Positions 1 to 64,000 of a stretch of DNA of 64,000 bases are shown in pieces. This stretch comes from a virus, in the IMG/VR virus record IMGVR_UViG_3300035670_000024. One strand, written 5' to 3'. The first letter of the stretch is position 1. Each line of letters starts with the position of its first letter. A program made the position numbers and the translations under genes. The notes below the pieces were generated by a model that searched no databases, was not told where the DNA came from, and saw only the letters and a program-made list of their open reading frames with translations.

Positions 1-3000
1 GGAGCAATTGTAATAGAAGGAGCAGTTCTATACTGACTTCCAGTAGCAATTACATCAATAGAAACTACCTTTCCATTTACAACATTAGGAGATGCTTCTG
101 CACGAATTCCAAATGCATCAGGAGGAGGTGCATCTATTGTTACCAATGGTGGATTTAAATCAGAATATCCTCCTCCTGGATTATCTACTTCAATTGTTTG
201 AACAATATAGAATAATTCTCCAAAATAAAGTGCCTGACCATCATAAGGACGATAAGAACCTATTCCAGATATAATTACAGTATCTTGTTCAACAGCAGCA
301 TTTTGTTCTACTACACCAGTATATCTGTAAATTGATTTTGAAGTATTATCACCAACACCATCAGCAACTAATCCAAGTCTTCCGAAAGATGAGTTGGAGT
401 TTGTAATATCACACTGACCACCAGAACCAGTAAAGATTGCAATATCATTACAGATGGTAAAAATTGAAACTAACTGGGAGTAAGCACCATTTGTAATAGA
501 AACTCCAATACCACCTTGATTATACTGAGTATAAGAGTCAACACTCATAGAACCAGTAACACCAATATCAATTTGATCTCCAGGTTCTGCTTCAAATCCA
601 TTAACCTTCATTCCAATACTACCTGGAACAAAGTTAGTGCAGTTTCTTACATAAGGGCCTTGAGTAATTGGTCCAACTCCAGGTGAATAAGGTGGTTTTA
701 CATATCCTCCATCAACATAAGTATGAGGAATAGTAGAAGGCCCAACTTTTACCACAAAAGTTGTTCCTGCACCTATAACATCAGTGACTCTGAATTTATA
801 ACCTTCATTTCCAGTTGGATATATTGTAGTTGTTCCAGCACCACTTGTGCAACTAAATTCCAGATCTCTCAAAGTAACTACATCACCAACTCTTACATAT
901 GCACCTGGAGCAGTAATTGTAGTAATTCCTGATGTGTGATCATAAATTGCATTATCAACAGAAACTGAACGATTTACTACATACCCTGTTCCAGATACAT
1001 ATTGGCGAGCAATTGTTGATATTCCAATATTGATAACGATAGAATTATCCTCGTTCATTCTATCAACATAATAATCATAACCAAGTTGATCAGTAGTATA
1101 GGATTTAATAACCGGAGTATCAAGTAAATAAGTATAAAGCAAATCTCTTACTTCAATTATATCACCTTTTTTAACATTTAATGGTGATGCTGGTATAATA
1201 GTTATTTCTCCAGTTTGTTCATCATAAGGAGCATCAGTAATTTGAATCTTTCCAGTAAAACCGATTCCACTGTTTCCAGGATAAGAAGTTGTAATTCCAG
1301 ATTCAGATCCAAGTCCAACAATCGTGGTAACAACTCCTACACAAGAACGAATTGCAGAAACTACATTTGAACATCCATTGATTGCATTGTTAAATCCTGT
1401 TTCAAAATCAGGTTGCATTCCCAAATCTTTTACTTGATAGAATTCATTTTGGAAACTTGTGTACTTTTGTACAGTTCCTCCAGAAACATAAGTGTGAGGT
1501 AATGTTGATTGACCTACAACAACTTCAAAACTGTCAGAGTCTATTACATCTAAAACATTAAATACATATCCATAAGCACCAGTTGGATAAGTTAAAGTAA
1601 GAACTCCTCCATCGGAAGGGCAAGTAAAACCTAATCCAACAATTTTTACTGCATCATTTTGATTAAGATTATGATTTTCTGCTGTAATTGTTGCAACTCC
1701 AGTAACATTATCATAATCAGCAAATATTACATCAGTAGCAACTCCTACAGGATAACCTCCCCAAGTGCAGTTATTAACTACTGAACGAGCAACATTGAAG
1801 GAATAGTCTAAAGTTGCAATAGTTTGCTCAACTTCTCCAGGATTCTTTAAAATTTGAGGTATTAAATTCCAATCCTCATCATAGTAAATTTCTCCTGCTC
1901 TCACACAACGAAAATTACCTCCTCTTGTAATGTCAAAACAGATTGCTCTCCAAATATCTTTTACATCATCTGCACAGTCTTGACTTTCAAGAGTAACACC
2001 AAATTCAATTGAAGGTGCCTGTTCAGTTCCTAATCCAACAATACTAGTAACAATTCCTGCAAGAGTTTCAATTCTTACAATTGTATCTCCACAACCACCA
2101 GGAACTAGAATTGGAGAATAACTACTAATATCTTGAGTTAAAGAAGTATATTGATCTGGATAAGACTCATTATTAATTACGAAGGTTACAATACCAACTG
2201 CATGTTCAATAGCATCTATAGTTGCCTGACGAACACTATAACCATTTACATCAGTCCCTGTAATATGCTGAAGTGCTCCGGCATTATCATAGTAAGATAA
2301 TCCAGCACCAACAGATTTCTTATTACTTCCTGCCTTTAAATCATAAGAAATTGAACGAAGAATATCTTTAATATCATCCTCACAATCTCCAGGAACAGTA
2401 GGTACTACAAATGCTGGAGACTTATAATCTGTAGAAGTGAGAAATCCAATAGTTTCTGATGCAATATAATCTAGATTTAAGTCTATAAGTCTTGCAGCAT
2501 CTTGTTCTCTATGATTTCCTGCAAATCCACTAAATCCACTTGTTAAAAATCCAACTGATTCTTTTGCAATATAATCAAGATTCAAACGAATCATTCTTGC
2601 ACCATCAAAAAATCTATCTACTTGAACACCTTCAAGAGGTTCAAATGAAACGATAGCAGATCCATTGGTCATTTCAGGCCCAATGAAACTCATGTCAGTA
2701 ATATGACATCCATTATTTACATAGAATAAATCTAGATCTGGAAATCTTGGAGTTACTACACAATTTCTTAATTCTGTTCCTTCAACAGAAACTGTCTTTT
2801 TCAAAACTATGGGGTTTTCTTCTACATAGACACCAGGATATACTTTAATAGTATCACCAAAGTTTGCTATTTGAGCTGCGGCTTTAATCGTTCTTTTTGA
2901 ATGATTTTCAGACAATCCTGTATTAGTATCATCACCATTTTGAGTAACAAATATAGTTTTTCCAGTAGGTTTATATGCATCTACAGTAACTATTCCCTTT

Positions 3001-3539
3001 CCAGGATCTTGTGATGCATCAATTTGAACACCTATTCCAGGAACAATCTGAGTTACAATTCCTGCTAAATTTATACCATCTCCAAAATATTCAAGAGCAG
3101 ATACACTTCCGCCAAATAAACCTGTAGTAGAAACTTCAAGAGATCCTTCAACTACAGCATTATTTTGTACAAAAATATCACTTCCAACAGTAACACTATT
3201 TCCTACGGAAATATTACTTGCAACTGTAGCATCATTTGCTACAGTAAGATCATTTCCAATACTAGCAGATCCAGATGCATTTAAATTTCCATCTAGTCCT
3301 ATACCACCACCAACTACTAAAGATCCAGTAGTTGTTGAAGTTGATTGTTGAGTGTTAGAGAAATTTACTAATCCTTCAACATCTAAATCACCTTCAAATA
3401 TACCATCACCCGCAACATCTAAAGTACTTTGGGGATTAGTGGTTCCTATACCAACTCTATCCGCAACCCCATCGGCATAAATTAGATTTTCGTCAACTTC
3501 AAGACCATTTTTTACGACAAAATTCTTGTTTATACCCAT
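1..3539 (-). CDS. Large virion structural protein (partial; runs off the left edge)
   Basis: ATG at 3539 gives MGINKNFVVKNGLEVDENLIYADGVADRVGIGTTNP..., later IFVTQNGDDTNTGLSEN..KRTIKAAAQ..GDTIKVYPGVYVEENP..GTELRN, typical of cyanomyovirus structural proteins. Not in the ORF track, presumably because no stop lies in the window; only sampled stretches were translated. Confidence 0.75.
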   Translation of the reverse strand, partial: MGINKNFVVKNGLEVDENLIYADGVADRVGIGTTNPQSTLDVAGDGIFEGDLDVEGLVNFSNTQQSTSTTTGSLVVGGGIGLDGNLNASGSASIGNDLTVANDATVASNISVGNSVTVGSDIFVQNNAVVEGSLEVSTTGLFGGSVSALEYFGDGINLAGIVTQIVPGIGVQIDASQDPGKGIVTVDAYKPTGKTIFVTQNGDDTNTGLSENHSKRTIKAAAQIANFGDTIKVYPGVYVEENPIVLKKTVSVEGTELRNCVVTPRFPDLDLFYVNNGCHITDMSFIGPEMTNGSAIVSFEPLEGVQVDRFFDGARMIRLNLDYIAKESVGFLTSGFSGFAGNHREQDAARLIDLNLDYIASETIGFLTSTDYKSPAFVVPTVPGDCEDDIKDILRSISYDLKAGSNKKSVGAGLSYYDNAGALQHITGTDVNGYSVRQATIDAIEHAVGIVTFVINNESYPDQYTSLTQDISSYSPILVPGGCGDTIVRIETLAGIVTSIVGLGTEQAPSIEFGVTLESQDCADDVKDIWRAICFDITRGGNFRCVRAGEIYYDEDWNLIPQILKNPGEVEQTIATLDYSFNVARSVVNNCTWGGYPVGVATDVIFADYDNVTGVATITAENHNLNQNDAVKIVGLGFTCPSDGGVLTLTYPTGAYGYVFNVLDVIDSDSFEVVVGQSTLPHTYVSGGTVQKYTSFQNEFYQVKDLGMQPDFETGFNNAINGCSNVVSAIRSCVGVVTTIVGLGSESGITTSYPGNSGIGFTGKIQITDAPYDEQTGEITIIPASPLNVKKGDIIEVRDLLYTYLLDTPVIKSYTTDQLGYDYYVDRMNEDNSIVINIGISTIARQYVSGTGYVVNRSVSVDNAIYDHTSGITTITAPGAYVRVGDVVTLRDLEFSCTSGAGTTTIYPTGNEGYKFRVTDVIGAGTTFVVKVGPSTIPHTYVDGGYVKPPYSPGVGPITQGPYVRNCTNFVPGSIGMKVNGFEAEPGDQIDIGVTGSMSVDSYTQYNQGGIGVSITNGAYSQLVSIFTICNDIAIFTGSGGQCDITNSNSSFGRLGLVADGVGDNTSKSIYRYTGVVEQNAAVEQDTVIISGIGSYRPYDGQALYFGELFYIVQTIEVDNPGGGYSDLNPPLVTIDAPPPDAFGIRAEASPNVVNGKVVSIDVIATGSQYRTAPSITIA

Positions 3540-3598
3540 TTTACTTAAGGTTCACTATCCCCTTTTTTATTATTTAGATGATTTTTATTTTTATATGA

Positions 3599-6500
3599 TT
3601 AACCACAATATAAAACTGCAGTGACTAAGAATGATCCATCATCATATACTCTTTGCGGAATAGTGCTAGTAACTTTACCAACTGTTTTTGATCTAATAAT
3701 ATCATCATCTTGAACTCTTCCACAACCATTACCATCAGATTCAATAAGATCGCCAATTTCTAAAGTTTGTCCAGATGCAATACGAATAAAATAGTTACCA
3801 ATAGCAGCACAATTCATATCATTCCAAGTATTAACCATTTTTTCAGGAATGTCATTATCATCCCATCCCAGAAATACACCAAAGACCTTCTTAGATGCTG
3901 GAGTGTCACTAATTTTTACACAAACATGTTTATTTAAATCATAAGGAATTTCTTCTTCATTTTTAATAATTGCATCATAAATATTTCCTTCATATCCAAT
4001 TTGTATAGTATCTCCTGCTTTTAATGACCCCTCATATGCCGAGATTTTTTCTTCTCCATTTACATTAAATACTGCAACTTTCCATTCAATCAACTTATTT
4101 ACCGTTTCTAAAATAGTTCCCGGCAAAACATCAGGTTTACTTCCATCTTCAAAACGACCCCAGTGAGTACCTAAGAAAGTTCCATAAGATATAGTTCCTC
4201 CTGCATTACTAATAGTACCCTCATTATTCCCATTTCTAAACCACCAAATTAAAGCTCCATTATTACTTCTACCAATACGAACTGGAACCTCATCAATTCG
4301 GTTAATAGAAAATACCCCATCTCCTAATCTTGATGCGTTGGTATTACCTGCATTTGCAGCTGGATCACCAACATCTGTCCCTACAAATAAATCATTGACA
4401 GTTAGAATTCCATTGATACTCTGATCTCCTACTGTATAAACTCCATTAGTAACAGAACCAGCATTACCAGTAATACTACCAGAAATTGTGCTAGTGAAAG
4501 TTTTAACTCCACCAATAGTTTGGGGTCCAGAATCTCTTACAACAGTTGAATCTACTTGAATAGAATCAGCATTAACAGTAATACCACTACCCTGACCAAT
4601 ATTCAAAGTTACATCTTGACCATTTAAAATTCCCCCACCAGTTAATCCATTACCAGCAATTACTGATCTATTAAGATTAGTGGAAGTAGTTGATGTAGAT
4701 GCATTTATTGCATTAGTTATTGTACCTTGAATTGTATTAGTAAAAGTTTTAATTCCACTAATACTTTGATTATCAGATCTTGTGACAACTACATCAGTAT
4801 TAATACCAACAGTAGTACCACTCACAGTAATACCACTACCTTGACCAACACTTAAAGTTACATTTTGATTATTTAAAATTCCTCCACCAGTTAATCCAAC
4901 ACCAGCGATTACTGATCTAGTAAGATTAATTGCAGTAGTTGCAGTAGTTGCATTTCCATTAACATCACCATTTAGTACACCTATAATTCCATTAGAAACT
5001 GTAAGTTGTCCAGATCCGCTCAAGGACATTAATTCAACTTGTCCTCCATACCATTTAAAGGAGAATCCACTTTCATTTTTTGGAATAGAATTCCATAGAA
5101 TATTACTACCAATACCAACAGCATAATCAACATTATTAGTATCTAAAGAATCATAATATACTATTCTGGTTCCGTTACTTCTAGTAGTAAATGTTGGAGC
5201 ATTTGTTCCTAAAGTGCTGGTTCCAAAATTAATAATATCAATTGGATTTCGGAGAACAATAGTTCCAAATCCAACTGTTGGATCTATTTCAATATCAACA
5301 TCAATACCAAATCCGTTAGGATCTCCAACAAATTTTAGTTTGTCTACAACTCCTTCAAGAATGTTTGATCCATTTTCTACACCTGAATAAATTGATATTT
5401 GAGTTCCTAAATCTCCAACATATCCCCAAGTTTTCCAACGATCATTTGTCGTATAAACCCAACCAATATTTTCGCCTTCATTTGGAGAAGCACGATAAAT
5501 TATATCACCATAATTTCCTGAAATAGATGGTTCTTCATTAGAAATAGAATATCTTCTAGAAATTTCTTGATCACCCTGTAAGAATATAGAAGGTACTTCA
5601 ATTCCTTCAGGAGAATAAGAAGTTAATTTTTCATTCAGAACAATTGGGCCATTAAATTCTGATACCACATTGTTATTTTTTCCACCACCAACTCTAATAG
5701 ATCTATCAATTACAACATCATTTGTTTTTACAATTTCATTTGTAGAACTTTCATCCCCGGCAAAAGTTTGAATTGGAGTATCAAAAACTTCTTCTTTTCC
5801 AGTTGCAGAAGTAGTTTTCTTATTTCCAGCATAAAAATCTCCAGAATCATCTGTTCCAGAATAGTAAACAACACCACCATTATATTTTAAAGATTGTGAT
5901 AATATTTTTTCAGTATCAGATAATTTTCTATCTTGTCTTTCGGGGAATGCAGTTGAATAATTACCAGGGCCAAATCCGACATATTCAAAGGTGTGCCCAG
6001 AAGCACGAATAATTGTATTTCTTCTAAATTCAATTGGAATAGGTTTAATTCTTTGAATTACAGATCCAGATGAGTGACTTGATCTAACAGTTCCAAATTG
6101 TGCTCTATAAACAGAAACATTACTATTGACAACTGGAGATTTTACTCTTAATACTTCTTGATTAATCTTGAGGTAATCCCCTATTTTTAGTCCAGTATTT
6201 TGAGCATTTGTAATTGAAATTATATCAGAACTAGATGATACTAAACTATTGTTTGTTAAAATAAGTTTATCATAGATATATCTACCTCTATCATTACCTC
6301 TTTGAGAAGTATTATAACCATATGGATGTACAATTCTAGTTCCAGTTGTTGCTGGAGTTGTAGTTGAAGTTCCAATTCCTACAATTTCAAATGATGTTGA
6401 TGAGAGAATTTTACTGACTGATACATCTTTATTATAAAAAGATTGTGTAAATCCATCAAGTCTAATTTTTTGATTTAGATTTAAATCATGAGAAGATAAA

Positions 6501-9500
6501 GTCGTAACAGTTGCAATTCCAACTATTCTATCATAAGTAAAATTAGAAACTGTAAGTGCTATTCCAGTTACAACTGCTGTAGAATCACTTGATACTAAAG
6601 ATGTACTAAAATTAGTAACTATTCCAGCAGATGAAACTACTATTCTATTATTTGCAGGAATAGATGTAATTCTATAAAGATTATTATATCCAGTATTAAT
6701 TCCAGTGTATCCAGAAAGACTTACTACTTCATTAATATTATTACTAATAGAAGTTACAGATATCGTTGCTGGTACAAATCCTGTAGTTGTTCCAATACCA
6801 GATCTAGGAAGAATTGATAATGTATTACCAACTGCATAGCAACTTCCACCATCCATAATTTGAACGGAAGAAATATTTCCAGTTGAATTTACATCAATTG
6901 CTACTTTAGCACCAATTCCAGTAGCAGATCCCTGTAAATCCACACCATAATAAGTTCCAGGAACATAACTTGATCCAGCACTTACTATGCTAAAGGAATT
7001 AATCTGTGAAAGACCATGATCTATAGTTGTGTAAATTGTATGAGAAGTTCCTACTGAATCTGAAACTATTGCAGTTACTCCAAATCCAACATTAAAGTCG
7101 CTAATGAATTTGGTTAAAGTTTCTTTTGTAATGCTATTTTCTGAACTATCAAGAGTTACTTCACCAATAATATCCAACTTAGCAAATGAAACTGCTTCTT
7201 TTGGATCTGATGATGGATTATCTCTATCAGTTTGAGGATAAAGATTTTTAATTGGTTGAGATAATTTAATATTATTGAAAGGTGATGCAATAGGAGAGAC
7301 TGAATTATTTAAAATGATCAATTCATAAATTCCGTCTTGCTTTTCTGGAATATATTCTTGAATAGTTTCAATTGTATAGAGTTTGTAAGTATTTACAGTT
7401 TCTTTTGGTTGGAAATATGGAAGATTTAAATCTCTTGTTGTAGTATTGTTAGAAAATAAACCAGGATTAATTATAATATCAACTACAAATTGCTTAGAAT
7501 TAGTAATTCTCTTTACAGTGTAAGTTCCATTATATCCATCGGGAACTACATTTTCTATTTTTACTTTTGATCCAACAAGCAGTTCATGATCTAATTCACT
7601 AGTTATTATCGCTTCACCCGCATTCCAAGTTGCATTTGAAATATATTTTGGACTTCTTAAATCGTTTACATTCTGTAAAGATTCATCTCCAAAGTAAATA
7701 TCAATTTCATTTTCTCCAAGTAGATTCTTATTACTTTTTTGTAAAACATATCCATCAACAGGAGGTCTTGCTACAACAGAGGAATCTTTTGGAATAACAT
7801 ATTCAAATTTATAAATGGTATCTTCTATATTTCTTCTATCTGGAATTCTTTCAATATAAGTTTTGTTGGTAGTTTCTACTCCAGTTTTAGATAAGAGATG
7901 AGTATATAAAGTACTATTTGGTGCAACTGTTATATACCAATTAGACTTAATAGAATCCCACTGAACAGGATGACCTATTTCTCCAACATTTTTATCAGAA
8001 ACTCTACTAACAACTCTTAGGTTTCCACCTTTTGTATTGAGATTTACAAATACATTATTCAAAGCAGAATCAAATGTTTCTGCTAACCTAATTTGATTAT
8101 TTCCTCCAGTAGTTACATCAATAGCATAATAAATTTTATCCTCAATTCCATCAGGAAGATACCCATTATCAGAAACTACTCTTACTTTTTCCCCGGTTTG
8201 GAAAGTGTCAGTTTGAGTAAAGTTTATTATTCCTGAAGAGATACTATTTTCAGTATTATTGTTGATTCTTGCAACATTAAATGATTTTTCATAAGAAGTA
8301 GTTGTATCTGGAATTACAACAGATGCTGTTGAATTTTCCAAATAAAGAGTTTCATTTTTGGCAGCGCCTACTCTATATCCATCTAATAATGTTCTTGGAG
8401 GATTGTTAAAGTCCTTCTCATCGTATAAGTATAATCTTGTAGTTGTAGCAGCTCCAGCCGCACTAGTTGTAGTTAATCCAACATCAATAGAATTAAACTC
8501 AACAGTTATTTTTTGGGACTCTATATCTCTAGGAGGAATTATTTTAGTGATAAATCCTACATCATCTCTAGGAAAAGCATCTCTACTAAATCCATCAGAT
8601 ACGAGTGCTTTAGATCCAAAGTTTGAGTTAGAGTTTGTGATTGAATAGTCTCCACCACTTTCCGCAAGGAATTGGTTAGCAAATCCAATAGCAAAGATAC
8701 TTACAAGTTGACAGAAACCACCTTCAGATACCTTGATGTGATAGTTTTCATATTCAGGTTTAAATCTTGCTCTTGAGTTTTTGTAGAGATTTGGAACTGC
8801 AACAGAATCTCTATATACCCCAGTATTTTTATCATATAAAACAAAAGCATTATCATCCTTTTGAATACCAATTCCAGTGAATTGGGCAACAACCATACTC
8901 TTAAATCCATCTGCCTTACTTCCATCAGCATGAAGTCCGCACATTCCATAAACGGATCTCAATGATACATTGAAGACATATGGAGAAGCAGAAGATACTG
9001 TATCGGTTACAATACTAATGTTTGCTCCAAATATTTCAGGGGAAGCAACTTGAGGTACAATACTTGACTTATACTGGAATTGATTTGTTCCTAATACTCT
9101 AAAAACAGTAAATTGTCCAGAATATCCAGACTCATTAATTCCAGAAACCTGGATTGAAGTATCAACACTGATTCCTTCAAGAGGTTCTGTAGTTGTTACT
9201 GTGATTATATTGGTTGGAGTGAATCCATTTCCTGCTCTTATCTCGGAGATTTGGAAATCTTTTCCTCTTGATCCTACAATTCTAAATTCATCTACAACTG
9301 GTTGAATATCTACTGCAGCGCCAGTTGAATATATTACATCATCAATTGGTCTACCAGAAGAATCTCCATATACTAGAGATATTTTTTCATAGTACATTTC
9401 AAGATCAGTTCTTGATGTTGATATGGACTGATTAAAAATATCAGTGATAGCAACATCATTAACCCCATCAGCATATTCAAAACAAGTTAACTTGTGATGT

Positions 9501-10114
9501 GAAAATGTTGGTGTATGCTTTAATGTTGTATAATCTTTATATGCAAGTCCATTTGGATCTGCATCAAGAACTGAAAATCCATATAAAAATGATGCTCCAG
9601 TAAGTCTAAAAATAGCAGATCTTTCTATAGCATTATTAGTTGGATCTGGAACATATAAGGGTCTGATTACAGTTTTTCTAAGATCCTTTGCTACAATACT
9701 TACACCACGAGGAAGAATCAAACCACCATGAACAGAATTTAATTTATAAAGATCATTAGTTGCAGATGTTATATCATAAACAGTATCTAAAGACCATGGT
9801 GTTATTGTAGTATTTGCTCCACTTCTGAGTTTTATACTTCCAGTATCATCTATGAATGCTCCAGGGCGATTATCAACAAGATGTTGTCCTGGATATATTA
9901 ATATTGTTGTTCTACCAAATCTATCATTATCTAAACCTGCCTGATATGAGAATCTCGCTGCTTCTGCTAGTGCCCTGTTTAAAGTTTTAAACGGAACCAT
10001 TTGACTGCTTCCGTCATTCTCAATGCTATCTGTAGAATCTAAAGCATTTGGATCAACATGAAGTAGGTTGCCACGAACAGACTTCAAAAATGCTTCTAAT
10101 CTGGAAAGACCCAT
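3599..10114 (-). CDS. 2171-aa virion structural / tail-fibre-like protein
   Basis: MGLSRL N-terminus, beta-helix-like region, GIGT motifs, duplicated RSVIAGxGLTGGGILN fibre repeats, C-terminal LIESDGNGCGRVQDDDIIRSKT domain of cyanophage fibres. Confidence 0.75.
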   Translation of the reverse strand: MGLSRLEAFLKSVRGNLLHVDPNALDSTDSIENDGSSQMVPFKTLNRALAEAARFSYQAGLDNDRFGRTTILIYPGQHLVDNRPGAFIDDTGSIKLRSGANTTITPWSLDTVYDITSATNDLYKLNSVHGGLILPRGVSIVAKDLRKTVIRPLYVPDPTNNAIERSAIFRLTGASFLYGFSVLDADPNGLAYKDYTTLKHTPTFSHHKLTCFEYADGVNDVAITDIFNQSISTSRTDLEMYYEKISLVYGDSSGRPIDDVIYSTGAAVDIQPVVDEFRIVGSRGKDFQISEIRAGNGFTPTNIITVTTTEPLEGISVDTSIQVSGINESGYSGQFTVFRVLGTNQFQYKSSIVPQVASPEIFGANISIVTDTVSSASPYVFNVSLRSVYGMCGLHADGSKADGFKSMVVAQFTGIGIQKDDNAFVLYDKNTGVYRDSVAVPNLYKNSRARFKPEYENYHIKVSEGGFCQLVSIFAIGFANQFLAESGGDYSITNSNSNFGSKALVSDGFSRDAFPRDDVGFITKIIPPRDIESQKITVEFNSIDVGLTTTSAAGAATTTRLYLYDEKDFNNPPRTLLDGYRVGAAKNETLYLENSTASVVIPDTTTSYEKSFNVARINNNTENSISSGIINFTQTDTFQTGEKVRVVSDNGYLPDGIEDKIYYAIDVTTGGNNQIRLAETFDSALNNVFVNLNTKGGNLRVVSRVSDKNVGEIGHPVQWDSIKSNWYITVAPNSTLYTHLLSKTGVETTNKTYIERIPDRRNIEDTIYKFEYVIPKDSSVVARPPVDGYVLQKSNKNLLGENEIDIYFGDESLQNVNDLRSPKYISNATWNAGEAIITSELDHELLVGSKVKIENVVPDGYNGTYTVKRITNSKQFVVDIIINPGLFSNNTTTRDLNLPYFQPKETVNTYKLYTIETIQEYIPEKQDGIYELIILNNSVSPIASPFNNIKLSQPIKNLYPQTDRDNPSSDPKEAVSFAKLDIIGEVTLDSSENSITKETLTKFISDFNVGFGVTAIVSDSVGTSHTIYTTIDHGLSQINSFSIVSAGSSYVPGTYYGVDLQGSATGIGAKVAIDVNSTGNISSVQIMDGGSCYAVGNTLSILPRSGIGTTTGFVPATISVTSISNNINEVVSLSGYTGINTGYNNLYRITSIPANNRIVVSSAGIVTNFSTSLVSSDSTAVVTGIALTVSNFTYDRIVGIATVTTLSSHDLNLNQKIRLDGFTQSFYNKDVSVSKILSSTSFEIVGIGTSTTTPATTGTRIVHPYGYNTSQRGNDRGRYIYDKLILTNNSLVSSSSDIISITNAQNTGLKIGDYLKINQEVLRVKSPVVNSNVSVYRAQFGTVRSSHSSGSVIQRIKPIPIEFRRNTIIRASGHTFEYVGFGPGNYSTAFPERQDRKLSDTEKILSQSLKYNGGVVYYSGTDDSGDFYAGNKKTTSATGKEEVFDTPIQTFAGDESSTNEIVKTNDVVIDRSIRVGGGKNNNVVSEFNGPIVLNEKLTSYSPEGIEVPSIFLQGDQEISRRYSISNEEPSISGNYGDIIYRASPNEGENIGWVYTTNDRWKTWGYVGDLGTQISIYSGVENGSNILEGVVDKLKFVGDPNGFGIDVDIEIDPTVGFGTIVLRNPIDIINFGTSTLGTNAPTFTTRSNGTRIVYYDSLDTNNVDYAVGIGSNILWNSIPKNESGFSFKWYGGQVELMSLSGSGQLTVSNGIIGVLNGDVNGNATTATTAINLTRSVIAGVGLTGGGILNNQNVTLSVGQGSGITVSGTTVGINTDVVVTRSDNQSISGIKTFTNTIQGTITNAINASTSTTSTNLNRSVIAGNGLTGGGILNGQDVTLNIGQGSGITVNADSIQVDSTVVRDSGPQTIGGVKTFTSTISGSITGNAGSVTNGVYTVGDQSINGILTVNDLFVGTDVGDPAANAGNTNASRLGDGVFSINRIDEVPVRIGRSNNGALIWWFRNGNNEGTISNAGGTISYGTFLGTHWGRFEDGSKPDVLPGTILETVNKLIEWKVAVFNVNGEEKISAYEGSLKAGDTIQIGYEGNIYDAIIKNEEEIPYDLNKHVCVKISDTPASKKVFGVFLGWDDNDIPEKMVNTWNDMNCAAIGNYFIRIASGQTLEIGDLIESDGNGCGRVQDDDIIRSKTVGKVTSTIPQRVYDDGSFLVTAVLYCG

Positions 10115-10173
10115 CTTTATTACACTATAAGTTCCTTATCATTTATTTATTCATAAGAAACTTCCCCTTCAAT

Positions 10174-10341
10174 TTATATTTTGTTCTGAATAAGATACTC
10201 TACAGTATTTGCAATATCATTCATAGCATCCCTCAGTTCAGGTCTTTGTCCAGATTCCTGTCGTATAATTGGTCTATGATCATCAGTCAATGTCCATCTC
10301 CACTGCTTCATAGACTCGCACCACCAGAGATTGATTTTCAT
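10174..10341 (-). CDS. Small hypothetical protein (55 aa, MKINLWWCESMKQWRWTLTDD...)
   Basis: Manually translated open frame below the ORF-track cutoff; same strand as its neighbours. Confidence 0.65.
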   Translation of the reverse strand: MKINLWWCESMKQWRWTLTDDHRPIIRQESGQRPELRDAMNDIANTVEYLIQNKI

Positions 10342-10359
10342 AATCTTTTTATGAACTTA

Positions 10360-10431
10360 AGCCACTTGTCAGATTTGAACTGACGACCGCTCGCTTACAA
10401 GGCGAGTGCTCTACCACTGAGCTAAAGGGGC
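10360..10431 (-). tRNA. tRNA-Thr(UGU)
   Basis: Cloverleaf; anticodon arm CTCGC-CT-TGT-AA-GCGAG; T-loop GTTCAAATC; no encoded CCA. Confidence 0.93.
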
Positions 10432-10453
10432 GAATAAAATCATTATAAGGTAT

Positions 10454-10732
10454 TTAGAGAATTTCGTCAAGCACTTCTGGATTCTCAAGTTCAACAGGAA
10501 ATAAACATGGATGCACTTCTTCGTCTATAAGATAGAAAGATTTTTGATAAAAGATTTCAGGAGTCATTGTAAGTTGTTGATTTGCTTTTTCAATTATTTC
10601 AGGATCATTCTGAGCAATTTCAGGAATATCATCAAATGTAAAAGGAATGTTATTAATGTAGTATGTCTTTATAATATATTTTCCATCTTGAGTATTATAC
10701 CAATTATAAGAAAAGGTGATTAGATACTTCAT
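10454..10732 (-). CDS. Hypothetical protein
   Basis: ORF track; strand matches neighbours. Confidence 0.6.
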   Translation of the reverse strand: MKYLITFSYNWYNTQDGKYIIKTYYINNIPFTFDDIPEIAQNDPEIIEKANQQLTMTPEIFYQKSFYLIDEEVHPCLFPVELENPEVLDEIL

Positions 10733-10794
10733 TAGAATTCATCAGTATCTTATATTTATTTTTTATTTTTACCTCTAGAATTTTACCTTAAAAG

Positions 10795-10880
10795 TAGGCG
10801 AGGCGAGACTTGAACTCGCATGGGCACAATGCCCGTCAGATTTTAAGTCTGAGATGTCTAACCAATTCCATCACTCGCCC
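10795..10880 (-). tRNA. tRNA-Leu(UAA)
   Basis: TCAGA-CT-TAA-AA-TCTGA anticodon arm; long variable arm GGGCA-TTG-TGCCC; GTTCAAGTC. Confidence 0.93.
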
Positions 10881-10902
10881 AATAAGATCCTTAAGGATCT
10901 AG

Positions 10903-10976
10903 TGGAAATGCTGGGGATTGAACCCAGAACCTCACGCTTATAAGGCGTGTGCTCTAACCAGTTGAGCTACATTTCC
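10903..10976 (-). tRNA. tRNA-Ile(UAU)
   Basis: GGAAATG/CATTTCC acceptor stem; CACGC-CT-TAT-AA-GCGTG anticodon arm; GTTCAATCC. Confidence 0.9.
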
Positions 10977-10980
10977 GAAG

Positions 10981-11019
10981 TGAGACAATCATAAGGTATA
11001 AACCCCAGATTGTCAAGTG
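10981..11019 (-). promoter_or_regulatory. Sigma70-type promoter for tRNA-Ile (repeat copy 1)
   Basis: TTGACA-17nt-TATGAT; near-duplicate of 11101-11139. Confidence 0.7.
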
Positions 11020-11099
11020 CCCCTAGTCAGATTTGAACTGACAAGCCTCGTAGGCGGTTGATTTTGAGTCAACTGTGTTTACCGTTTCACCACAGGGGC
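11018..11099 (-). tRNA. tRNA-Leu(CAA)
   Basis: GTTGA-CT-CAA-AA-TCAAC anticodon arm; variable arm; GTTCAAATC. Confidence 0.92.
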
Positions 11100-11100
11100 A

Positions 11101-11139
11101 TGAGACAATCATAAGACCTAAATCTCAGATTGTCAAGTG
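11101..11139 (-). promoter_or_regulatory. Sigma70-type promoter for tRNA-Leu(CAA) (repeat copy 2)
   Basis: TTGACA-ATCTGAGATTTAGGTCT-TATGAT. Confidence 0.7.
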
Positions 11140-11144
11140 AGTCT

Positions 11145-11351
11145 TCAAGATTCGTATGTAGGAGGATTATACTTCAGATATTCAAAGAATGTCAACCTCA
11201 TTTCCTTATGTGACATTCCGCAATGTTCGGCAGCTTGAGGTAAATTCATCTTTGAATGAAACAAACCTTCATTCGCTTCTCTTACATTTTCTGGTGTTGT
11301 TTTTACTCGTTCTAGTTTCAAATCGTTGTATGTTATTTTGTATGGATTCAT
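11145..11351 (-). CDS. Small hypothetical protein, possible helix-turn-helix
   Basis: MNLPQAAEHCGMSHKEM segment; TTGACA-17-TAAGAT promoter just upstream. Confidence 0.55.
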   Translation of the reverse strand: MNPYKITYNDLKLERVKTTPENVREANEGLFHSKMNLPQAAEHCGMSHKEMRLTFFEYLKYNPPTYES

Positions 11352-11379
11352 TGTATCTTAGCAAATTTTGTCTAAGGTG

Positions 11380-11676
11380 TCAAGACTGTAAACTTGTTTG
11401 AATTGCTCCGATTTCGGTTTGTAGTGCCCCAATAGCAGCATTTAAATCTTCAATTGCTTGTAAGATATCCACCCCTTGAACAGTTAATATACCATCAATT
11501 GTAACATCATCATCAAACTTTGCTCTTTTTTTTACATCTAGTTTACCACTTAAATCTAAATCAACAGTTCCATCCTCATTAAAAACGAATGGATCATTGC
11601 TTTCTGGCATTTCAGGTGGTTCCTGGGGAGTAAACTCAGGACCAATAATTTCAGTTGTAGCTGCACCAACGGCCAT
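11380..11676 (-). CDS. Hypothetical protein
   Basis: ORF track; GGAG ribosome-binding site; C-terminal coiled coil. Confidence 0.6.
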   Translation of the reverse strand: MAVGAATTEIIGPEFTPQEPPEMPESNDPFVFNEDGTVDLDLSGKLDVKKRAKFDDDVTIDGILTVQGVDILQAIEDLNAAIGALQTEIGAIQTSLQS

Positions 11677-11686
11677 TTTTAATCTC

Positions 11687-12355
11687 CTATAATGATAACC
11701 AAAGACTTGGATGAGGCATAGATTGATGATGTAGATTATATTCTGGTTTTAAACATAATTTAACATCACCAGCAATTACATATCTATCACTTAAATTTTC
11801 TTTTTTCAAAGTAGAGTGTGATAGATTACTTGGGAATATAACAACTGTTCCTTCATGAGGTGTTATTGTATAATTCCCGCAATTATACTTATTAAACTTT
11901 TTAATCAAATTATATTTATTACTTGGTTCAAAAATATTTCCTGATACTTCATTTAGATTATTTGAACTATGAACGCAAAACTTATCTGAAGTATCATCAG
12001 AAGACAAATAATAGCAAAAAGAAATATCTGATCCATTATGTATGTGAGGTTGTAATTGGGGAATATCTTTATTATGATATCCAACCCACGATTTTATAAA
12101 GTTAATATTTAATTTATTATGGTCTATTTCTAATAAATCCAAGTAATTACATATACTTTCTTTTAAAGATTTGAAAAGAATGTGATAATTAGAATTTAAA
12201 TGTAAAGAACATCTTCCAGAATTTTCTGGAGTTTCATTCTCATAACCATTAAACCATAAAGTTTTTAATTCGTCAAAGTATTGATCTTTAAATTCTTGAT
12301 GTACTTTTACTGTATCTTGAGCAACTAATATTGGAAAGACCTCATGAATTCTCAT
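11687..12355 (-). CDS. Putative 2OG-Fe(II) oxygenase (TIGR02466-like)
   Basis: SW...PHIH..SDISFCYYL ... EGTVVIFPSNLSH ... RYVIAG motifs. Confidence 0.75.
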   Translation of the reverse strand: MRIHEVFPILVAQDTVKVHQEFKDQYFDELKTLWFNGYENETPENSGRCSLHLNSNYHILFKSLKESICNYLDLLEIDHNKLNINFIKSWVGYHNKDIPQLQPHIHNGSDISFCYYLSSDDTSDKFCVHSSNNLNEVSGNIFEPSNKYNLIKKFNKYNCGNYTITPHEGTVVIFPSNLSHSTLKKENLSDRYVIAGDVKLCLKPEYNLHHQSMPHPSLWLSL

Positions 12356-12356
12356 A

Positions 12357-13148
12357 TTATGTGTTTATGTTATACTCACTATTATCGCCTGGATAGTCGT
12401 CTGGTGTCAAGCCTTGATATTCTGGAATCAGATCTTCACCATCAGTTCTTGTTCCATAAACATGATAAAAACAATCAATGGGCATTCCACCTTTTGCTTG
12501 AAGGTGAATTTGAGTTTTATCAATTCTTTTTACAATTACATCCTGATGAGCACCAACAGGAGTTAACGACACTGTAATTGATTGAGTATCTACAAATGTT
12601 TTCCAATATTCTGGAAGTTGAATGACAGTTTTATTTGTAACTCTTCCGCGAACATATACATCATTGGATGGAGATTCTGGACAGGTATGCCTCAATCTCC
12701 ATCCTTCTTTTGTTGGGTGAGGAATATCAAAGTTCTTCTTTGCGGATAATCTGTGAGCACCACAAAAAGCCCAAACATCTCCTTGAGATGCAACTAACAC
12801 CCCTGCTCTTACGGAAAGACCAGCATTGACACTTAGATTAACATCTAAGTTATCAAAAATAGCTGCATCTCCTATTACCGCAAGAGAATATGGAGAATTA
12901 TTTATAGGAATACATGTTTGAAGAATTCCAGGAATAAATGGAAGAGGAGACTCGCTATTTGTTAGAGGAGCAATCATACATGTTGCCCAAACATTTGGAA
13001 AAGTTACATGATTTCCAATAAGTGCTGGACCTTGTGTATATGAAGAACCTCGTATTCTTAATGGGCCTCTTCCCAAAATTTCAGGACCTACAGGATCTTT
13101 TACATTAAAAAATTGACCTTTTACATAAATGTTATCAAAACTTGCCAT
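12357..13148 (-). CDS. Baseplate/spike-associated structural protein
   Basis: Directly downstream of gp5; KNFDIPHP..LRHTCPE..VYVRGR..LPEYW C-terminal domain typical of fibre/spike proteins. Confidence 0.5.
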   Translation of the reverse strand: MASFDNIYVKGQFFNVKDPVGPEILGRGPLRIRGSSYTQGPALIGNHVTFPNVWATCMIAPLTNSESPLPFIPGILQTCIPINNSPYSLAVIGDAAIFDNLDVNLSVNAGLSVRAGVLVASQGDVWAFCGAHRLSAKKNFDIPHPTKEGWRLRHTCPESPSNDVYVRGRVTNKTVIQLPEYWKTFVDTQSITVSLTPVGAHQDVIVKRIDKTQIHLQAKGGMPIDCFYHVYGTRTDGEDLIPEYQGLTPDDYPGDNSEYNINT

Positions 13149-13159
13149 AAATATTCTCT

Positions 13160-13753
13160 CTATGCGATTAAATTAAAGAAACCTAATAATGCTCTTTGCC
13201 AAAACTGCCCATTTCCAATATCAAAATCAATTGGAGGTTTAATTGCACTCATAGAAGTTACATTTTGCATCTCTCCAGCATACATTCTCATTATATTTGT
13301 AGCAGTCATTTGCATTGAACCATTTGTATACAAACTTGTGGATTGTTTTCCATTAAGTTCTATTTGTTTAGCCTCCATATTTAGTTCTTGGGAAGCAACT
13401 AAATTTATGTTACCATTATTATTATCAGGGCCATATGCAATTATATCAATATTTTCTGCCTCCATTCGGATTCTACCACGAGTGGTAATTACTATATCAC
13501 CACTTGCAGAATCTAACCAAAATGCAGGTTGACCTTTTTGAACATTATCACCACATTTAATTTGATATCTTCCCCTACATCTATTTGTAATCCATCCAGG
13601 CCTTGGATCAGTTTGATCTATAGTAATATATTCAAGACCACCTTGCCCTTGAAGAAGAATTGATGATTTAACTTGATCTAAATGAATGTGACCAAATCTT
13701 AAGGCACCATCTTTAGTTCTTATATCTTTAGTTTCATAATTTTTTGATGTCAT
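13160..13753 (-). CDS. gp5 C-terminal-like beta-strand-rich spike segment
   Basis: Short beta repeats (GDIVITTRGRIRMEAENIDI; GNINLVASQELNMEAKQIEL) adjacent to gp5. Confidence 0.5.
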   Translation of the reverse strand: MTSKNYETKDIRTKDGALRFGHIHLDQVKSSILLQGQGGLEYITIDQTDPRPGWITNRCRGRYQIKCGDNVQKGQPAFWLDSASGDIVITTRGRIRMEAENIDIIAYGPDNNNGNINLVASQELNMEAKQIELNGKQSTSLYTNGSMQMTATNIMRMYAGEMQNVTSMSAIKPPIDFDIGNGQFWQRALLGFFNLIA

Positions 13754-13762
13754 TTTTTATAA

Positions 13763-16690
13763 TTACCTCCTACATTTTATACAACCAGTACAATCAACTA
13801 CATTAATAACCTTTGAATCCTTTGGAACATCAAATTCTCCATTTTCACATATTCTCTTAACTGTGATTATTGGTACAAGTAAAGCATTGAATCCAGTAGG
13901 AGAATTTGTTTTAATTTCCGGAATGTCGTCAAAACCGCAACCACCACTTAAGACTTTAACTTCTGTAATTTGACCAAATTCATTAATTATTGGTTTTACT
14001 ACCATACCATTACTAGGAGTAATAACAATCTCATCTTCAGGTCTATATGCAAATCCTGTTTGAATAACTTGTATTTCTTCTACGCATAACACTGCTTTGT
14101 AACATAATCTTTCTTGATCTTGAATAGTTTGATCATTTTGTGCATTTTGGTTTACTATAGCAAAATCATCAACAACAGGTATATTTATTGGATTTACTGG
14201 GAGAAGCGGAAGTTCTATAATTCGGGTATCCTCAGATTCTGGATCAGATAGATTTTCATTTGGAATAGTAGTACCAGAACCAGTAGTAGTTCCAATACCA
14301 GGGCCACCTGGAGTAGTAGTTCCGATACCAGCAGTAGTAGTGGTTCCAATACCAGCGGCAGCAGTGGTTCCAATTCCTGTTTGATTTATATCAAGAACTA
14401 TAATTGTACCTTCAGCAATGTTTAAACCCTCAACTGAAGATCCACCTTTTACAATATTATTTGGAATAGTATTTAAAGATAAAGTATCGTTATTAATAAA
14501 TCCATAATATTTTCTAGATCTTCCTTGTGTGTTAGTTATAGTTATTTTAGCAGGACAATTTTTTGATGATACATTTTGAGGTATATTTACTTTATATTTT
14601 GTGTATTTTACGGAAAGAGTTTCTGGTTTACCATTTGGGGGATAATAAGTTTCTCCAGGATTTAGTTCTACTGGTTTATTGATTCTGACAACTTTAAATT
14701 CCCCATTGCAACTCCTAATATAACCCTCATCTGGTTCCTTCCAAACAAATCCATCTCCTCCCATACTACCATTGGGTTTTTGTAAATAACCCGTACCAGG
14801 AGATTTTACCAAAATATTTTTTATTTTGAGTTTTCCAGGATTATTTTCATCAGGTTCCATTATAGCTTCAAATGCTCCACCAGATCCATTTCCACAAGGA
14901 TCCTCAAGAGTAACGATTGGCGCAGATGTATACGATCCTGGATTTACAATATCAAAACCAATAATTGATGAACTATTACTAACTATTGGATTTGCTTGTC
15001 CTCCAGAACCATTTCCCCCAAAGAAATTAACTTTAGGAGGACCACAAAAAACAGGTTCAACATTACAATTAATTCTAGAACCACTTCCTGTTGTTCCTCC
15101 TCTATTTGCTTGATTAAGACTATTAAGAATTCCTGAAGAAAAATTTCCTATTGCTATTGCTGGTTTAGCTGGTCCTGCTAAATCTATCTGATCGTAACCT
15201 GGACATTGTTGCTGCTCATCACATTTGAAAAAATTCAAAATTCCACTTAATAAAGAAAATGCACTTGCAACTAAACCTGCAATATTTCCAATAGTACCCA
15301 AAACTGATGATAGTGCAGAACTTATTTGTCCGAGAATAGGGTTTAAAAAGTCAGAGATAAGTTGCTGAACCGCACAAATTGGACCACTAACTAAATTTGC
15401 TAACAAGTCAGTAAGAAGTTTTACAAATGTTGGTACGAGAGCTTGCATTATATTTCTAAACAAGCAAGAAAGAATTTCAAGCGCCTCAGAAACTATATTA
15501 TTATAAGTTGGAATTTCGCTAGGAAAAAGATTTGGTATTACCCTCTTTTGCAATTCTTCTGTTATTAAAATTTGCAATTCTTCTAATACACGAGTTAATA
15601 TATTAATCATGTATGAAGATGCAAATTGAGCAGCTGTTTGAATTAAACTTGAAGTTTGAGATTGAATTGAACTTGCCGCTACAGATACTTCTCCTGCTAT
15701 TTTTGCTATATTATTAGAATCTTTAATTAAATTATTAAGAACTTTTGCAATTCCTTGAACATCAGAATCAACTTTCTTACATGCATTTCTTAGAGGTCTT
15801 TGTACTCTTTTATCTTGATCCTGAATATCCCATGCTAATGTCTTTAAATGAAGTCCTTCTGTAATTTGAAGAGGAATATTATAAACATTTAAGTTATCTG
15901 GAACATATGCTGGCGCTTTATTTGAGTCACTAAAAGTGTCATTAAATTGTTGATAACCTTGATTGCAGAGAAATGGAACTGGTGAAGATGCTCCAGGAAG
16001 TCTTGATGCTTTTACTGTAGCAATTAATACTTGTCTTTCAATTTCTGGTAAGGGAAGACCTTTTAATTTTGCTTCAGATCTTGCCTTTGAAGCTGCAGAA
16101 AATTCTTCTCTACTTGGAGTTCTTGCTGGATTGAGAAGTTTTTTTAATTGATCTGAACTTAATTGATCTACATTTGGTGGCAATGGTAAATTAGCCAGAC
16201 TGCCTGGGCCAATAGATGGAGCAGGAGGATTTGAAAGTATAGGTCCAGATAAAGAAGGTGCTACTGCAGTTTGGTTTGGTGCAGCTGCTCCTCTTACCTT
16301 TGGTACATTATTATTTGAATTGCCAAGAACTCCTACAATATATCCTTCTTGACCCGCCATTCCATCCATGAAGAATCCAAATACTACGGATCCAGATTCT
16401 ATAGATGGAGTTACTGATGCACCACCATGACCAGATCCTGCAGTAACGGGCATAATGACTTGACAAAAAGCCATTTGATCTGGAGGAAGTGTAGCTAAAT
16501 CTCCAGTATGCCAATTAAAAACTCTTACTTTATAGCGATACCCCCACCCTTCAATTCCGGCAATATTAGTAAATGTTTGTGCTTCTATATTATCTTGCCA
16601 AGTCTCTTTAGATTCTACTCTCCCTAACCACCAGGGAGGACTCATAAAAGTACCGGATTCAAACAATCCACCAGTTAATTGATCAGACAT
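13763..16690 (-). CDS. gp5: Baseplate hub / central spike protein gp5-like
   Basis: N-terminal OB-fold motifs WWLGRVE, RYKVRV, VIMPVT, VVFGFFMDG; synteny with gp26/gp51. Confidence 0.8.
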   Translation of the reverse strand: MSDQLTGGLFESGTFMSPPWWLGRVESKETWQDNIEAQTFTNIAGIEGWGYRYKVRVFNWHTGDLATLPPDQMAFCQVIMPVTAGSGHGGASVTPSIESGSVVFGFFMDGMAGQEGYIVGVLGNSNNNVPKVRGAAAPNQTAVAPSLSGPILSNPPAPSIGPGSLANLPLPPNVDQLSSDQLKKLLNPARTPSREEFSAASKARSEAKLKGLPLPEIERQVLIATVKASRLPGASSPVPFLCNQGYQQFNDTFSDSNKAPAYVPDNLNVYNIPLQITEGLHLKTLAWDIQDQDKRVQRPLRNACKKVDSDVQGIAKVLNNLIKDSNNIAKIAGEVSVAASSIQSQTSSLIQTAAQFASSYMINILTRVLEELQILITEELQKRVIPNLFPSEIPTYNNIVSEALEILSCLFRNIMQALVPTFVKLLTDLLANLVSGPICAVQQLISDFLNPILGQISSALSSVLGTIGNIAGLVASAFSLLSGILNFFKCDEQQQCPGYDQIDLAGPAKPAIAIGNFSSGILNSLNQANRGGTTGSGSRINCNVEPVFCGPPKVNFFGGNGSGGQANPIVSNSSSIIGFDIVNPGSYTSAPIVTLEDPCGNGSGGAFEAIMEPDENNPGKLKIKNILVKSPGTGYLQKPNGSMGGDGFVWKEPDEGYIRSCNGEFKVVRINKPVELNPGETYYPPNGKPETLSVKYTKYKVNIPQNVSSKNCPAKITITNTQGRSRKYYGFINNDTLSLNTIPNNIVKGGSSVEGLNIAEGTIIVLDINQTGIGTTAAAGIGTTTTAGIGTTTPGGPGIGTTTGSGTTIPNENLSDPESEDTRIIELPLLPVNPINIPVVDDFAIVNQNAQNDQTIQDQERLCYKAVLCVEEIQVIQTGFAYRPEDEIVITPSNGMVVKPIINEFGQITEVKVLSGGCGFDDIPEIKTNSPTGFNALLVPIITVKRICENGEFDVPKDSKVINVVDCTGCIKCRR

Positions 16691-16692
16691 AA

Positions 16693-16908
16693 TTAATCAT
16701 CATACATTCTACACTCTAGGGCATCTGGATGTGAATCACAGTAAAGTTCCAAAGCAGTTGGATCATGATTATCATTTGGATGATTTTCCTGATATCTTTC
16801 AAGATCATGCAATTCACCTTCCAAGTGACGACGACGCTGACCACTGATAGTAGGACTATCTAATTCATTATAATCATCATTAATATGTTGTTGAAGTGTC
16901 CTGTCCAT
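16693..16908 (-). CDS. cp12: CP12 Calvin-cycle inhibitor
   Basis: C-terminal LELYCDSHPDALECRMYDD with the Cys pair. Confidence 0.92.
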   Translation of the reverse strand: MDRTLQQHINDDYNELDSPTISGQRRRHLEGELHDLERYQENHPNDNHDPTALELYCDSHPDALECRMYDD

Positions 16909-16930
16909 ATACGAACAAAAATATTGTTAA

Positions 16931-18232
16931 TTATTTAGGTTTTCTTCCGTAAGAATCTCTTACAAGTTCTAAAGAAGTAATAGTTTCTTTAGGATCTCTA
17001 TTTATATGATGACATAAAGCTGAAATCATATATAATCCACTTAATCTAGTATTTGGTATTGGTGTTTTCTTTGAAGATATTTCTTGAAAATCGCAATAAA
17101 TTAAGTCTCCAGCCTGTAATGAAAAATCTCCAGCGATTTTAATTTTTAATGTGACTTTAAAAACTTGATTGTATCTTGAATTTGATTGCGCTGTTATTTT
17201 TTCTTTTTCTATTACAGGTTCTTTTGATTGACCAATAGGAAACATACTTCCAATATTCATGTTAGTCTGAAAAATTCTAGTATATGGAACATTGGTAAAC
17301 ATTTGATTAATGTCACTTCCATAATCTACACCTAAAGACTTAACTACACCAGCTTGATCAAACCAACTTAAATTATTACAAATATAAGAACTTTCAAATG
17401 GATTAAAAAGATCTGTAGTTGAACTATATGCACCTATCTTAAGTTGCTCCTTTAAATCTCCATTATCAGTATCATCATATTCTAAAATTTTTCCATCATA
17501 TCCAACAGGAATTTCTATAGACGCTGTATTATTATAAATTAATCTTTTATATAATTTGCTATCAAATAAGGTATCTATAGACTTATACTTAAATCCTGTT
17601 CTGGTTTCAAAAAAGAAATATCCTGCAGTTTTTCCATAAGCACCTCCAATATTAGGAACAGATTGTTTTGCCAACCAAGTAATTACCCAAAATGGTTTTT
17701 TGTTTGTTCCTATGAATGAAAAAAGATTTTGTGTAGGTTCAACATCTATTGCTTTTTTAGTTTTTAATACAGTTTGAAATATCGCTGATACTGAGTCTGA
17801 TATTGGGCCATCATATCTTTGAAGCACTCTTGATGATTCATTTGTCAAATATTCTTCAGAAACTAAGTCCATAATATATGGAGCAGCCTTTGCAGTTTCT
17901 GGTAATTTATAGTTATGATTCAATCTCAAACATCTATCATCTGATGCAAAAGATATTTTTTGTTCTAATCCATCTTCAAATTCAAAAAAAACTTTTTCTC
18001 CTGCTCCAGATTTTATCTTATCTGCAAAATTGATTTTTGCTCCAGCACCATCATCAGCATCAAATCCAGTTGTTACGACTGCAATTTGAACATTAATTGT
18101 TGGAGACAAAACATTTTCATAATAATAGATTTCAGTTATACCTCTGAGCAATGAAATGGATTCGCCTCCATCATTTGGAAATATATCAAGTTTTGTAATA
18201 TTATTATTACTTCTTTTAATTCTTTCTAACAT
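16931..18232 (-). CDS. Baseplate hub protein (gp27-like by position)
   Basis: YFFFET..GFKYKSIDTL, IKIAGDFSLQAGDLI, LSGLYMISALCH motifs; lies between tape-measure-like genes and gp5. Confidence 0.55.
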   Translation of the reverse strand: MLERIKRSNNNITKLDIFPNDGGESISLLRGITEIYYYENVLSPTINVQIAVVTTGFDADDGAGAKINFADKIKSGAGEKVFFEFEDGLEQKISFASDDRCLRLNHNYKLPETAKAAPYIMDLVSEEYLTNESSRVLQRYDGPISDSVSAIFQTVLKTKKAIDVEPTQNLFSFIGTNKKPFWVITWLAKQSVPNIGGAYGKTAGYFFFETRTGFKYKSIDTLFDSKLYKRLIYNNTASIEIPVGYDGKILEYDDTDNGDLKEQLKIGAYSSTTDLFNPFESSYICNNLSWFDQAGVVKSLGVDYGSDINQMFTNVPYTRIFQTNMNIGSMFPIGQSKEPVIEKEKITAQSNSRYNQVFKVTLKIKIAGDFSLQAGDLIYCDFQEISSKKTPIPNTRLSGLYMISALCHHINRDPKETITSLELVRDSYGRKPK

Positions 18233-18235
18233 TTT

Positions 18236-21200
18236 TTAAACATAGTCCCAAATGTAAGATAATCCATCTTCTTTGGAAGAAGACATTAAAATAGTTTCTT
18301 TATTTACTATGTATGTATTATTTGTAGATGGTTCATCAACAAATACATTCACAAAAGTTGTACGAGGTCTTTGATCTTCATAATCAAGCATACTCATAAT
18401 TGTATCTATATTACTTTTTAGTTGACTTTTACTTTCTATTTGATTGATCAATTTTATAAATTCAAACCCAAAAGCATCAACTGAATCTTTATCAATTACA
18501 TATTCTCCATCGTGAGTTTTAATGAGTTGTGATTCATTTTCGGTAATATATCTTCCATGGAATGCATAAAAATCAGGAGCACCTGAATTCAATACTAATT
18601 TTTGTTGTGGAGCAAGAGTTCCATCCGGTTTATATCTACCATGCCCGACAAAAGCATTTGTTCCAACAATATCAGCAGATACACCATATCCATCTGTTGC
18701 GCTATATTTCATATTTTTAAGAGCCAAAGGAAAAGCAACTTTATTTCCAGCACCAGTTCCGCCAATTTGAAGATCTAGTTCTGTTTGTCTATGTGCTGCT
18801 TGACCTCTTGCAATATATCCTTTTATTTGTTGATCATTTGCTCCTGTAGGGATAGTTTCTCCAGATCTACCAACATAAATTGACTTTTTTCCTAAGAAAT
18901 GTTTAACTACATTTAATCCTGCAGTTGCAACACCAGAACCATCTCCAGGATTGTTTGTACCAATATGAAAATGAACACCTCCAGATCTTCCAGAATTACC
19001 TTGAATAAATTTACCATCTCCAGGTGAAATTGCTCCTTCAGAAACTTTAGTTGATTCTAATCTTTCTTTAAGTTCTCCATATCCAGCAGGAGAACCTTGA
19101 AGACCTAATTCTTTATCTCCACTTGCATCATGTCCTCCATAAAAATAAGCACCATATTGACCTGCAAGTTGTTGAAGTTTTGAATTAACTTGACCTCCAC
19201 CTTTACTAAAATCCCACTGCTTTCCTACACCAAGTAATCTAACTCTTGCCCCCATTGATTGAAGATACTTTAATTGCTCTTCAACTGTTGACCAATCATC
19301 TTTTGAATGTGCAATACCAGTTGATAAATCAACCAGTTTTCCTTTAAGAGCATCACCTTTTGATTTAAGAATTGCTAAGACTTCTGCGGGTTTTCTTCCT
19401 TTCTTAGTGTCACCAGTATCAGAACCATCTCCAGTTCTTCCTGCAAATCCATGAGCGATATTATCACCAATTACAAAATCTGCTTGACCTTGGAACTGTG
19501 CATTTGGATCAGTTTGTTGTGTTGCACCTCCTCCCCCAGGAGGAGCTGGACTTGGGCCACCACTACCAGAAACTGGTTTTAATAATAATTGTTTCATTAA
19601 ATCATTAATAATTTGATTAATTCTTGGATTAACTGTATTTTGAATATTAATTGCTAACCAATTTCTTAAATCTTGATTTGTAGATTCATCTGTTACTAAA
19701 CCACCATTTGCATATCCAAAGGTCAATTTATCCAAAATATAATTAATCCAGGAATTTAATCCAGCAGAAACATTCATGTAATCAATTGGAGATGGTTTAT
19801 CCCCAAAAATAGTTTTAGTAACTAAACCAAACAAAGAACCAAGATAAGAAATTTTACTTAAAGTTTGATGTGACGATTTTAAATAACTGTATGGTTTAAC
19901 TTCATTCTTACCAGTATTATTTGGATAATAAGTTTCAATTAATGTTTTTGATGGATCAGATTCAGATTTAATGTTTCCAGATACACTTCTTCCAGGTTGT
20001 AATGAAGTTGGTTGTGGGGTTATAGTTCTTGTTACCTTTTTTACCTTTAGTTTTCTTTCGGGTTCAGATGAAATATATTTTCCACCTCTAGTTGTTGCTC
20101 CACCTCCTGCATATTTTTCAATTTTTTCAGATGATTGAGTTGGTGTTTTACTAGATTTATTTTCAAAAAACAAATCATATAATGCTCCACCAGCCCAATC
20201 TCCAAGTGCAGCTCCTGCTATTCCTCCAATGATATTTCCAGCAACTGGTATTACAGAACCAACAGCAGTTCCAATTGCACCAAGAAGACCAGCACCAATT
20301 GCCTTAAATGCGGCCCTACCAATAGATTCTCCAAGAGCAATTGACAATCCAAAGTCAAGTAATGCTCCAATAATTGGAAGTCGTTTTGTAAAAGGACGAA
20401 CAAATTTAAGAACTTGCTTTGCTCCACCTTTTCCTAGAACTCCAGTAAATGCACTACGAGCACCTCTTTGAAGTGCTCCTCTTTGCATTCCTCCTGGTAA
20501 TCTCTTTAAACCTTCTTGACCAAATCTTTGAACAAATGCATCTCTTCCATATCTTTGGAAGTATCGTTTTAATACATCATTTTGTGGTTTTTTTATTCCC
20601 TTATCTAATCCTCCTTTTCTTAAATCAATATCTGGTTTACCTTTACCAAAACCACCTATAATACTATCACCAGTGTCAGCAATTAACATTGCTGCGATTA
20701 ATGAATAGTTGATTATATCATTAAACTTATTTGAAAAATCATCAAATGCCTTTGCACCACTTTCACCAAAAACATTAGATACAAATGTTCTACTTGCATC
20801 TACTGCTTTATATCCCCAATCAATAAAAGTAACTAATCCATCTAAAAGTTTTCCTCCCCAATCAATAATAAAATCCATTACTCCATTGATTATTGGAATC
20901 AACTTAGCAAGTTGAGGAAGTTGATCTATCAATCTAACAGCAATAAACCCTAATATTACATTTGATATAAAATTTTTAATCCAATCAAACAATCCTAATT
21001 TAGGTGTGGGTAATTTTGGCAGTTTAACTCCAGATGGTTTTTTGACTTTTTTCTCTAACTCATTTTCTTTATCTTCACGAGTCTTTTTTTCTTGATTCCT
21101 TGATCTTATTTTAAATTTATTTCTTTCAATTAAAAGAAAGTCTTTTAATAATTTGTCAATTGTAATAACTTTTTTTTCAATAGTAATTAAACGATTGTCA

Positions 21201-21319
21201 ATTTTAACTTTATTTGGATTGTTTAGTTTTTCTTTTGGGGATTCAAATATTTTACTGACAGTAAGAGAAGATGATCTAGATGGAGGTAATGCTAGAAGTT
21301 TGCTGCTATTAATTGCCAT
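18236..21319 (-). CDS. Tape-measure/tail-associated protein, paralog 3 (SGNH-like and M23-like regions)
   Basis: Lys-rich coiled coil, Gly-rich hydrophobic stretch, VIGDNIAHG, QGNSGRSGGVHFHIG, HDGEYVID. Confidence 0.55.
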   Translation of the reverse strand: MAINSSKLLALPPSRSSSLTVSKIFESPKEKLNNPNKVKIDNRLITIEKKVITIDKLLKDFLLIERNKFKIRSRNQEKKTREDKENELEKKVKKPSGVKLPKLPTPKLGLFDWIKNFISNVILGFIAVRLIDQLPQLAKLIPIINGVMDFIIDWGGKLLDGLVTFIDWGYKAVDASRTFVSNVFGESGAKAFDDFSNKFNDIINYSLIAAMLIADTGDSIIGGFGKGKPDIDLRKGGLDKGIKKPQNDVLKRYFQRYGRDAFVQRFGQEGLKRLPGGMQRGALQRGARSAFTGVLGKGGAKQVLKFVRPFTKRLPIIGALLDFGLSIALGESIGRAAFKAIGAGLLGAIGTAVGSVIPVAGNIIGGIAGAALGDWAGGALYDLFFENKSSKTPTQSSEKIEKYAGGGATTRGGKYISSEPERKLKVKKVTRTITPQPTSLQPGRSVSGNIKSESDPSKTLIETYYPNNTGKNEVKPYSYLKSSHQTLSKISYLGSLFGLVTKTIFGDKPSPIDYMNVSAGLNSWINYILDKLTFGYANGGLVTDESTNQDLRNWLAINIQNTVNPRINQIINDLMKQLLLKPVSGSGGPSPAPPGGGGATQQTDPNAQFQGQADFVIGDNIAHGFAGRTGDGSDTGDTKKGRKPAEVLAILKSKGDALKGKLVDLSTGIAHSKDDWSTVEEQLKYLQSMGARVRLLGVGKQWDFSKGGGQVNSKLQQLAGQYGAYFYGGHDASGDKELGLQGSPAGYGELKERLESTKVSEGAISPGDGKFIQGNSGRSGGVHFHIGTNNPGDGSGVATAGLNVVKHFLGKKSIYVGRSGETIPTGANDQQIKGYIARGQAAHRQTELDLQIGGTGAGNKVAFPLALKNMKYSATDGYGVSADIVGTNAFVGHGRYKPDGTLAPQQKLVLNSGAPDFYAFHGRYITENESQLIKTHDGEYVIDKDSVDAFGFEFIKLINQIESKSQLKSNIDTIMSMLDYEDQRPRTTFVNVFVDEPSTNNTYIVNKETILMSSSKEDGLSYIWDYV

Positions 21320-21325
21320 TTTCTT

Positions 21326-24300
21326 TTACCCCACAGACAATAAATCTATAACCGGATTACCGTAAGATTTTTTAGAAGGCATATTAATTATACTCGTAGA
21401 TTTTTGAACAACATTCATTCCACCTGAAGAAGGTCTAGGAATATAATTGTAAACTACTTTATCAGGAGCATTTTCAGAATATTCAGGTACAATTTCTTCC
21501 AGTATTTTAATTAATGATTGTTTTGCATTTGACAACTGAGACTTGTTTTCCACTTCATTGATAATATCCATAAAATTTATTCCAAAAGTGTCTACAGAGT
21601 CTTTATCAATTATAAATTCTCCTGGATGTACTTTTGTTAGTCCTTCATTAACTGGACCTCCACCAAACTTACCAGCAGATCCCATTTTTTGTTTAATCAT
21701 ATTACGCATTTTATCACCACCACTTCCAGGTGAATCACCTTGTCTTAACTTAAATAAATCCCATCTAGATCCATCGCCACCCCAAGCAACAGGTCCGTGA
21801 TTATCAGGATCTGACTTAGCACCTTGAGACCATAATGCTGGACTATTTTTTATTCCATCTTTCATTGAACCCACTTCAGCATGAGTTGCAACATTTCTAA
21901 CATTAACCATTGATGGCGACCATCCCCAGGCTTTTGCAAGATTAGCAGCTTCTTGTGCCATTGCTTCATATTGCCTTTGAGTTGGAGTCTGTGATCCATA
22001 ATTATTGAGATCAACACCCGCGCCTCCCATTCCTGCTACAGCCAATCCAACTCCTAAACTATTCCTATATGCAGTGTGTCCTTCTGGTGTATTAAATTGA
22101 CTATATGGTGTTCTTTGATATTTTTTTCCATCCTCAGTAAAAATAGCATGATATTTTCTTTCATATCCATATGGATTATTTCTAGCCGCAGCATTCCAGT
22201 GTAAATAGATTTTACCTTTTTTACCAACGGGACCTAATGCTTCTGGATTTGTTGGAGTGTTTATTCCATTAGGATCCGGAATATTATCATCATCACAAGA
22301 ACAATCAGATACACTTCCTGCGGGAGAGGATGATGCTAAAGTTGTTGGAGATGCATTAGAAGGACTTGACGATGCTCCAAAATTAGGAACTGGAGCAACC
22401 TTAGTTCCTTTATAATTATAATGCCATCCAAAAACATTTGATCTAGAACTTCTGCTAATTCCAGAAACTCCTTGACCTTGCGCCTTAAAATCTGTTCTTC
22501 CTTGAATAAAACTTCTAGCACTAGCTTGTCTAGATGGATTTAACAATGTAGCAGCGACACTTTTCATAGTTTCTACCGATAACCCAGATGCAGCAGCTGC
22601 AGAAGCAGCATCTGTAATTGTAAACCACTGTCTATTTGGTCTACCTCTAGAACCCATACTCGGATATCGCCATGTTGGTTCATATTGCCATGCTGCAGTA
22701 ATTAAATCCTTTATAGTTCTTCCCGAGTATGCCCCAGAAGCAACACGATTATAAATTGACTGTGCAACATCAGCAGATCCTTGTGGATCTGCATCTTCCC
22801 TTGAAGCAACAGCAACAAGTGTCCAAAAATCTGCACTGCCTCCTTGAATATTTGCAGATCCTCCAGTGTCCTCGGGACAAATACAATCATCACCCTCAGT
22901 TTTTGTACTACCACCAGTAGATTTTATTTTTTCCAACATCAACTGTTGCATAAGATCTGATCTGATCTTAGACATTTCTTTTGTCGTAAGTTCTTCAACA
23001 GATTTTGAAACTATTTTTTCAATGTCAAATTTTTCTATCTTAAAGTCATCAGAAAATGCACCTTCATCATAAGCTTTATTTAAAAATGAATCAAATCCTT
23101 GACCAATACTTTTATAATAACCATAATCTACAGTATCACCCATCATTACTTTCAATGGCATTGCCAATAATGGACCAATGAAAGGAACACTCGCAAAACG
23201 ATAGTAACTATGAGACAAAAATCCAAAAGAATTCATTGTCTCTTCTTTTTTCTGTGGTCCAGTTCCTTCAGGAGATCTTATGTCTGATGGTTCTGGAAAA
23301 ACTTTTTTAATTTGTTTAGTACCTCCAGTAATACTTCCCTGCCTTAATTTTGCAGGTTTTGGTATTACTCTTCTTTTTGGTTTTTTAATTTTTAGTTCTC
23401 TTTTTGGTATCTCACTTTGATATTGACCCCCACGAGTTGTTCCACCACTTACATAACCTCTAATTACTCCTCCACTATTCCATCCAAATAAACCTTTAGA
23501 TTTATTTTGAGAAGAACTTTTTGTTCCTTTATTTTTAAATAGAGCATCATATAATGCGCCACCGGCTTGATCTCCTAACCAACCACCGGCAAATCCAGTT
23601 AATAGTGCAAAAGGTCCTCCCAATGCTGCACCAACTGCACCTAATAGTGTAGCACCTATTGCCTTAAATGCCGCTCTACCTGGATCTTCACCTAAAGCAA
23701 CAGAGAGTCCAAAGTCCAATAAACCACCAATAATTGGAAGTTTCTTAGTAAATGGTTTTAAAAACTTAAGAGTTGTTTTTGCTCCACCTTTTCCCGCAAG
23801 ACCAACAAATGCATTTCTTGCTAAATTAGTAGCACCAGATCTTGCATACTTACCACCTAAAGAACGAACTCCTTCTCTACCAAATCTTTTTATTGCAGCA
23901 TCTTTTCCAAATCTTTGAGCATATCTTCTTGCTGCTTGATTAGATGTACTAGGTACACCACTTGGTTTTCCTTTAATGCCTTGAGGAATATCAGTATCAT
24001 AACCTCCCACACCACCACTTAATGCAAGATCAGCGAACAACATACCCGCAATAAGGGTATATTGTATCATATCTTGGAATTTACCCATAAAATCTTCAAA
24101 CTTTTTGGCAGTATCTTTACCACCAATTTTTTCAAAGACTTTTACAGTATTATCGTATGCTGAATATCCCCAATCAATAAAAGTAACTAATCCATCTAAG
24201 AGTTTTCCACCCCAATCAATAATACCATCCATTACTCCATTGATTATTGGAATCAACTTAGCAAGTGTTGGTAAGTTATCAATTAGACGAACAAAAATAA

Positions 24301-24667
24301 ATCCAAGAACAACATTAGTAATGAAATTAGTCAACCATCCAAATATCCCCAATTTAGGTTTTATTGGAATGATGTTCTTATTTTTTTCTTTTTTTGGTTT
24401 TTTCTTTTCTAAATTTTCTTCTTTTTTTCTAAATCTATCAATTTCGCTAGATCTTATTTTCTTCTTATTTTCATTCTTTTTAAATGTTAAAAAACTTTTT
24501 AATAAATCATCAATCTTAATAACTCTTTTTTCAATTTTTAAAACTACATTTGATTCATTTGATTTAATCTTAGTAGTTTTCTTTCCAATATTATTTTTTG
24601 CAGAAAAAAATTTATCTGCTTTTATAATTTGATTATTTTTATTAATATTGGAATCTAAAAGTTTCAT
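21326..24667 (-). CDS. Tape-measure/tail-associated protein, paralog 2 (SleB-like hydrolase and amidase-like domains)
   Basis: VASRED..QGSADVAQSIYNR...WQYEP; IYLHW...YHAIF...HTAYRNS...ATHAE. Confidence 0.6.
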   Translation of the reverse strand: MKLLDSNINKNNQIIKADKFFSAKNNIGKKTTKIKSNESNVVLKIEKRVIKIDDLLKSFLTFKKNENKKKIRSSEIDRFRKKEENLEKKKPKKEKNKNIIPIKPKLGIFGWLTNFITNVVLGFIFVRLIDNLPTLAKLIPIINGVMDGIIDWGGKLLDGLVTFIDWGYSAYDNTVKVFEKIGGKDTAKKFEDFMGKFQDMIQYTLIAGMLFADLALSGGVGGYDTDIPQGIKGKPSGVPSTSNQAARRYAQRFGKDAAIKRFGREGVRSLGGKYARSGATNLARNAFVGLAGKGGAKTTLKFLKPFTKKLPIIGGLLDFGLSVALGEDPGRAAFKAIGATLLGAVGAALGGPFALLTGFAGGWLGDQAGGALYDALFKNKGTKSSSQNKSKGLFGWNSGGVIRGYVSGGTTRGGQYQSEIPKRELKIKKPKRRVIPKPAKLRQGSITGGTKQIKKVFPEPSDIRSPEGTGPQKKEETMNSFGFLSHSYYRFASVPFIGPLLAMPLKVMMGDTVDYGYYKSIGQGFDSFLNKAYDEGAFSDDFKIEKFDIEKIVSKSVEELTTKEMSKIRSDLMQQLMLEKIKSTGGSTKTEGDDCICPEDTGGSANIQGGSADFWTLVAVASREDADPQGSADVAQSIYNRVASGAYSGRTIKDLITAAWQYEPTWRYPSMGSRGRPNRQWFTITDAASAAAASGLSVETMKSVAATLLNPSRQASARSFIQGRTDFKAQGQGVSGISRSSRSNVFGWHYNYKGTKVAPVPNFGASSSPSNASPTTLASSSPAGSVSDCSCDDDNIPDPNGINTPTNPEALGPVGKKGKIYLHWNAAARNNPYGYERKYHAIFTEDGKKYQRTPYSQFNTPEGHTAYRNSLGVGLAVAGMGGAGVDLNNYGSQTPTQRQYEAMAQEAANLAKAWGWSPSMVNVRNVATHAEVGSMKDGIKNSPALWSQGAKSDPDNHGPVAWGGDGSRWDLFKLRQGDSPGSGGDKMRNMIKQKMGSAGKFGGGPVNEGLTKVHPGEFIIDKDSVDTFGINFMDIINEVENKSQLSNAKQSLIKILEEIVPEYSENAPDKVVYNYIPRPSSGGMNVVQKSTSIINMPSKKSYGNPVIDLLSVG

Positions 24668-27420
24668 GTTACATTAATACCCAATTGTCTTTTTGATTGT
24701 GCCAGTGCAGATGAACCGGGAATTGAAGCAGAAACTGGTGGAAGTTTACCCATAGATACATTTCCACTTCCTCCACCATTAGAACTTTTTGGTGGTTGAG
24801 TTACCATTGAAGATACTGTAATAGATGGTCTTGATGATGGAGGATTTACTGGGGAATTCCTAGTTTGATTTCTTGACAATTGAGGTAATTTATTTTCATA
24901 TCCTCCTTTTACAGGATTAAAACTTGAATTCAAATTCATTTGATCATTTTGATCTTTTGGAATTATTTGATCTTTTGGAATTATTTGAATCTTTTTTTCT
25001 CCTGGAATAATTTCTTCTCCTTCTTGAACACGAAATGGAGGATAAATTTCTCCTGGATTTTTGGAAGGAGAAGGAGGAATATACAGATTATCTGGTCCAG
25101 ATAATTGTTCACCATTTGGACCAATTTTAGATCCACTATTCTTTCCAATTATTCCATTAGGGATCATTCTTTGGCTTCTTAAGGCATTATCAACCAGTCT
25201 CGCTATTGCTTGTTCCTTTGCCTTTGCAATTTGATCTGGAGTTGGAGGACTTATTAATGTGGTTCCATCTCCTTGCTGTCTTTGCTGTTCCATATATTCC
25301 CTATAAGTCCTAGGAAATTCCCGTTCAACTAGGGCTCTTGCCCTTCTTCTCAATTCTTCTATGCTCATTGGACTAAGTTGCCCTCCATCCTGAAACTGGA
25401 ATAAATTAGGGCCCCACAAACTAGGTAAAGGTTTATTTTTACCTGAAGGTTTATTTTTACCTGAAGGTTTAGTTGTATTTGAAGTTTGTTTAGAAACTTG
25501 AGATACTACATTTGGTGTTGGAGCAGGAGAATTTAATTTTGCATTATAAAACCATCCATGAAAATTATAATTCTTTCCTCTTGTAATATCACCCTTATCA
25601 GGTTTCATGTAAGGTTTTTGACTTTCACCCATAAAATCAGTTCTACCACCAACAAAACCTTTTGCATTTTGCTGTAATGCTGGGTTTGTTATAGATTTGA
25701 CTGCCATATTCAGTTTATCTTTACCAACAGCAGCTTCTGCAGATTTTTGATCTTTTATTGCAGAAAAAGCACCAAAATTATCTCTTACTGGTTGATATTG
25801 CCATGCACCAGAGGCATCTCTACCCATTATAATTCCACTAATAGATTTCCCCCCAGGATAAGCACCAGTTGCTGCTCTATTATAAATTGACTGAGCAACA
25901 TCTGCTTGACCTTGAGGATTTTGAGCATCTTCTTTAGCAGATAGCGCAGCCAATTTCCAAAATTCTGGAGAATTACTTACTAATCCACCACCGGCACGAT
26001 GTTGAACATTTTGTACAATTTTAGGTACATTAGTTCCTCCACCAGCAGCATTCATGGATTCTAAAGTGTCCACACCATATTTTTGAACAGCACCTTTTGA
26101 CATTACAAACTCACCATCAGTAAGCATTGCTGGTACTTTGTCAGTTCCTTTTTTACCAGACACCAATCCTTGGAACATTTTAGGAACCTGTCCCATTCCC
26201 ATACTCATCAATAGTCCAAGTGGGCCTAATGCCCCCATTCCAACTTTACCTAAAAGTTTACCAAGATCTGCTAAACCACCCCCAGCGGCATTCAATGTTG
26301 AGAATTTTGGTTCATCAGGAACATCAATATTAACAGGATTTAGTGATTGAGTATCTTCTTTATCATCACCCATTAAGGAATCAATACCTTTATCAATAGC
26401 AAATCCTGTTAGTAAAGTTCCTCCAACTGCCAATCCAGTGTTTAATAAAGCACCTTTCCATCCACCACCTTTTCTTCCTCCAGAAAGTGCTCCTGCTGTC
26501 TTTAAACCTTTACCTTTTGCAATAGCAGCAATTAATTTGGCAATGATTTTTCCAAAACCAATTGCACCTTTAAGAGCAATTTTAACTACTGTTCTTGCTA
26601 GTTTACCAAAAGATGTTCCAAAAATAATATAAGCAGCCAACATTGTCGGCCACCAATCTTTGAAGAACCGAACAATACTACTAATTTTATCTTTGTTTTT
26701 TGGATCAGAAAACCAATCAAGAAGTTTTAAAACAACCTTTCCAAGAAAAACATTCCACAAAAAATTTAAAATATAATCCCAAATTGATTGGAATGGTGCC
26801 ATCATTTTTTTGACGGCAGACTTAATTCCATCAAATACTTTGGATTCTAAAGATTCTTCTCTCTTTTTTCTTCTCGCATTTTCTGCACCTTTCTTTTGCC
26901 TTTCACTTTCTTTTTTATTTTCTTTATTTAAATCAGTAAGAGTTTGAATAATAGAATCTAATCTTTCTATAATTCTATCTAATGGATCACTTTTCTTAGA
27001 AACTTTCTCTGTAATATCTTTTACATTTACAGATTGAACATAATTCTGATAGAAAAATTTATCTGCTGTTATTTTTCCTTTTTTAGATTTAACAATTGAT
27101 CCTGTTTTTGGAGGTGCTCCTCCTCCAGCACCAGTAGGCCCTCCAGATGGTGGTGGAGGAGAAGAAACTTTTGCTTTTTTCTGATTTATTTTAAATCTAC
27201 CTTTATCTATTAATTTTTTAATTCTTTTAAGTTCATCTCTTAAAAGTTTGCTTTCTTCTGCTGGAAGTTTTTTTCCTCCAATCCCATCAATTGCTAACCT
27301 ATTTAAAATATTTTTAAAATAAGTCTGGTAGTCCATTTCAGTACCAACCTTCAAATTGAGTAATCTAATAATTACTCCATCAATAGTTTCTTTGTTAATA
27401 CTTCCTGGATTACCAGCCAT
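24664..27420 (-). CDS. Tape-measure/tail-associated protein, paralog 1 (SleB-like hydrolase domain)
   Basis: Follows gp51; GTDKVPAMLTDGEFVM; SAKED..QGQADVAQSIYNR...WQYQP. Confidence 0.6.
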   Translation of the reverse strand: MAGNPGSINKETIDGVIIRLLNLKVGTEMDYQTYFKNILNRLAIDGIGGKKLPAEESKLLRDELKRIKKLIDKGRFKINQKKAKVSSPPPPSGGPTGAGGGAPPKTGSIVKSKKGKITADKFFYQNYVQSVNVKDITEKVSKKSDPLDRIIERLDSIIQTLTDLNKENKKESERQKKGAENARRKKREESLESKVFDGIKSAVKKMMAPFQSIWDYILNFLWNVFLGKVVLKLLDWFSDPKNKDKISSIVRFFKDWWPTMLAAYIIFGTSFGKLARTVVKIALKGAIGFGKIIAKLIAAIAKGKGLKTAGALSGGRKGGGWKGALLNTGLAVGGTLLTGFAIDKGIDSLMGDDKEDTQSLNPVNIDVPDEPKFSTLNAAGGGLADLGKLLGKVGMGALGPLGLLMSMGMGQVPKMFQGLVSGKKGTDKVPAMLTDGEFVMSKGAVQKYGVDTLESMNAAGGGTNVPKIVQNVQHRAGGGLVSNSPEFWKLAALSAKEDAQNPQGQADVAQSIYNRAATGAYPGGKSISGIIMGRDASGAWQYQPVRDNFGAFSAIKDQKSAEAAVGKDKLNMAVKSITNPALQQNAKGFVGGRTDFMGESQKPYMKPDKGDITRGKNYNFHGWFYNAKLNSPAPTPNVVSQVSKQTSNTTKPSGKNKPSGKNKPLPSLWGPNLFQFQDGGQLSPMSIEELRRRARALVEREFPRTYREYMEQQRQQGDGTTLISPPTPDQIAKAKEQAIARLVDNALRSQRMIPNGIIGKNSGSKIGPNGEQLSGPDNLYIPPSPSKNPGEIYPPFRVQEGEEIIPGEKKIQIIPKDQIIPKDQNDQMNLNSSFNPVKGGYENKLPQLSRNQTRNSPVNPPSSRPSITVSSMVTQPPKSSNGGGSGNVSMGKLPPVSASIPGSSALAQSKRQLGINVT

Positions 27421-27595
27421 TACTTTGTTGTTGTTTTTGTTTGGTTTCTTCTTCTTCTAAATGTTGTTTCAAAAGTAGGACATAAACATCCCTTTCCCAA
27501 GGCATCATGTTTTCAATCTCAGTTAATGAATATTTATGATATTGCATTAACGAAAAGTTTAGACGAAAATAATTTTCAAGATCCATATGGATCAT
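27410..27595 (-). CDS. gp51: Baseplate hub assembly catalyst gp51-like
   Basis: NFSLMQYHKYSLTEIENMMPWERDVY motif, directly after gp26. Confidence 0.8.
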   Translation of the reverse strand: MIHMDLENYFRLNFSLMQYHKYSLTEIENMMPWERDVYVLLLKQHLEEEETKQKQQQSNGW

Positions 27596-27597
27596 TG

Positions 27598-28317
27598 CTA
27601 GACGAAAAAACTGGATAACCCTTCTATAACTACTTCACTTTCAACATCAGTGTTTGGATTCTTCACTTTAATAGTGTGAGATAATTTAGGCATGGTTTCA
27701 AAGAATTTTTCAATTTGCTTAAATTGACTGGTATTCATTTGATCCAAAAATTCCATCAATTCCTTTTTAGTCACATCAGCAGTTGCCCATACTTCTTCCT
27801 CATTGTAAATTTTATCAACACAAGAAGCAATGAGATCAAATGATTGATCTAATGCATTGTTATTTGAAATATCAAAATTACTCTTGATAAATTGATCCAA
27901 TGAAGGATATTTCATTTCCATCATTAAACTATCATCAAGTTTAATCTTGTTATCATGATCATCATTTTTTCTAACTTTAATGTCATCAACATTAATTTTT
28001 ACAGATACATTAGTTTCATTGTCATCTGGACAAATTATGTTGACTTCAATTTCTTCTCCAACTGATTTGGCACGAATATTTAAAAATAGATACTCAATGT
28101 CAAAAGTAGGAAGTGTTTCTACTTTAATTCCTTTTGTTTCTATGCAATTTTTAATCACAGTTTTAATCGCATTAGTAATCTGTTTTGTATCTTCTGATTC
28201 TAATGCAATGACTAAAAGTTTTTCTTCTTTTACTAGGAATGGTCTATACTTTATAGTTTCTCCTGTTGATGGCAATTCCAACTCATATGTTGGGGTAGCA
28301 ATTTTAGGTAAAGGCAT
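27598..28317 (-). CDS. gp26: Baseplate hub subunit gp26
   Basis: MPLPKIATPTYELELPS..IKYRPFLVKEEK..FDIEYLFLNIRAKSVGE. Confidence 0.9.
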   Translation of the reverse strand: MPLPKIATPTYELELPSTGETIKYRPFLVKEEKLLVIALESEDTKQITNAIKTVIKNCIETKGIKVETLPTFDIEYLFLNIRAKSVGEEIEVNIICPDDNETNVSVKINVDDIKVRKNDDHDNKIKLDDSLMMEMKYPSLDQFIKSNFDISNNNALDQSFDLIASCVDKIYNEEEVWATADVTKKELMEFLDQMNTSQFKQIEKFFETMPKLSHTIKVKNPNTDVESEVVIEGLSSFFV

Positions 28318-28345
28318 AATCTCCTTATAATAAACTCAGATACTT

Positions 28346-28353
28346 TATTTATA
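28346..28353 (-). promoter_or_regulatory. T4-type late promoter TATAAATA (gp26)
   Basis: Exact consensus about 30 nt upstream of the gp26 start. Confidence 0.75.
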
Positions 28354-28356
28354 GGG

Positions 28357-29298
28357 TTAAAATAGAGGTGTTGGATTTCTTAGATTTGAACTATTCCAAG
28401 GGCGAGGTTGTCTAGTTCCACCATTTGTACCATCACCACCTAAATATGAACTATTCCAAAGGCGAGGTTCTCTAGTTGGATTTGGAGTATTAAGTTGAGT
28501 ATTTGCAGATTGATTAAGAGTATTTGGAGATTGGTTTCTAAGAAGTTGAGAATTAAAATTAGCTTGTTGTTGTGGATTTAATGGAGCATTTGGTGTTGGA
28601 ACTCCTGGTGGAGTAGATTGTCTTGGTTCTGTATTAGGAACAGAAGTTGTGGGGGGAGTAGAAGGAGTATTGGGTACTTGAGTACCACTAATCCAATAGC
28701 GGGTATATGCAAAAGAAACAGTACATTTTAACAATTGAGAACTATCATAAGAAACTTGCATTGAGTTTATACTAATTGGAAATGCATTCACAAAATTATA
28801 TGTGAGTTGTGGACTAGGGATACTTCTCTCAAACTTAGTAATTGAAATGCCCTCTCTTGTAATATAAGTATCAGGATAACTAACTCTATAAAAATAATTT
28901 TTATCTCTTATATTTTCATATTGTTCATTAGCAGCAAGTCCCATCCATGCCTCAAATAATCTTATTACATAATATTCTCTAGCATCCACATAAAAACTAA
29001 AATCTGCCCTATCATCATATAAACGACGATATACATGTTTTTCGGAAACTCCAGTAAAATCATTATTAATGTCATGAGTTGCCAATGTTGATCCTGGTAA
29101 AGAAGCTTCAAAACAAGCAAGTGATACAAAATCAGATGTTTTCAATGGATTTATCTGTAATCTTGAATTTATAAACCCACTATCTGATCCTCCAGGAATC
29201 TTAAAATTACAAAGATAATGAGAAGTAAGAGCAGGTCTTAATAATTTTTCTCTTATACCTCTAACATTTATGCCATTTGATGATGCTACACTAGACAT
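28357..29298 (-). CDS. Tail-tube-like baseplate protein (gp54-like)
   Basis: CFEASLPGS, FYVD, FEAWM, NAFPISI..LLKCTVSFAY motifs; divergent from gp4. Confidence 0.6.
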   Translation of the reverse strand: MSSVASSNGINVRGIREKLLRPALTSHYLCNFKIPGGSDSGFINSRLQINPLKTSDFVSLACFEASLPGSTLATHDINNDFTGVSEKHVYRRLYDDRADFSFYVDAREYYVIRLFEAWMGLAANEQYENIRDKNYFYRVSYPDTYITREGISITKFERSIPSPQLTYNFVNAFPISINSMQVSYDSSQLLKCTVSFAYTRYWISGTQVPNTPSTPPTTSVPNTEPRQSTPPGVPTPNAPLNPQQQANFNSQLLRNQSPNTLNQSANTQLNTPNPTREPRLWNSSYLGGDGTNGGTRQPRPWNSSNLRNPTPLF

Positions 29299-29330
29299 CT
29301 AACTAAATATTCGTTGATTATAAAATATTT

Positions 29331-29780
29331 ATGGCGAAAGAAGGGAAATATCATCAAGGAAGATTTCGCCCAAGAAATCCAGAAAAATATAAAGGAGATG
29401 TAAACAATATTATTTACAGATCTTCTTGGGAATTAAAGTTTCTTCAATGGTGTGATCGTAATGAGAATATTTTAGAATATGGATCTGAAGAATTTTTTAT
29501 TCCATACTTTGATCATACTACTGGAAAAATTAGAAGGTATTTTCCAGATGCTTATGTAAAAGTTAAAGAATCTAGTGGAAATATTAAAAAATATATTATT
29601 GAAATTAAACCACTTCGTCAAACAAAACCACCAGTTCCAGGTAAAAAGAAAAAGCAAACTTTAATTACCGAAGCACTTACCTACGAAAAAAATTGTGCAA
29701 AATGGAAAGCGGCTGAAGAATGGTGTAAAGATAGAATGATGGAATTCAAAATTATCACAGAACGAGAATTACAGTTATAA
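29331..29780 (+). CDS. gp4: Head completion nuclease gp4
   Basis: NPEKYKGD..IIYRSSWE..WCD..RRYFPD..IEIKP..KWKAA..FKIITE. Confidence 0.9.
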   Translation: MAKEGKYHQGRFRPRNPEKYKGDVNNIIYRSSWELKFLQWCDRNENILEYGSEEFFIPYFDHTTGKIRRYFPDAYVKVKESSGNIKKYIIEIKPLRQTKPPVPGKKKKQTLITEALTYEKNCAKWKAAEEWCKDRMMEFKIITERELQL

Positions 29781-29783
29781 ATA
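29776..29783 (+). promoter_or_regulatory. T4-type late promoter TATAAATA (gp48)
   Basis: Exact consensus upstream of gp48. Confidence 0.7.
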
Positions 29784-29865
29784 AAGAATAAAGAACTTCT
29801 ATTTTAATGTTGGATAAAAAGAAAACAACTTGGATTCTTACATTCTCGGTTAGGAGGGAGTTCTA

Positions 29866-31332
29866 ATGGCAGAAAGAAGAAATTCACCAATAATAACAGT
29901 AAAACAACCTTATAGAACTAGTGATGGTACACTTCTATATCTTGGAACCTCCACAGAAGTTCAAAGAGATGCAAATGGAAAGTATGTACCTGGAAGTGCT
30001 GTAACTAGTTTAAGATTATATGATACAACATTTTCTCCTCTTGGAACTGATTTTAAAACAGTAGCAACAAGAAAAGCAGGAGAACCTTGGACATTTACTC
30101 AAGGTGCAGATGGAAAACCTATTGCTGGATCAGACTTACAAAAAACTTTATCAAATCAAAATTCATTATTAAACAAAAATTTAAATAATAATATTACTAC
30201 TGCACTGGGAGCTCCTTTACAAGGTGTTCCTGCAGGAGAAGTAAATAAGAATACAAAACAAGATGCTAACAAAGCAACAGGTCTGAATCAAAATACTGCA
30301 AAAAATGAAGAAAACACCGGAAATGCATCCAATACTTCTACTGCAGGAGCTGGATCAACAGATCCAAAAGTAACACAACAACAATTAAATAATTTAGTAA
30401 TTGGTAGATCTGATATAAGAAAACCAACTGAATATCAAAATTTAGTATATCCAACAGATCTAGAATCAAGCAGACAAGATATCATTCAATTTACAATGAG
30501 TGAATATGTGCCAAAACAATTAAATACAAATGTAGTACAACAATTGGAAAGTGGAATATCTCAAGAATCTTTCCTTGGAGATAGATCTAAATCTATACGA
30601 GCAGGTCAAGCAAAAGTATCTGGAGGAAGAGTAACTTTACCAATTCAACCTACAATTTCAGATTCAAATGCAGTAGTTTGGAATGATCAAACAATTAATC
30701 CATTTCAAGCAGCTGTAGGTTCTTTTGCATCCAGTCTTATTGAAGGAAATACTAATCTTGAAGGTTCATCAGATTCTAAAACAAACCAAGATCAGCAATC
30801 TCGTAATGCTCTTAGAGAATTTATAGGAAAATATCTTGCTGGAGAAGCTGCAGGAGGAGAAGGTCAACAACTTTTTACAAGAACAACTGGAGCAGTTCTT
30901 AATCCAAACTTAGAACTTCTTTTCACTGGGCCATCTCTTCGTTCATTTAATTTCACATTTACTATGTCAGCAAGAGAACAAAGCGAAGCAGTAACAATAA
31001 AACAAATTATAAGATTTTTTAAACAAGGAATGTCTGTTAAAAGAGCAGAGTCTTCATTGTTTTTAAAAACTCCACATGTTTTTGATATTAAATATGTTTA
31101 CAGAGGAAATGGACAAAATGAAGTTCATCCTTGGTTGAATACTTTTAAAACATGTGCTTTAACAAATTGTAGTGTCAATTATACACCAGCAGGAAGTTAT
31201 GCAACATTTACTGATGGTGCAATGACGCAATATGATCTCAGTTTAACATTCACAGAACTTGAACCAATCTATGATGATGATTATACTCGTAATGTTCCAA
31301 ATGGAAATGCTGATACTCACATAGGTTACTAA
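29866..31332 (+). CDS. gp48: Baseplate tail-tube cap gp48
   Basis: NPNLELLFTGPSLRSFNFTF..IIRFFK..CALTNCSVNYTP..LTFTELEPI. Confidence 0.85.
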   Translation: MAERRNSPIITVKQPYRTSDGTLLYLGTSTEVQRDANGKYVPGSAVTSLRLYDTTFSPLGTDFKTVATRKAGEPWTFTQGADGKPIAGSDLQKTLSNQNSLLNKNLNNNITTALGAPLQGVPAGEVNKNTKQDANKATGLNQNTAKNEENTGNASNTSTAGAGSTDPKVTQQQLNNLVIGRSDIRKPTEYQNLVYPTDLESSRQDIIQFTMSEYVPKQLNTNVVQQLESGISQESFLGDRSKSIRAGQAKVSGGRVTLPIQPTISDSNAVVWNDQTINPFQAAVGSFASSLIEGNTNLEGSSDSKTNQDQQSRNALREFIGKYLAGEAAGGEGQQLFTRTTGAVLNPNLELLFTGPSLRSFNFTFTMSAREQSEAVTIKQIIRFFKQGMSVKRAESSLFLKTPHVFDIKYVYRGNGQNEVHPWLNTFKTCALTNCSVNYTPAGSYATFTDGAMTQYDLSLTFTELEPIYDDDYTRNVPNGNADTHIGY

Positions 31333-31334
31333 AA

Positions 31335-32459
31335 ATGTCAAATTATTTCAGAAGAGTTCCAAATTTTGAATACATTTCCAGGAATCCAAATGAAAAAAAT
31401 ATTTCTGATTATGTTCCTGTAAAAAATCTTTTTAAAAGAGGAAAGTTAAGAGAAGATATTTTTGGTAATTTAGCATTCTTTGAAAAATACTCAATTATTG
31501 GTGATGAAAGACCAGATAATGTTGCATTCAAAGTTTATGGAGATGAAAGTTTAGATTGGGTTGTTCTCATTTCAAATAATATTCTCAATATCTACAGTGA
31601 ATGGCCTATGACTCAAAGAACCTTTGAAAAAGTCATGTTAGAAAAATATGGTTCTTATGAGAATTTTTATGCAGGTATTCACCATTATGAAACTGAAGAA
31701 ATTAAAAATTCATCTGGGGTCATTGTTTTAAAAGAAGGATTGGAAATTAATCCAACCTGGGAAACAAATGGAAATTTTATTAAATCAATAAACTCCAAAA
31801 TTACAAGTATAACTGTTACCGGAAAAACTGTAAGAGTTGGTATAAAAGATAATATTCCTGGAATGTTTGTCAATAGTCAAGTAGTTATTGATGGAATATC
31901 TGTAAGAGACTATAATGGAAAATTCTTAGTAACCTCAGTGTTTGATAAAGAATTTACTTATGAACTTACATCAGAACCAAGAAATTCAAATCCAACACTA
32001 ATAGATCCTAAAGTTTTACTTATAATAAATGATGACCCATCTAAATTAATTGGAGTTATATCAGATCCATCAGATCAACTGTTACAAGATGAATTTCCCA
32101 ATGCAATATCCGGAGATATAATAACTGATTCAGAAACTGGAGAAATATGGATTTATAATGGATACAGTTGGGTAGAAGAATCTACGATTAAAAGTTTATA
32201 TGCATATTATTATGAATACTATGATTCTGATTTAGGACAATTAGTGCAAGTTCCTTCAATAAACTTTATTAGAGAAGTAACAAACTTTGAATATGAAAAT
32301 CAAATTGAAGAAGAAAAGAGAAATATTTTTATTCTTAAACCAAGATATTTAAATATAGTCTTTGATGATATAGAAGATATCATGACATACAAAACAGGTG
32401 GGGATCAGTATGTGAACCCCACCTTAAAGAGAGCAGATAATATTAGATTATATTACTGA
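31335..32459 (+). CDS. gp53: Baseplate wedge gp53
   Basis: YFRRVPNFEY, DERPDNVA..YGD..LDWVVL..NNI, IHHYET, TNFEYE..EEEKRNI. Confidence 0.85.
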   Translation: MSNYFRRVPNFEYISRNPNEKNISDYVPVKNLFKRGKLREDIFGNLAFFEKYSIIGDERPDNVAFKVYGDESLDWVVLISNNILNIYSEWPMTQRTFEKVMLEKYGSYENFYAGIHHYETEEIKNSSGVIVLKEGLEINPTWETNGNFIKSINSKITSITVTGKTVRVGIKDNIPGMFVNSQVVIDGISVRDYNGKFLVTSVFDKEFTYELTSEPRNSNPTLIDPKVLLIINDDPSKLIGVISDPSDQLLQDEFPNAISGDIITDSETGEIWIYNGYSWVEESTIKSLYAYYYEYYDSDLGQLVQVPSINFIREVTNFEYENQIEEEKRNIFILKPRYLNIVFDDIEDIMTYKTGGDQYVNPTLKRADNIRLYY

Positions 32460-33428
32460 TCATTCACCTGCAAGTTTCTGAAAATAAGAAAGAGCATCAT
32501 CGTCTTCATCATCGCTAGATGATAGACTATTTAACTGTGCCTTAAGATCATCAGGAACTGGAGGGGCAGACTTACTCTTACGATAAGATGCTTCAAGTTC
32601 TTCCATCACATTCTCTTCAACAGTTCTCTGGGGAGAATAAGACTCATACTGATCTTCTTCGTCAGCGGTAGATGCTCTAGGAGCAACTTTACCAATACCA
32701 AGAACTGAATTTAGACGCTTCTCAAGATCATCATAAGACTTGAATTGATCTGGTGCAACGATTGCAGACAGTGAGTATTCTTTCTTCCAAATTGCTTCTA
32801 GAGCATCGTCATCATCAAGAAGTGCTTCAGGAGAATCAAACTCAGACTTATCGTAATTCCAATATCCTTCTACCTTACGAATCTTCAGGCGGAAGTTAGC
32901 ACCTTGCCAGAAATCAAAAGGATTGATGGGTGCTTCATCTTCAAATTCTGGTTGCATTGCATTCAGAATCTTATCAAAGATCTTCTTACCAAACTTAAAG
33001 AGAAATACCTTACCTTCGTTTTCAGGATTTGCAGGATCCTTGATTACATAGATGTTGGAATAATAAGATAGTTTGCGCTTACGCTGGCGAACAATATCTT
33101 TATCCCGATCATTACCTGAGTTCCAAAGTTCACTGTTGGCGGCGCATACAGGACACTTTTGACCTAGTGTAGTGAGGCAGTTGTCAATCAACCAACCACC
33201 GCTACCTTGGAAAGCATGATTATACATCTTTACCCAAGGAAGATCTTCACCTTCGGGTGCAGGGAGGAAGCGAATAACTGCAGAACCTACATCTCCTTTA
33301 CCCATGGTAGGTTTCCAGAATCGCTCATCTGCTCCTCCAGATGTACTGCTCATTTTTTCTACTTCTTTTACCAGTTTGTCGGTAAGAGAACCAAGTTTTG
33401 ATTGTTTTTTTAGAGATTCAAATGACAT
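32460..33428 (-). CDS. gp32: Single-stranded DNA-binding protein gp32
   Basis: DERFWK, AVIRFLP, CPVC, FKFGKKIFDKI, GANFRLK, NYDKSEF; acidic tail. Confidence 0.95.
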   Translation of the reverse strand: MSFESLKKQSKLGSLTDKLVKEVEKMSSTSGGADERFWKPTMGKGDVGSAVIRFLPAPEGEDLPWVKMYNHAFQGSGGWLIDNCLTTLGQKCPVCAANSELWNSGNDRDKDIVRQRKRKLSYYSNIYVIKDPANPENEGKVFLFKFGKKIFDKILNAMQPEFEDEAPINPFDFWQGANFRLKIRKVEGYWNYDKSEFDSPEALLDDDDALEAIWKKEYSLSAIVAPDQFKSYDDLEKRLNSVLGIGKVAPRASTADEEDQYESYSPQRTVEENVMEELEASYRKSKSAPPVPDDLKAQLNSLSSSDDEDDDALSYFQKLAGE

Positions 33429-33492
33429 GTTAGTTAAGTACGGATTTGGCCTTTGCGATTTAGCTTAAGGGATCATCCAGCCCATAATTATA

Positions 33493-33846
33493 TTATTCTA
33501 ATTCATCAGAAATGTCAAGTTCTTGTTTCATCATCTCAACTAACTTAGACATATTATTGAATATAACATTCATATCAACATTAGGTGGCATTCCCATAAG
33601 TTGAGCAGATTCCATGATCCTTTCTTTCATTTCAATTGCTTCAGGATCATCAGATAAACTTAAACGAGTATAAAGAATCTTTTGCTTATTTAAAAGTTTT
33701 TCAAGAAGAGAAACATGAAATTTTTTCTCTTCCATTGACATCATAGGAAAAGAAAAGACATTTCGGTAAATGTCATCCTGCAGCATAGAGATTTCTGTCA
33801 TCTCTGCACGAACTAGATCAGAGTTAAAGAAACTCACAACACACAC
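33493..33846 (-). CDS. Conserved cyanophage protein (DUF1825-like)
   Basis: FFNSDLV..Q..YTRLSLSDDPEA motif; between gp59 and gp32. Confidence 0.65.
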   Translation of the reverse strand: MCVVSFFNSDLVRAEMTEISMLQDDIYRNVFSFPMMSMEEKKFHVSLLEKLLNKQKILYTRLSLSDDPEAIEMKERIMESAQLMGMPPNVDMNVIFNNMSKLVEMMKQELDISDELE

Positions 33847-34427
33847 TCCTTTAAAATTAATTTAAATTTACTATTATCAATATGTAGGAATGGGGCATAT
33901 TTTTCAATCTTCATTGATACGAATTCCCACACAGGATCTTGAAGTTTTTTATCAAACTGCTTTTTATACCCAAGTATGTTATTCAAGATTATCATTGTTT
34001 CTAATGATAACTTACTTTGTAAGTATTCTTTTAAAATTTTAGGATGCTTATTTCCTTCAATTTTAAACATCTCATCAAAGTTTTTTGAATTTAAAATACT
34101 AACTTCTTCTTTAAAAAGATATGAAAGTGATTGTGTTTTACGCATCCAATTCTTATAATTATTCTCTCCTTCTTTGATAATCTCACCAATCCACAACGAC
34201 TGAGGATCATCGCAAGAAGCAAAATTGGACACAAAAAAATTAACTATTTCTTCATCACTTTTTTGACGAGACATTTTCTCAAAATAAAATCTATCTTTGC
34301 GCTTATAGAAAGATTGAATATTTGCCTTTACCTTTCCGTTGTAAGTAAAGTAATTATATTTTTTATTTGTAAAATGATTCTTTAGAGAAAGGTAAGTAGT
34401 ATATGCTTGATAAGGTTCCAATTTCAA
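33834..34427 (-). CDS. gp59: Helicase loader gp59
   Basis: YLSLKNHF..YNYFTYNGK..KRKDRFYFEK; synteny. Confidence 0.85.
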   Translation of the reverse strand: MKLEPYQAYTTYLSLKNHFTNKKYNYFTYNGKVKANIQSFYKRKDRFYFEKMSRQKSDEEIVNFFVSNFASCDDPQSLWIGEIIKEGENNYKNWMRKTQSLSYLFKEEVSILNSKNFDEMFKIEGNKHPKILKEYLQSKLSLETMIILNNILGYKKQFDKKLQDPVWEFVSMKIEKYAPFLHIDNSKFKLILKECVL

Positions 34428-34714
34428 AATACTAATCTTGCTTTAGAAGTTTTTTTAAGAAAGTTAAGTTCCATTGCTTCATATTTTATTTTCTCTTTCA
34501 AAGGTTTTGAAAGAAGTTTCGGAACTGATTCCAAATCAATTTTGTTCATCTCACAAAAGGCAATGACAGCATCAATATAAGAAATGCCTTCTTCCAATAC
34601 AAGTTTCTCAATTTCCTGAGCAAATCTTGATGGACAGAAAAACTTCTCTTCTAATATTTTTTCTAATTCTCCAGTTATATCGGGATTCATTAATTGAATG
34701 AGAGTAAGAGACAC
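34424..34714 (-). CDS. gp33: Late-transcription co-activator gp33
   Basis: FAQEIEK..YIDAVI..LSKPLKEKIKYEAMELNFL. Confidence 0.88.
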   Translation of the reverse strand: MSLTLIQLMNPDITGELEKILEEKFFCPSRFAQEIEKLVLEEGISYIDAVIAFCEMNKIDLESVPKLLSKPLKEKIKYEAMELNFLKKTSKARLVF

Positions 34715-34758
34715 AATAATTAAATTACCAAGATTATATGATTATAGGAGTTTAGTCC

Positions 34759-35424
34759 TCAAATGTCAAGCAATTTATCGTTTACAAATTTTCTAATATA
34801 CTGAACTACAAGTTTCATATATTTCTTTAGATCTCGTTCTTCATAAACGACACATTCACCATTTTCGCAAGTCATGATAATTACAAGTTTCTTAATTTCA
34901 ATACCAGTCATCTCATAAAGTGCCATTCCGTAAAACATGGCTTGAACAAAATATCCTTCAATCCATTCTCTGGGTTTTGGTTCTTTTGAAGTTTTATAGT
35001 CTATGACTGAAAGTTCTTGATCAAAATCTGCAATGGTATCTACAGACCCTGCAACACCCAATACTTCACTATACAGAGAAGTTTCAAGGCAGTGAATATT
35101 ATTTATACGATCAAGAGTTGACTTCGCTATTTTAAATAAATGCTCGGAGATTGGTTGAACTGTTGGAAGTTCTTGATTTAACAAATAGTTTTCAATAAGA
35201 GTATGAGTATCAGTTCCACGACTGGTTGCTCTTTTGGTGATTCTATTTGCTTCCTCTTCACCAACTTTTTCACGCCACTTAGAAAACTTTTCTTTATTAT
35301 AGTGACTAATGACAGAAGTAATTGCAACTAGTTTTTTATTTTTTCCGTTAATTGTGTAATAACGAATTCCATCTATACTTTCCCTTTTAAGTTCTGGGAG
35401 ATTCAAATCAATATGTGTGAACAT
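34759..35424 (-). CDS. PD-(D/E)XK exonuclease
   Basis: RGTDTH, AGSVD, VIDYKTS, YFVQ..FY motifs; usual neighbour of phoH. Confidence 0.8.
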   Translation of the reverse strand: MFTHIDLNLPELKRESIDGIRYYTINGKNKKLVAITSVISHYNKEKFSKWREKVGEEEANRITKRATSRGTDTHTLIENYLLNQELPTVQPISEHLFKIAKSTLDRINNIHCLETSLYSEVLGVAGSVDTIADFDQELSVIDYKTSKEPKPREWIEGYFVQAMFYGMALYEMTGIEIKKLVIIMTCENGECVVYEERDLKKYMKLVVQYIRKFVNDKLLDI

Positions 35425-36189
35425 TTATATTGTAATATTTAAGGTGTGCTTTGCAATAAGATACTCTTTAACCAATCCACTACGGCATACATCTTCAATA
35501 CCAAATTCAATAAAATCAAATGATGGCATGATTTGAAGAATTTTTATAAAATCATGAATTCCATTTCTTTCATTTTGGCGAACCAAATCACTCTGAGAAG
35601 CATCGCCACAAAACATAATCTTACAGTTTTCGCCAACACGAGTAATGATTGAATCTTGCTCATGTCCATTCATATTCTGAAATTCATCCACAATAAGAAT
35701 ACAATTATCAAAAGTCGTACCTCTTAAGAAAGAAGAAGACCAAAAACTTATGGTTCCTTGAGTTTTTAGATTGCCATAGAGCATTTCAAAGTCTTCTTCG
35801 GATGGAAGTTGGAACATATACTTTACCATATTTTTATATGGTATTTCAAAAAGAGCACTCTTGTCTTCATGTCCTCCAGGGAGAAATCCTATTTCTCTTG
35901 TTTGAACTAAAGAACGAATAATATAAATTTTTTCATATGGAGTTCTTTGATCAAGAACATCTCTTAGAGCATTATAAAGAACAATAAAGGTTTTACCTGT
36001 TCCAGCTGCACCATAGGCAACTATATTTTTTCCTTCATCATAAGATTCAAAAAGTTTTGTCTGATTATCTGTAAGAGGATCAATATTTAAAAGTAAATCT
36101 GAATTGATTGGTTTTCTGCGTTTTAGTTGTCTAGCAGTTAATCCTACTCCAATTGGATTGTCTTGTGGTGCTCTTCTTTTTCTTGCCAT
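35425..36189 (-). CDS. phoH: PhoH-family ATPase
   Basis: GAAGTGKT Walker A, IGFLPG, FLRGTTF, IVDEFQN, GDASQSDL. Confidence 0.93.
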   Translation of the reverse strand: MARKRRAPQDNPIGVGLTARQLKRRKPINSDLLLNIDPLTDNQTKLFESYDEGKNIVAYGAAGTGKTFIVLYNALRDVLDQRTPYEKIYIIRSLVQTREIGFLPGGHEDKSALFEIPYKNMVKYMFQLPSEEDFEMLYGNLKTQGTISFWSSSFLRGTTFDNCILIVDEFQNMNGHEQDSIITRVGENCKIMFCGDASQSDLVRQNERNGIHDFIKILQIMPSFDFIEFGIEDVCRSGLVKEYLIAKHTLNITI

Positions 36190-36195
36190 ATAAAA

Positions 36196-36444
36196 TTAAA
36201 TAGGTTTTACTCTTGATCCTGGTGCTTTGGATGCTTTATAAAGAATATCATTCCATCCAGGATTTTTCTTAACAAGTTTATCTTTCCACTCACCAACTTC
36301 TGCTGAGGATGGGCAAGTAGAAGGATCAGACCAATCTCTATCCCACTCAGAATTATCCTTTTTCCATTGATCCCATTCGTGAACACTCATTGTAACTTCT
36401 TTCTGTTCACCAGTGATCTTATTAATTACTGGATATGTGGCCAA
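36196..36444 (-). CDS. Conserved hypothetical protein
   Basis: TTG start with GGAGG ribosome-binding site; MATYPVINKITGEQKE...PGWNDIL. Confidence 0.7.
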   Translation of the reverse strand: MATYPVINKITGEQKEVTMSVHEWDQWKKDNSEWDRDWSDPSTCPSSAEVGEWKDKLVKKNPGWNDILYKASKAPGSRVKPI

Positions 36445-36472
36445 AATTAAACCTCCATGAAATATAAGGTAT

Positions 36473-36631
36473 TTATTCTAGAGTTATACTTGGAGCATCA
36501 TCACATTCTACACAATCAATACATTCATCCAAGTCTGGATTTCTTTTCAAAAAGTCTTGAAATTCATCCTCTGTCAAAAGAATTTTAAAGACATGACCAG
36601 TCAAATGATCTTTTATGCAATATGATTTCAT
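36473..36631 (-). CDS. Small hypothetical protein (52 aa, MKSYCIKDHLTGH...CIDCVECDDAPSITLE)
   Basis: Manually translated; fills the gap after thyX. Confidence 0.55.
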   Translation of the reverse strand: MKSYCIKDHLTGHVFKILLTEDEFQDFLKRNPDLDECIDCVECDDAPSITLE

Positions 36632-36636
36632 AAAAA

Positions 36637-37389
36637 TTATGGAGATAACCTAGCTTTATGTAGTCTCTTCTCCTCATAATACTTCCAAATATGAGGTGCC
36701 CACTTTTCAAGATGAGGAACAAATTGTTCGCAAAGTGCTTGAATTTCTAGTTGGGCATCCATCTTTGCTCGCAAATCCATAATATGGAGGACAGAACGCA
36801 GATTAAAAGAAACCACAAAGTTCTGACGAATTGCTTGTGCAAGATAATCCCTAATGTGTTCTTCACACATTCCTTTTTCGTATTTTGCTGCATAACGCTT
36901 ACAACCTTCGTAAATGAAATCTAGTTCATCCTGATAGTCGCCAAGTGTCCATTCATACTTCTTACCATAACGATTGGTATAGAAACCTGGAGGACGAACA
37001 TAGAATACATCCTCGGGGTTAAGTTCTCCACTTGCAACCTTTACGACACGCTTACCAGTATATCGTTGAGATTGAACATCAAAGGAAACACCAACACGAT
37101 GAGTTCGTGCTTGCATCGCTACATTATGGACATACCCTGAAACGGAAAATGTGATGCCTGGATGCTCTAGTGGGCCCCAATGCCCCTTCTCGTTGCTCAG
37201 GAGACGCTCTACGACCCACTCACCACACTTAGAGGGTGTTGGAATCTCTTGCTCATGGATGGGGGTTTCTGAGTAGTCGCATTTTGCTGCCTGGTAAATG
37301 ACTTGCTCCGGAACAGCATAACACTGCAGAACTTGAACCTGCAGGTTTTTATCAAATTCTAGAAGGTCTTTTGCTTTAATAGGTTTCAT
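36637..37389 (-). CDS. thyX: Flavin-dependent thymidylate synthase
   Basis: GHWGPLEH, QARTHR..SFDVQSQRY (RHRX7S-like), NLRS..H..DLR..AQLEI. Confidence 0.88.
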   Translation of the reverse strand: MKPIKAKDLLEFDKNLQVQVLQCYAVPEQVIYQAAKCDYSETPIHEQEIPTPSKCGEWVVERLLSNEKGHWGPLEHPGITFSVSGYVHNVAMQARTHRVGVSFDVQSQRYTGKRVVKVASGELNPEDVFYVRPPGFYTNRYGKKYEWTLGDYQDELDFIYEGCKRYAAKYEKGMCEEHIRDYLAQAIRQNFVVSFNLRSVLHIMDLRAKMDAQLEIQALCEQFVPHLEKWAPHIWKYYEEKRLHKARLSP

Positions 37390-37577
37390 TCAGTTTCAAT
37401 CTCCCAAGTTTCTTTTTCTTGTTTACGAAGTTTTTTAAGTTCTTTATACATATCTTTTATCTGCTGATATGCTTCTTCTGGTGAAATTTTATCTGCAATT
37501 TCAAGACCAGCAATCAGAGCACACTTATCTCCAAATCTAGCAAGTGCTCTTTCATAAGGAGTTAAATTTTCATACAT
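37386..37577 (-). CDS. Hypothetical protein
   Basis: Probable start MYENLTPYE after a GAGGAGG ribosome-binding site. Confidence 0.6.
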   Translation of the reverse strand: MYENLTPYERALARFGDKCALIAGLEIADKISPEEAYQQIKDMYKELKKLRKQEKETWEIETE

Positions 37578-37740
37578 CGTTTTCCTCCTCGGAATAATAT
37601 TCATCAACATCATCATCTATATATGGAAATGCACTTACATAGTCAGATTGAGATTCGGGAATATCTTGAACTTCTTGCTTCAAAGCATCAAGTAAAAGTT
37701 CCATATTTCGCACAATCAGTTTTACTTTTTCTCTGTCCAT
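37570..37740 (-). CDS. Hypothetical protein
   Basis: Probable start MDREKVKLIVRNMELL; TTGACA-17-TAGAAT promoter upstream. Confidence 0.6.
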   Translation of the reverse strand: MDREKVKLIVRNMELLLDALKQEVQDIPESQSDYVSAFPYIDDDVDEYYSEEENDV

Positions 37741-37771
37741 TTTGTTTTGATTGTCTCCCAACATTCTACAC

Positions 37772-37800
37772 AAAAAAAGAGGGAGTGTCAATCCTCCCTC
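37772..37800 (-). terminator. Intrinsic terminator closing the riboswitch operon
   Basis: GAGGGAG-GATTGACA-CTCCCTC then T7; the loop holds the -35 of the next promoter. Confidence 0.75.
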
Positions 37801-37940
37801 TCAACTTTAAAGATTTTCTCAAACCACTCCGTCAAGTGTATTCCATAACAGTGCCAATACTTATGACCACGATAGGTTAAAAGATAGCAGGCAGGTTTTC
37901 TGTCGTCTGGGTCTTTTTCGTGATAATAGTCCTCAATCAC
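37788..37940 (-). CDS. 50-aa peptide with DUF4278/IF17-type LTYRGxxY motif
   Basis: GTG overlaps the upstream TGA (GTGA); MIEDYYHEKDPDDRKPACYLLTYRGHKYWHCYGIHLTEWFEKIFKVERED. Confidence 0.65.
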   Translation of the reverse strand: MIEDYYHEKDPDDRKPACYLLTYRGHKYWHCYGIHLTEWFEKIFKVERED

Positions 37941-38038
37941 GCGACTTGTGGCTTTTTTGCCATATTAAGTTCGGCATTATGAAGTTTTGCTTTTCTTTTG
38001 ACCTTATTTTTTAGATATTGAACGAAAGCGATTTTCAT
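37937..38038 (-). CDS. 33-aa basic peptide directly downstream of the glutamine riboswitch
   Basis: AAGGAG ribosome-binding site; MKIAFVQYLKNKVKRKAKLHNAELNMAKKPQVA. Confidence 0.7.
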   Translation of the reverse strand: MKIAFVQYLKNKVKRKAKLHNAELNMAKKPQVA

Positions 38039-38067
38039 AGGTCTGCTCCTTTACTTATGGGTATAGG

Positions 38068-38130
38068 TGCGTTCCTTCGGTTTCCCTACTTCCGTCTCTA
38101 TTTGCTATTCGCAAATAGCAGATGAACGAT
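38068..38130 (-). ncRNA. Glutamine riboswitch (glnA RNA motif)
   Basis: ATCGTTC...GACGGAAGTAGG-GAAA-CCGAAGGAACGC; P1 CGTTC/GAACG; P2 CTATTTGC/GCAAATAG; P3 with an AGTA/GAA E-loop. Confidence 0.85.
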
Positions 38131-38136
38131 AAGAGT

Positions 38137-38188
38137 ACCATAACACTCTTATTCTAGTTAGTCAAGTATTTTTGTAACATTTGTTACA
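38137..38188 (-). promoter_or_regulatory. NtcA box plus sigma70-type promoter
   Basis: TGTA-ACAAATGT-TACA (GTA-N8-TAC, 38173-38188) 8 nt upstream of TTGACT-17nt-TATGGT. Confidence 0.65.
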
Positions 38189-38189
38189 A

Positions 38190-38516
38190 TTATCTTTCAA
38201 TGTAACTCATAGTATGACTCTGAGCATATAATTGCTCAATAATGATGTCACACCCAATCTTTGGATTGCAATCTCCACAGGTATAAACATCACATGCAGC
38301 TTTGCCTTCTTCCGGCCAAGTATGAATACTAATATGACTTTCTGAGAGTAAGCACAATACCGTGACTCCTTGTGGATCAAACTTCTTGTAAATTGTTTGA
38401 CACACTGTTGCCCCACTAGCAGATGCAGCGTTTTCTAGTAGGTCAATAAGAAAATGCTCATCGTTCAAAAGAACGAATGAGCATCCATAGAGATTTAATA
38501 AAAAGTGCTTACCCAT
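38190..38516 (-). CDS. speD: S-adenosylmethionine decarboxylase proenzyme
   Basis: GKH..L, FDPQGVT..LLSESHISIHTWPE..ACDVYTCG. Confidence 0.9.
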   Translation of the reverse strand: MGKHFLLNLYGCSFVLLNDEHFLIDLLENAASASGATVCQTIYKKFDPQGVTVLCLLSESHISIHTWPEEGKAACDVYTCGDCNPKIGCDIIIEQLYAQSHTMSYIER

Positions 38517-38705
38517 TTATTCAATTGGATTATCGTAGTATTCGCTTAAAAGTTCCGACACAACTTTTTCGGTTCCATCAATCTTTTTTACTTGATATAA
38601 TGGAGATTTCATATATTTTTTTATTTTCTTGTATTGTTTAAGTAGTTTATCAACTTCACTTTGATCAATTTCTACTTTAATTTTGTTGTTAAAACCTTCA
38701 CTCAT
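38517..38705 (-). CDS. Hypothetical protein
   Basis: ORF track; tightly packed with neighbours. Confidence 0.6.
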   Translation of the reverse strand: MSEGFNNKIKVEIDQSEVDKLLKQYKKIKKYMKSPLYQVKKIDGTEKVVSELLSEYYDNPIE

Positions 38706-39049
38706 TTTTTCTTTTTACCTTCAGACTTTTTAGCATTTCCCCATAGTCTGGGATTTGTTTTTCCATATCCCCAATCTATTTTTTGAACAGATCCAGGGCC
38801 AAATTTATCATAATACATATCAAATATATTCACTCTTCTACCTCTACATAAATCCATAAAGGTCTCATTATTTACACGATACACAACAATATATGCATCT
38901 GAAGGTAAAGAAGGATCTTTAATCTGTTGCAGAGTAGTTCTTTCAAATAGAAGTTCACATCCGTATTGTGATGGTACTTCTTTTTTCTCTTCTGGAGTCC
39001 ATTGTGCCATTTCTTTCTCCGCAACTTGGGTCATGAACGACCTCCCCAA
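38702..39049 (-). CDS. Conserved cyanophage hypothetical protein
   Basis: ORF track; IFDMYYD..GYGKTNPRLWG. Confidence 0.6.
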   Translation of the reverse strand: MGRSFMTQVAEKEMAQWTPEEKKEVPSQYGCELLFERTTLQQIKDPSLPSDAYIVVYRVNNETFMDLCRGRRVNIFDMYYDKFGPGSVQKIDWGYGKTNPRLWGNAKKSEGKKKK

Positions 39050-39606
39050 CGAATGTCGGGATATGCTTCTTTAACAATATCCCAACTTATTTTATATTTA
39101 TCAGTAAGTTTTTTATCTTTTACAAGACAAACAAGATCTGCTTCAAGAGGATGAAGACCTTGTAACATATTGATAAAAATAGTTTCCTTACGAATTTGAG
39201 ACAATTCGTTATTCCCACCTTTCACAAAAAGATAAAAATTCTTATATTCATTACGAAGTGAAGTATGCTGTTTGTTCATTACCTCATCGGTTCCAGCATA
39301 AGCACCACTTCTTAAATTAGTATTCTTTGATTTACTATCAATTAGATCAGTAAGATTTCCCCCTACAGATGATTGATCATTTGGATCCGCATAAGGAACT
39401 GGCCCTGGAGGAAGAATACTAACTACACTTTCATCAAAATTCCAAATTAAAAGACTCACAAGAGCATCATTACGATAATCTTTAAGTACTTCTACTTTTT
39501 TGGCATTACTTCTTTGTTTTGAAGCCAATTCCAAAATTTCATATTGAAAGGGATTTGGTTGAAGTTTTGGAATTGGTCTTTCCGTCTTTGTTTTTGTTAC
39601 AGTCAT
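39031..39606 (-). CDS. Conserved T4-like cyanophage hypothetical protein
   Basis: LIWNFD..LPPGPVPY..FVKGGN..ETIFINMLQGLHPLEA. Confidence 0.7.
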   Translation of the reverse strand: MTVTKTKTERPIPKLQPNPFQYEILELASKQRSNAKKVEVLKDYRNDALVSLLIWNFDESVVSILPPGPVPYADPNDQSSVGGNLTDLIDSKSKNTNLRSGAYAGTDEVMNKQHTSLRNEYKNFYLFVKGGNNELSQIRKETIFINMLQGLHPLEADLVCLVKDKKLTDKYKISWDIVKEAYPDIRWGGRS

Positions 39607-39653
39607 AATTATTCAATGAGTTAATTCTATTATAGTACAATTCGGATTATTTA

Positions 39654-39890
39654 TCAATCATCTTCAACTTCTTCCTCCTCATCATCAAAAAATCCTTCTT
39701 CAAATCTAACTGCTAAGACTTCATCAGGAACTAAATTTCCGTTTCCATCAAAAAATTCTGGATGTATATTACGAATTCCATATATTCGTTCAATTTGATA
39801 TTGTTTAAATATCCACCCCCCAATCAGTCCTATGAAAAGAAACATTACACAAAAAAGTGTAGTAAATGTGAGAATGATTGATAGTTCCAT
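39654..39890 (-). CDS. Small membrane protein
   Basis: N-terminal transmembrane helix; HPEFFDGNGN motif. Confidence 0.65.
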   Translation of the reverse strand: MELSIILTFTTLFCVMFLFIGLIGGWIFKQYQIERIYGIRNIHPEFFDGNGNLVPDEVLAVRFEEGFFDDEEEEVEDD

Positions 39891-39907
39891 TTATTTTCTC
39901 CAGAGAG

Positions 39908-40144
39908 TTACTTTTTTTTCATATTAAAACAAAAATCAATTTGAAAATGCATCTCCCTTTGAAAGAGAGATATCATCTTACCAAAATGAACTTGAAACGA
40001 TTTTGGTTCCGATTGATTCTCCCTCCTATCATGTCTTAACATTAACTCAAAACCTCGGTTAATTTGGAGGTCTTGAGAATTATTTAGTTTTGCTTTTTCG
40101 CCTTCCTTTTCTTTTGTCATAATTATACTTTTCAGCATCTTCAA
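39908..40144 (-). CDS. Hypothetical protein (start uncertain)
   Basis: ORF track; overlaps the upstream gene. Confidence 0.45.
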   Translation of the reverse strand: MKMLKSIIMTKEKEGEKAKLNNSQDLQINRGFELMLRHDRRENQSEPKSFQVHFGKMISLFQREMHFQIDFCFNMKKK

Positions 40145-40439
40145 TAATTGTACTCAGATAATTTCGTATTTTTCTTGCTTGAGGTTTTGAAAGATGCCCA
40201 TATGCTTCACGAAGTTGTTTGTGTTGATTATCAGCACCTCCTGCAATATATTCATCCAGATCTATTATAATTTCATTAATGTTGTTTATGATTTTACTTT
40301 GTAAAAATTGCTCTACTTCTTTTTTTATAGTCCCCTTAACTTTTAAATACTCATAAAATTTAAGCACAAATTTACCTTGAAAGGCATAGTCAATTGCCTT
40401 TTCTACATCATAATAAACTTCATTAAATGTTGTTTCCAT
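40080..40439 (-). CDS. Conserved hypothetical protein
   Basis: LREAYGHLSKPQARKIRNYL motif. Confidence 0.65.
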   Translation of the reverse strand: METTFNEVYYDVEKAIDYAFQGKFVLKFYEYLKVKGTIKKEVEQFLQSKIINNINEIIIDLDEYIAGGADNQHKQLREAYGHLSKPQARKIRNYLSTIIEDAEKYNYDKRKGRRKSKTK

Positions 40440-40679
40440 TTAAATAACATTATTTTCTTGAAGGTATTTAACTGTGTCAGTACATCCACCAAGATGCTCG
40501 GTATCATTCATCACAACTTGAGGAAAAGTAGATCCTACTCCAAATTCTGCATAGAACTCTTCACGAGTAAAATCTTCATCTAACTTATATACAATATGTT
40601 CTAAGTTTGAAAGATTAAGAACTTGTTCAATTTTAGAACAAAATGGGCATCCATGTTTTGAATAAACTGTAAATTTCAT
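40440..40679 (-). CDS. nrdC: Glutaredoxin
   Basis: CPFC active site; TFPQV; LGGCTD. Confidence 0.88.
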   Translation of the reverse strand: MKFTVYSKHGCPFCSKIEQVLNLSNLEHIVYKLDEDFTREEFYAEFGVGSTFPQVVMNDTEHLGGCTDTVKYLQENNVI

Positions 40680-41035
40680 ATTTTTCTTGGTCGGTAAACT
40701 ACTAATTCTTTTTCAGAGATTTGCTTTTGCCATTCAATGATATCACTTAATCGTTCAGTTGTAAAGAAGTCTTGTTTTAAATACCAATCATGCCATTTTT
40801 CATGACCTTTTGATTGATTGCAAGAATGACAAGCACACAGTACATTTGTGATTCTATCAGTTCCACCTTTAGATCTTGGTGTTATATGATCCAAGGTTAG
40901 ATTTTCAGTAGATCCGCAATATGCACATTCTCCCCAGTGATCTTTAATTGATTTTCTCCATTTTCGCTTTGCCTCACTAGAAGAAAATGTTTCAAGGTTA
41001 AACATACACTCTTCTGGAGTTGCGTATAGAGGCAT
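40676..41035 (-). CDS. HNH endonuclease (McrA-like)
   Basis: CAYCG..LTLDHITPRSKGG..NVLCACHSCNQSK. Confidence 0.88.
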   Translation of the reverse strand: MPLYATPEECMFNLETFSSSEAKRKWRKSIKDHWGECAYCGSTENLTLDHITPRSKGGTDRITNVLCACHSCNQSKGHEKWHDWYLKQDFFTTERLSDIIEWQKQISEKELVVYRPRKI

Positions 41036-41255
41036 ATGAAAAATGCGATTTTAATTATTTAGAATTTAGAATTATTTTTATAGTTTCCTTAAGTGTTATG
41101 TAAATATAAGAAAACTGTTCATAATAAGTGGTTCTGTATTTGCTCATAGTAACACAACTAAAGGAACTAAAAGTGTAAGAATTCCTATTATAAATCCCCC
41201 TACCTCATTCAGTAGGGGGCGCATACTATTAGGTTCCATAAAATATAATTTTATA

Positions 41256-41558
41256 TTATATATTCACAGGTTTCCCTTGACCTTGAGGAAGTGCTTTCTT
41301 ATTTGGTCGGGGATTAAGACTTTCATTCTTAATCACAATAAACTTATCTTTATTTAAAGTTCCAGCAACCTGAACTTCAAAAGTATCATCGCCAGTCCAT
41401 CCAAGGTCTTTCATAATCTGAAAAACATCTTTCATCACATAATTGTATTTGGTTTCTTCCTTTGAAGTTCGCATAAGGTCTTGAACTAATGACTTATGCA
41501 AATCATCAATATTCCTTTCGCCAGACCTATAAGGGTTTCCGTAAGTTTCTTTAGTCAT
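41256..41558 (-). CDS. Hypothetical protein
   Basis: ORF track. Confidence 0.55.
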   Translation of the reverse strand: MTKETYGNPYRSGERNIDDLHKSLVQDLMRTSKEETKYNYVMKDVFQIMKDLGWTGDDTFEVQVAGTLNKDKFIVIKNESLNPRPNKKALPQGQGKPVNI

Positions 41559-41607
41559 AAAAAATGAGAGGTTTGTCCTCTCATTTTAACAGATTTGTTA
41601 AGGAAAA

Positions 41608-42966
41608 TCAACCAGCATCATCATAGGAAAAATCATCATCATAACCAATTCCGTATTCAGGAATTTCTGGAAATTCAGTCATTAATTCTTGAGGAATTTC
41701 ATCAAAAGTAACATCGTCATCAAAGTTGTAAATATCTAAAGTAGGAGTTACAGGATTTTCTTCTAAAAATCTACTCACAAGTTCATCATAATTTCCAGAT
41801 GGAGTTTCATCATTTTCAGCGTTGTTATTTGGTCTTGAACCACCTGGAGCATCGTCATCTCCATTTCCCCATCCATTATCTCTTTGTGAATTTTGTCCCT
41901 GACCTCTTCCATCATCACTATCATTTTCATCATCAGAATTTTGGTTTCCGTTAGCATTTGATGGCCCATTTCCTTTAAATCCCGGTTGCTCTCCAATATC
42001 ATCTTCACCACCTTCCATAGGTCCAGAACCAGGAGTTTTATCTCCATTATTTCCAGAATTTCCAGTAATACCATCAAAAGGTGAGTTTCCTACATCCTTA
42101 TTGTTTCCTGGATTTTGACCTGATGGGTCTTCAGGTTCCTCAGGGTCTTCAGGTTCCTCAGGGTCTTCAGGTTCCTCAGGGTCTTCTGGGTCTTCAGGTT
42201 CTGGAGGAGCAGGAGGTTCTGGTTCCTCAGGGTCTTCTGGGTCTTCAGGTTCTGGAGGAGCAGGAGGTTCTGGTTCCTCAGGATCTTCAGGATCTGGTTC
42301 CTCAGGATCTTCAGGATCTTCTGGATCTTCAGGATCTGGTTCCTCAGGATCTTCAGGATCTTCTGGATCTTCAGGATCTGGTTCCTCAGGATCTTCAGGA
42401 TCTTCTGGATCTTCAGGATCTTCAGGATCTTCTGGATCTTCAGGAGCAGGAGGTTCTACAGGTGGTTCCTCAGGATCTTCAGGAGCAGGAGGTTCTACTG
42501 GTGGAGTAGGGGGAGTTGGTGCTGGTTCTTCAGGAACTTCATCTACAACTTCTTCATTCGGTTCCTGACTATCCACAGGATTATCGTTAGTATTATCAGG
42601 AATAGAACCAACATTAGATAGAGTTTGAACCCTAACATTTGGAGTTTCTGCTAGTGGAATTAATTCTAGTTCTTGAGAATTATCTTCTACTCCTTCTTCC
42701 TCAGGAGCAATTAAAAAGTCTCCAGTTCCACCATAAGTTTCAAGAGGTAAATCTGAAACTTGTCTGGTAGGAACTGGAGAAGTTGCGGAAACTTCACCAA
42801 TATTATTAGGATTAACTTCTAGTGTAGGTGTATTATCTTCGGCACCTCCCACAGGAGTATAACCTTCAAGATTTCGTAGTGCTGCGTTTGGATCGTGCTC
42901 TACAGCATCTTGTGATTGTAGAACATTCTTTTGCGTTTCTTCAAGAAATAGATTTTCTTCCATCAT
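41608..42966 (-). CDS. Highly acidic Pro/Glu/Asp repeat protein
   Basis: GGAG ribosome-binding site; (PED/PEE)n tract; Gly/Asn-rich segments. Confidence 0.75.
   Translation of the reverse strand: MMEENLFLEETQKNVLQSQDAVEHDPNAALRNLEGYTPVGGAEDNTPTLEVNPNNIGEVSATSPVPTRQVSDLPLETYGGTGDFLIAPEEEGVEDNSQELELIPLAETPNVRVQTLSNVGSIPDNTNDNPVDSQEPNEEVVDEVPEEPAPTPPTPPVEPPAPEDPEEPPVEPPAPEDPEDPEDPEDPEDPEDPEEPDPEDPEDPEDPEEPDPEDPEDPEDPEEPDPEDPEEPEPPAPPEPEDPEDPEEPEPPAPPEPEDPEDPEEPEDPEEPEDPEEPEDPSGQNPGNNKDVGNSPFDGITGNSGNNGDKTPGSGPMEGGEDDIGEQPGFKGNGPSNANGNQNSDDENDSDDGRGQGQNSQRDNGWGNGDDDAPGGSRPNNNAENDETPSGNYDELVSRFLEENPVTPTLDIYNFDDDVTFDEIPQELMTEFPEIPEYGIGYDDDFSYDDAG
42125..42500. repeat. Coding tandem repeats (9-nt units in higher-order blocks)
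   Basis: tcaggatct/tctggatct/tcaggttcc units; PEPPAPPEPEDPEDPEE block duplicated. Confidence 0.9.
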
Positions 42967-42996
42967 CTAATACTCCAAAATGGGGACATTGATTAT

Positions 42997-43896
42997 TTAT
43001 TTTACCACATTATTTTCGCCATCATTCTTTACAGTTCTGTCAGAACCTGAGAACTTATTGTCTCTAACGATGTTATTGTTTGCGAAATCACGGTCATCTA
43101 TACTACTACCTAACTTATGACCTTCATCAGCATTACAGTAGAAACGATTTCCATTACGAGCACCTAACCAAATACCATAATTGCCAATATGTAATCCTGA
43201 TAGATTAAAGTTATTATTTTCAATTACATTATACTGTGGTTCTTGGTGTCTAACGGTTCCACCTTCTCCGCAGTTGCGATAGAGATATACTCCACCACCT
43301 ACTGCGGTTTTAAAATCATTTCCAGAAATGGTATTATGTGCGGAACCATCTACTGCGATGACTTCACGAATTCTAAACTGACGAAGTGTAAAGTTTCCAC
43401 TTACATCAAAGGTATTGTTGTAAATGGTATTATAAGCACTCTCCGCATCCAAGTAAATCACAGATGAGTCAGTTGTTCCAGTAAACTTATTGTTTTCTAC
43501 AGTTGTTTTTGTAACACCAGGAGCAAGATAAACAGGAATTCTATTCATACCCTCAATGACCATATTGGAAATAATAACATTAGAAGGTGCTGCTGCCTGT
43601 ACTCTTTCGGTATGCCCTGCCTTATGTGAAGATTCTTTTACCTTTTCATCTTCACCATTCATTCCAAGACCATAAACCCGAATGGAACCCTTAAGTGAAC
43701 AGTTTTTAATTGTGATATTTTCTATATCAGAAATCACACGAATTTCTGTATTTTTTCCGTTGTTAAATTCTTTACCCTTACAGTCAATTGTTGTGTTACT
43801 CTTTGTAACCTTATGAATCTCATAGGGTTCAGGTTCTTGAGTACAAGATGCTGTTAGAAGTAGTGGTAGTAATGCCAGAAGATATTTCAGTTTCAT
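42997..43896 (-). CDS. Right-handed beta-helix protein with a lipoprotein-like signal peptide
   Basis: Probable start MKLKYLLALLPLLLTASC; repeated NTI.NN.F / NVIENNNF parallel-beta-helix motifs. Confidence 0.7.
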   Translation of the reverse strand: MKLKYLLALLPLLLTASCTQEPEPYEIHKVTKSNTTIDCKGKEFNNGKNTEIRVISDIENITIKNCSLKGSIRVYGLGMNGEDEKVKESSHKAGHTERVQAAAPSNVIISNMVIEGMNRIPVYLAPGVTKTTVENNKFTGTTDSSVIYLDAESAYNTIYNNTFDVSGNFTLRQFRIREVIAVDGSAHNTISGNDFKTAVGGGVYLYRNCGEGGTVRHQEPQYNVIENNNFNLSGLHIGNYGIWLGARNGNRFYCNADEGHKLGSSIDDRDFANNNIVRDNKFSGSDRTVKNDGENNVVK

Positions 43897-43980
43897 TTTT
43901 ACGAAAGTGTGGTTTCTTATATATTCCTGGCCAAGTTTCACGGAGTATTTCGGCAAGTTTATAAGGTGTTTCTGAACTAA

Positions 43981-44217
43981 TCATATTGACAGAGCATAAT
44001 CTAGTGCTTTCTTAGCAGATATTGATAATTTGATAATTTCATTTGATTTTAAGACAGAAAATCCCAGAAGGTCTCCTTCTGGGTCATCAGGTATTCCTAC
44101 TGGTTGAACGAAAAATAATCCAGCATGAGCAATACATTTCCATCCAATATCAACGAATCCAAGTTCTCTCAATGCACATTCAAGTTTAAGAGAATGACAT
44201 CCTTCTTGTAGTGTCAT
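43981..44217 (-). CDS. Hypothetical protein
   Basis: ORF track. Confidence 0.55.
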   Translation of the reverse strand: MTLQEGCHSLKLECALRELGFVDIGWKCIAHAGLFFVQPVGIPDDPEGDLLGFSVLKSNEIIKLSISAKKALDYALSI

Positions 44218-44341
44218 GTACGGTATCCCGAACTCAAATTTATTTATTTTTTAATCATCCGTCTGTTTTGGTTTTCCGTAGTTAAGACCCAACCAAATAA
44301 GATAAATGCCCATCAGAGAATTAATCCAATCAATTTCCATT

Positions 44342-44632
44342 TCAGAACCCTTTTGCTTTTTTATTCTTTGGTTGTTTCTTATCTAGCACTTCAACATAAT
44401 CTAGAAATTGTTTTGGAGTTTGAAACCAAGTCCTTTGGGTATCTTCAAAGTTATCAAACACTTCTGGTTTCTTCGTTGTATAATGAAGTTTATAATCGTG
44501 ACGAACATAAGGTTCATCAGAGGTTTGTGCGAATGTTTCGGGAAGCACTCGTTCTTCTGGGTCAAGTTTTCCAACCATCTTTGAAGTCTGCGAAGAGTTC
44601 TCTAGTCTAGCAGGAAGAGGGTTAAAAGTCAA
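44342..44632 (-). CDS. Hypothetical protein (probable true start MVGKLDPEE)
   Basis: ORF track; a TTGACT-17-TAGACT promoter overlaps the annotated 5' part. Confidence 0.55.
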   Translation of the reverse strand: MTFNPLPARLENSSQTSKMVGKLDPEERVLPETFAQTSDEPYVRHDYKLHYTTKKPEVFDNFEDTQRTWFQTPKQFLDYVEVLDKKQPKNKKAKGF

Positions 44633-44662
44633 GGGACAGAAGAAAGAGAATTACACCGAAAC

Positions 44663-45244
44663 CTATGAATAATGCGAGAGTGATAAACATTTGAGATTTT
44701 CTACTAATGTTTGGAGTTCTTGTAGGGATGCGTCACACTTTATCCAATTTGCTCTTGAGGATATTACCCAAATATTATCTGGAGTATATCCTTTTCCTGG
44801 AACTATCTGGTCTAAACTAGGATTTCTTGGGTCTCTTTTGTCGTTAGTAGATACAAGAGGTATTCCAAGCAAAGGGCAAGTTTCTGGAATAATAATATCA
44901 TCTATAGTTATAGTGAATGGTATTCCTTTTTTCTTTGCTCTGTGTTGAGCATTATGAAACATCTTATATCTTCTATCATCTTCTTTTTTAGTTCCAGGAG
45001 GTTTTGTTTTAGTTTTATTAAATGCTATTGTTTTTTCACTGGCAAAACATCCACAACTTGTAGTTTTACCGTTTAACAAACTAGTTCTATCGCATACTTT
45101 TGTTCCTCCACATTTACACTTACAAGTAGCAAATATTCTCTTTTTACCACTTCTAAAAATAACCTCTTCTTTTTCAACCAGCAATCTTCCAAAATTTTTA
45201 CCAACTAAATCTCCACAAGGTTTTGATTTACTATTTAGTGCCAT
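44663..45244 (-). CDS. Free-standing HNH-type homing endonuclease downstream of psbD
   Basis: LVGKNFGRLLV..CKCKCG..TTSCGC N-terminal module; CPLLG..PSLDQIVPGKGYTPDNIWVIS..ANWIK nuclease motif; TATAAATA at 45270-45277. Confidence 0.8.
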   Translation of the reverse strand: MALNSKSKPCGDLVGKNFGRLLVEKEEVIFRSGKKRIFATCKCKCGGTKVCDRTSLLNGKTTSCGCFASEKTIAFNKTKTKPPGTKKEDDRRYKMFHNAQHRAKKKGIPFTITIDDIIIPETCPLLGIPLVSTNDKRDPRNPSLDQIVPGKGYTPDNIWVISSRANWIKCDASLQELQTLVENLKCLSLSHYS

Positions 45245-45304
45245 TATCCTAACTACGAATATATATTATTATTTATATAATATCATAGTTAGGGCGATAA
45301 GTCA

Positions 45305-45329
45305 ATAAAAAAGACCCCGAAGGGTCTTG
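45305..45329 (-). terminator. psbD terminator
   Basis: AAGACCC-TTCG-GGGTCTT followed by a T-run. Confidence 0.8.
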
Positions 45330-45354
45330 CGTTTCCGCAGGGTATTATATTTTA

Positions 45355-46416
45355 TCACAAGGCATTTCCTCGTGGTAATACCTCTTCTGGTAGCACCAGA
45401 TTGAGATGTGGTTGGTCTACAGGTGCCATCCAAGCACGAAGTCCCTCATTAAGCAACTGGTTTTTCGTGTAGAAAGTTTCAAACTCACTGTCGTAAGCAG
45501 CACGGATTTCTTGAGACACAAAATCATATGCTCTAAAGTTTAAAGCAAGACCAATCATACCAATAGATGCCATCCAAAGACCCATAACGGGAACAAATAA
45601 CATAAAAAAGTGAAGCCAACGCTTATTGCTAAAAGCGATACCAAAGATTTGTGACCAGTAGCGGTTTGCCGTAACCATAGAGTAAGTTTCTTCCTCTTGT
45701 GTTGGTTCAAATGCCTTGAAGGTGTTTGCTTTTTCACCATCCTGATAAAGTGTATTCTCCACAGTAGCACCGTGAATAGCACAAAGTAAAGCACCACCTA
45801 GAATACCTGCCACCCCCATCATGTGAAACGGATTTAGCGTCCAGTTGTGGAAACCCTGAAGAAACAGTAGGAACCTGAAGATTGCTGCCACACCAAAGGA
45901 TGGAGCAAAGAACCAACTGGATTGACCCAGTGGATACATCAGGAATACAGAAACGAATACTGCGATAGGACCAGAGAATGCGATTGCGTTATAGGGTCTG
46001 ATGCCTACAAGACGGGCAATCTCAAACTGACGGAGCATAAAACCGATTAGAGCGAAAGCCCCGTGGAGTGCCACAAAAGGCCAGAGTCCCCCAAGTTGGA
46101 CCCACCTGACGAAATCCCCTTGAGCCTCAGGACCCCAGAGAAGCAGAAGAGAATGACCCATAGAATCTGCTGGAGTAGAAACTGCTGCAGTAAGAAAGTT
46201 TGCACCCTCCAAATAGGAACTTGCCAACCCGTGAGTATACCAACTCGTAACGAAAGTTGTCCCAGTAAGCCAACCACCAAGAGCAAGATAAGCAGTGGGA
46301 AAAAGAAGAAGTCCAGACCATCCAACAAAAACGAAACGGTCTCTCTTAAGCCAGTCGTCCAGAACATCAAACCACCCCCTTTGTTGATTTGGTAATGAAA
46401 GTGTAGATGAAACCAT
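45355..46416 (-). CDS. psbD: Photosystem II D2 protein
   Basis: [22 protein letters not shown]...[10 protein letters not shown]; start moved to the ATG at 46416 behind GGAGG (353 aa). Confidence 0.97.
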
Positions 46417-46469
46417 TAATCCTCCATTAAGATTTGTAATATTTATGTTAACATACCGTAACACAGAGG

Positions 46470-47075
46470 TCAATAGGTGTTAGTGCTTAATTTTTGATTT
46501 GCATATTCCACAATTTCTTGAATTGGTAATTCTTTTGTAAAATGTTCAGACCCACCAATTATACCATCAATCTTCTTTTGATAGTGCTTGTATGTATCTA
46601 GAATATATCGTTCACAATCAAACACTTCTTTATGAGTTGCTTTCCATTCACCAAGTTCTTTTATAGTTTCAGTAAACCTATATTTTATTCCGTGAAATGA
46701 CCTACCAATTTTATAAGTTCCATAGATTGTTTCTATGAAATATAAGTAATCTTCTCTGTCCGACCACTCTTCCTTAAAACCAAAAAATCCATAACTCTTT
46801 GATACTCCAACAGTTCCAGCATTCCAAGTTGGTTTTCCAAAGGCAGGATTATTTTTTCCAATTTTTGACTTTCTTTTACAGCAGAATGCTTCTCCACCTT
46901 TTTCATAAGTCACAATAAAGTTTCTTATACTCATATTTCTTATCCCAGTACAGGGGCAACTGACGACCACATCAGTAGAACGACGAACAAGTTTTTCTGG
47001 GAGATGTATAAGTTCTAATCCTCTCCGTTCACATTCAGTTATTACTAGATTATGTAAATCCATAATGTTGCTCAT
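46470..47075 (-). CDS. Free-standing GIY-YIG (T5orf172-like) endonuclease between psbA and psbD
   Basis: NUMOD3-like [13 protein letters not shown]; YLYFIE...YKIGRS; CERYIL; GSEHF; late promoter TATAAATA at 47087-47094. Confidence 0.7.
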
Positions 47076-47093
47076 AACTTTCCAATTATTTAT

Positions 47094-47120
47094 AAAAAAA
47101 GAGACCCTTTGGGGTCTCTT
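47094..47120 (-). terminator. psbA terminator
   Basis: GAGACCC-CAAA-GGGTCTC followed by T7. Confidence 0.8.
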
Positions 47121-47146
47121 AATTATACCACTATTCAGTTGTTAAA

Positions 47147-48484
47147 TCAACCGATTGAAGGTGCGGTGAGAGCAACGGGAGTTGCTTCAGCAGCAGCAAG
47201 GTCAAGTGGGAAGTTGTGCAATTGTGTTATCGTAAGAACTCTTTATTTCTTACTTCTTACTGTCGCCAGTAAGTTCAGACTATCTCTTCATCCTTATGGT
47301 TATTAAGGAGTCGGGCATTCGTGGGTAGATTATTGTTGGGACTCACTACCTAGTCGTTAGACCTTTCAGAAAACTTAAACCCTTTCTGACTTGGTACGGG
47401 ATTGTCTACTTGAGAGTTTCCCCGTTTAACCCGATTTTACTAATGCCTATTACTAGGCAAGAACACCAACAAATCTAGCGTTCCTTTCGTGCATCACCTC
47501 AAGCCCAAGTCCAGCACGATTCAGTACATCTGCCCAGGTATTGAGCACACGACCCTGACTATCAACGATTGACTGGTTAAAGTTGAAACCATTGAGATTG
47601 AAGGCCATCGTAGAAACACCAAGAGCAGTGAACCAGATGCCAACTACGGGCCAGGCAGCAAGGAAGAAGTGAAGTGAACGAGAGTTGTTGAATGAGGCAT
47701 ATTGGAAAATAAGGCGACCAAAATACCCGTGAGCAGCAACAATGTTATAAGTCTCTTCTTCTTGACCGAACTTGTAACCGTAGTTCTGTGACTCACTTTC
47801 AGTGGTCTCACGAACCAGTGAAGAAGTTACAAGAGAACCGTGCATCGCAGAGAACAGTGAACCACCGAACACACCAGCAACACCAAGCATATGAAAAGGG
47901 TGCATAAGGATGTTATGTTCTGCTTGGAATACAAGCATGAAGTTAAAGGTTCCAGAGATACCTAGAGGCATTCCGTCACTGAAGCTTCCTTGACCAAAAG
48001 GATAGACAAGGAATACAGCAGATGCTGCTGCAACTGGAGCACTATAAGCAACGCAAATCCAAGGACGCATACCTAGACGGTATGAAAGTTCCCATTCACG
48101 ACCGAGATAGCAGAAGACACCGATGAGGAAGTGGAAAACTACAAGTTGGTAAGGACCACCATTATAGAGCCATTCATCAAGTGAAGCAGCTTCCCAGATG
48201 GGATAGAAGTGTAGACCGATTGCATTGCTTGAAGGAACAACGGCACCAGAGATGATGTTGTTGCCATACATTAGAGAACCAGCAACTGGTTCACGAATAC
48301 CATCAATGTCCACAGGGGGAGCACCGATGAATGCAATGATGAAGCAAATAGTAGCAGCAAGAAGGGTAGGAATCATAAGAGTTCCGAACCAACCAACATA
48401 AAGACGATTGTTGGTGGAAGTAACCCACTCGCAGAATTGTTCCCAGGTATTTGTGGGACGTTGTTGTGAAATAGTAGCAGTCAT
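47147..48484 (-). CDS. psbA: Photosystem II D1 protein, two exons (48484-47477 and 47218-47147), 359 aa
   Basis: Exon 1 MTATISQQ...EVMHERNA (336 codons); exon 2 [23 protein letters not shown] restores the conserved C-terminus in frame. Confidence 0.97.
47219..47476 (-). mobile_element. Group I intron (258 nt, no ORF) in psbA between codons A336 and H337
   Basis: 5' exon ends in U; P1 AGGAACGCU/GGUGUUCUU with a U.G pair at the splice site; terminal G; P AAACGGGGAAAC, Q AATCCCGTACC, R TCTAACGACTAG, S AAGAGATAGTCT; P7 GACTA/TAGTC. Confidence 0.93.
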
Positions 48485-48499
48485 TTGTTTCGTTAAAGG

Positions 48500-48612
48500 G
48501 TAAATAAGAGTCCGGGGGTACGAACTGTTACAGATTATACTCCACACCACCCTCCAGTGTGGATATGAGAGACGGATTTTACTTGCCCATTAGTCTCGGT
48601 CGGGCAAGACAC
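48500..48612 (-). ncRNA. Structured psbA 5' leader, PhotoRC-II-like
   Basis: Hairpin CTTGCCC..GGGCAAG whose loop GAGAC can pair with downstream GTCTC; second hairpin TCCACAC..GTGTGGA. Confidence 0.6.
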
Positions 48613-48649
48613 CGAGTTCAGAATTGTTACATTCCTTAACCCGTTGATG

Positions 48650-48683
48650 TATTTATAATAACACTGTCAGGGTTTCCTGTCAA
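48650..48683 (-). promoter_or_regulatory. Overlapping early (sigma70-type) and late promoters of psbA
   Basis: TTGACA-17nt-TATTAT overlapping TATAAATA. Confidence 0.75.
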
Positions 48684-48758
48684 TAAGGACAATTACTCAG
48701 GTGTCCACCGATAAATAAGAACCTTTACAATCTAAATACTTCAAACCGCTTCTCATTT

Positions 48759-48956
48759 ATGCCAAGAGAGTGGAATACTCCAATCAGAGAACCTTGGAAT
48801 GCTCCGATACATAATATTCTAAAAGCAATTGATAATCACACTCAAGAATACTTCAAGAGTGGTGATACTTGGCATCTAGAAAAAGCAGAAACATTAAGAA
48901 AATATGTTTCAGAATTGAAGACTTGGATACATAAAGTAGAAAAGGAAAACCTATGA
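48759..48956 (+). CDS. Hypothetical protein
   Basis: ORF track; ATAAATA/CTAAATA late-like boxes upstream. Confidence 0.6.
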   Translation: MPREWNTPIREPWNAPIHNILKAIDNHTQEYFKSGDTWHLEKAETLRKYVSELKTWIHKVEKENL

Positions 48957-49204
48957 ATGATACTGTTTGGTCCGTAAATATTCTACTTATCTTTGGTTTA
49001 ATTACCGTATTATACTTTCTCTATTACATTCTCACCTTAGACCAAAATGAGGAAAAAACTTCTTCTCATTCTAATCCTAATGAGACTTCTGACGAATGAT
49101 GGAATGTTTCTAGAAAATAGAAGACCTCTGCCGAAGAAATTACCGGCAGAGGTCTTTAGGTTTATAAGGAGACCAGCGAAGAAAGGAAGAAAGTTACTTA
49201 AGTT

Positions 49205-50185
49205 TTAATCCTGATACTGATGAAGTTCAATAGGCATAACTCTAAATGACCATTGATCATTATCAGGATCACTTGAAGTATCTGCATATACTTCAATTTC
49301 ACTAGAACTACCATTCCAAGCAGCAGTAAATGTAATATGAGCAGTTAATCCAATTCCAGTGACTCTTCCAATTTCATTTATAAAAACTGAAGTTCCATTA
49401 TAAGGTCTTACAATTAAAAGTTCAGATAATTGGCAATTATTATTAGTTCCTTGACATTGAACCAAAAGTTTCATTGATCCAACTTCATTGTCATAAACCT
49501 TACTAGTATAAATTATGCTGCTTGATGCGACACCAATATAATCTGTTCTACCACTAGCAAGAGAATAATCATTATCAAAATCCAAACCCTGATTATAAAG
49601 GTTTATTCCATTTCCATCACAATAAAAACTAATTGAATATCTATCATACAAACCTGTCCCAAAAGACATTTCTCCATTATTTGAACTGGACTGAATTCGG
49701 ACATCTCCATTACCCAATACAGAAAAATAATTACTATCATCCCCTAAGAAAATATCACCTTTATAATAGTTATTAAGTGGGTCATAATAATTAGAAGTAG
49801 TACTTAAAGTTCCGGCAGTAATGTGAATATGTGGAGCATCATCAGCAACTGTTGGATATATATTTACATATTGTCCATTAGTAACAAATAATTGTCCAGA
49901 GTCTGGATTATCTAATGATGGAGTAAGTTGAATTGCTCCAAGTGCAAATTCATCATTAATATCGCCAATAATCCTTTCGCCAGAAAAAGTAATATTTCCA
50001 GTATTACCACCACCAGTTCCACCGATAGAAACACCACCAGGAGTTGTTCCATCCGATAGTTTTAAAACAGGAGATGGAGAATCAGGATCATAAAATACTT
50101 CTCCTTCATTTCCGACAAATTGAGAAGGATTTTGACCTCCGATTTTTTCTACAAGAACTCTATAGGTTGTATTCGGTATAGACAT
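49205..50185 (-). CDS. Hypothetical protein, probably virion-associated
   Basis: FVGNEGEVFYDP..LKLSDGTTPGG N-terminal motif; late-like CTAAAAA/ATAAATA upstream. Confidence 0.55.
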   Translation of the reverse strand: MSIPNTTYRVLVEKIGGQNPSQFVGNEGEVFYDPDSPSPVLKLSDGTTPGGVSIGGTGGGNTGNITFSGERIIGDINDEFALGAIQLTPSLDNPDSGQLFVTNGQYVNIYPTVADDAPHIHITAGTLSTTSNYYDPLNNYYKGDIFLGDDSNYFSVLGNGDVRIQSSSNNGEMSFGTGLYDRYSISFYCDGNGINLYNQGLDFDNDYSLASGRTDYIGVASSSIIYTSKVYDNEVGSMKLLVQCQGTNNNCQLSELLIVRPYNGTSVFINEIGRVTGIGLTAHITFTAAWNGSSSEIEVYADTSSDPDNDQWSFRVMPIELHQYQD

Positions 50186-50206
50186 ATTATTATGTTTTTT
50201 AGTTAT

Positions 50207-50689
50207 TTATGATTTCCATAAGGCACCCTCAACCTTTCTTCTTCTCAGTAATCCTGCCTCAACATTAGAACCAGGATTTCTATAAAGTTCTAATGTCTTA
50301 GGAACTTCATCCCATCTTCTTTCTCTTAATACTCTAGAGATAGTATCAAATCCTTTCTCACCATAAAAATCAGCACCTAAGTTATAGATAAAAGAAAGAA
50401 GTGCTCCTCTTTGATTTTCATTCATCTCATCCCAGTAAGGAATTCTTCTGAGTGCTGGGAGAAACTCCGTTTTAATCTGGTGTTCAAATAAAAGATTTGC
50501 CTGATAAAGAGTAATCGTATCAGTAATCTTGAATGGTTTTCCATCAAAATTACGAGTACTTCCCCATCCAATAGTGATAGGTAAATTTCCCGTATGAGGG
50601 TCGTAGTATGCGGTTGGACTGAAATCCTCAAATTCTTTAATTAAAGAGACACCACTTTGAGGAATTTGTGATGCCTCTTCTACTTTTTT
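50207..50689 (-). CDS. GH24 lysozyme domain, probably reached by -1 frameshift from the upstream peptidase
   Basis: LIKEFED..AYYDP..TIGWGST..ALLSFIYNLG..GLLRRRKVEGALW; no plausible independent start near the domain boundary. Confidence 0.85.
   Translation of the reverse strand, partial: KKVEEASQIPQSGVSLIKEFEDFSPTAYYDPHTGNLPITIGWGSTRNFDGKPFKITDTITLYQANLLFEHQIKTEFLPALRRIPYWDEMNENQRGALLSFIYNLGADFYGEKGFDTISRVLRERRWDEVPKTLELYRNPGSNVEAGLLRRRKVEGALWKS
50625..50689 (-). other. Putative programmed -1 ribosomal frameshift signal
   Basis: A_AAA_AAG (50689-50683) immediately before TAG; stem GAGGCATCAC/GTGGTGTCTC; loop TCCTCAAA complementary to downstream TTTGAGGA. Confidence 0.75.
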
Positions 50690-51387
50690 ACAGCAGTAAA
50701 TACACGACCCCATCCAGTAGTAGGACCGTCCACAGTCCATCTACGGACTAAATCAGACCTCTTATAAACGGCACTTCTACCATTAGTTACAGGTCCAGTA
50801 TAACCATCGTTGAGAGAACCATAAGGGTCATTTACAACATAATCTCCTGATGCGGTCTTACCTCTAACTACAAGTATGTGACCCCCAGTAGGAGAAGATA
50901 AAGGACCACGATGGAGTATCCCAATACAAACAGGTTTCCCAGCAGATAACTCACGGTCAAGGTCATCAAATGAAAGATTATACCTAAACTCAGAAGAAAC
51001 TCCGTAAGACTGTAGAACACGGGTTTGAACCGAATGGTCTGTCGTATCACCCACTGCGAAAATCTTGCGAATATATGCGTCATCTCCCTGCGGTCCTACG
51101 AGTGTGCCTGGTTTGAAATACTCAAGGCACATCGCACAGGAAGAAGAATTGCAGGTTCTATCTGGTTGAGTATAATTATCTGTTTGTGGAAACCAAGGAA
51201 CATTTAGAACCCCTTGAGGTTGTGGAGGAGTATTAGGTGTTCTATAAGTAATTACCCAACTTGCCTCATCCTGCATTAGGTCTGATGCTTTCGCAAGCAA
51301 ATCCTTTTCAAGTTGCTCTACTGCGGCAACGTGCTTTGGATTTTTTTCATCATAAAACTTAAAAAAGTTATGAAGGTCTATCTGCAT
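50680..51387 (-). CDS. C39-like cysteine peptidase with an N-terminal cyanophage domain
   Basis: VPWFPQTDN..RTCNSSSCAM (Cys), GGHILVVRG (His), VNDPYG (Asp). Confidence 0.85.
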   Translation of the reverse strand: MQIDLHNFFKFYDEKNPKHVAAVEQLEKDLLAKASDLMQDEASWVITYRTPNTPPQPQGVLNVPWFPQTDNYTQPDRTCNSSSCAMCLEYFKPGTLVGPQGDDAYIRKIFAVGDTTDHSVQTRVLQSYGVSSEFRYNLSFDDLDRELSAGKPVCIGILHRGPLSSPTGGHILVVRGKTASGDYVVNDPYGSLNDGYTGPVTNGRSAVYKRSDLVRRWTVDGPTTGWGRVFTAVKK

Positions 51388-51390
51388 TTT

Positions 51391-51537
51391 TCAGTACCTG
51401 TATTCTCTAAGTTTGTCTAAAACCTTGTTCAAATATTTATGAGCACACTCTCCACAAGAGTTGTCCCTTACTACTTCATCCTTCAGTTTTTCAACAAAAA
51501 CTTTAATTTCGTCTAATGAAACTTGGTTTCTGGGCAT
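51391..51537 (-). CDS. Small hypothetical protein (48 aa)
   Basis: Manual translation MPRNQVSLDEIKVFVEKLK...AHKYLNKVLDKLREYRY; CTAAATA upstream. Confidence 0.55.
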   Translation of the reverse strand: MPRNQVSLDEIKVFVEKLKDEVVRDNSCGECAHKYLNKVLDKLREYRY

Positions 51538-51653
51538 AAACAAAAAAACTCTACCCCTTATTTAGGGATAGAGTAAATTATTATGAACTTAAAGAAGTTT
51601 TAATAATAATCGCAGATACACATAAGACAATAAAGATATCTATGAGTATCATT

Positions 51654-51740
51654 TTAGTAAGTTTCTGCTAAGTTGTTAACTGAGTGAAATAGAAGCACCA
51701 GAAAACTGATGCTTGTAATTGTAAATAAAAATTCAGTCAC
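51654..51740 (-). CDS. 28-aa single-helix membrane peptide
   Basis: GTG immediately after the hli stop; MTEFLFTITSISFLVLLFHSVNNLAETY. Confidence 0.45.
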   Translation of the reverse strand: MTEFLFTITSISFLVLLFHSVNNLAETY

Positions 51741-51860
51741 TCACCATACTCCTGGGATGACTTGACCTGTGGTGAAATAAGCACCAACTGCTGCTACGAA
51801 TCCTAGCATCGCAAGACGACCATTTAGACGCTCTGCTGCTTCAGTAAAGATTTTTTCCAT
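51741..51860 (-). CDS. hli: High-light-inducible protein (39 aa)
   Basis: AERLNGRLAMLGF...TGQVIPG; GGAGG ribosome-binding site; below the ORF-track cutoff. Confidence 0.92.
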   Translation of the reverse strand: MEKIFTEAAERLNGRLAMLGFVAAVGAYFTTGQVIPGVW

Positions 51861-51872
51861 TTTAATACCTCC

Positions 51873-52067
51873 TTAGAAGATTCCGAAGAAAAATTTGCCA
51901 GTAATGGCATAAGAAATGAACCCAGAAATAATCCCCATCATCGCCCAGCGACCATTGGTACGCTCTTTAATTTCGTTTGGGGTATACATTCCGTAGTTTT
52001 CATAATACATAGTGGGTTCTTTAGCAAACATATTTTGCTGCCCACGCTCATTTGTTGTAACAGTCAT
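51873..52067 (-). CDS. hli: High-light-inducible protein
   Basis: QNMFAKEP..ERTNGRWAMMG..TGKFFFGIF. Confidence 0.9.
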   Translation of the reverse strand: MTVTTNERGQQNMFAKEPTMYYENYGMYTPNEIKERTNGRWAMMGIISGFISYAITGKFFFGIF

Positions 52068-52073
52068 TGTCCT

Positions 52074-52120
52074 ATTGTAACGAACTGTAACATTATATAG
52101 GAGACATGAAGAAAAGTCAA
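52074..52120 (-). promoter_or_regulatory. hli promoter with an HLR1-like (RpaB) direct repeat
   Basis: TTGACT-17-TATAAT followed directly by GTTACAGT-TC-GTTACAAT. Confidence 0.65.
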
Positions 52121-52150
52121 GGGGGGAAACCGCCCTTGACTTGGAGATTG

Positions 52151-52327
52151 TTAGGATTCTCTGACCTCAAGAGGTTCGTGTTTGTAATATTCCAGCTCAA
52201 TCCAGTTTTTTAGAGTGTTATAAGCATAGATTGCTGCAGCATTGCAGTTATCTTGCTCCATTCTATAGATGTAAAATTCAAGTGCTTCAATGACCATTTG
52301 ACGGTCTTGCTGAGAGATGAGGGACAT
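52151..52327 (-). CDS. Hypothetical protein
   Basis: Probable start MSLISQQDRQMVIEALEFY; TTGACA-17-TATGCT upstream. Confidence 0.6.
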   Translation of the reverse strand: MSLISQQDRQMVIEALEFYIYRMEQDNCNAAAIYAYNTLKNWIELEYYKHEPLEVRES

Positions 52328-52393
52328 AGCAATAGAGAAACTCCCCACAAGCATACACCCGTGGGGAGTTAATGTCAAGTCCTAATCAGGAAA

Positions 52394-53857
52394 TCAGAAC
52401 TTGAACTTGGTTTGGATTACACCACCCCACTCAGAGGCATTACCACGTTGGGCAGCATCGTTGCTTACATAGAAGATAGCAGGAGTGATGCTGATATTGT
52501 CGGTAACTTGATACTTGTAGAAGAACTCAAGCATCAGGGCATCGTTAGCAAGACCTTCGGCATTTGCGGGTTGACCCACAGCAACACCAGCAGCATTACC
52601 AGCAACGAATGCGTCATCCCACTGAAGACCAACGAACCAAGATTGTGAATCGGTTGCGTCAGTTTCACCAGTGCGACCACTTACGGCATTATAACCATAA
52701 CCAGCACTGACTGAAGGAATGATACCAGTTTCGGTAGGACGCCAGTAAGCATTTACAGCAACACTATTGGAATCCTGATTACCTAGCAGAGTGCCATTAG
52801 CACCTTGGAAACCGTTGTAGGTGCGAGGACGGGTGCCTTCGGAACCGTAACGATAACCAACACCGACACCCCAATTATCCTGACGATAACCAAGTTGTGC
52901 CATCAGGTTCAGGGCACCATCGGATGAGAACATACCAGTTTCGGTGCTATCACCATCCTGAGCAACATAGTTTAGACCAGCAACAAAACCATTGCTTTCA
53001 TACTGAACACCTACACCAGCACCAGTTGCCTTGTTATAAACACCAGGAGCACCAGCAGTAGTGAAGAAATCAAGGATTTCTGAACGGTATGCTGAAGGAA
53101 CCCACGCCATTTCGGTGTTACGAACCTTTGGACCAACGGTTACGGTGAAGTCGTCACCTACAGGGAACTGGTAGTAGATACGGTCAAGTTCTACAGTATC
53201 ACCAGTGGTTTCTGCCTTATCCAGTTTGAATAAGGAAGAACTTGAACCAAAAGGTAGTTCACTGAAGTTACCAGCACGAAGACGGGTGCGGAGTAGGTCA
53301 CGACCAGTAAATGAGGTATCAAAGTTCAGACGAACATCATAGTTGAATGCGGTTCCATCTGCCTTAGTTCCACGACTTTCGTAACCAGGAACACCACCGA
53401 GAACAAAGTTTACCTCACCATTCAGTTTGGTAGTGGTGGAGAATTGCTGTGCTTCAAGCACACCAACCTTTGCTTCTAGACCATCTACACGGGCACGAAG
53501 AACAATCAGTTCTGCCTTGAATTCTTCCTGAAGTTTACGAATTTCATCGGTGACTTCAGTTACACGGTCAAGGCAAGCATTGAAGAGTGCTGCTGCTTCA
53601 TAACGGGTCATTGCCTTACCACCACCAAAGGTGCCGTTAGGATAACCTGCTACACAACCATAACGCTCTACAAGATTGCTGAGTGCCTGATATGCCCAAT
53701 CGGTAGGTTGAACATCAGAGAATTGGTTGATACTTGTAACCTGCTCTGAGGTTGAATACTGATTTACTCCTTCCATATTGAGTTCTGCGGCAGTCGCAGC
53801 GGGAGCAATCAGACCAACAGCAACAGGTGCAAGCATCAGTTGTTGAAAAAGTTTCAT
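52394..53857 (-). CDS. Cyanobacterial outer-membrane porin (Som/OprB-like, SLH domain)
   Basis: Signal peptide; FSDVQPTDWAYQALSNLVERYGC..TRYEAAA SLH; QFSTTTKL; C-terminal GGVIQTKFKF. Confidence 0.92.
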   Translation of the reverse strand: MKLFQQLMLAPVAVGLIAPAATAAELNMEGVNQYSTSEQVTSINQFSDVQPTDWAYQALSNLVERYGCVAGYPNGTFGGGKAMTRYEAAALFNACLDRVTEVTDEIRKLQEEFKAELIVLRARVDGLEAKVGVLEAQQFSTTTKLNGEVNFVLGGVPGYESRGTKADGTAFNYDVRLNFDTSFTGRDLLRTRLRAGNFSELPFGSSSSLFKLDKAETTGDTVELDRIYYQFPVGDDFTVTVGPKVRNTEMAWVPSAYRSEILDFFTTAGAPGVYNKATGAGVGVQYESNGFVAGLNYVAQDGDSTETGMFSSDGALNLMAQLGYRQDNWGVGVGYRYGSEGTRPRTYNGFQGANGTLLGNQDSNSVAVNAYWRPTETGIIPSVSAGYGYNAVSGRTGETDATDSQSWFVGLQWDDAFVAGNAAGVAVGQPANAEGLANDALMLEFFYKYQVTDNISITPAIFYVSNDAAQRGNASEWGGVIQTKFKF

Positions 53858-53950
53858 ATATGTGTTTGTTTTAGTACTAAACGACAAGTGTTAAGAATTA
53901 CAACTGAATTCTCAACTCAATATTTAGTATACAGACACATTTGAAGTTTG

Positions 53951-54742
53951 TCAAGTGGTTTTTTGAGAAGGTTCGGTAATTCTACCAAGATATGGATCGT
54001 AGTTTGTAATTTGTTCTATAGTCAATTCATGCCCTTGTGTTTGCCAAAAATTAAATATAGCATTATAACTATTGCGATGGAACATGTCTACATGATCTGG
54101 GTGAATAGTAGATCCAAGTTCAGTTTTATAAAGAAGTAATGGAGAAGCATAAGTACAACCAGAATTATAGATCAAATCGTCAGCAACTGCTCTGGGTTTT
54201 ACACCATTATCAAGTTTATATTTACCATCCCTACAATGATTTCGGATTAGTTTTTCAGCATGGTGTTTTGTAATTACATAGCAAGCAGTTGAAAAATCAT
54301 TCACAAACCGATTGTGAATAGGAACAACAATATCTCCAGTACAAATAATTGCAAGTTGCAAAACATCCCAAGCATAAGGTGCTCTAGCAACTAAATCACT
54401 CCAAGCAAAGTTCCAATACTTTACTGTCTCAAGACTACAATCATCCTCCATAATTACAGCATATGGAGAGTTTGAAGTTGTATACCAATGCTGAATTGCC
54501 TTTAGGTGAGATGTCACACAACCAACTTCACCAGAAGTCATAAAATCTGGATATCTACCTTTTATAATATCACTCAAATCATCATCTCTTCCATCATATG
54601 CAGAGATGCGAGTATAGTTTTCAATTTCCCAATATTTAAATTGTTCTTCCATATACTCTTTTCTTTCTGGTTGCCCATCAAGATTTAAGTAATATATTGG
54701 CCCAAAGTTTTTAAGTTTATACGCTGATTTATTTTTATCCAT
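53951..54742 (-). CDS. Glycosyltransferase family 25
   Basis: YYLNLD..ERK..RISAYDG..GEVGCVTSH..IMEDD. Confidence 0.85.
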   Translation of the reverse strand: MDKNKSAYKLKNFGPIYYLNLDGQPERKEYMEEQFKYWEIENYTRISAYDGRDDDLSDIIKGRYPDFMTSGEVGCVTSHLKAIQHWYTTSNSPYAVIMEDDCSLETVKYWNFAWSDLVARAPYAWDVLQLAIICTGDIVVPIHNRFVNDFSTACYVITKHHAEKLIRNHCRDGKYKLDNGVKPRAVADDLIYNSGCTYASPLLLYKTELGSTIHPDHVDMFHRNSYNAIFNFWQTQGHELTIEQITNYDPYLGRITEPSQKTT

Positions 54743-54743
54743 A

Positions 54744-55229
54744 TTATTTTAATGAAGAAGTTTCATATTTTATTGCAATTGAAAATCGGTGCTTATTTCT
54801 AAATGAGGTAGCTTTATGTAGAATAGAAGCATCAAAGTAAATTAAACGATTTGGAATAGGCAAAATACCATATATGTTATTATTAATTAGAAATTGTGTT
54901 TCTCCACCATCATCTATATTCCAACTATCATTAGAATAGTATAAAAAAGTAATTTCTTCAGGATTCCCATCAGTATGAAAATATGGATTTTCAGATGGAG
55001 CAAAACAATTTATATACATTCTATACAAATTATGATTTGGAACAAAAGTTTTAGTTTTTGTTTCAAATAATTTATAGATCTCATCGGTTTTATTGATAGC
55101 ATGATACATTCCTGTAGGAGGGGTGTGTTCGTTATCTGCTTCCCCATAACGATAAGAAGTATTCATACAAAATCTAAGGGCAAAATTAAACTCTTCATCT
55201 GATAAAAAATTATCTATAACTTGTATCAT
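54744..55229 (-). CDS. 2OG-Fe(II) oxygenase
   Basis: FHTD..TFLYY..W..DGGET..PNRLIYFD..LHKA..RFSIA. Confidence 0.85.
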   Translation of the reverse strand: MIQVIDNFLSDEEFNFALRFCMNTSYRYGEADNEHTPPTGMYHAINKTDEIYKLFETKTKTFVPNHNLYRMYINCFAPSENPYFHTDGNPEEITFLYYSNDSWNIDDGGETQFLINNNIYGILPIPNRLIYFDASILHKATSFRNKHRFSIAIKYETSSLK

Positions 55230-56031
55230 ATTTTTTTAAATAATCTTGATTTGAATAATATTCTTTTAATTGTTCACAATTCATTTTTTGAATTTGATTC
55301 CAAATATTATTATTTTGTTGCATATGAGGATTGTTTAACCAAGAGTTATGTCCTCTTACATGCTCTAAGTGATAAACTATATCATCAATTCTTCCTACAT
55401 TATACCCCAAAGTAGTAAATCTGTAAAATCTTTCTTTATCTTCTGGAGCATAAGCGACAAAATTCTCATTTTCCATTCCACCATCAATATAAACTTGACG
55501 ATTAAAAAACTGAACCCATCCAAAATCAGACAAGTAAATATTTGAATTATTATCCAAATAAGAATAATCACCTGTTTCTAAGAATTTGGAGACAATTTCA
55601 TCAGTGGCATTTACTTGTTTTTGATAACTACCTTGTCCATATGGGTATACCACATCAAAGTCATTATTCAAAATAAAATCATAAGCAACTTTATATGAAT
55701 CAAGTGGAAGAATAACATCACAATCATAATTGATAATCACTTTAGTTTTTGCTTCCATAATCATTTCATTCAAGACTTTTTGCCTATGAAATGATGGATT
55801 ATTTGATTTCTCAAAAATATGATTAACATCTACATCAATATCAAGAATTTCTTCTAAAATTGGTAATGCTTCATCTTTAAAAACAGATTGACTATCAACT
55901 TCTTTAATTATGATATTAGTATCAAAATTCTCCAACAAAAATGCCGTAGTAGTAATTACATTACGAAGTCTGTCAGAGGATTCTATACGAATTGGAATTA
56001 TAAATGTTGCTTCCGTTAAATTAGTTTTCAT
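55210..56031 (-). CDS. GT2/GT7-like glycosyltransferase
   Basis: FIIPIR, YDCD, GGMENENFVAYAPED, YHLEH. Confidence 0.8.
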   Translation of the reverse strand: MKTNLTEATFIIPIRIESSDRLRNVITTTAFLLENFDTNIIIKEVDSQSVFKDEALPILEEILDIDVDVNHIFEKSNNPSFHRQKVLNEMIMEAKTKVIINYDCDVILPLDSYKVAYDFILNNDFDVVYPYGQGSYQKQVNATDEIVSKFLETGDYSYLDNNSNIYLSDFGWVQFFNRQVYIDGGMENENFVAYAPEDKERFYRFTTLGYNVGRIDDIVYHLEHVRGHNSWLNNPHMQQNNNIWNQIQKMNCEQLKEYYSNQDYLKKYDTSYR

Positions 56032-56788
56032 CTGAATAATTTCTAATATTTTTATTTTTTTCTAAAACATAATTAAGTTCATCCTCATTAACCATCCAAG
56101 AACCCTCAGGATGATTAATTACTTTATCATATTTTATATGAGATGAACTTATTCTATTAGAATGTTCTCTGTTTGAAATAAGATAATCTTGAATTATAAA
56201 TGGCATACCATTATTATATCTCATCCTATGATAAAAATCAGTATCCATAAGAAGTTTAAGATTTTCATCAAACTTTTCAAATTTTTCAGTTAAAAAAGAA
56301 ACACAAGAAGGACTACCCAAAAGATTTCTACCTTCCAATATCATATCAGTCCACTTTGGTATCATTGGTCTAAAATGTTGTGTACCATTGATCGTATGAA
56401 CAAATCCACTGACACACCAACTACAATAATGATCGTCAAATGCAGATTTTATTTTTGATAATGCAGATTTATCAATAAAAAGATCATCTTGAAATATTAT
56501 TTTTGTAATTTTACCATTACACATTTCAACAGATGAATTTACATTTGCGGGACTGTTTCCGCGATTTTCTTCATTTTTAAAATATTTTATTTCAAAATAA
56601 TTTGCGTATTCTTCACATACTTCAAGAATACTATCATCTTTAGAATGATCAGAAATACAAACTTCAAAATTTTTAAAATTTTGATCTCTAATGGTCTCAA
56701 ATAGTTGCAAAAGATATTGATTCCCAAAACCTTTCATTTCATAAGTTGGAATAGCAATAGAAATTTCAGGAATCATATTTTTATCCAT
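56021..56788 (-). CDS. Glycosyltransferase family 2
   Basis: ISIAIPTYE, FEVCISDHS, IFQDD, LMDTD. Confidence 0.85.
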   Translation of the reverse strand: MDKNMIPEISIAIPTYEMKGFGNQYLLQLFETIRDQNFKNFEVCISDHSKDDSILEVCEEYANYFEIKYFKNEENRGNSPANVNSSVEMCNGKITKIIFQDDLFIDKSALSKIKSAFDDHYCSWCVSGFVHTINGTQHFRPMIPKWTDMILEGRNLLGSPSCVSFLTEKFEKFDENLKLLMDTDFYHRMRYNNGMPFIIQDYLISNREHSNRISSSHIKYDKVINHPEGSWMVNEDELNYVLEKNKNIRNYSDEN

Positions 56789-57555
56789 CGTTCAGGAATA
56801 ATATCTTCAGTATTGTGATTTGCAGTATATCCTGAATCACCAAACCAACGAGATGGTGCAATGACATTATTTCTACCAGATAACCAAGCACCCCACCAAG
56901 AAAATGATGAATTTGCAATAATATGATGAGAACACATTGTCATCAAACACATATCAATCAAATTCCAATTTGATTCCGAAATCATAAACCTGTCTGGACT
57001 AAAAAGATTTTGATTTTTACACCATTCAATATCATCCGAAAAGATTAAAACTGGTAAATTTGAATCAAACTTACTCAATGCCTCTTCATAATATTCAAGT
57101 GAACAAGGAGGATGATCAATAGACTTTTCAACAAAATCTGTTCTTCTTACATGTAAAGAAATTGCCTCATCAAATTCAAATGCTTCTTTGCATGGATTTA
57201 AAACTTCAGGTTTAAAAGTAAAATCTTCACGAATACTATCTGCAATATGATAAAAATATTTTTCAGTTTGAAAATATCCAAATAAATTTACATTATCAGG
57301 ACACTCATCAACATACTCTTGAGAATAATTAAACTGCTTTTCCTGATAATAATTTGCAGGTAAAAACTTTTTATTTTTTAAATTCTGAAGAGTAAATGCT
57401 TCAAATAATTGATGATCCTGCCATTCATTATCAAAATCTGATTCTGGAATACAAAAATCATATCCTTTAACATCTGCAATGCCACGGAGAGCAGCATATT
57501 GAAACATTTGATTTCCAAGTCGTCCGTGGCGACCAATGTGATTAAATCCAATCAT
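56773..57555 (-). CDS. GT11 alpha-1,2-fucosyltransferase-like protein
   Basis: GRLGNQMFQYA, GYFQ, SLHVRRTD, IFSDD, IIANSSFSWWGAWL. Confidence 0.9.
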   Translation of the reverse strand: MIGFNHIGRHGRLGNQMFQYAALRGIADVKGYDFCIPESDFDNEWQDHQLFEAFTLQNLKNKKFLPANYYQEKQFNYSQEYVDECPDNVNLFGYFQTEKYFYHIADSIREDFTFKPEVLNPCKEAFEFDEAISLHVRRTDFVEKSIDHPPCSLEYYEEALSKFDSNLPVLIFSDDIEWCKNQNLFSPDRFMISESNWNLIDMCLMTMCSHHIIANSSFSWWGAWLSGRNNVIAPSRWFGDSGYTANHNTEDIIPERWIKI

Positions 57556-57556
57556 T

Positions 57557-58261
57557 TTACTCTAAAATAATTCCTGGAGGTAAATTATAATGAAATCCAA
57601 AAGGAATAAGTCCTTTATTTTCGGGAACAGGACTTTCATAAGAGAATTTAGCTGCAATTTCTACTGGAGGAAATTTACACCCCTTTTCAATGAAGATATG
57701 CCTATTATGTACACAAATATTTCCATCTTCATGTGTATTTTTTGATCCAAACATTTTATAAAATTCAGGGTTATTATACACTAAAAATGGAATAGTGTCT
57801 TCTGTGCAAATATCTATAAGTTTTTTACTTCTCAAAGAAAATCCACCATTACCACACCTAATATGTTCTCCAAATGGAGTAACAAATGCATCTTCTTTAT
57901 ATGGCCAAGGAGCTCCAATATAATCATATTCATAAAAATCATCCATCCAAGAATCAGGATTAATAATAAATGCATGATCTTGAGTTATTAACACATATTC
58001 AGTATCAACATGCTTACCAAGACTATAAAGAATATAATGACTATATTCATCTATATTTGTAATATTTGGATCCATTTCCTCGCAATGGATTTTATCCTCA
58101 AGCAAATTTTCGGAGTATTTTTTAATATACTCTTTTGATGTAACTAATTTTACAGAACCAAACTTAGCAAATCCCATACTAGTGTATAAAGATTTAATAG
58201 TTCCATCAATTCTATTAGTATTATCAATTGCCAAAAGTGTTATTTTAGAAAGATCAAGCAT
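57557..58261 (-). CDS. DUF5672-like glycosyltransferase-related protein
   Basis: YDYIGAPW, GNGGFSLRSKKL, A.KFSYE, PFGFH. Confidence 0.75.
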   Translation of the reverse strand: MLDLSKITLLAIDNTNRIDGTIKSLYTSMGFAKFGSVKLVTSKEYIKKYSENLLEDKIHCEEMDPNITNIDEYSHYILYSLGKHVDTEYVLITQDHAFIINPDSWMDDFYEYDYIGAPWPYKEDAFVTPFGEHIRCGNGGFSLRSKKLIDICTEDTIPFLVYNNPEFYKMFGSKNTHEDGNICVHNRHIFIEKGCKFPPVEIAAKFSYESPVPENKGLIPFGFHYNLPPGIILE

Positions 58262-59552
58262 TGAATTTTTCCACAATAGTATCAATATAATCAATCATTT
58301 TTTCATTAATAGTAGGAGAACATCCAAGAAAAAATACTTTATCCAGAACTTCGTTTGACTTTGGATATTTAGTCGCATCATCTAAATGCTTATACCCAGG
58401 ATGAAGAAGAATATTGCCAGCAAAATAGTTTCTGGTTTGAATCTTATTTTTTTCAAAATGAGAAACTAATGCTCTTTTTAAATTCTTATTTTCGCAAATA
58501 ATCGGAACTCCAAACCAACTTGTTTCAGATTCCTTTTTTTCATTAATTACTCTTGTTTCAGGAATTCTTTCAATTATACTTTGAATTTTTTCTTTATTTT
58601 TTCTGCGAATATTATGAATTTCATCAAATTTTAAAAGTTGAACAGATCCCACCGAACCCTGAAGATCTAGTGGTTTTAGATTATATCCCATATTAGAAAA
58701 AACATACTTATGATCAACAATATCTTCATAATTTTCCAACCAAGTATCAAACCTCTTTCCACATATTCCATTAGGAAGAAGGTTTTGTTGGCCAACACAA
58801 TAACACCCACGTCCCCACCAAGCAAAACTACGAGCAAGGTCAATAATTCCTTTTTCGTTAGAGGAAACCATTCCGCCTTCAATTGTACAAATATGATGAG
58901 CAGGATAAAAAGAGCAAGATGCTGCAATAGCATTTTCAGTTAAATATTCGCCTTTCCACTTACTTCCAAGACTATCGCAATTATCGGCAATCAAATGAAT
59001 ATTATTTTTTTTACAAATTTCAATAATCTTATCAATATCATAAGGATTTCCAAGAACAGGTGAAGATATAACTGCTCGGGTTTTACTAGTAATTTTATCA
59101 CTAACCTGATCTAAATCCCAATTTAAATCCTCCCAATCAATATCAACAAAAACTGGAGTTAATCCGCATTGAACAATAGGTGCAATAGTAGTAGCAAATC
59201 CACAAGCACAAACAATTATTTCATCACCATCATTCCATTTAAAATATTTTTTAAGAGCAGCAAACATTACAAGATTAGCAGAACTTCCAGAATTCACCAT
59301 TACTGAATGTTTAAAATTAAATTTTTTTGAAAATTCATGCTCAAATTTATTAACTTTTTCTCCAGAAGAAAGCCACTTTCCCTTTAAAATGGAGTAAATA
59401 ATCTCTCTTGCTTCAAGTTCATCCCAATAAGGCCCAGAATAATATACACTGTCCTTACCTTCAATAAACTCTTTTTTATTTGCAATAAATGGAAAAATAT
59501 CTCCATCTATATTTTTTGCAGATTCTATAAATTTGTCAATTAATTGGTACAT
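58254..59552 (-). CDS. DegT/DnrJ-family PLP enzyme, RfbH/DdhC (E1 3-dehydrase)-like
   Basis: VNSGSSANL, DNCDSLGS, SFYPAHHI..EGG (His at the Lys position), GRGCYC..C, YNLK. Confidence 0.8.
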   Translation of the reverse strand: MYQLIDKFIESAKNIDGDIFPFIANKKEFIEGKDSVYYSGPYWDELEAREIIYSILKGKWLSSGEKVNKFEHEFSKKFNFKHSVMVNSGSSANLVMFAALKKYFKWNDGDEIIVCACGFATTIAPIVQCGLTPVFVDIDWEDLNWDLDQVSDKITSKTRAVISSPVLGNPYDIDKIIEICKKNNIHLIADNCDSLGSKWKGEYLTENAIAASCSFYPAHHICTIEGGMVSSNEKGIIDLARSFAWWGRGCYCVGQQNLLPNGICGKRFDTWLENYEDIVDHKYVFSNMGYNLKPLDLQGSVGSVQLLKFDEIHNIRRKNKEKIQSIIERIPETRVINEKKESETSWFGVPIICENKNLKRALVSHFEKNKIQTRNYFAGNILLHPGYKHLDDATKYPKSNEVLDKVFFLGCSPTINEKMIDYIDTIVEKFNA

Positions 59553-60358
59553 AATTCTTGAATGATTTCTTTTAATGAAATTGACTGAACGAATCCAAGT
59601 TCTTTTAACCTACTTGTATCAAACCAAAAATCTTTTGCTTGTACAATTTTATGGAACCTGGGCGCTTCTTTTGATTTTATTTGAGACTGAGAATTTAAAT
59701 TTCGTTTTGCCTGATATATTATATCACCAATAGACACTGGTTGTCCACTGCCGACATTATATATTTCATTTACTTTTCCCTTATCGCATATGAGTTTTAT
59801 TGCTCTACAGACATCATCAACATGCATTACATCTCTTATTGGAGTACCATCATCATACAAATATACATCTTCATTCTTCTTCAACAAATCTATCATATAA
59901 GATAAAGCATTTTTTTTATTTGATCTATTATTGTCCTCTTTGCCAAGAACATTACAAAGTCTCATAATTTTATAATTAACTTCATAAGTTTTACAAAAAG
60001 AAATTAATAGATCCTCAGCTGCCTTTTTAGTAATTGAATAAAATCCAGTTGGATTACATTCAGATTCTTCCTTTGCAGGAAGATTTGTGTTTCCATATAC
60101 AAACCAAGAACTTATAAAATTAAAAGTAATTTTATTGTCTCTACAATGATCCAAAACTTCACACAAGACTTTTAAGTTTGTATTTACATCCAATGTAATA
60201 TTCGTATGAATATTATAATTATCGGTGGTTGATATGAAATATAAAATGTCTTTTGTTTTAGGTTTTCTCTCTTCTCTTTCTTGCCTAACAATCATATCTG
60301 GATATAAATTACAAAATTTTCCTCCAATAAATCCAGAAGATCCATATACGGTTAACAT
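59540..60358 (-). CDS. NAD-dependent epimerase/dehydratase
   Basis: GSSGFIG, SSWFVYG, YSITK (YxxxK), RDVMHVDD, YNVGSG. Confidence 0.88.
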   Translation of the reverse strand: MLTVYGSSGFIGGKFCNLYPDMIVRQEREERKPKTKDILYFISTTDNYNIHTNITLDVNTNLKVLCEVLDHCRDNKITFNFISSWFVYGNTNLPAKEESECNPTGFYSITKKAAEDLLISFCKTYEVNYKIMRLCNVLGKEDNNRSNKKNALSYMIDLLKKNEDVYLYDDGTPIRDVMHVDDVCRAIKLICDKGKVNEIYNVGSGQPVSIGDIIYQAKRNLNSQSQIKSKEAPRFHKIVQAKDFWFDTSRLKELGFVQSISLKEIIQELCTN

Positions 60359-61290
60359 AAAATATCTATAGAATCACTAACTATTTTATCATAAAAATTT
60401 TTAACATCCAAATCGTCAAGATTAATTTTTTGAATTTGATCAAAAAGATGTTGATTTGAACTAAGAAGATCTTCAGTCACTTCTGAGTAATCATTCACAA
60501 AAAGAACTGGATAATCTTTAAGTAAGTATTCCAAGTAAGAATTCTTTTTCATAATAGGAACTCTTCTCATATAAAGACATTCCCAATTACGATGGCAATC
60601 AACTGCATTTCCAATCGGACATATCATAAATTTTGATTTTTTTAATGAAGACAGATATTCATAATAATCAACACTTTGAAATTGAACTTTTGCCCAAGAT
60701 TTATCTAAAAATATTTCCTTTATTCCAGATCTCTCTTTTGGATTGGTATGATCACTATGATTAACATAAAGAACTTGCTCAATGGAAATTTCATCTGAAA
60801 ACATAAAATCTAAGAGGATTTGCTTTCTATTATCCCCAGTATGCAATTTTCTTTGAATACCGTAAGGAATTGGATTGACTTTTCCACCAAAACTTATTGC
60901 ATTTACAGCATTTACACTTAAAACATTATCTGGAATTCTATCAAAGATAAACTTATCAATTGGAGTATCTTCTAAGTTTGTAAAAATAATAAATTTTTTT
61001 TCTGGAAACTTTGAGCACAAACTTAAAAGATCACTATCCTCCATTAATGAGTTCACATAGGATTTATCCTGAGGTTTTACATTTTCAATTTCTCTTTTAT
61101 AAAGTCTTATGTTATCAATAAAAAGAGTCATGTACTTTTTATCTTCAAACAAGACTCTTTCGGCAAATTCTAAATTTAAAAGATTTGCAGACTTGATGAA
61201 ATGATTCGGAATATTTCCAAAACTTCCAGATTGATCTCCAAAAGAATAGTCACACAAATTTGAAATACTAACCCCATCAATTAAATTCAT
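60352..61290 (-). CDS. Exostosin (GT47)-like protein
   Basis: SKFMICPIGNAVDCHRNWECLY..VPI. Confidence 0.65.
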   Translation of the reverse strand: MNLIDGVSISNLCDYSFGDQSGSFGNIPNHFIKSANLLNLEFAERVLFEDKKYMTLFIDNIRLYKREIENVKPQDKSYVNSLMEDSDLLSLCSKFPEKKFIIFTNLEDTPIDKFIFDRIPDNVLSVNAVNAISFGGKVNPIPYGIQRKLHTGDNRKQILLDFMFSDEISIEQVLYVNHSDHTNPKERSGIKEIFLDKSWAKVQFQSVDYYEYLSSLKKSKFMICPIGNAVDCHRNWECLYMRRVPIMKKNSYLEYLLKDYPVLFVNDYSEVTEDLLSSNQHLFDQIQKINLDDLDVKNFYDKIVSDSIDILC

Positions 61291-61884
61291 TTATTTTTTA
61301 ATTCCCCAAAAATATAAATCTTCACATGGATTAATGTAAGTTCTCATATTCTTTATGAAATCTGTAGGATTATCATAATCCACTGTACTATGAAATTCAT
61401 ATTCAGAAAATACATCATCAAATGACTCTTCAAAGGATTCTCTAAAATCTTGTTCATCAAGATTTTGATAATATTCCCACCCAATATCTATAGTTAATGG
61501 AGAAGAACCTTTATCAGATCTAGAAGTTCCATGTTCTTTTCTTCCTGTAGTAGCGCAAGTGAAAAAAACTAATCCTCCAGGTTTGCACATTCTTACCATA
61601 TTAGCAAATGTCTCTGCCCAATATGGATTATGCTCAAAGCATTCTCCAGAAGCACACACATCAAAAGTATCATCGGGAGCATCATATTCTTGACCTTGAA
61701 TAACTAGATCAACACCCTTTCCTTCCCCAACATCAATACCTAAGTAATCGCAATCCGAAAAAAACGATCTCATACTTCCATTAATATCCAAACTTCCAAC
61801 TTCTAAAACTTTTACATTTTGGAAAAAATTTGGAAATTTATTTCTAACATATACAATAAAATCTTTCTGCGTACTATGTGCCAT
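61291..61884 (-). CDS. Class I SAM-dependent methyltransferase
   Basis: VLEVGS, YLGIDV, FDV..ECFEH..MVRMCKPGG. Confidence 0.85.
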   Translation of the reverse strand: MAHSTQKDFIVYVRNKFPNFFQNVKVLEVGSLDINGSMRSFFSDCDYLGIDVGEGKGVDLVIQGQEYDAPDDTFDVCASGECFEHNPYWAETFANMVRMCKPGGLVFFTCATTGRKEHGTSRSDKGSSPLTIDIGWEYYQNLDEQDFRESFEESFDDVFSEYEFHSTVDYDNPTDFIKNMRTYINPCEDLYFWGIKK

Positions 61885-61885
61885 T

Positions 61886-62461
61886 TTATTTCGTTAATTT
61901 TAAAATATACAAACCATTTTTCCAACGATTTAATAAGTCCTCGTATTTTTGAACTCCAGACATATTAAATGATTCAGATTTACTATATCCAATAGACTTT
62001 GACAAGTCTACCAATGGACTAACCCATTCGGGATCAATAACATCTTCAACAATTAGAATTCCACCATCTTTAATTTTAGAATAATATTTTTCAATTACAT
62101 ATACAAAAGATTCATATGTATGCATTCCATCATCAATAATAATATCAAAATAAGAATCTTGAAATAGATCCAATGCCTTTTGAGAATACATGTCAATTTT
62201 ATAACATGTTGTATTTTCAATTGGACTAAAATTCTCTATTTCTCCACCATAAACATTAGAATCAGGATGAAAATATTCTTTCCATATTTTAATAGAACCT
62301 CCCCCTCGTATTCCAATCTCCAGAATATTAATAGGAGTTTTTGTATAAGGTTTTAATTGATTTTCGTAAAAATGATCATAATATCCCAATTGATACTTAT
62401 CAGTACAATATTGCCCACTTAAGTATATTTCAGACAATGACTTTTTTTTCTTTCGCGGCAT
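61886..62461 (-). CDS. SAM-dependent sugar O-methyltransferase-like protein
   Basis: TDK, ILEIGI..GGS..WKEYF, FDIIIDDGMH, GGILIVED. Confidence 0.8.
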   Translation of the reverse strand: MPRKKKKSLSEIYLSGQYCTDKYQLGYYDHFYENQLKPYTKTPINILEIGIRGGGSIKIWKEYFHPDSNVYGGEIENFSPIENTTCYKIDMYSQKALDLFQDSYFDIIIDDGMHTYESFVYVIEKYYSKIKDGGILIVEDVIDPEWVSPLVDLSKSIGYSKSESFNMSGVQKYEDLLNRWKNGLYILKLTK

Positions 62462-62534
62462 AACAAATTCTCCACATTTGTTTAATTTGTATTATTAATT
62501 ATACAACTTATAAATTGACATTTTATACTATACT

Positions 62535-62563
62535 AAAAAAGATGGGTTTATGCAACCCATCTT
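62535..62563 (-). terminator. Intrinsic terminator after the structured RNA
   Basis: AAGATGGGTT-GCATA-AACCCATCTT followed by a T-run. Confidence 0.75.
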
Positions 62564-62570
62564 ATGTAAC

Positions 62571-62700
62571 TCAGGCTCGCCACCAATTCTTTATCTGGAA
62601 ATTGGAAACCAGGCGGGGTTCTTCCCATCCACACCAGTCGGCATATTTAATGTCCATCCGACGAGGACAAATCAGGGTTCATACTTGACTCCACCACCTA
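62571..62700 (-). ncRNA. Structured RNA resembling the cyanophage manA/wcaG motifs
   Basis: GC-rich intergenic stretch; two H-type pseudoknots; repeated TGGTG; upstream of sugar-modification genes. The family assignment is from memory. Confidence 0.6.
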
Positions 62701-62937
62701 GTTTACAAACAAACTAGGAAAGGAAACTTGAATGAGTTTTGGAACTTCAATTGCAGCATAAAAAGCGCACAATACTAAAATGTCCCAAAATTTATATTTA
62801 ATTGCAAATGGAATAACAAGAATGTTACCTATACATTTAACAATTAATCCAAGTTGAAGATCTCCCCAGAGAAGGAAGAAGTAACCAGTTAAAAGTAGAA
62901 TGTTACCAATGTATCTGAGGAAATTGGGATTTGGCAT
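62698..62937 (-). CDS. Small membrane protein (79 aa)
   Basis: ORF track; two to three hydrophobic helices. Confidence 0.65.
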   Translation of the reverse strand: MPNPNFLRYIGNILLLTGYFFLLWGDLQLGLIVKCIGNILVIPFAIKYKFWDILVLCAFYAAIEVPKLIQVSFPSLFVN

Positions 62938-62963
62938 AAGGGTTTTGCTTCCGACCAGTTCTG

Positions 62964-63212
62964 TTATAGACCATCCGTGTCTTCATCATCTTTTATATAG
63001 CAAGGAACCCTATCTGGGTCTAACCATTTAGCATACTCAATGTCTTCCATTGCTAGAGAACACTGCATACCATTATCAAAAAGATAAATGTCATACCAAC
63101 GCTTAGTGTAATAATTCTTTTTTTGTAAGCGAAAGTCAGGTTTTCCATTGATCTCTAGAATACCCGCTTCAACAAAACGATAACCTTCTCGTTCAAAAAG
63201 AACCTTAGTCAT
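62964..63212 (-). CDS. Conserved hypothetical protein
   Basis: ORF track; coupled to the upstream gene. Confidence 0.65.
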   Translation of the reverse strand: MTKVLFEREGYRFVEAGILEINGKPDFRLQKKNYYTKRWYDIYLFDNGMQCSLAMEDIEYAKWLDPDRVPCYIKDDEDTDGL

Positions 63213-63424
63213 CAGACCTCTACAGTTTCAAGATCATTATAAATGTATTCCATCAGGATTTCATAATCATCCATAGGATCACCAGAAAATACTACACCTT
63301 CATTTTCATAATAACGACGAACTTTTTTATAAAGTTTTGGATTTTTTACATCCAGATAAATGTCGCCATTAGCGGCAGAACGAAGTGTTTGAATGTCTTT
63401 TTTAAATTTGGAAGTGAGAGTCAT
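63212..63424 (-). CDS. Conserved hypothetical protein
   Basis: LDVKNPKLYKKVRRYYENEGVVFSGD; TTGACA-17-TATACT upstream. Confidence 0.65.
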   Translation of the reverse strand: MTLTSKFKKDIQTLRSAANGDIYLDVKNPKLYKKVRRYYENEGVVFSGDPMDDYEILMEYIYNDLETVEV

Positions 63425-63497
63425 TGCTTTTCAAGTTGACTTAGTAAGTATAGGGTCTTAATGCCTTTCTGTCAAGTGTGACAATTTTCTAAGTGTC

Positions 63498-63710
63498 TCA
63501 GCATCCGTCGCCGTGCTCAGTATGAATACGAATGATCTCATCAAGTTCTTCGCAATCATCTTCGCTACAAGGAACTAACACAGCATCTCCATAATCACTT
63601 CTTATAACAAATGATTCTCCATTTTCTACTCGTTCAATGAGTTCATCAAAATGAAGTTGAAATTCTTCTACGGTAAAACTTTCCATTTTTTGTAAAACTT
63701 TTGATGTCAT
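63498..63710 (-). CDS. Phd/YefM antitoxin-like protein
   Basis: FTVEEFQLHFDELIERVENGESFVI..AVLVP pattern; acidic tail. Confidence 0.55.
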   Translation of the reverse strand: MTSKVLQKMESFTVEEFQLHFDELIERVENGESFVIRSDYGDAVLVPCSEDDCEELDEIIRIHTEHGDGC

Positions 63711-63744
63711 TTTTAATAATTTAGTAAAGTTTCGTTTTTATGAG

Positions 63745-63815
63745 TCGGGATGGAAGGTACTGCCCCCTCTTCGCCGCTTCCCAAAAGCGGAGTTATACTT
63801 TTCTACTACACCCCG
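63745..63815 (-). tRNA. tRNA-Pro(UGG) with atypical D and T loops
   Basis: CGGGGTG/CATCCCG acceptor stem; CCGCT-TT-TGG-GA-AGCGG; T-arm GAGGG-GGCAGTA-CCTTC; own TTGACA-17-TATTAT promoter. Confidence 0.75.
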
Positions 63816-63852
63816 ATACCTCTATGTATAATACCAAATGGTATCAGATTTG

Positions 63853-64000
63853 TCAATTACCAATTTCAATCATATTCTTAAGAATCCAAATCGCATGAAC
63901 AATACCAAATGTAAAGAAAAATCCAATCACACCACTTATATACCCAACACGAACTTCGTGCTGCCGTATTTTCTTATCTATAAGTTTTGCAATTTCATCC
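63853..64000 (-). CDS. Partial small membrane protein (start outside the window)
   Basis: ...IRQHEVRVGYISGVIGFFFTFGIVHAIWILKNMIEIGN*. Confidence 0.5.
   Translation of the reverse strand, partial: DEIAKLIDKKIRQHEVRVGYISGVIGFFFTFGIVHAIWILKNMIEIGN

Follow-up and report, generated by a model that had tools for sequence, protein, structure and literature searches.

Within the window, the 64,000-nt stretch of viral DNA analysed here (IMG/VR record IMGVR_UViG_3300035670_000024), a peptidase ORF and a lysozyme ORF overlap on the minus strand, the second being displaced by −1 relative to the first (Table 1). The peptidase ORF ends GTA AAA AAG TAG, such that an A_AAA_AAG heptamer directly adjoins the stop codon; this placement and the exact −1 relation, both put forward in the original prediction, were verified on the minus strand. 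The same is true of its statement that the only upstream ATGs available to the lysozyme lie inside the peptidase gene: those at 50740 and 50713 are the sole in-frame starts of the window's lysozyme ORF. Joining the peptidase to the −1 reading yields a 393-aa fusion, and the same linker can be aligned through in relatives that are fused in frame.

Table 1. Features of the peptidase–lysozyme locus, in window positions
Feature	Position	Strand	Basis or remark
Zero-frame peptidase ORF	51387..50680	minus	235 aa; ends KK then TAG (ORF list)
N-terminal helical module, ~55 aa	51223..51387	minus	alignments A3, A5
Lysozyme ORF, −1 frame relative to peptidase	50740..50207	minus	ORF list
Two −1-frame ATGs within the peptidase gene	50740-50738, 50713-50711	minus	possible, unsupported alternative starts
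Slippery heptamer A_AAA_AAG	50689-50683	minus	X_XXY_YYZ register of peptidase frame
Zero-frame TAG stop adjoining heptamer	50682-50680	minus	ends peptidase-only product
−1 reading from heptamer: linker KKVEEASQIPQSG, GH24 domain, TAA stop	50207..50689	minus	translation
GH24 lysozyme domain	50638-50228 (Pfam span)	minus	PF00959 (Phage_lysozyme), E = 1.2e-17
Candidate stimulatory stem-loop	50643..50680	minus	13-bp stem (50680-50668 with 50655-50643), 12-nt loop
Possible second pseudoknot helix	50625..50663	minus	loop 50663-50656 with 50632-50625

The two enzyme domains

The identities originally proposed for the two proteins, a C39-like peptidase and a lysozyme, are borne out by Pfam. In the 235-aa protein, PF13529 (Peptidase_C39_2) is matched over residues 61-189 with E = 1.2e-11 and a score of 45.8 bits (gathering cutoff 24); moreover, neither Cys79 nor His170 varies across alignment A1. 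From its sequence, the protein is classed as a papain-like cysteine peptidase of the Peptidase_C39_2 class, with predicted activity and substrate. The C39_2 domain is one of the listed endolysin catalytic domains (PMC5017753). A PDB sequence search with the peptidase gave chance-level matches only. AF2 was used to model an in-frame relative; confidence was moderate overall (pLDDT 68.7) and low around the peptidase active site, the catalytic Cys included, and for the peptidase the model shows a weak papain-like match to 2bu3 and nothing beyond.

The N-terminal module of the peptidase also begins the lysozymes that DSL-LC02 and DSL-LC03 encode as separate genes (48-52% identity; alignments A3 and A5). 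An extension of this relationship to the N-domain of the separate-gene metagenomic lysozymes was considered and set aside: at an hhalign probability of only 29% it remains a suggestion, clear for DSL-LC02/03 only.

For the lysozyme, the PF00959 score is 64.8 bits (gathering cutoff 22.3), the KEFE motif with its catalytic Glu is kept among the aligned relatives, and the AF2 fold of an in-frame relative resembles the GH24 endolysins AbLys1 and P22 lysozyme, with E about 1e-7. Profile, catalytic motif and fold are in agreement, and the −1 ORF encodes a GH24 phage lysozyme.

Slippery heptamer and downstream stem-loop

The window is AT-rich, and A_AAA_AAG as such is no rarity in it (51 copies, 47 expected); its significance here comes from context and conservation. 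We compared 101 distinct homologous junctions, drawn from isolates and viral metagenome contigs. Of the 65 junctions at which a −1-frame lysozyme adjoins the peptidase, 64 have a slippery heptamer (61 A_AAA_AAG, one A_AAA_AAA and two U_UUU_UUU); only six of 20 in-frame fusions have one, and no locus does among the 16 whose lysozyme is initiated separately. In a tabulation of 50 distinct junctions with the heptamer, the stop codon follows it immediately in 30.

Conservation extends to positions at which the encoded protein would tolerate change. The codon preceding the two lysines, which variously specifies Ala, Val, Thr or Ile, has A as its 3' base in 49/49 cases (background 36%); of the two Lys codons in the heptamer, AAA stands first in 49/49 and AAG second in 48/49. 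Among the Lys-Lys pairs in the remainder of the peptidase–lysozyme genes, AAA-AAG is used least often (2/31), and the Gly, Asp and Ile codons next to the heptamer vary freely. To judge from these alignments, selection at the heptamer acts on nucleotides and not on residues, synonymous positions being kept beyond any coding need. In the printed junction sequences, no AGGAGG-like element is visible by eye 8-14 nt upstream of the heptamer. The G-rich, conserved GWGR codons lie some 15-25 nt upstream of it in most junctions.

Downstream of the heptamer, a 10-bp stem core (50677-50668 with 50655-50646, including two G.U pairs) begins after 5 nt, exactly as originally described, and extends to 13 bp; the full stem leaves a spacer of only 2 nt against the usual 5-9 nt, whereas the core stands at 5 nt. 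A 44-nt segment containing the stem folds at −17.4 kcal/mol with z = −6.8, and for a 75-nt segment, z = −4.19 and none of 200 shuffles folds equally well. In the 21 sequences of alignment A2, 91.3% of the stem cells are paired and five pairs show compensatory changes; the covariation score was reached by 0/500 shuffles, and controls slid along the alignment were 31-48% paired. Stem sequences are unrelated between subclades, and within that of the window the pairing is upheld by the compensatory changes. Strong structure is limited to those −1 junctions in which no ATG coincides with or follows the slippery site, for which the median z is −3.8 and 87% fall below −2; it is lacking in separate genes (median −0.07), in in-frame fusions without the heptamer (−0.17), and in forms with an ATGA overlap (−0.75). 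An Rfam scan of the junction gave nothing near any gathering score.

The further suggestion that the loop engages a downstream complement to form an H-type pseudoknot fared less well. The loop octamer and its partner do form a perfect 8-bp match at −10.1 kcal/mol (shuffled-loop control, p = 0.007), and such a pseudoknot is a steric possibility in the window. The second helix shows no covariation, its observed pairing and covariation being matched by 98/500 and 102/500 shuffles; it keeps the same register in one subclade only and is absent from most stem families, those of S-PM2 and S-CAM7 among them. Moreover, both of its arms are constrained by coding, the downstream arm lying within the stretch that encodes the catalytic EFE motif.

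Initiation, slippage and the reality of the junction

If the lysozyme were translated independently, it would start from ATG 50713 or 50740 in the window and, in relatives, by termination-reinitiation at the overlapping stop, and the heptamer would merely encode two lysines. The two upstream ATGs are in frame, and since the −1 frame is open back to them, independent initiation is formally conceivable in the window. Cyanophage genes often have no SD sequence, and the lack of one here is therefore not decisive. An ATG precedes the catalytic Glu in the −1 ORF of 12 distinct junctions; 11 of these (the S-SRM01 group and L019) have an ATGA-type start/stop overlap of the kind typical of translational coupling, and the twelfth is the window. 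The S-SRM01-type subgroup (11 distinct junctions) retains the heptamer together with an ATG that overlaps the stop and has weak structure only, from which it follows that the heptamer can remain where frameshifting may be dispensable.

Against this stand 22 distinct junctions, including those of S-PM2 and S-CAM7, in which the −1 ORF opens at a stop a few codons ahead of the heptamer and, from there to the catalytic Glu, contains no ATG, GTG or TTG. In most relatives, a stop in the −1 frame lies 1-2 codons ahead of the heptamer, and upstream ATGs of the window type are unusable there. The −1 codons around the zero-frame stop are AAA, AAA, GTA and GAA, none of them near-cognate to a start. In GenBank, the lysins of the start-less loci of S-PM2 and S-CAM7 are annotated only in truncated form, as C-terminal pieces from which the catalytic N-terminus is missing. 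A simple requirement for a Lys-Lys tail would leave unexplained both the constancy of the wobble bases, even in the codon of the variable residue ahead of the lysines, and the confinement of strong, covarying structure to junctions without an ATG; additionally, peptidases paired with separately initiated lysozymes end GWGRxF-x and have no such tail. Taken together, these observations make independent translation of the lysozyme improbable. As an initiation signal of its own is absent in most relatives, the lysozyme would be made only as a fusion.

Natural in-frame equivalents of the proposed fusion exist. Contigs L110-L114 carry a seventh A, are fused in frame and retain the stem; in L115 and ACG-2014f, the peptidase and lysozyme are likewise fused in frame. 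That such fusions exist, some by virtue of a seventh A only, argues that the fusion protein is under selection. The U_UUU_UUU junctions, found in S-CAM7 and two metagenome contigs with a different hairpin, are nested within the in-frame fusion clade, and by this placement represent a second, independent origin of the slippery site.

One in-frame fusion, that of ACG-2014f, was examined as a possible dnaX-like truncating shift: its A_AAA_AAG is retained, a 6-bp GC hairpin stands 5 nt beyond it, and the −1 frame is stopped immediately. We rejected truncation as a general claim, given that 14 distinct in-frame relatives have no heptamer of any kind and no structure (median z = −0.17); for ACG-2014f itself, a hairpin z of only about −1.4 to −1.9 speaks against it.

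The frame might instead be restored at the RNA level, if RNA polymerase stutter at the A6 run, or at the T8 of S-CAM7, added one base and gave an in-frame mRNA. The natural DNA variants with seven A's, L110-L114, are in frame, a homopolymer run does occupy the recoding site in every case, and the T8 of S-CAM7 approaches lengths that are known to slip. Six A's, however, are short for productive slippage, and the strict 3' G and exact X_XXY_YYZ register fit the re-pairing of tandem tRNAs and not polymerase stutter. Moreover, the covarying hairpin lies 3' of the run, its base 0-8 nt away (5 nt for the core in the window), which is the position of a ribosomal stimulator; known slippage-stimulating hairpins are located 5' of the homopolymer. 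We regard transcriptional slippage as very improbable. A single metatranscriptomic RNA contig matches the locus and spans 50889-51040 only, outside the junction.

Homopolymer runs are also prone to sequencing error, and the in-frame fused relatives could be taken to mean that the junction is an artefact of sequencing or assembly, or a recent inactivating mutation, in what is a single fused gene. The same out-of-frame arrangement recurs, however, in 64 distinct sequences, with several isolates and many metagenomes among the sources. The extra A that would convert the locus into one continuous ORF, named at the outset as grounds for abandoning the prediction, did not appear: contigs from two other studies cross the window's site with no indel, and resequenced isolates agree, with the A6 run common to two S-PM2 records and the T8 run to three S-CAM7 isolates and two metagenome contigs. 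Furthermore, the lysozyme ORF is intact and conserved in all of the out-of-frame sequences, which decay would not permit. Error or decay is, accordingly, extremely improbable. Depth dips over 50705-50731 in the probable source run; these are contig-level data, at which level the dip is not interpretable.

Proposed recoding and related systems

The junction combines a heptamer in register, an open and conserved −1 ORF, a nearby zero-frame stop and a covarying 3' structure, all of them elements of a −1 frameshift site, and the comparison of homologous loci for heptamer, frame and stem covariation came out positive, with heptamer, −1 frame relation and stem kept across dozens of distinct cyanomyovirus sequences. 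None of the records inspected annotates −1 recoding. We consider it highly probable that the locus is one recoded lysin gene, as originally proposed, in which a ribosomal −1 frameshift gives a 235-aa peptidase and a 393-aa peptidase–lysozyme. Ribosomes translating the peptidase ORF (N-terminal module and papain-like C39_2 domain) would reach A_AAA_AAG with the stop codon next, at which point the 13-bp stem-loop, with its 10-bp core 5 nt downstream, would be positioned at the mRNA entry channel. A fraction of the ribosomes would slip, their two Lys-tRNAs re-pairing one base back, from AAA AAG to AAA AAA; these ribosomes would then pass the stop and read a short flexible linker followed by the GH24 muramidase. 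The longer product would probably be a bifunctional peptidoglycan hydrolase, that is, an endolysin, with a presumed role in lysis. The two forms may be made at a set ratio, as originally suggested.

The closest parallel is Escherichia coli dnaX (tau/gamma), which has an identical A_AAA_AAG, a stem-loop a few nt downstream, and two products with a common N-terminus. There, however, the shift truncates the protein, whereas the cyanophage shift would append an entire catalytic domain. The SD-like stimulator upstream in dnaX has no counterpart visible by eye at the cyanophage junction, and dnaX encodes a replication factor and not a phage cell-wall hydrolase. The dnaX topology, in which the shift gives the short product, would apply to the A7 in-frame variants L110-L114. 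In the IS3 family (orfA–orfB of IS911), A_AAA_AAG or a similar heptamer likewise ends the upstream ORF, with the downstream ORF in the −1 frame, a zero-frame stop nearby and a stem-loop or pseudoknot 3' of the site, and it is the fusion that carries the catalytic domain. The proteins are unrelated to those described here, orfB is sometimes made alone, and the ORF overlap is longer there, as against a few codons here.

Among phages, the textbook cases of programmed frameshifting are tail chaperones and capsids. The lambda G/GT tail assembly chaperone and the T7 capsid proteins 10A/10B share with the present locus a conserved −1 shift that gives short and C-terminally extended products at a fixed ratio, but those are structural or assembly proteins, not lysis or hydrolase genes, and gain no enzymatic domain. 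Conversely, the two-isoform endolysins (LysA of mycobacteriophage Ms6, and those of some clostridial, enterococcal and staphylococcal phages) produce a full-length and a shorter protein from one locus; their isoforms arise from an internal in-frame start and have a common C-terminus, whereas here recoding would occur during elongation and leave a common N-terminus. The same two catalytic domains occur in the in-frame cyanophage lysins ACG-2014f gp198, S-CREM1 and PSS2, of which the first also has the N-terminal module and the linker in the same place, and the other two have the reverse order, with the lysozyme first. These differ in being encoded by a single ORF, most of them without heptamer or hairpin.

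In the searchable literature, the coverage of which is incomplete so that absence is not proof, we came upon no programmed frameshift described for endolysins or for the lysins of cyanophages. As far as that literature shows, a lysin or cell-wall hydrolase would be a new class of gene for recoding, and the canonical signal is kept across a large cyanomyovirus clade (Kyanoviridae) that includes the model phage S-PM2. Frameshifting would explain why the 'putative lysin' fragments of S-PM2 and S-CAM7 lack a catalytic residue; a joined CDS is the correction due in those records.

A more speculative extension, which we think rather unlikely, is to see in the junction a two-state recoding switch, itself evolvable, by which the stoichiometry of two cell-wall hydrolase forms would be set. 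With six A's, the default would be the peptidase alone, and slippage would give the bifunctional lysin; with seven, as in L110-L114 where the stem is retained, the default would be the fusion, and slippage would give the short form. In E. coli, the efficiency of A_AAA_AAG is set by the host tRNA-Lys complement, and efficiency at the junction could follow the translational state of the host, through tRNA-Lys modification or the elongation rate under light or nutrient limitation. If this were true, host-dependent efficiency would couple the supply of lysozyme, and hence the timing of lysis, to host physiology.

Overall, the family presents a natural experiment in which the same two enzymes are fused, frameshift-fused, reverse-fused or separate, some of the separate lysozymes having an N-terminal module of their own. 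With a slippery site that was invented twice, it would be a good system in which to ask why phages tune the ratio of peptidase to peptidase–muramidase. The lysis genes of marine and freshwater cyanophages are poorly known, and the recoding proposed here would bear on how lysis is executed in both.

Anatomy of the lysin locus

The window comes from a cyanomyovirus (family Kyanoviridae) and matches S-SRM01 and S-PM2 best, at ~70% nucleotide identity. The first ORF of its lysin locus matches Peptidase_C39_2 (Pfam, E = 1.2e-11) and the second Phage_lysozyme/GH24 (Pfam, E = 1.2e-17). As originally predicted, the latter lies in the -1 frame, and its only in-frame starts are two ATGs, both within the peptidase gene. 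Because the peptidase ORF ends GTA AAA AAG TAG, the heptamer A_AAA_AAG falls in the X_XXY_YYZ register and adjoins the stop. The motif alone is not unusual, with 51 copies in the AT-rich window against 47 expected; the case for frameshifting therefore rests on context and comparison. Unshifted reading would yield the 235-aa peptidase, and a -1 shift by tandem slippage at the heptamer would join it to the muramidase in a 393-aa product. Judged from sequence, such canonical programmed frameshifting is very likely.

Directly downstream of the lysozyme is a Gly/Thr/Ser-rich ORF with no Pfam family, which may have a structural role. Just upstream of the locus are a high-light-inducible (hli-type) ORF and a 497-aa ORF that, by eye, resembles cyanobacterial porins, with an SLH-like N-terminus and a C-terminus like a beta-barrel; hli and outer-membrane-protein genes likewise lie near the lysin loci of DSL-LC02 and DSL-LC03. 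Elsewhere, the window carries a four-tRNA cluster and encodes no tRNA-Lys.

Coordinates of features in the window and in homologous loci (L numbers)
Feature	Location	Strand	Remarks
Peptidase ORF	51387..50680	minus	235 aa
N-terminal helical module (IDLHNFFKFYDE..NP.HV..)	window 51223-51387; L004 (DSL-LC02) 3440-4111; L005 (DSL-LC03) 2267-2935		~55 aa
Slippery heptamer	50689-50683	minus	
Stem	50680-50668 with 50655-50643	minus	10-bp core plus three more A-U/G.U pairs
Lysozyme ORF	50740..50207	minus	
Downstream ORF	49205-50185	minus	326 aa
hli-type ORF	51873-52067	minus	64 aa
Porin-like ORF	52394-53887	minus	497 aa
tRNA cluster	10360-11099	minus	Thr-TGT, Leu-TAA, Ile-TAT, Leu-CAA
S-PM2 'putative lysin' CDS	L002 (NC_006820) 2470-2688		catalytic KEFEG region missing
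S-CAM7 'lysin' CDS	L007 (NC_031927) 2445-2717		catalytic KEFEG region missing
Eight-T run, U_UUU_UUU in register, different 13-bp hairpin	L007 (S-CAM7) 2190-2240; metagenome contigs L172 and L173		
MA10 'endolysin'	L009 1483-2751		422 aa

The junction among relatives

Three scans of viral metagenome contigs, together with the isolates, gave 172 loci with 101 distinct junctions. The lysozyme is adjacent in the -1 frame in 65 of these, and an in-register slippery heptamer is present in 64 of the 65 (A_AAA_AAG in 61, A_AAA_AAA in one and U_UUU_UUU in two); heptamer and frame are thus conserved, as the original prediction implied. Separately initiated lysozymes with an extra N-terminal domain account for 16 junctions, none with a heptamer, and their peptidases end GWGRxF-x, without a KK tail. 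The 20 in-frame fusions include 14 that lack a heptamer. Independent initiation of the lysozyme could occur in the window, given its two ATGs, and in a subgroup with an ATGA overlap; it is impossible in the 22 of the 64 heptamer-bearing -1 junctions in which ATG, GTG and TTG are absent before the catalytic Glu, and we consider it very unlikely.

Every possible arrangement is represented among isolate genomes. The two genes may be separate, either overlapping at ATGA (S-SRM01, S-CREM2) or with a spacer or gene in between (DSL-LC02, DSL-LC03); they may form a single ORF with lysozyme first (S-CREM1, PSS2) or peptidase first (ACG-2014f, 405 aa); or the peptidase may precede a lysin whose annotation covers just a C-terminal fragment of 72-90 aa (S-PM2, S-CAM7). 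The S-PM2 peptidase ends GCA AAA AAG TAA, and the -1 lysozyme frame, opened by a TAG lying 13 nt before the heptamer, has no ATG, GTG or TTG until a TTG past the catalytic KEFEG motif; a stem of 9-11 bp, unrelated in sequence to that of the window, begins 5 nt past the heptamer. The S-CAM7 peptidase ends GTT TTT TTT CCA CAG TAG; here too the -1 frame lysozyme is without a start codon, and a hairpin of 13 bp begins 5 nt past the T run. Since the -1 frame is open from the slippery site through the full lysozyme domain in both phages, their lysin annotations should probably be joined CDSs. In Synechococcus phage MA10, the same C39-like peptidase is fused in frame, without a heptamer, to a different C-terminal domain; this has no Pfam match and a QTAHESGGG-like motif, which resembles GH19 chitinase-type lysins.

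Codon counts from 50 distinct heptamer-bearing junctions indicate that selection at the heptamer acts on nucleotides. The codon preceding KK ends in A in 49/49, though it encodes Ala, Val, Thr or Ile and A has a background frequency of 36% there; of the Lys codons, the first is AAA (49/49) and the second AAG (48/49). All synonymous forms occur among the neighbouring Gly, Asp and Ile codons, and in the rest of these peptidase genes AAA-AAG is the least used Lys-Lys pair (2/31).

The A6 junction is the same in two S-PM2 records, and S-CAM7 (three isolates) shares an identical T8 run with two metagenome contigs; one T8 contig is only 88% identical, yet its stem changes are G.U-compatible. Contigs from two other freshwater studies cross window 50683-50689 with no indel, and hence no extra A. 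On these sequence comparisons, an artefact at the junction is excluded; sequencing error or a pseudogene is an extremely improbable explanation of the locus.

A conserved hairpin and a possible second helix

The predicted 10-bp stem, 5 nt past the heptamer, is present and extends to 13 bp. A 44-nt segment of the window folds at -17.4 kcal/mol (z = -6.8) and a 75-nt segment has z = -4.19, with 0/200 shuffles folding as well. Over the segment from the slippery site to the LIKEFEG codons, the median z is -3.8 (87% below -2) for -1 junctions that have no ATG at the site or beyond it, against -0.75 (36%) for ATGA-overlap forms, -0.07 (6%) for separate genes and -0.17 (7%) for in-frame fusions without a heptamer (p from 2e-5 to 3e-8 across the three comparisons with the first group, Mann-Whitney). 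The stems form at least four unrelated sequence families; the 3' arm always occupies the codons immediately preceding LIKEFEG, and the variable linker supplies the 5' arm. Alignment of 21 sequences of the window's family gives 91.3% pairing over 12 stem pairs (31-48% in slid controls), with compensatory changes at five pairs and a covariation score reached by 0/500 shuffles. The conserved stimulator is the hairpin. Transcriptional slippage at the homopolymer run would leave this 3' hairpin unexplained, as well as the heptamer register and the conserved G, and is very unlikely.

For the predicted H-type pseudoknot, the loop complementarity holds and covariation does not. The loop octamer has its perfect complement at 50632-50625 (p = 0.007 against shuffled loops), and p = 0.003-0.06 in the subclade with loop ATCCCTCA opposite TGAGGGAT; tested alone on the same alignment, the second helix displays no covariation (98/500 and 102/500 shuffles reach the observed values). 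It is missing in 8/21 close relatives, which have GAA for GAG; none of the other stem families has it either, and both arms are coding-constrained (Pro-Gln and Phe-Glu-Gly codons). A second helix is possible.

Fusion and the origins of the probable frameshift

Alignment with in-frame relatives continues through the linker of the -1 reading (ACG-2014f AKKSEEG with VKKVEEA of the window). Loci L110-L113 and L114 are in-frame fusions with A_AAA_AAA_G, one A more than the frameshift type, and keep the stem (z = -3.7 to -4.5); a -1 slip would here truncate the product, which is the dnaX topology. Their A7 site precedes the FEG codons of the lysozyme, with the catalytic Glu, by ~85-100 nt. The AF2 model of L110 (pLDDT 68.7) has a GH24 fold matching phage endolysins and a disordered linker at residues 230-240. 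The peptidase tree has at least 13 changes of configuration; A7 forms fall within the -1 forms, and the U_UUU_UUU type of S-CAM7 is nested in the marine in-frame clade and therefore looks like an independent origin of frameshifting. The window's peptidase groups with the 'separate-gene' contigs L012/L013; at the junction and in the lysozyme (FEDF..TAYYDP type) the window resembles L048/L051/L075, suggesting that the two halves of the locus have recombined.

The separate lysozymes of DSL-LC02 and DSL-LC03 have their own copy of the peptidase N-terminal module (48-52% identity), which may be a targeting or regulatory domain common to both hydrolases. Metagenomic separate-gene lysozymes have another N-terminal domain, whose relationship to this module is weakly supported (hhalign probability 29%). 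Frameshift-type lysozymes are without any such domain, which fits a need to gain it through fusion.

The mechanism is of the known dnaX/IS3 type. Ribosomal slippage is annotated here in none of the isolate records inspected, no Rfam family matches the junction, and for genes of endolysins or cyanophage lysins no frameshift is reported in the literature searched. What is new is the class of gene, how broadly the frameshift signal is conserved and its origin on two occasions; the fusion is what selection keeps.
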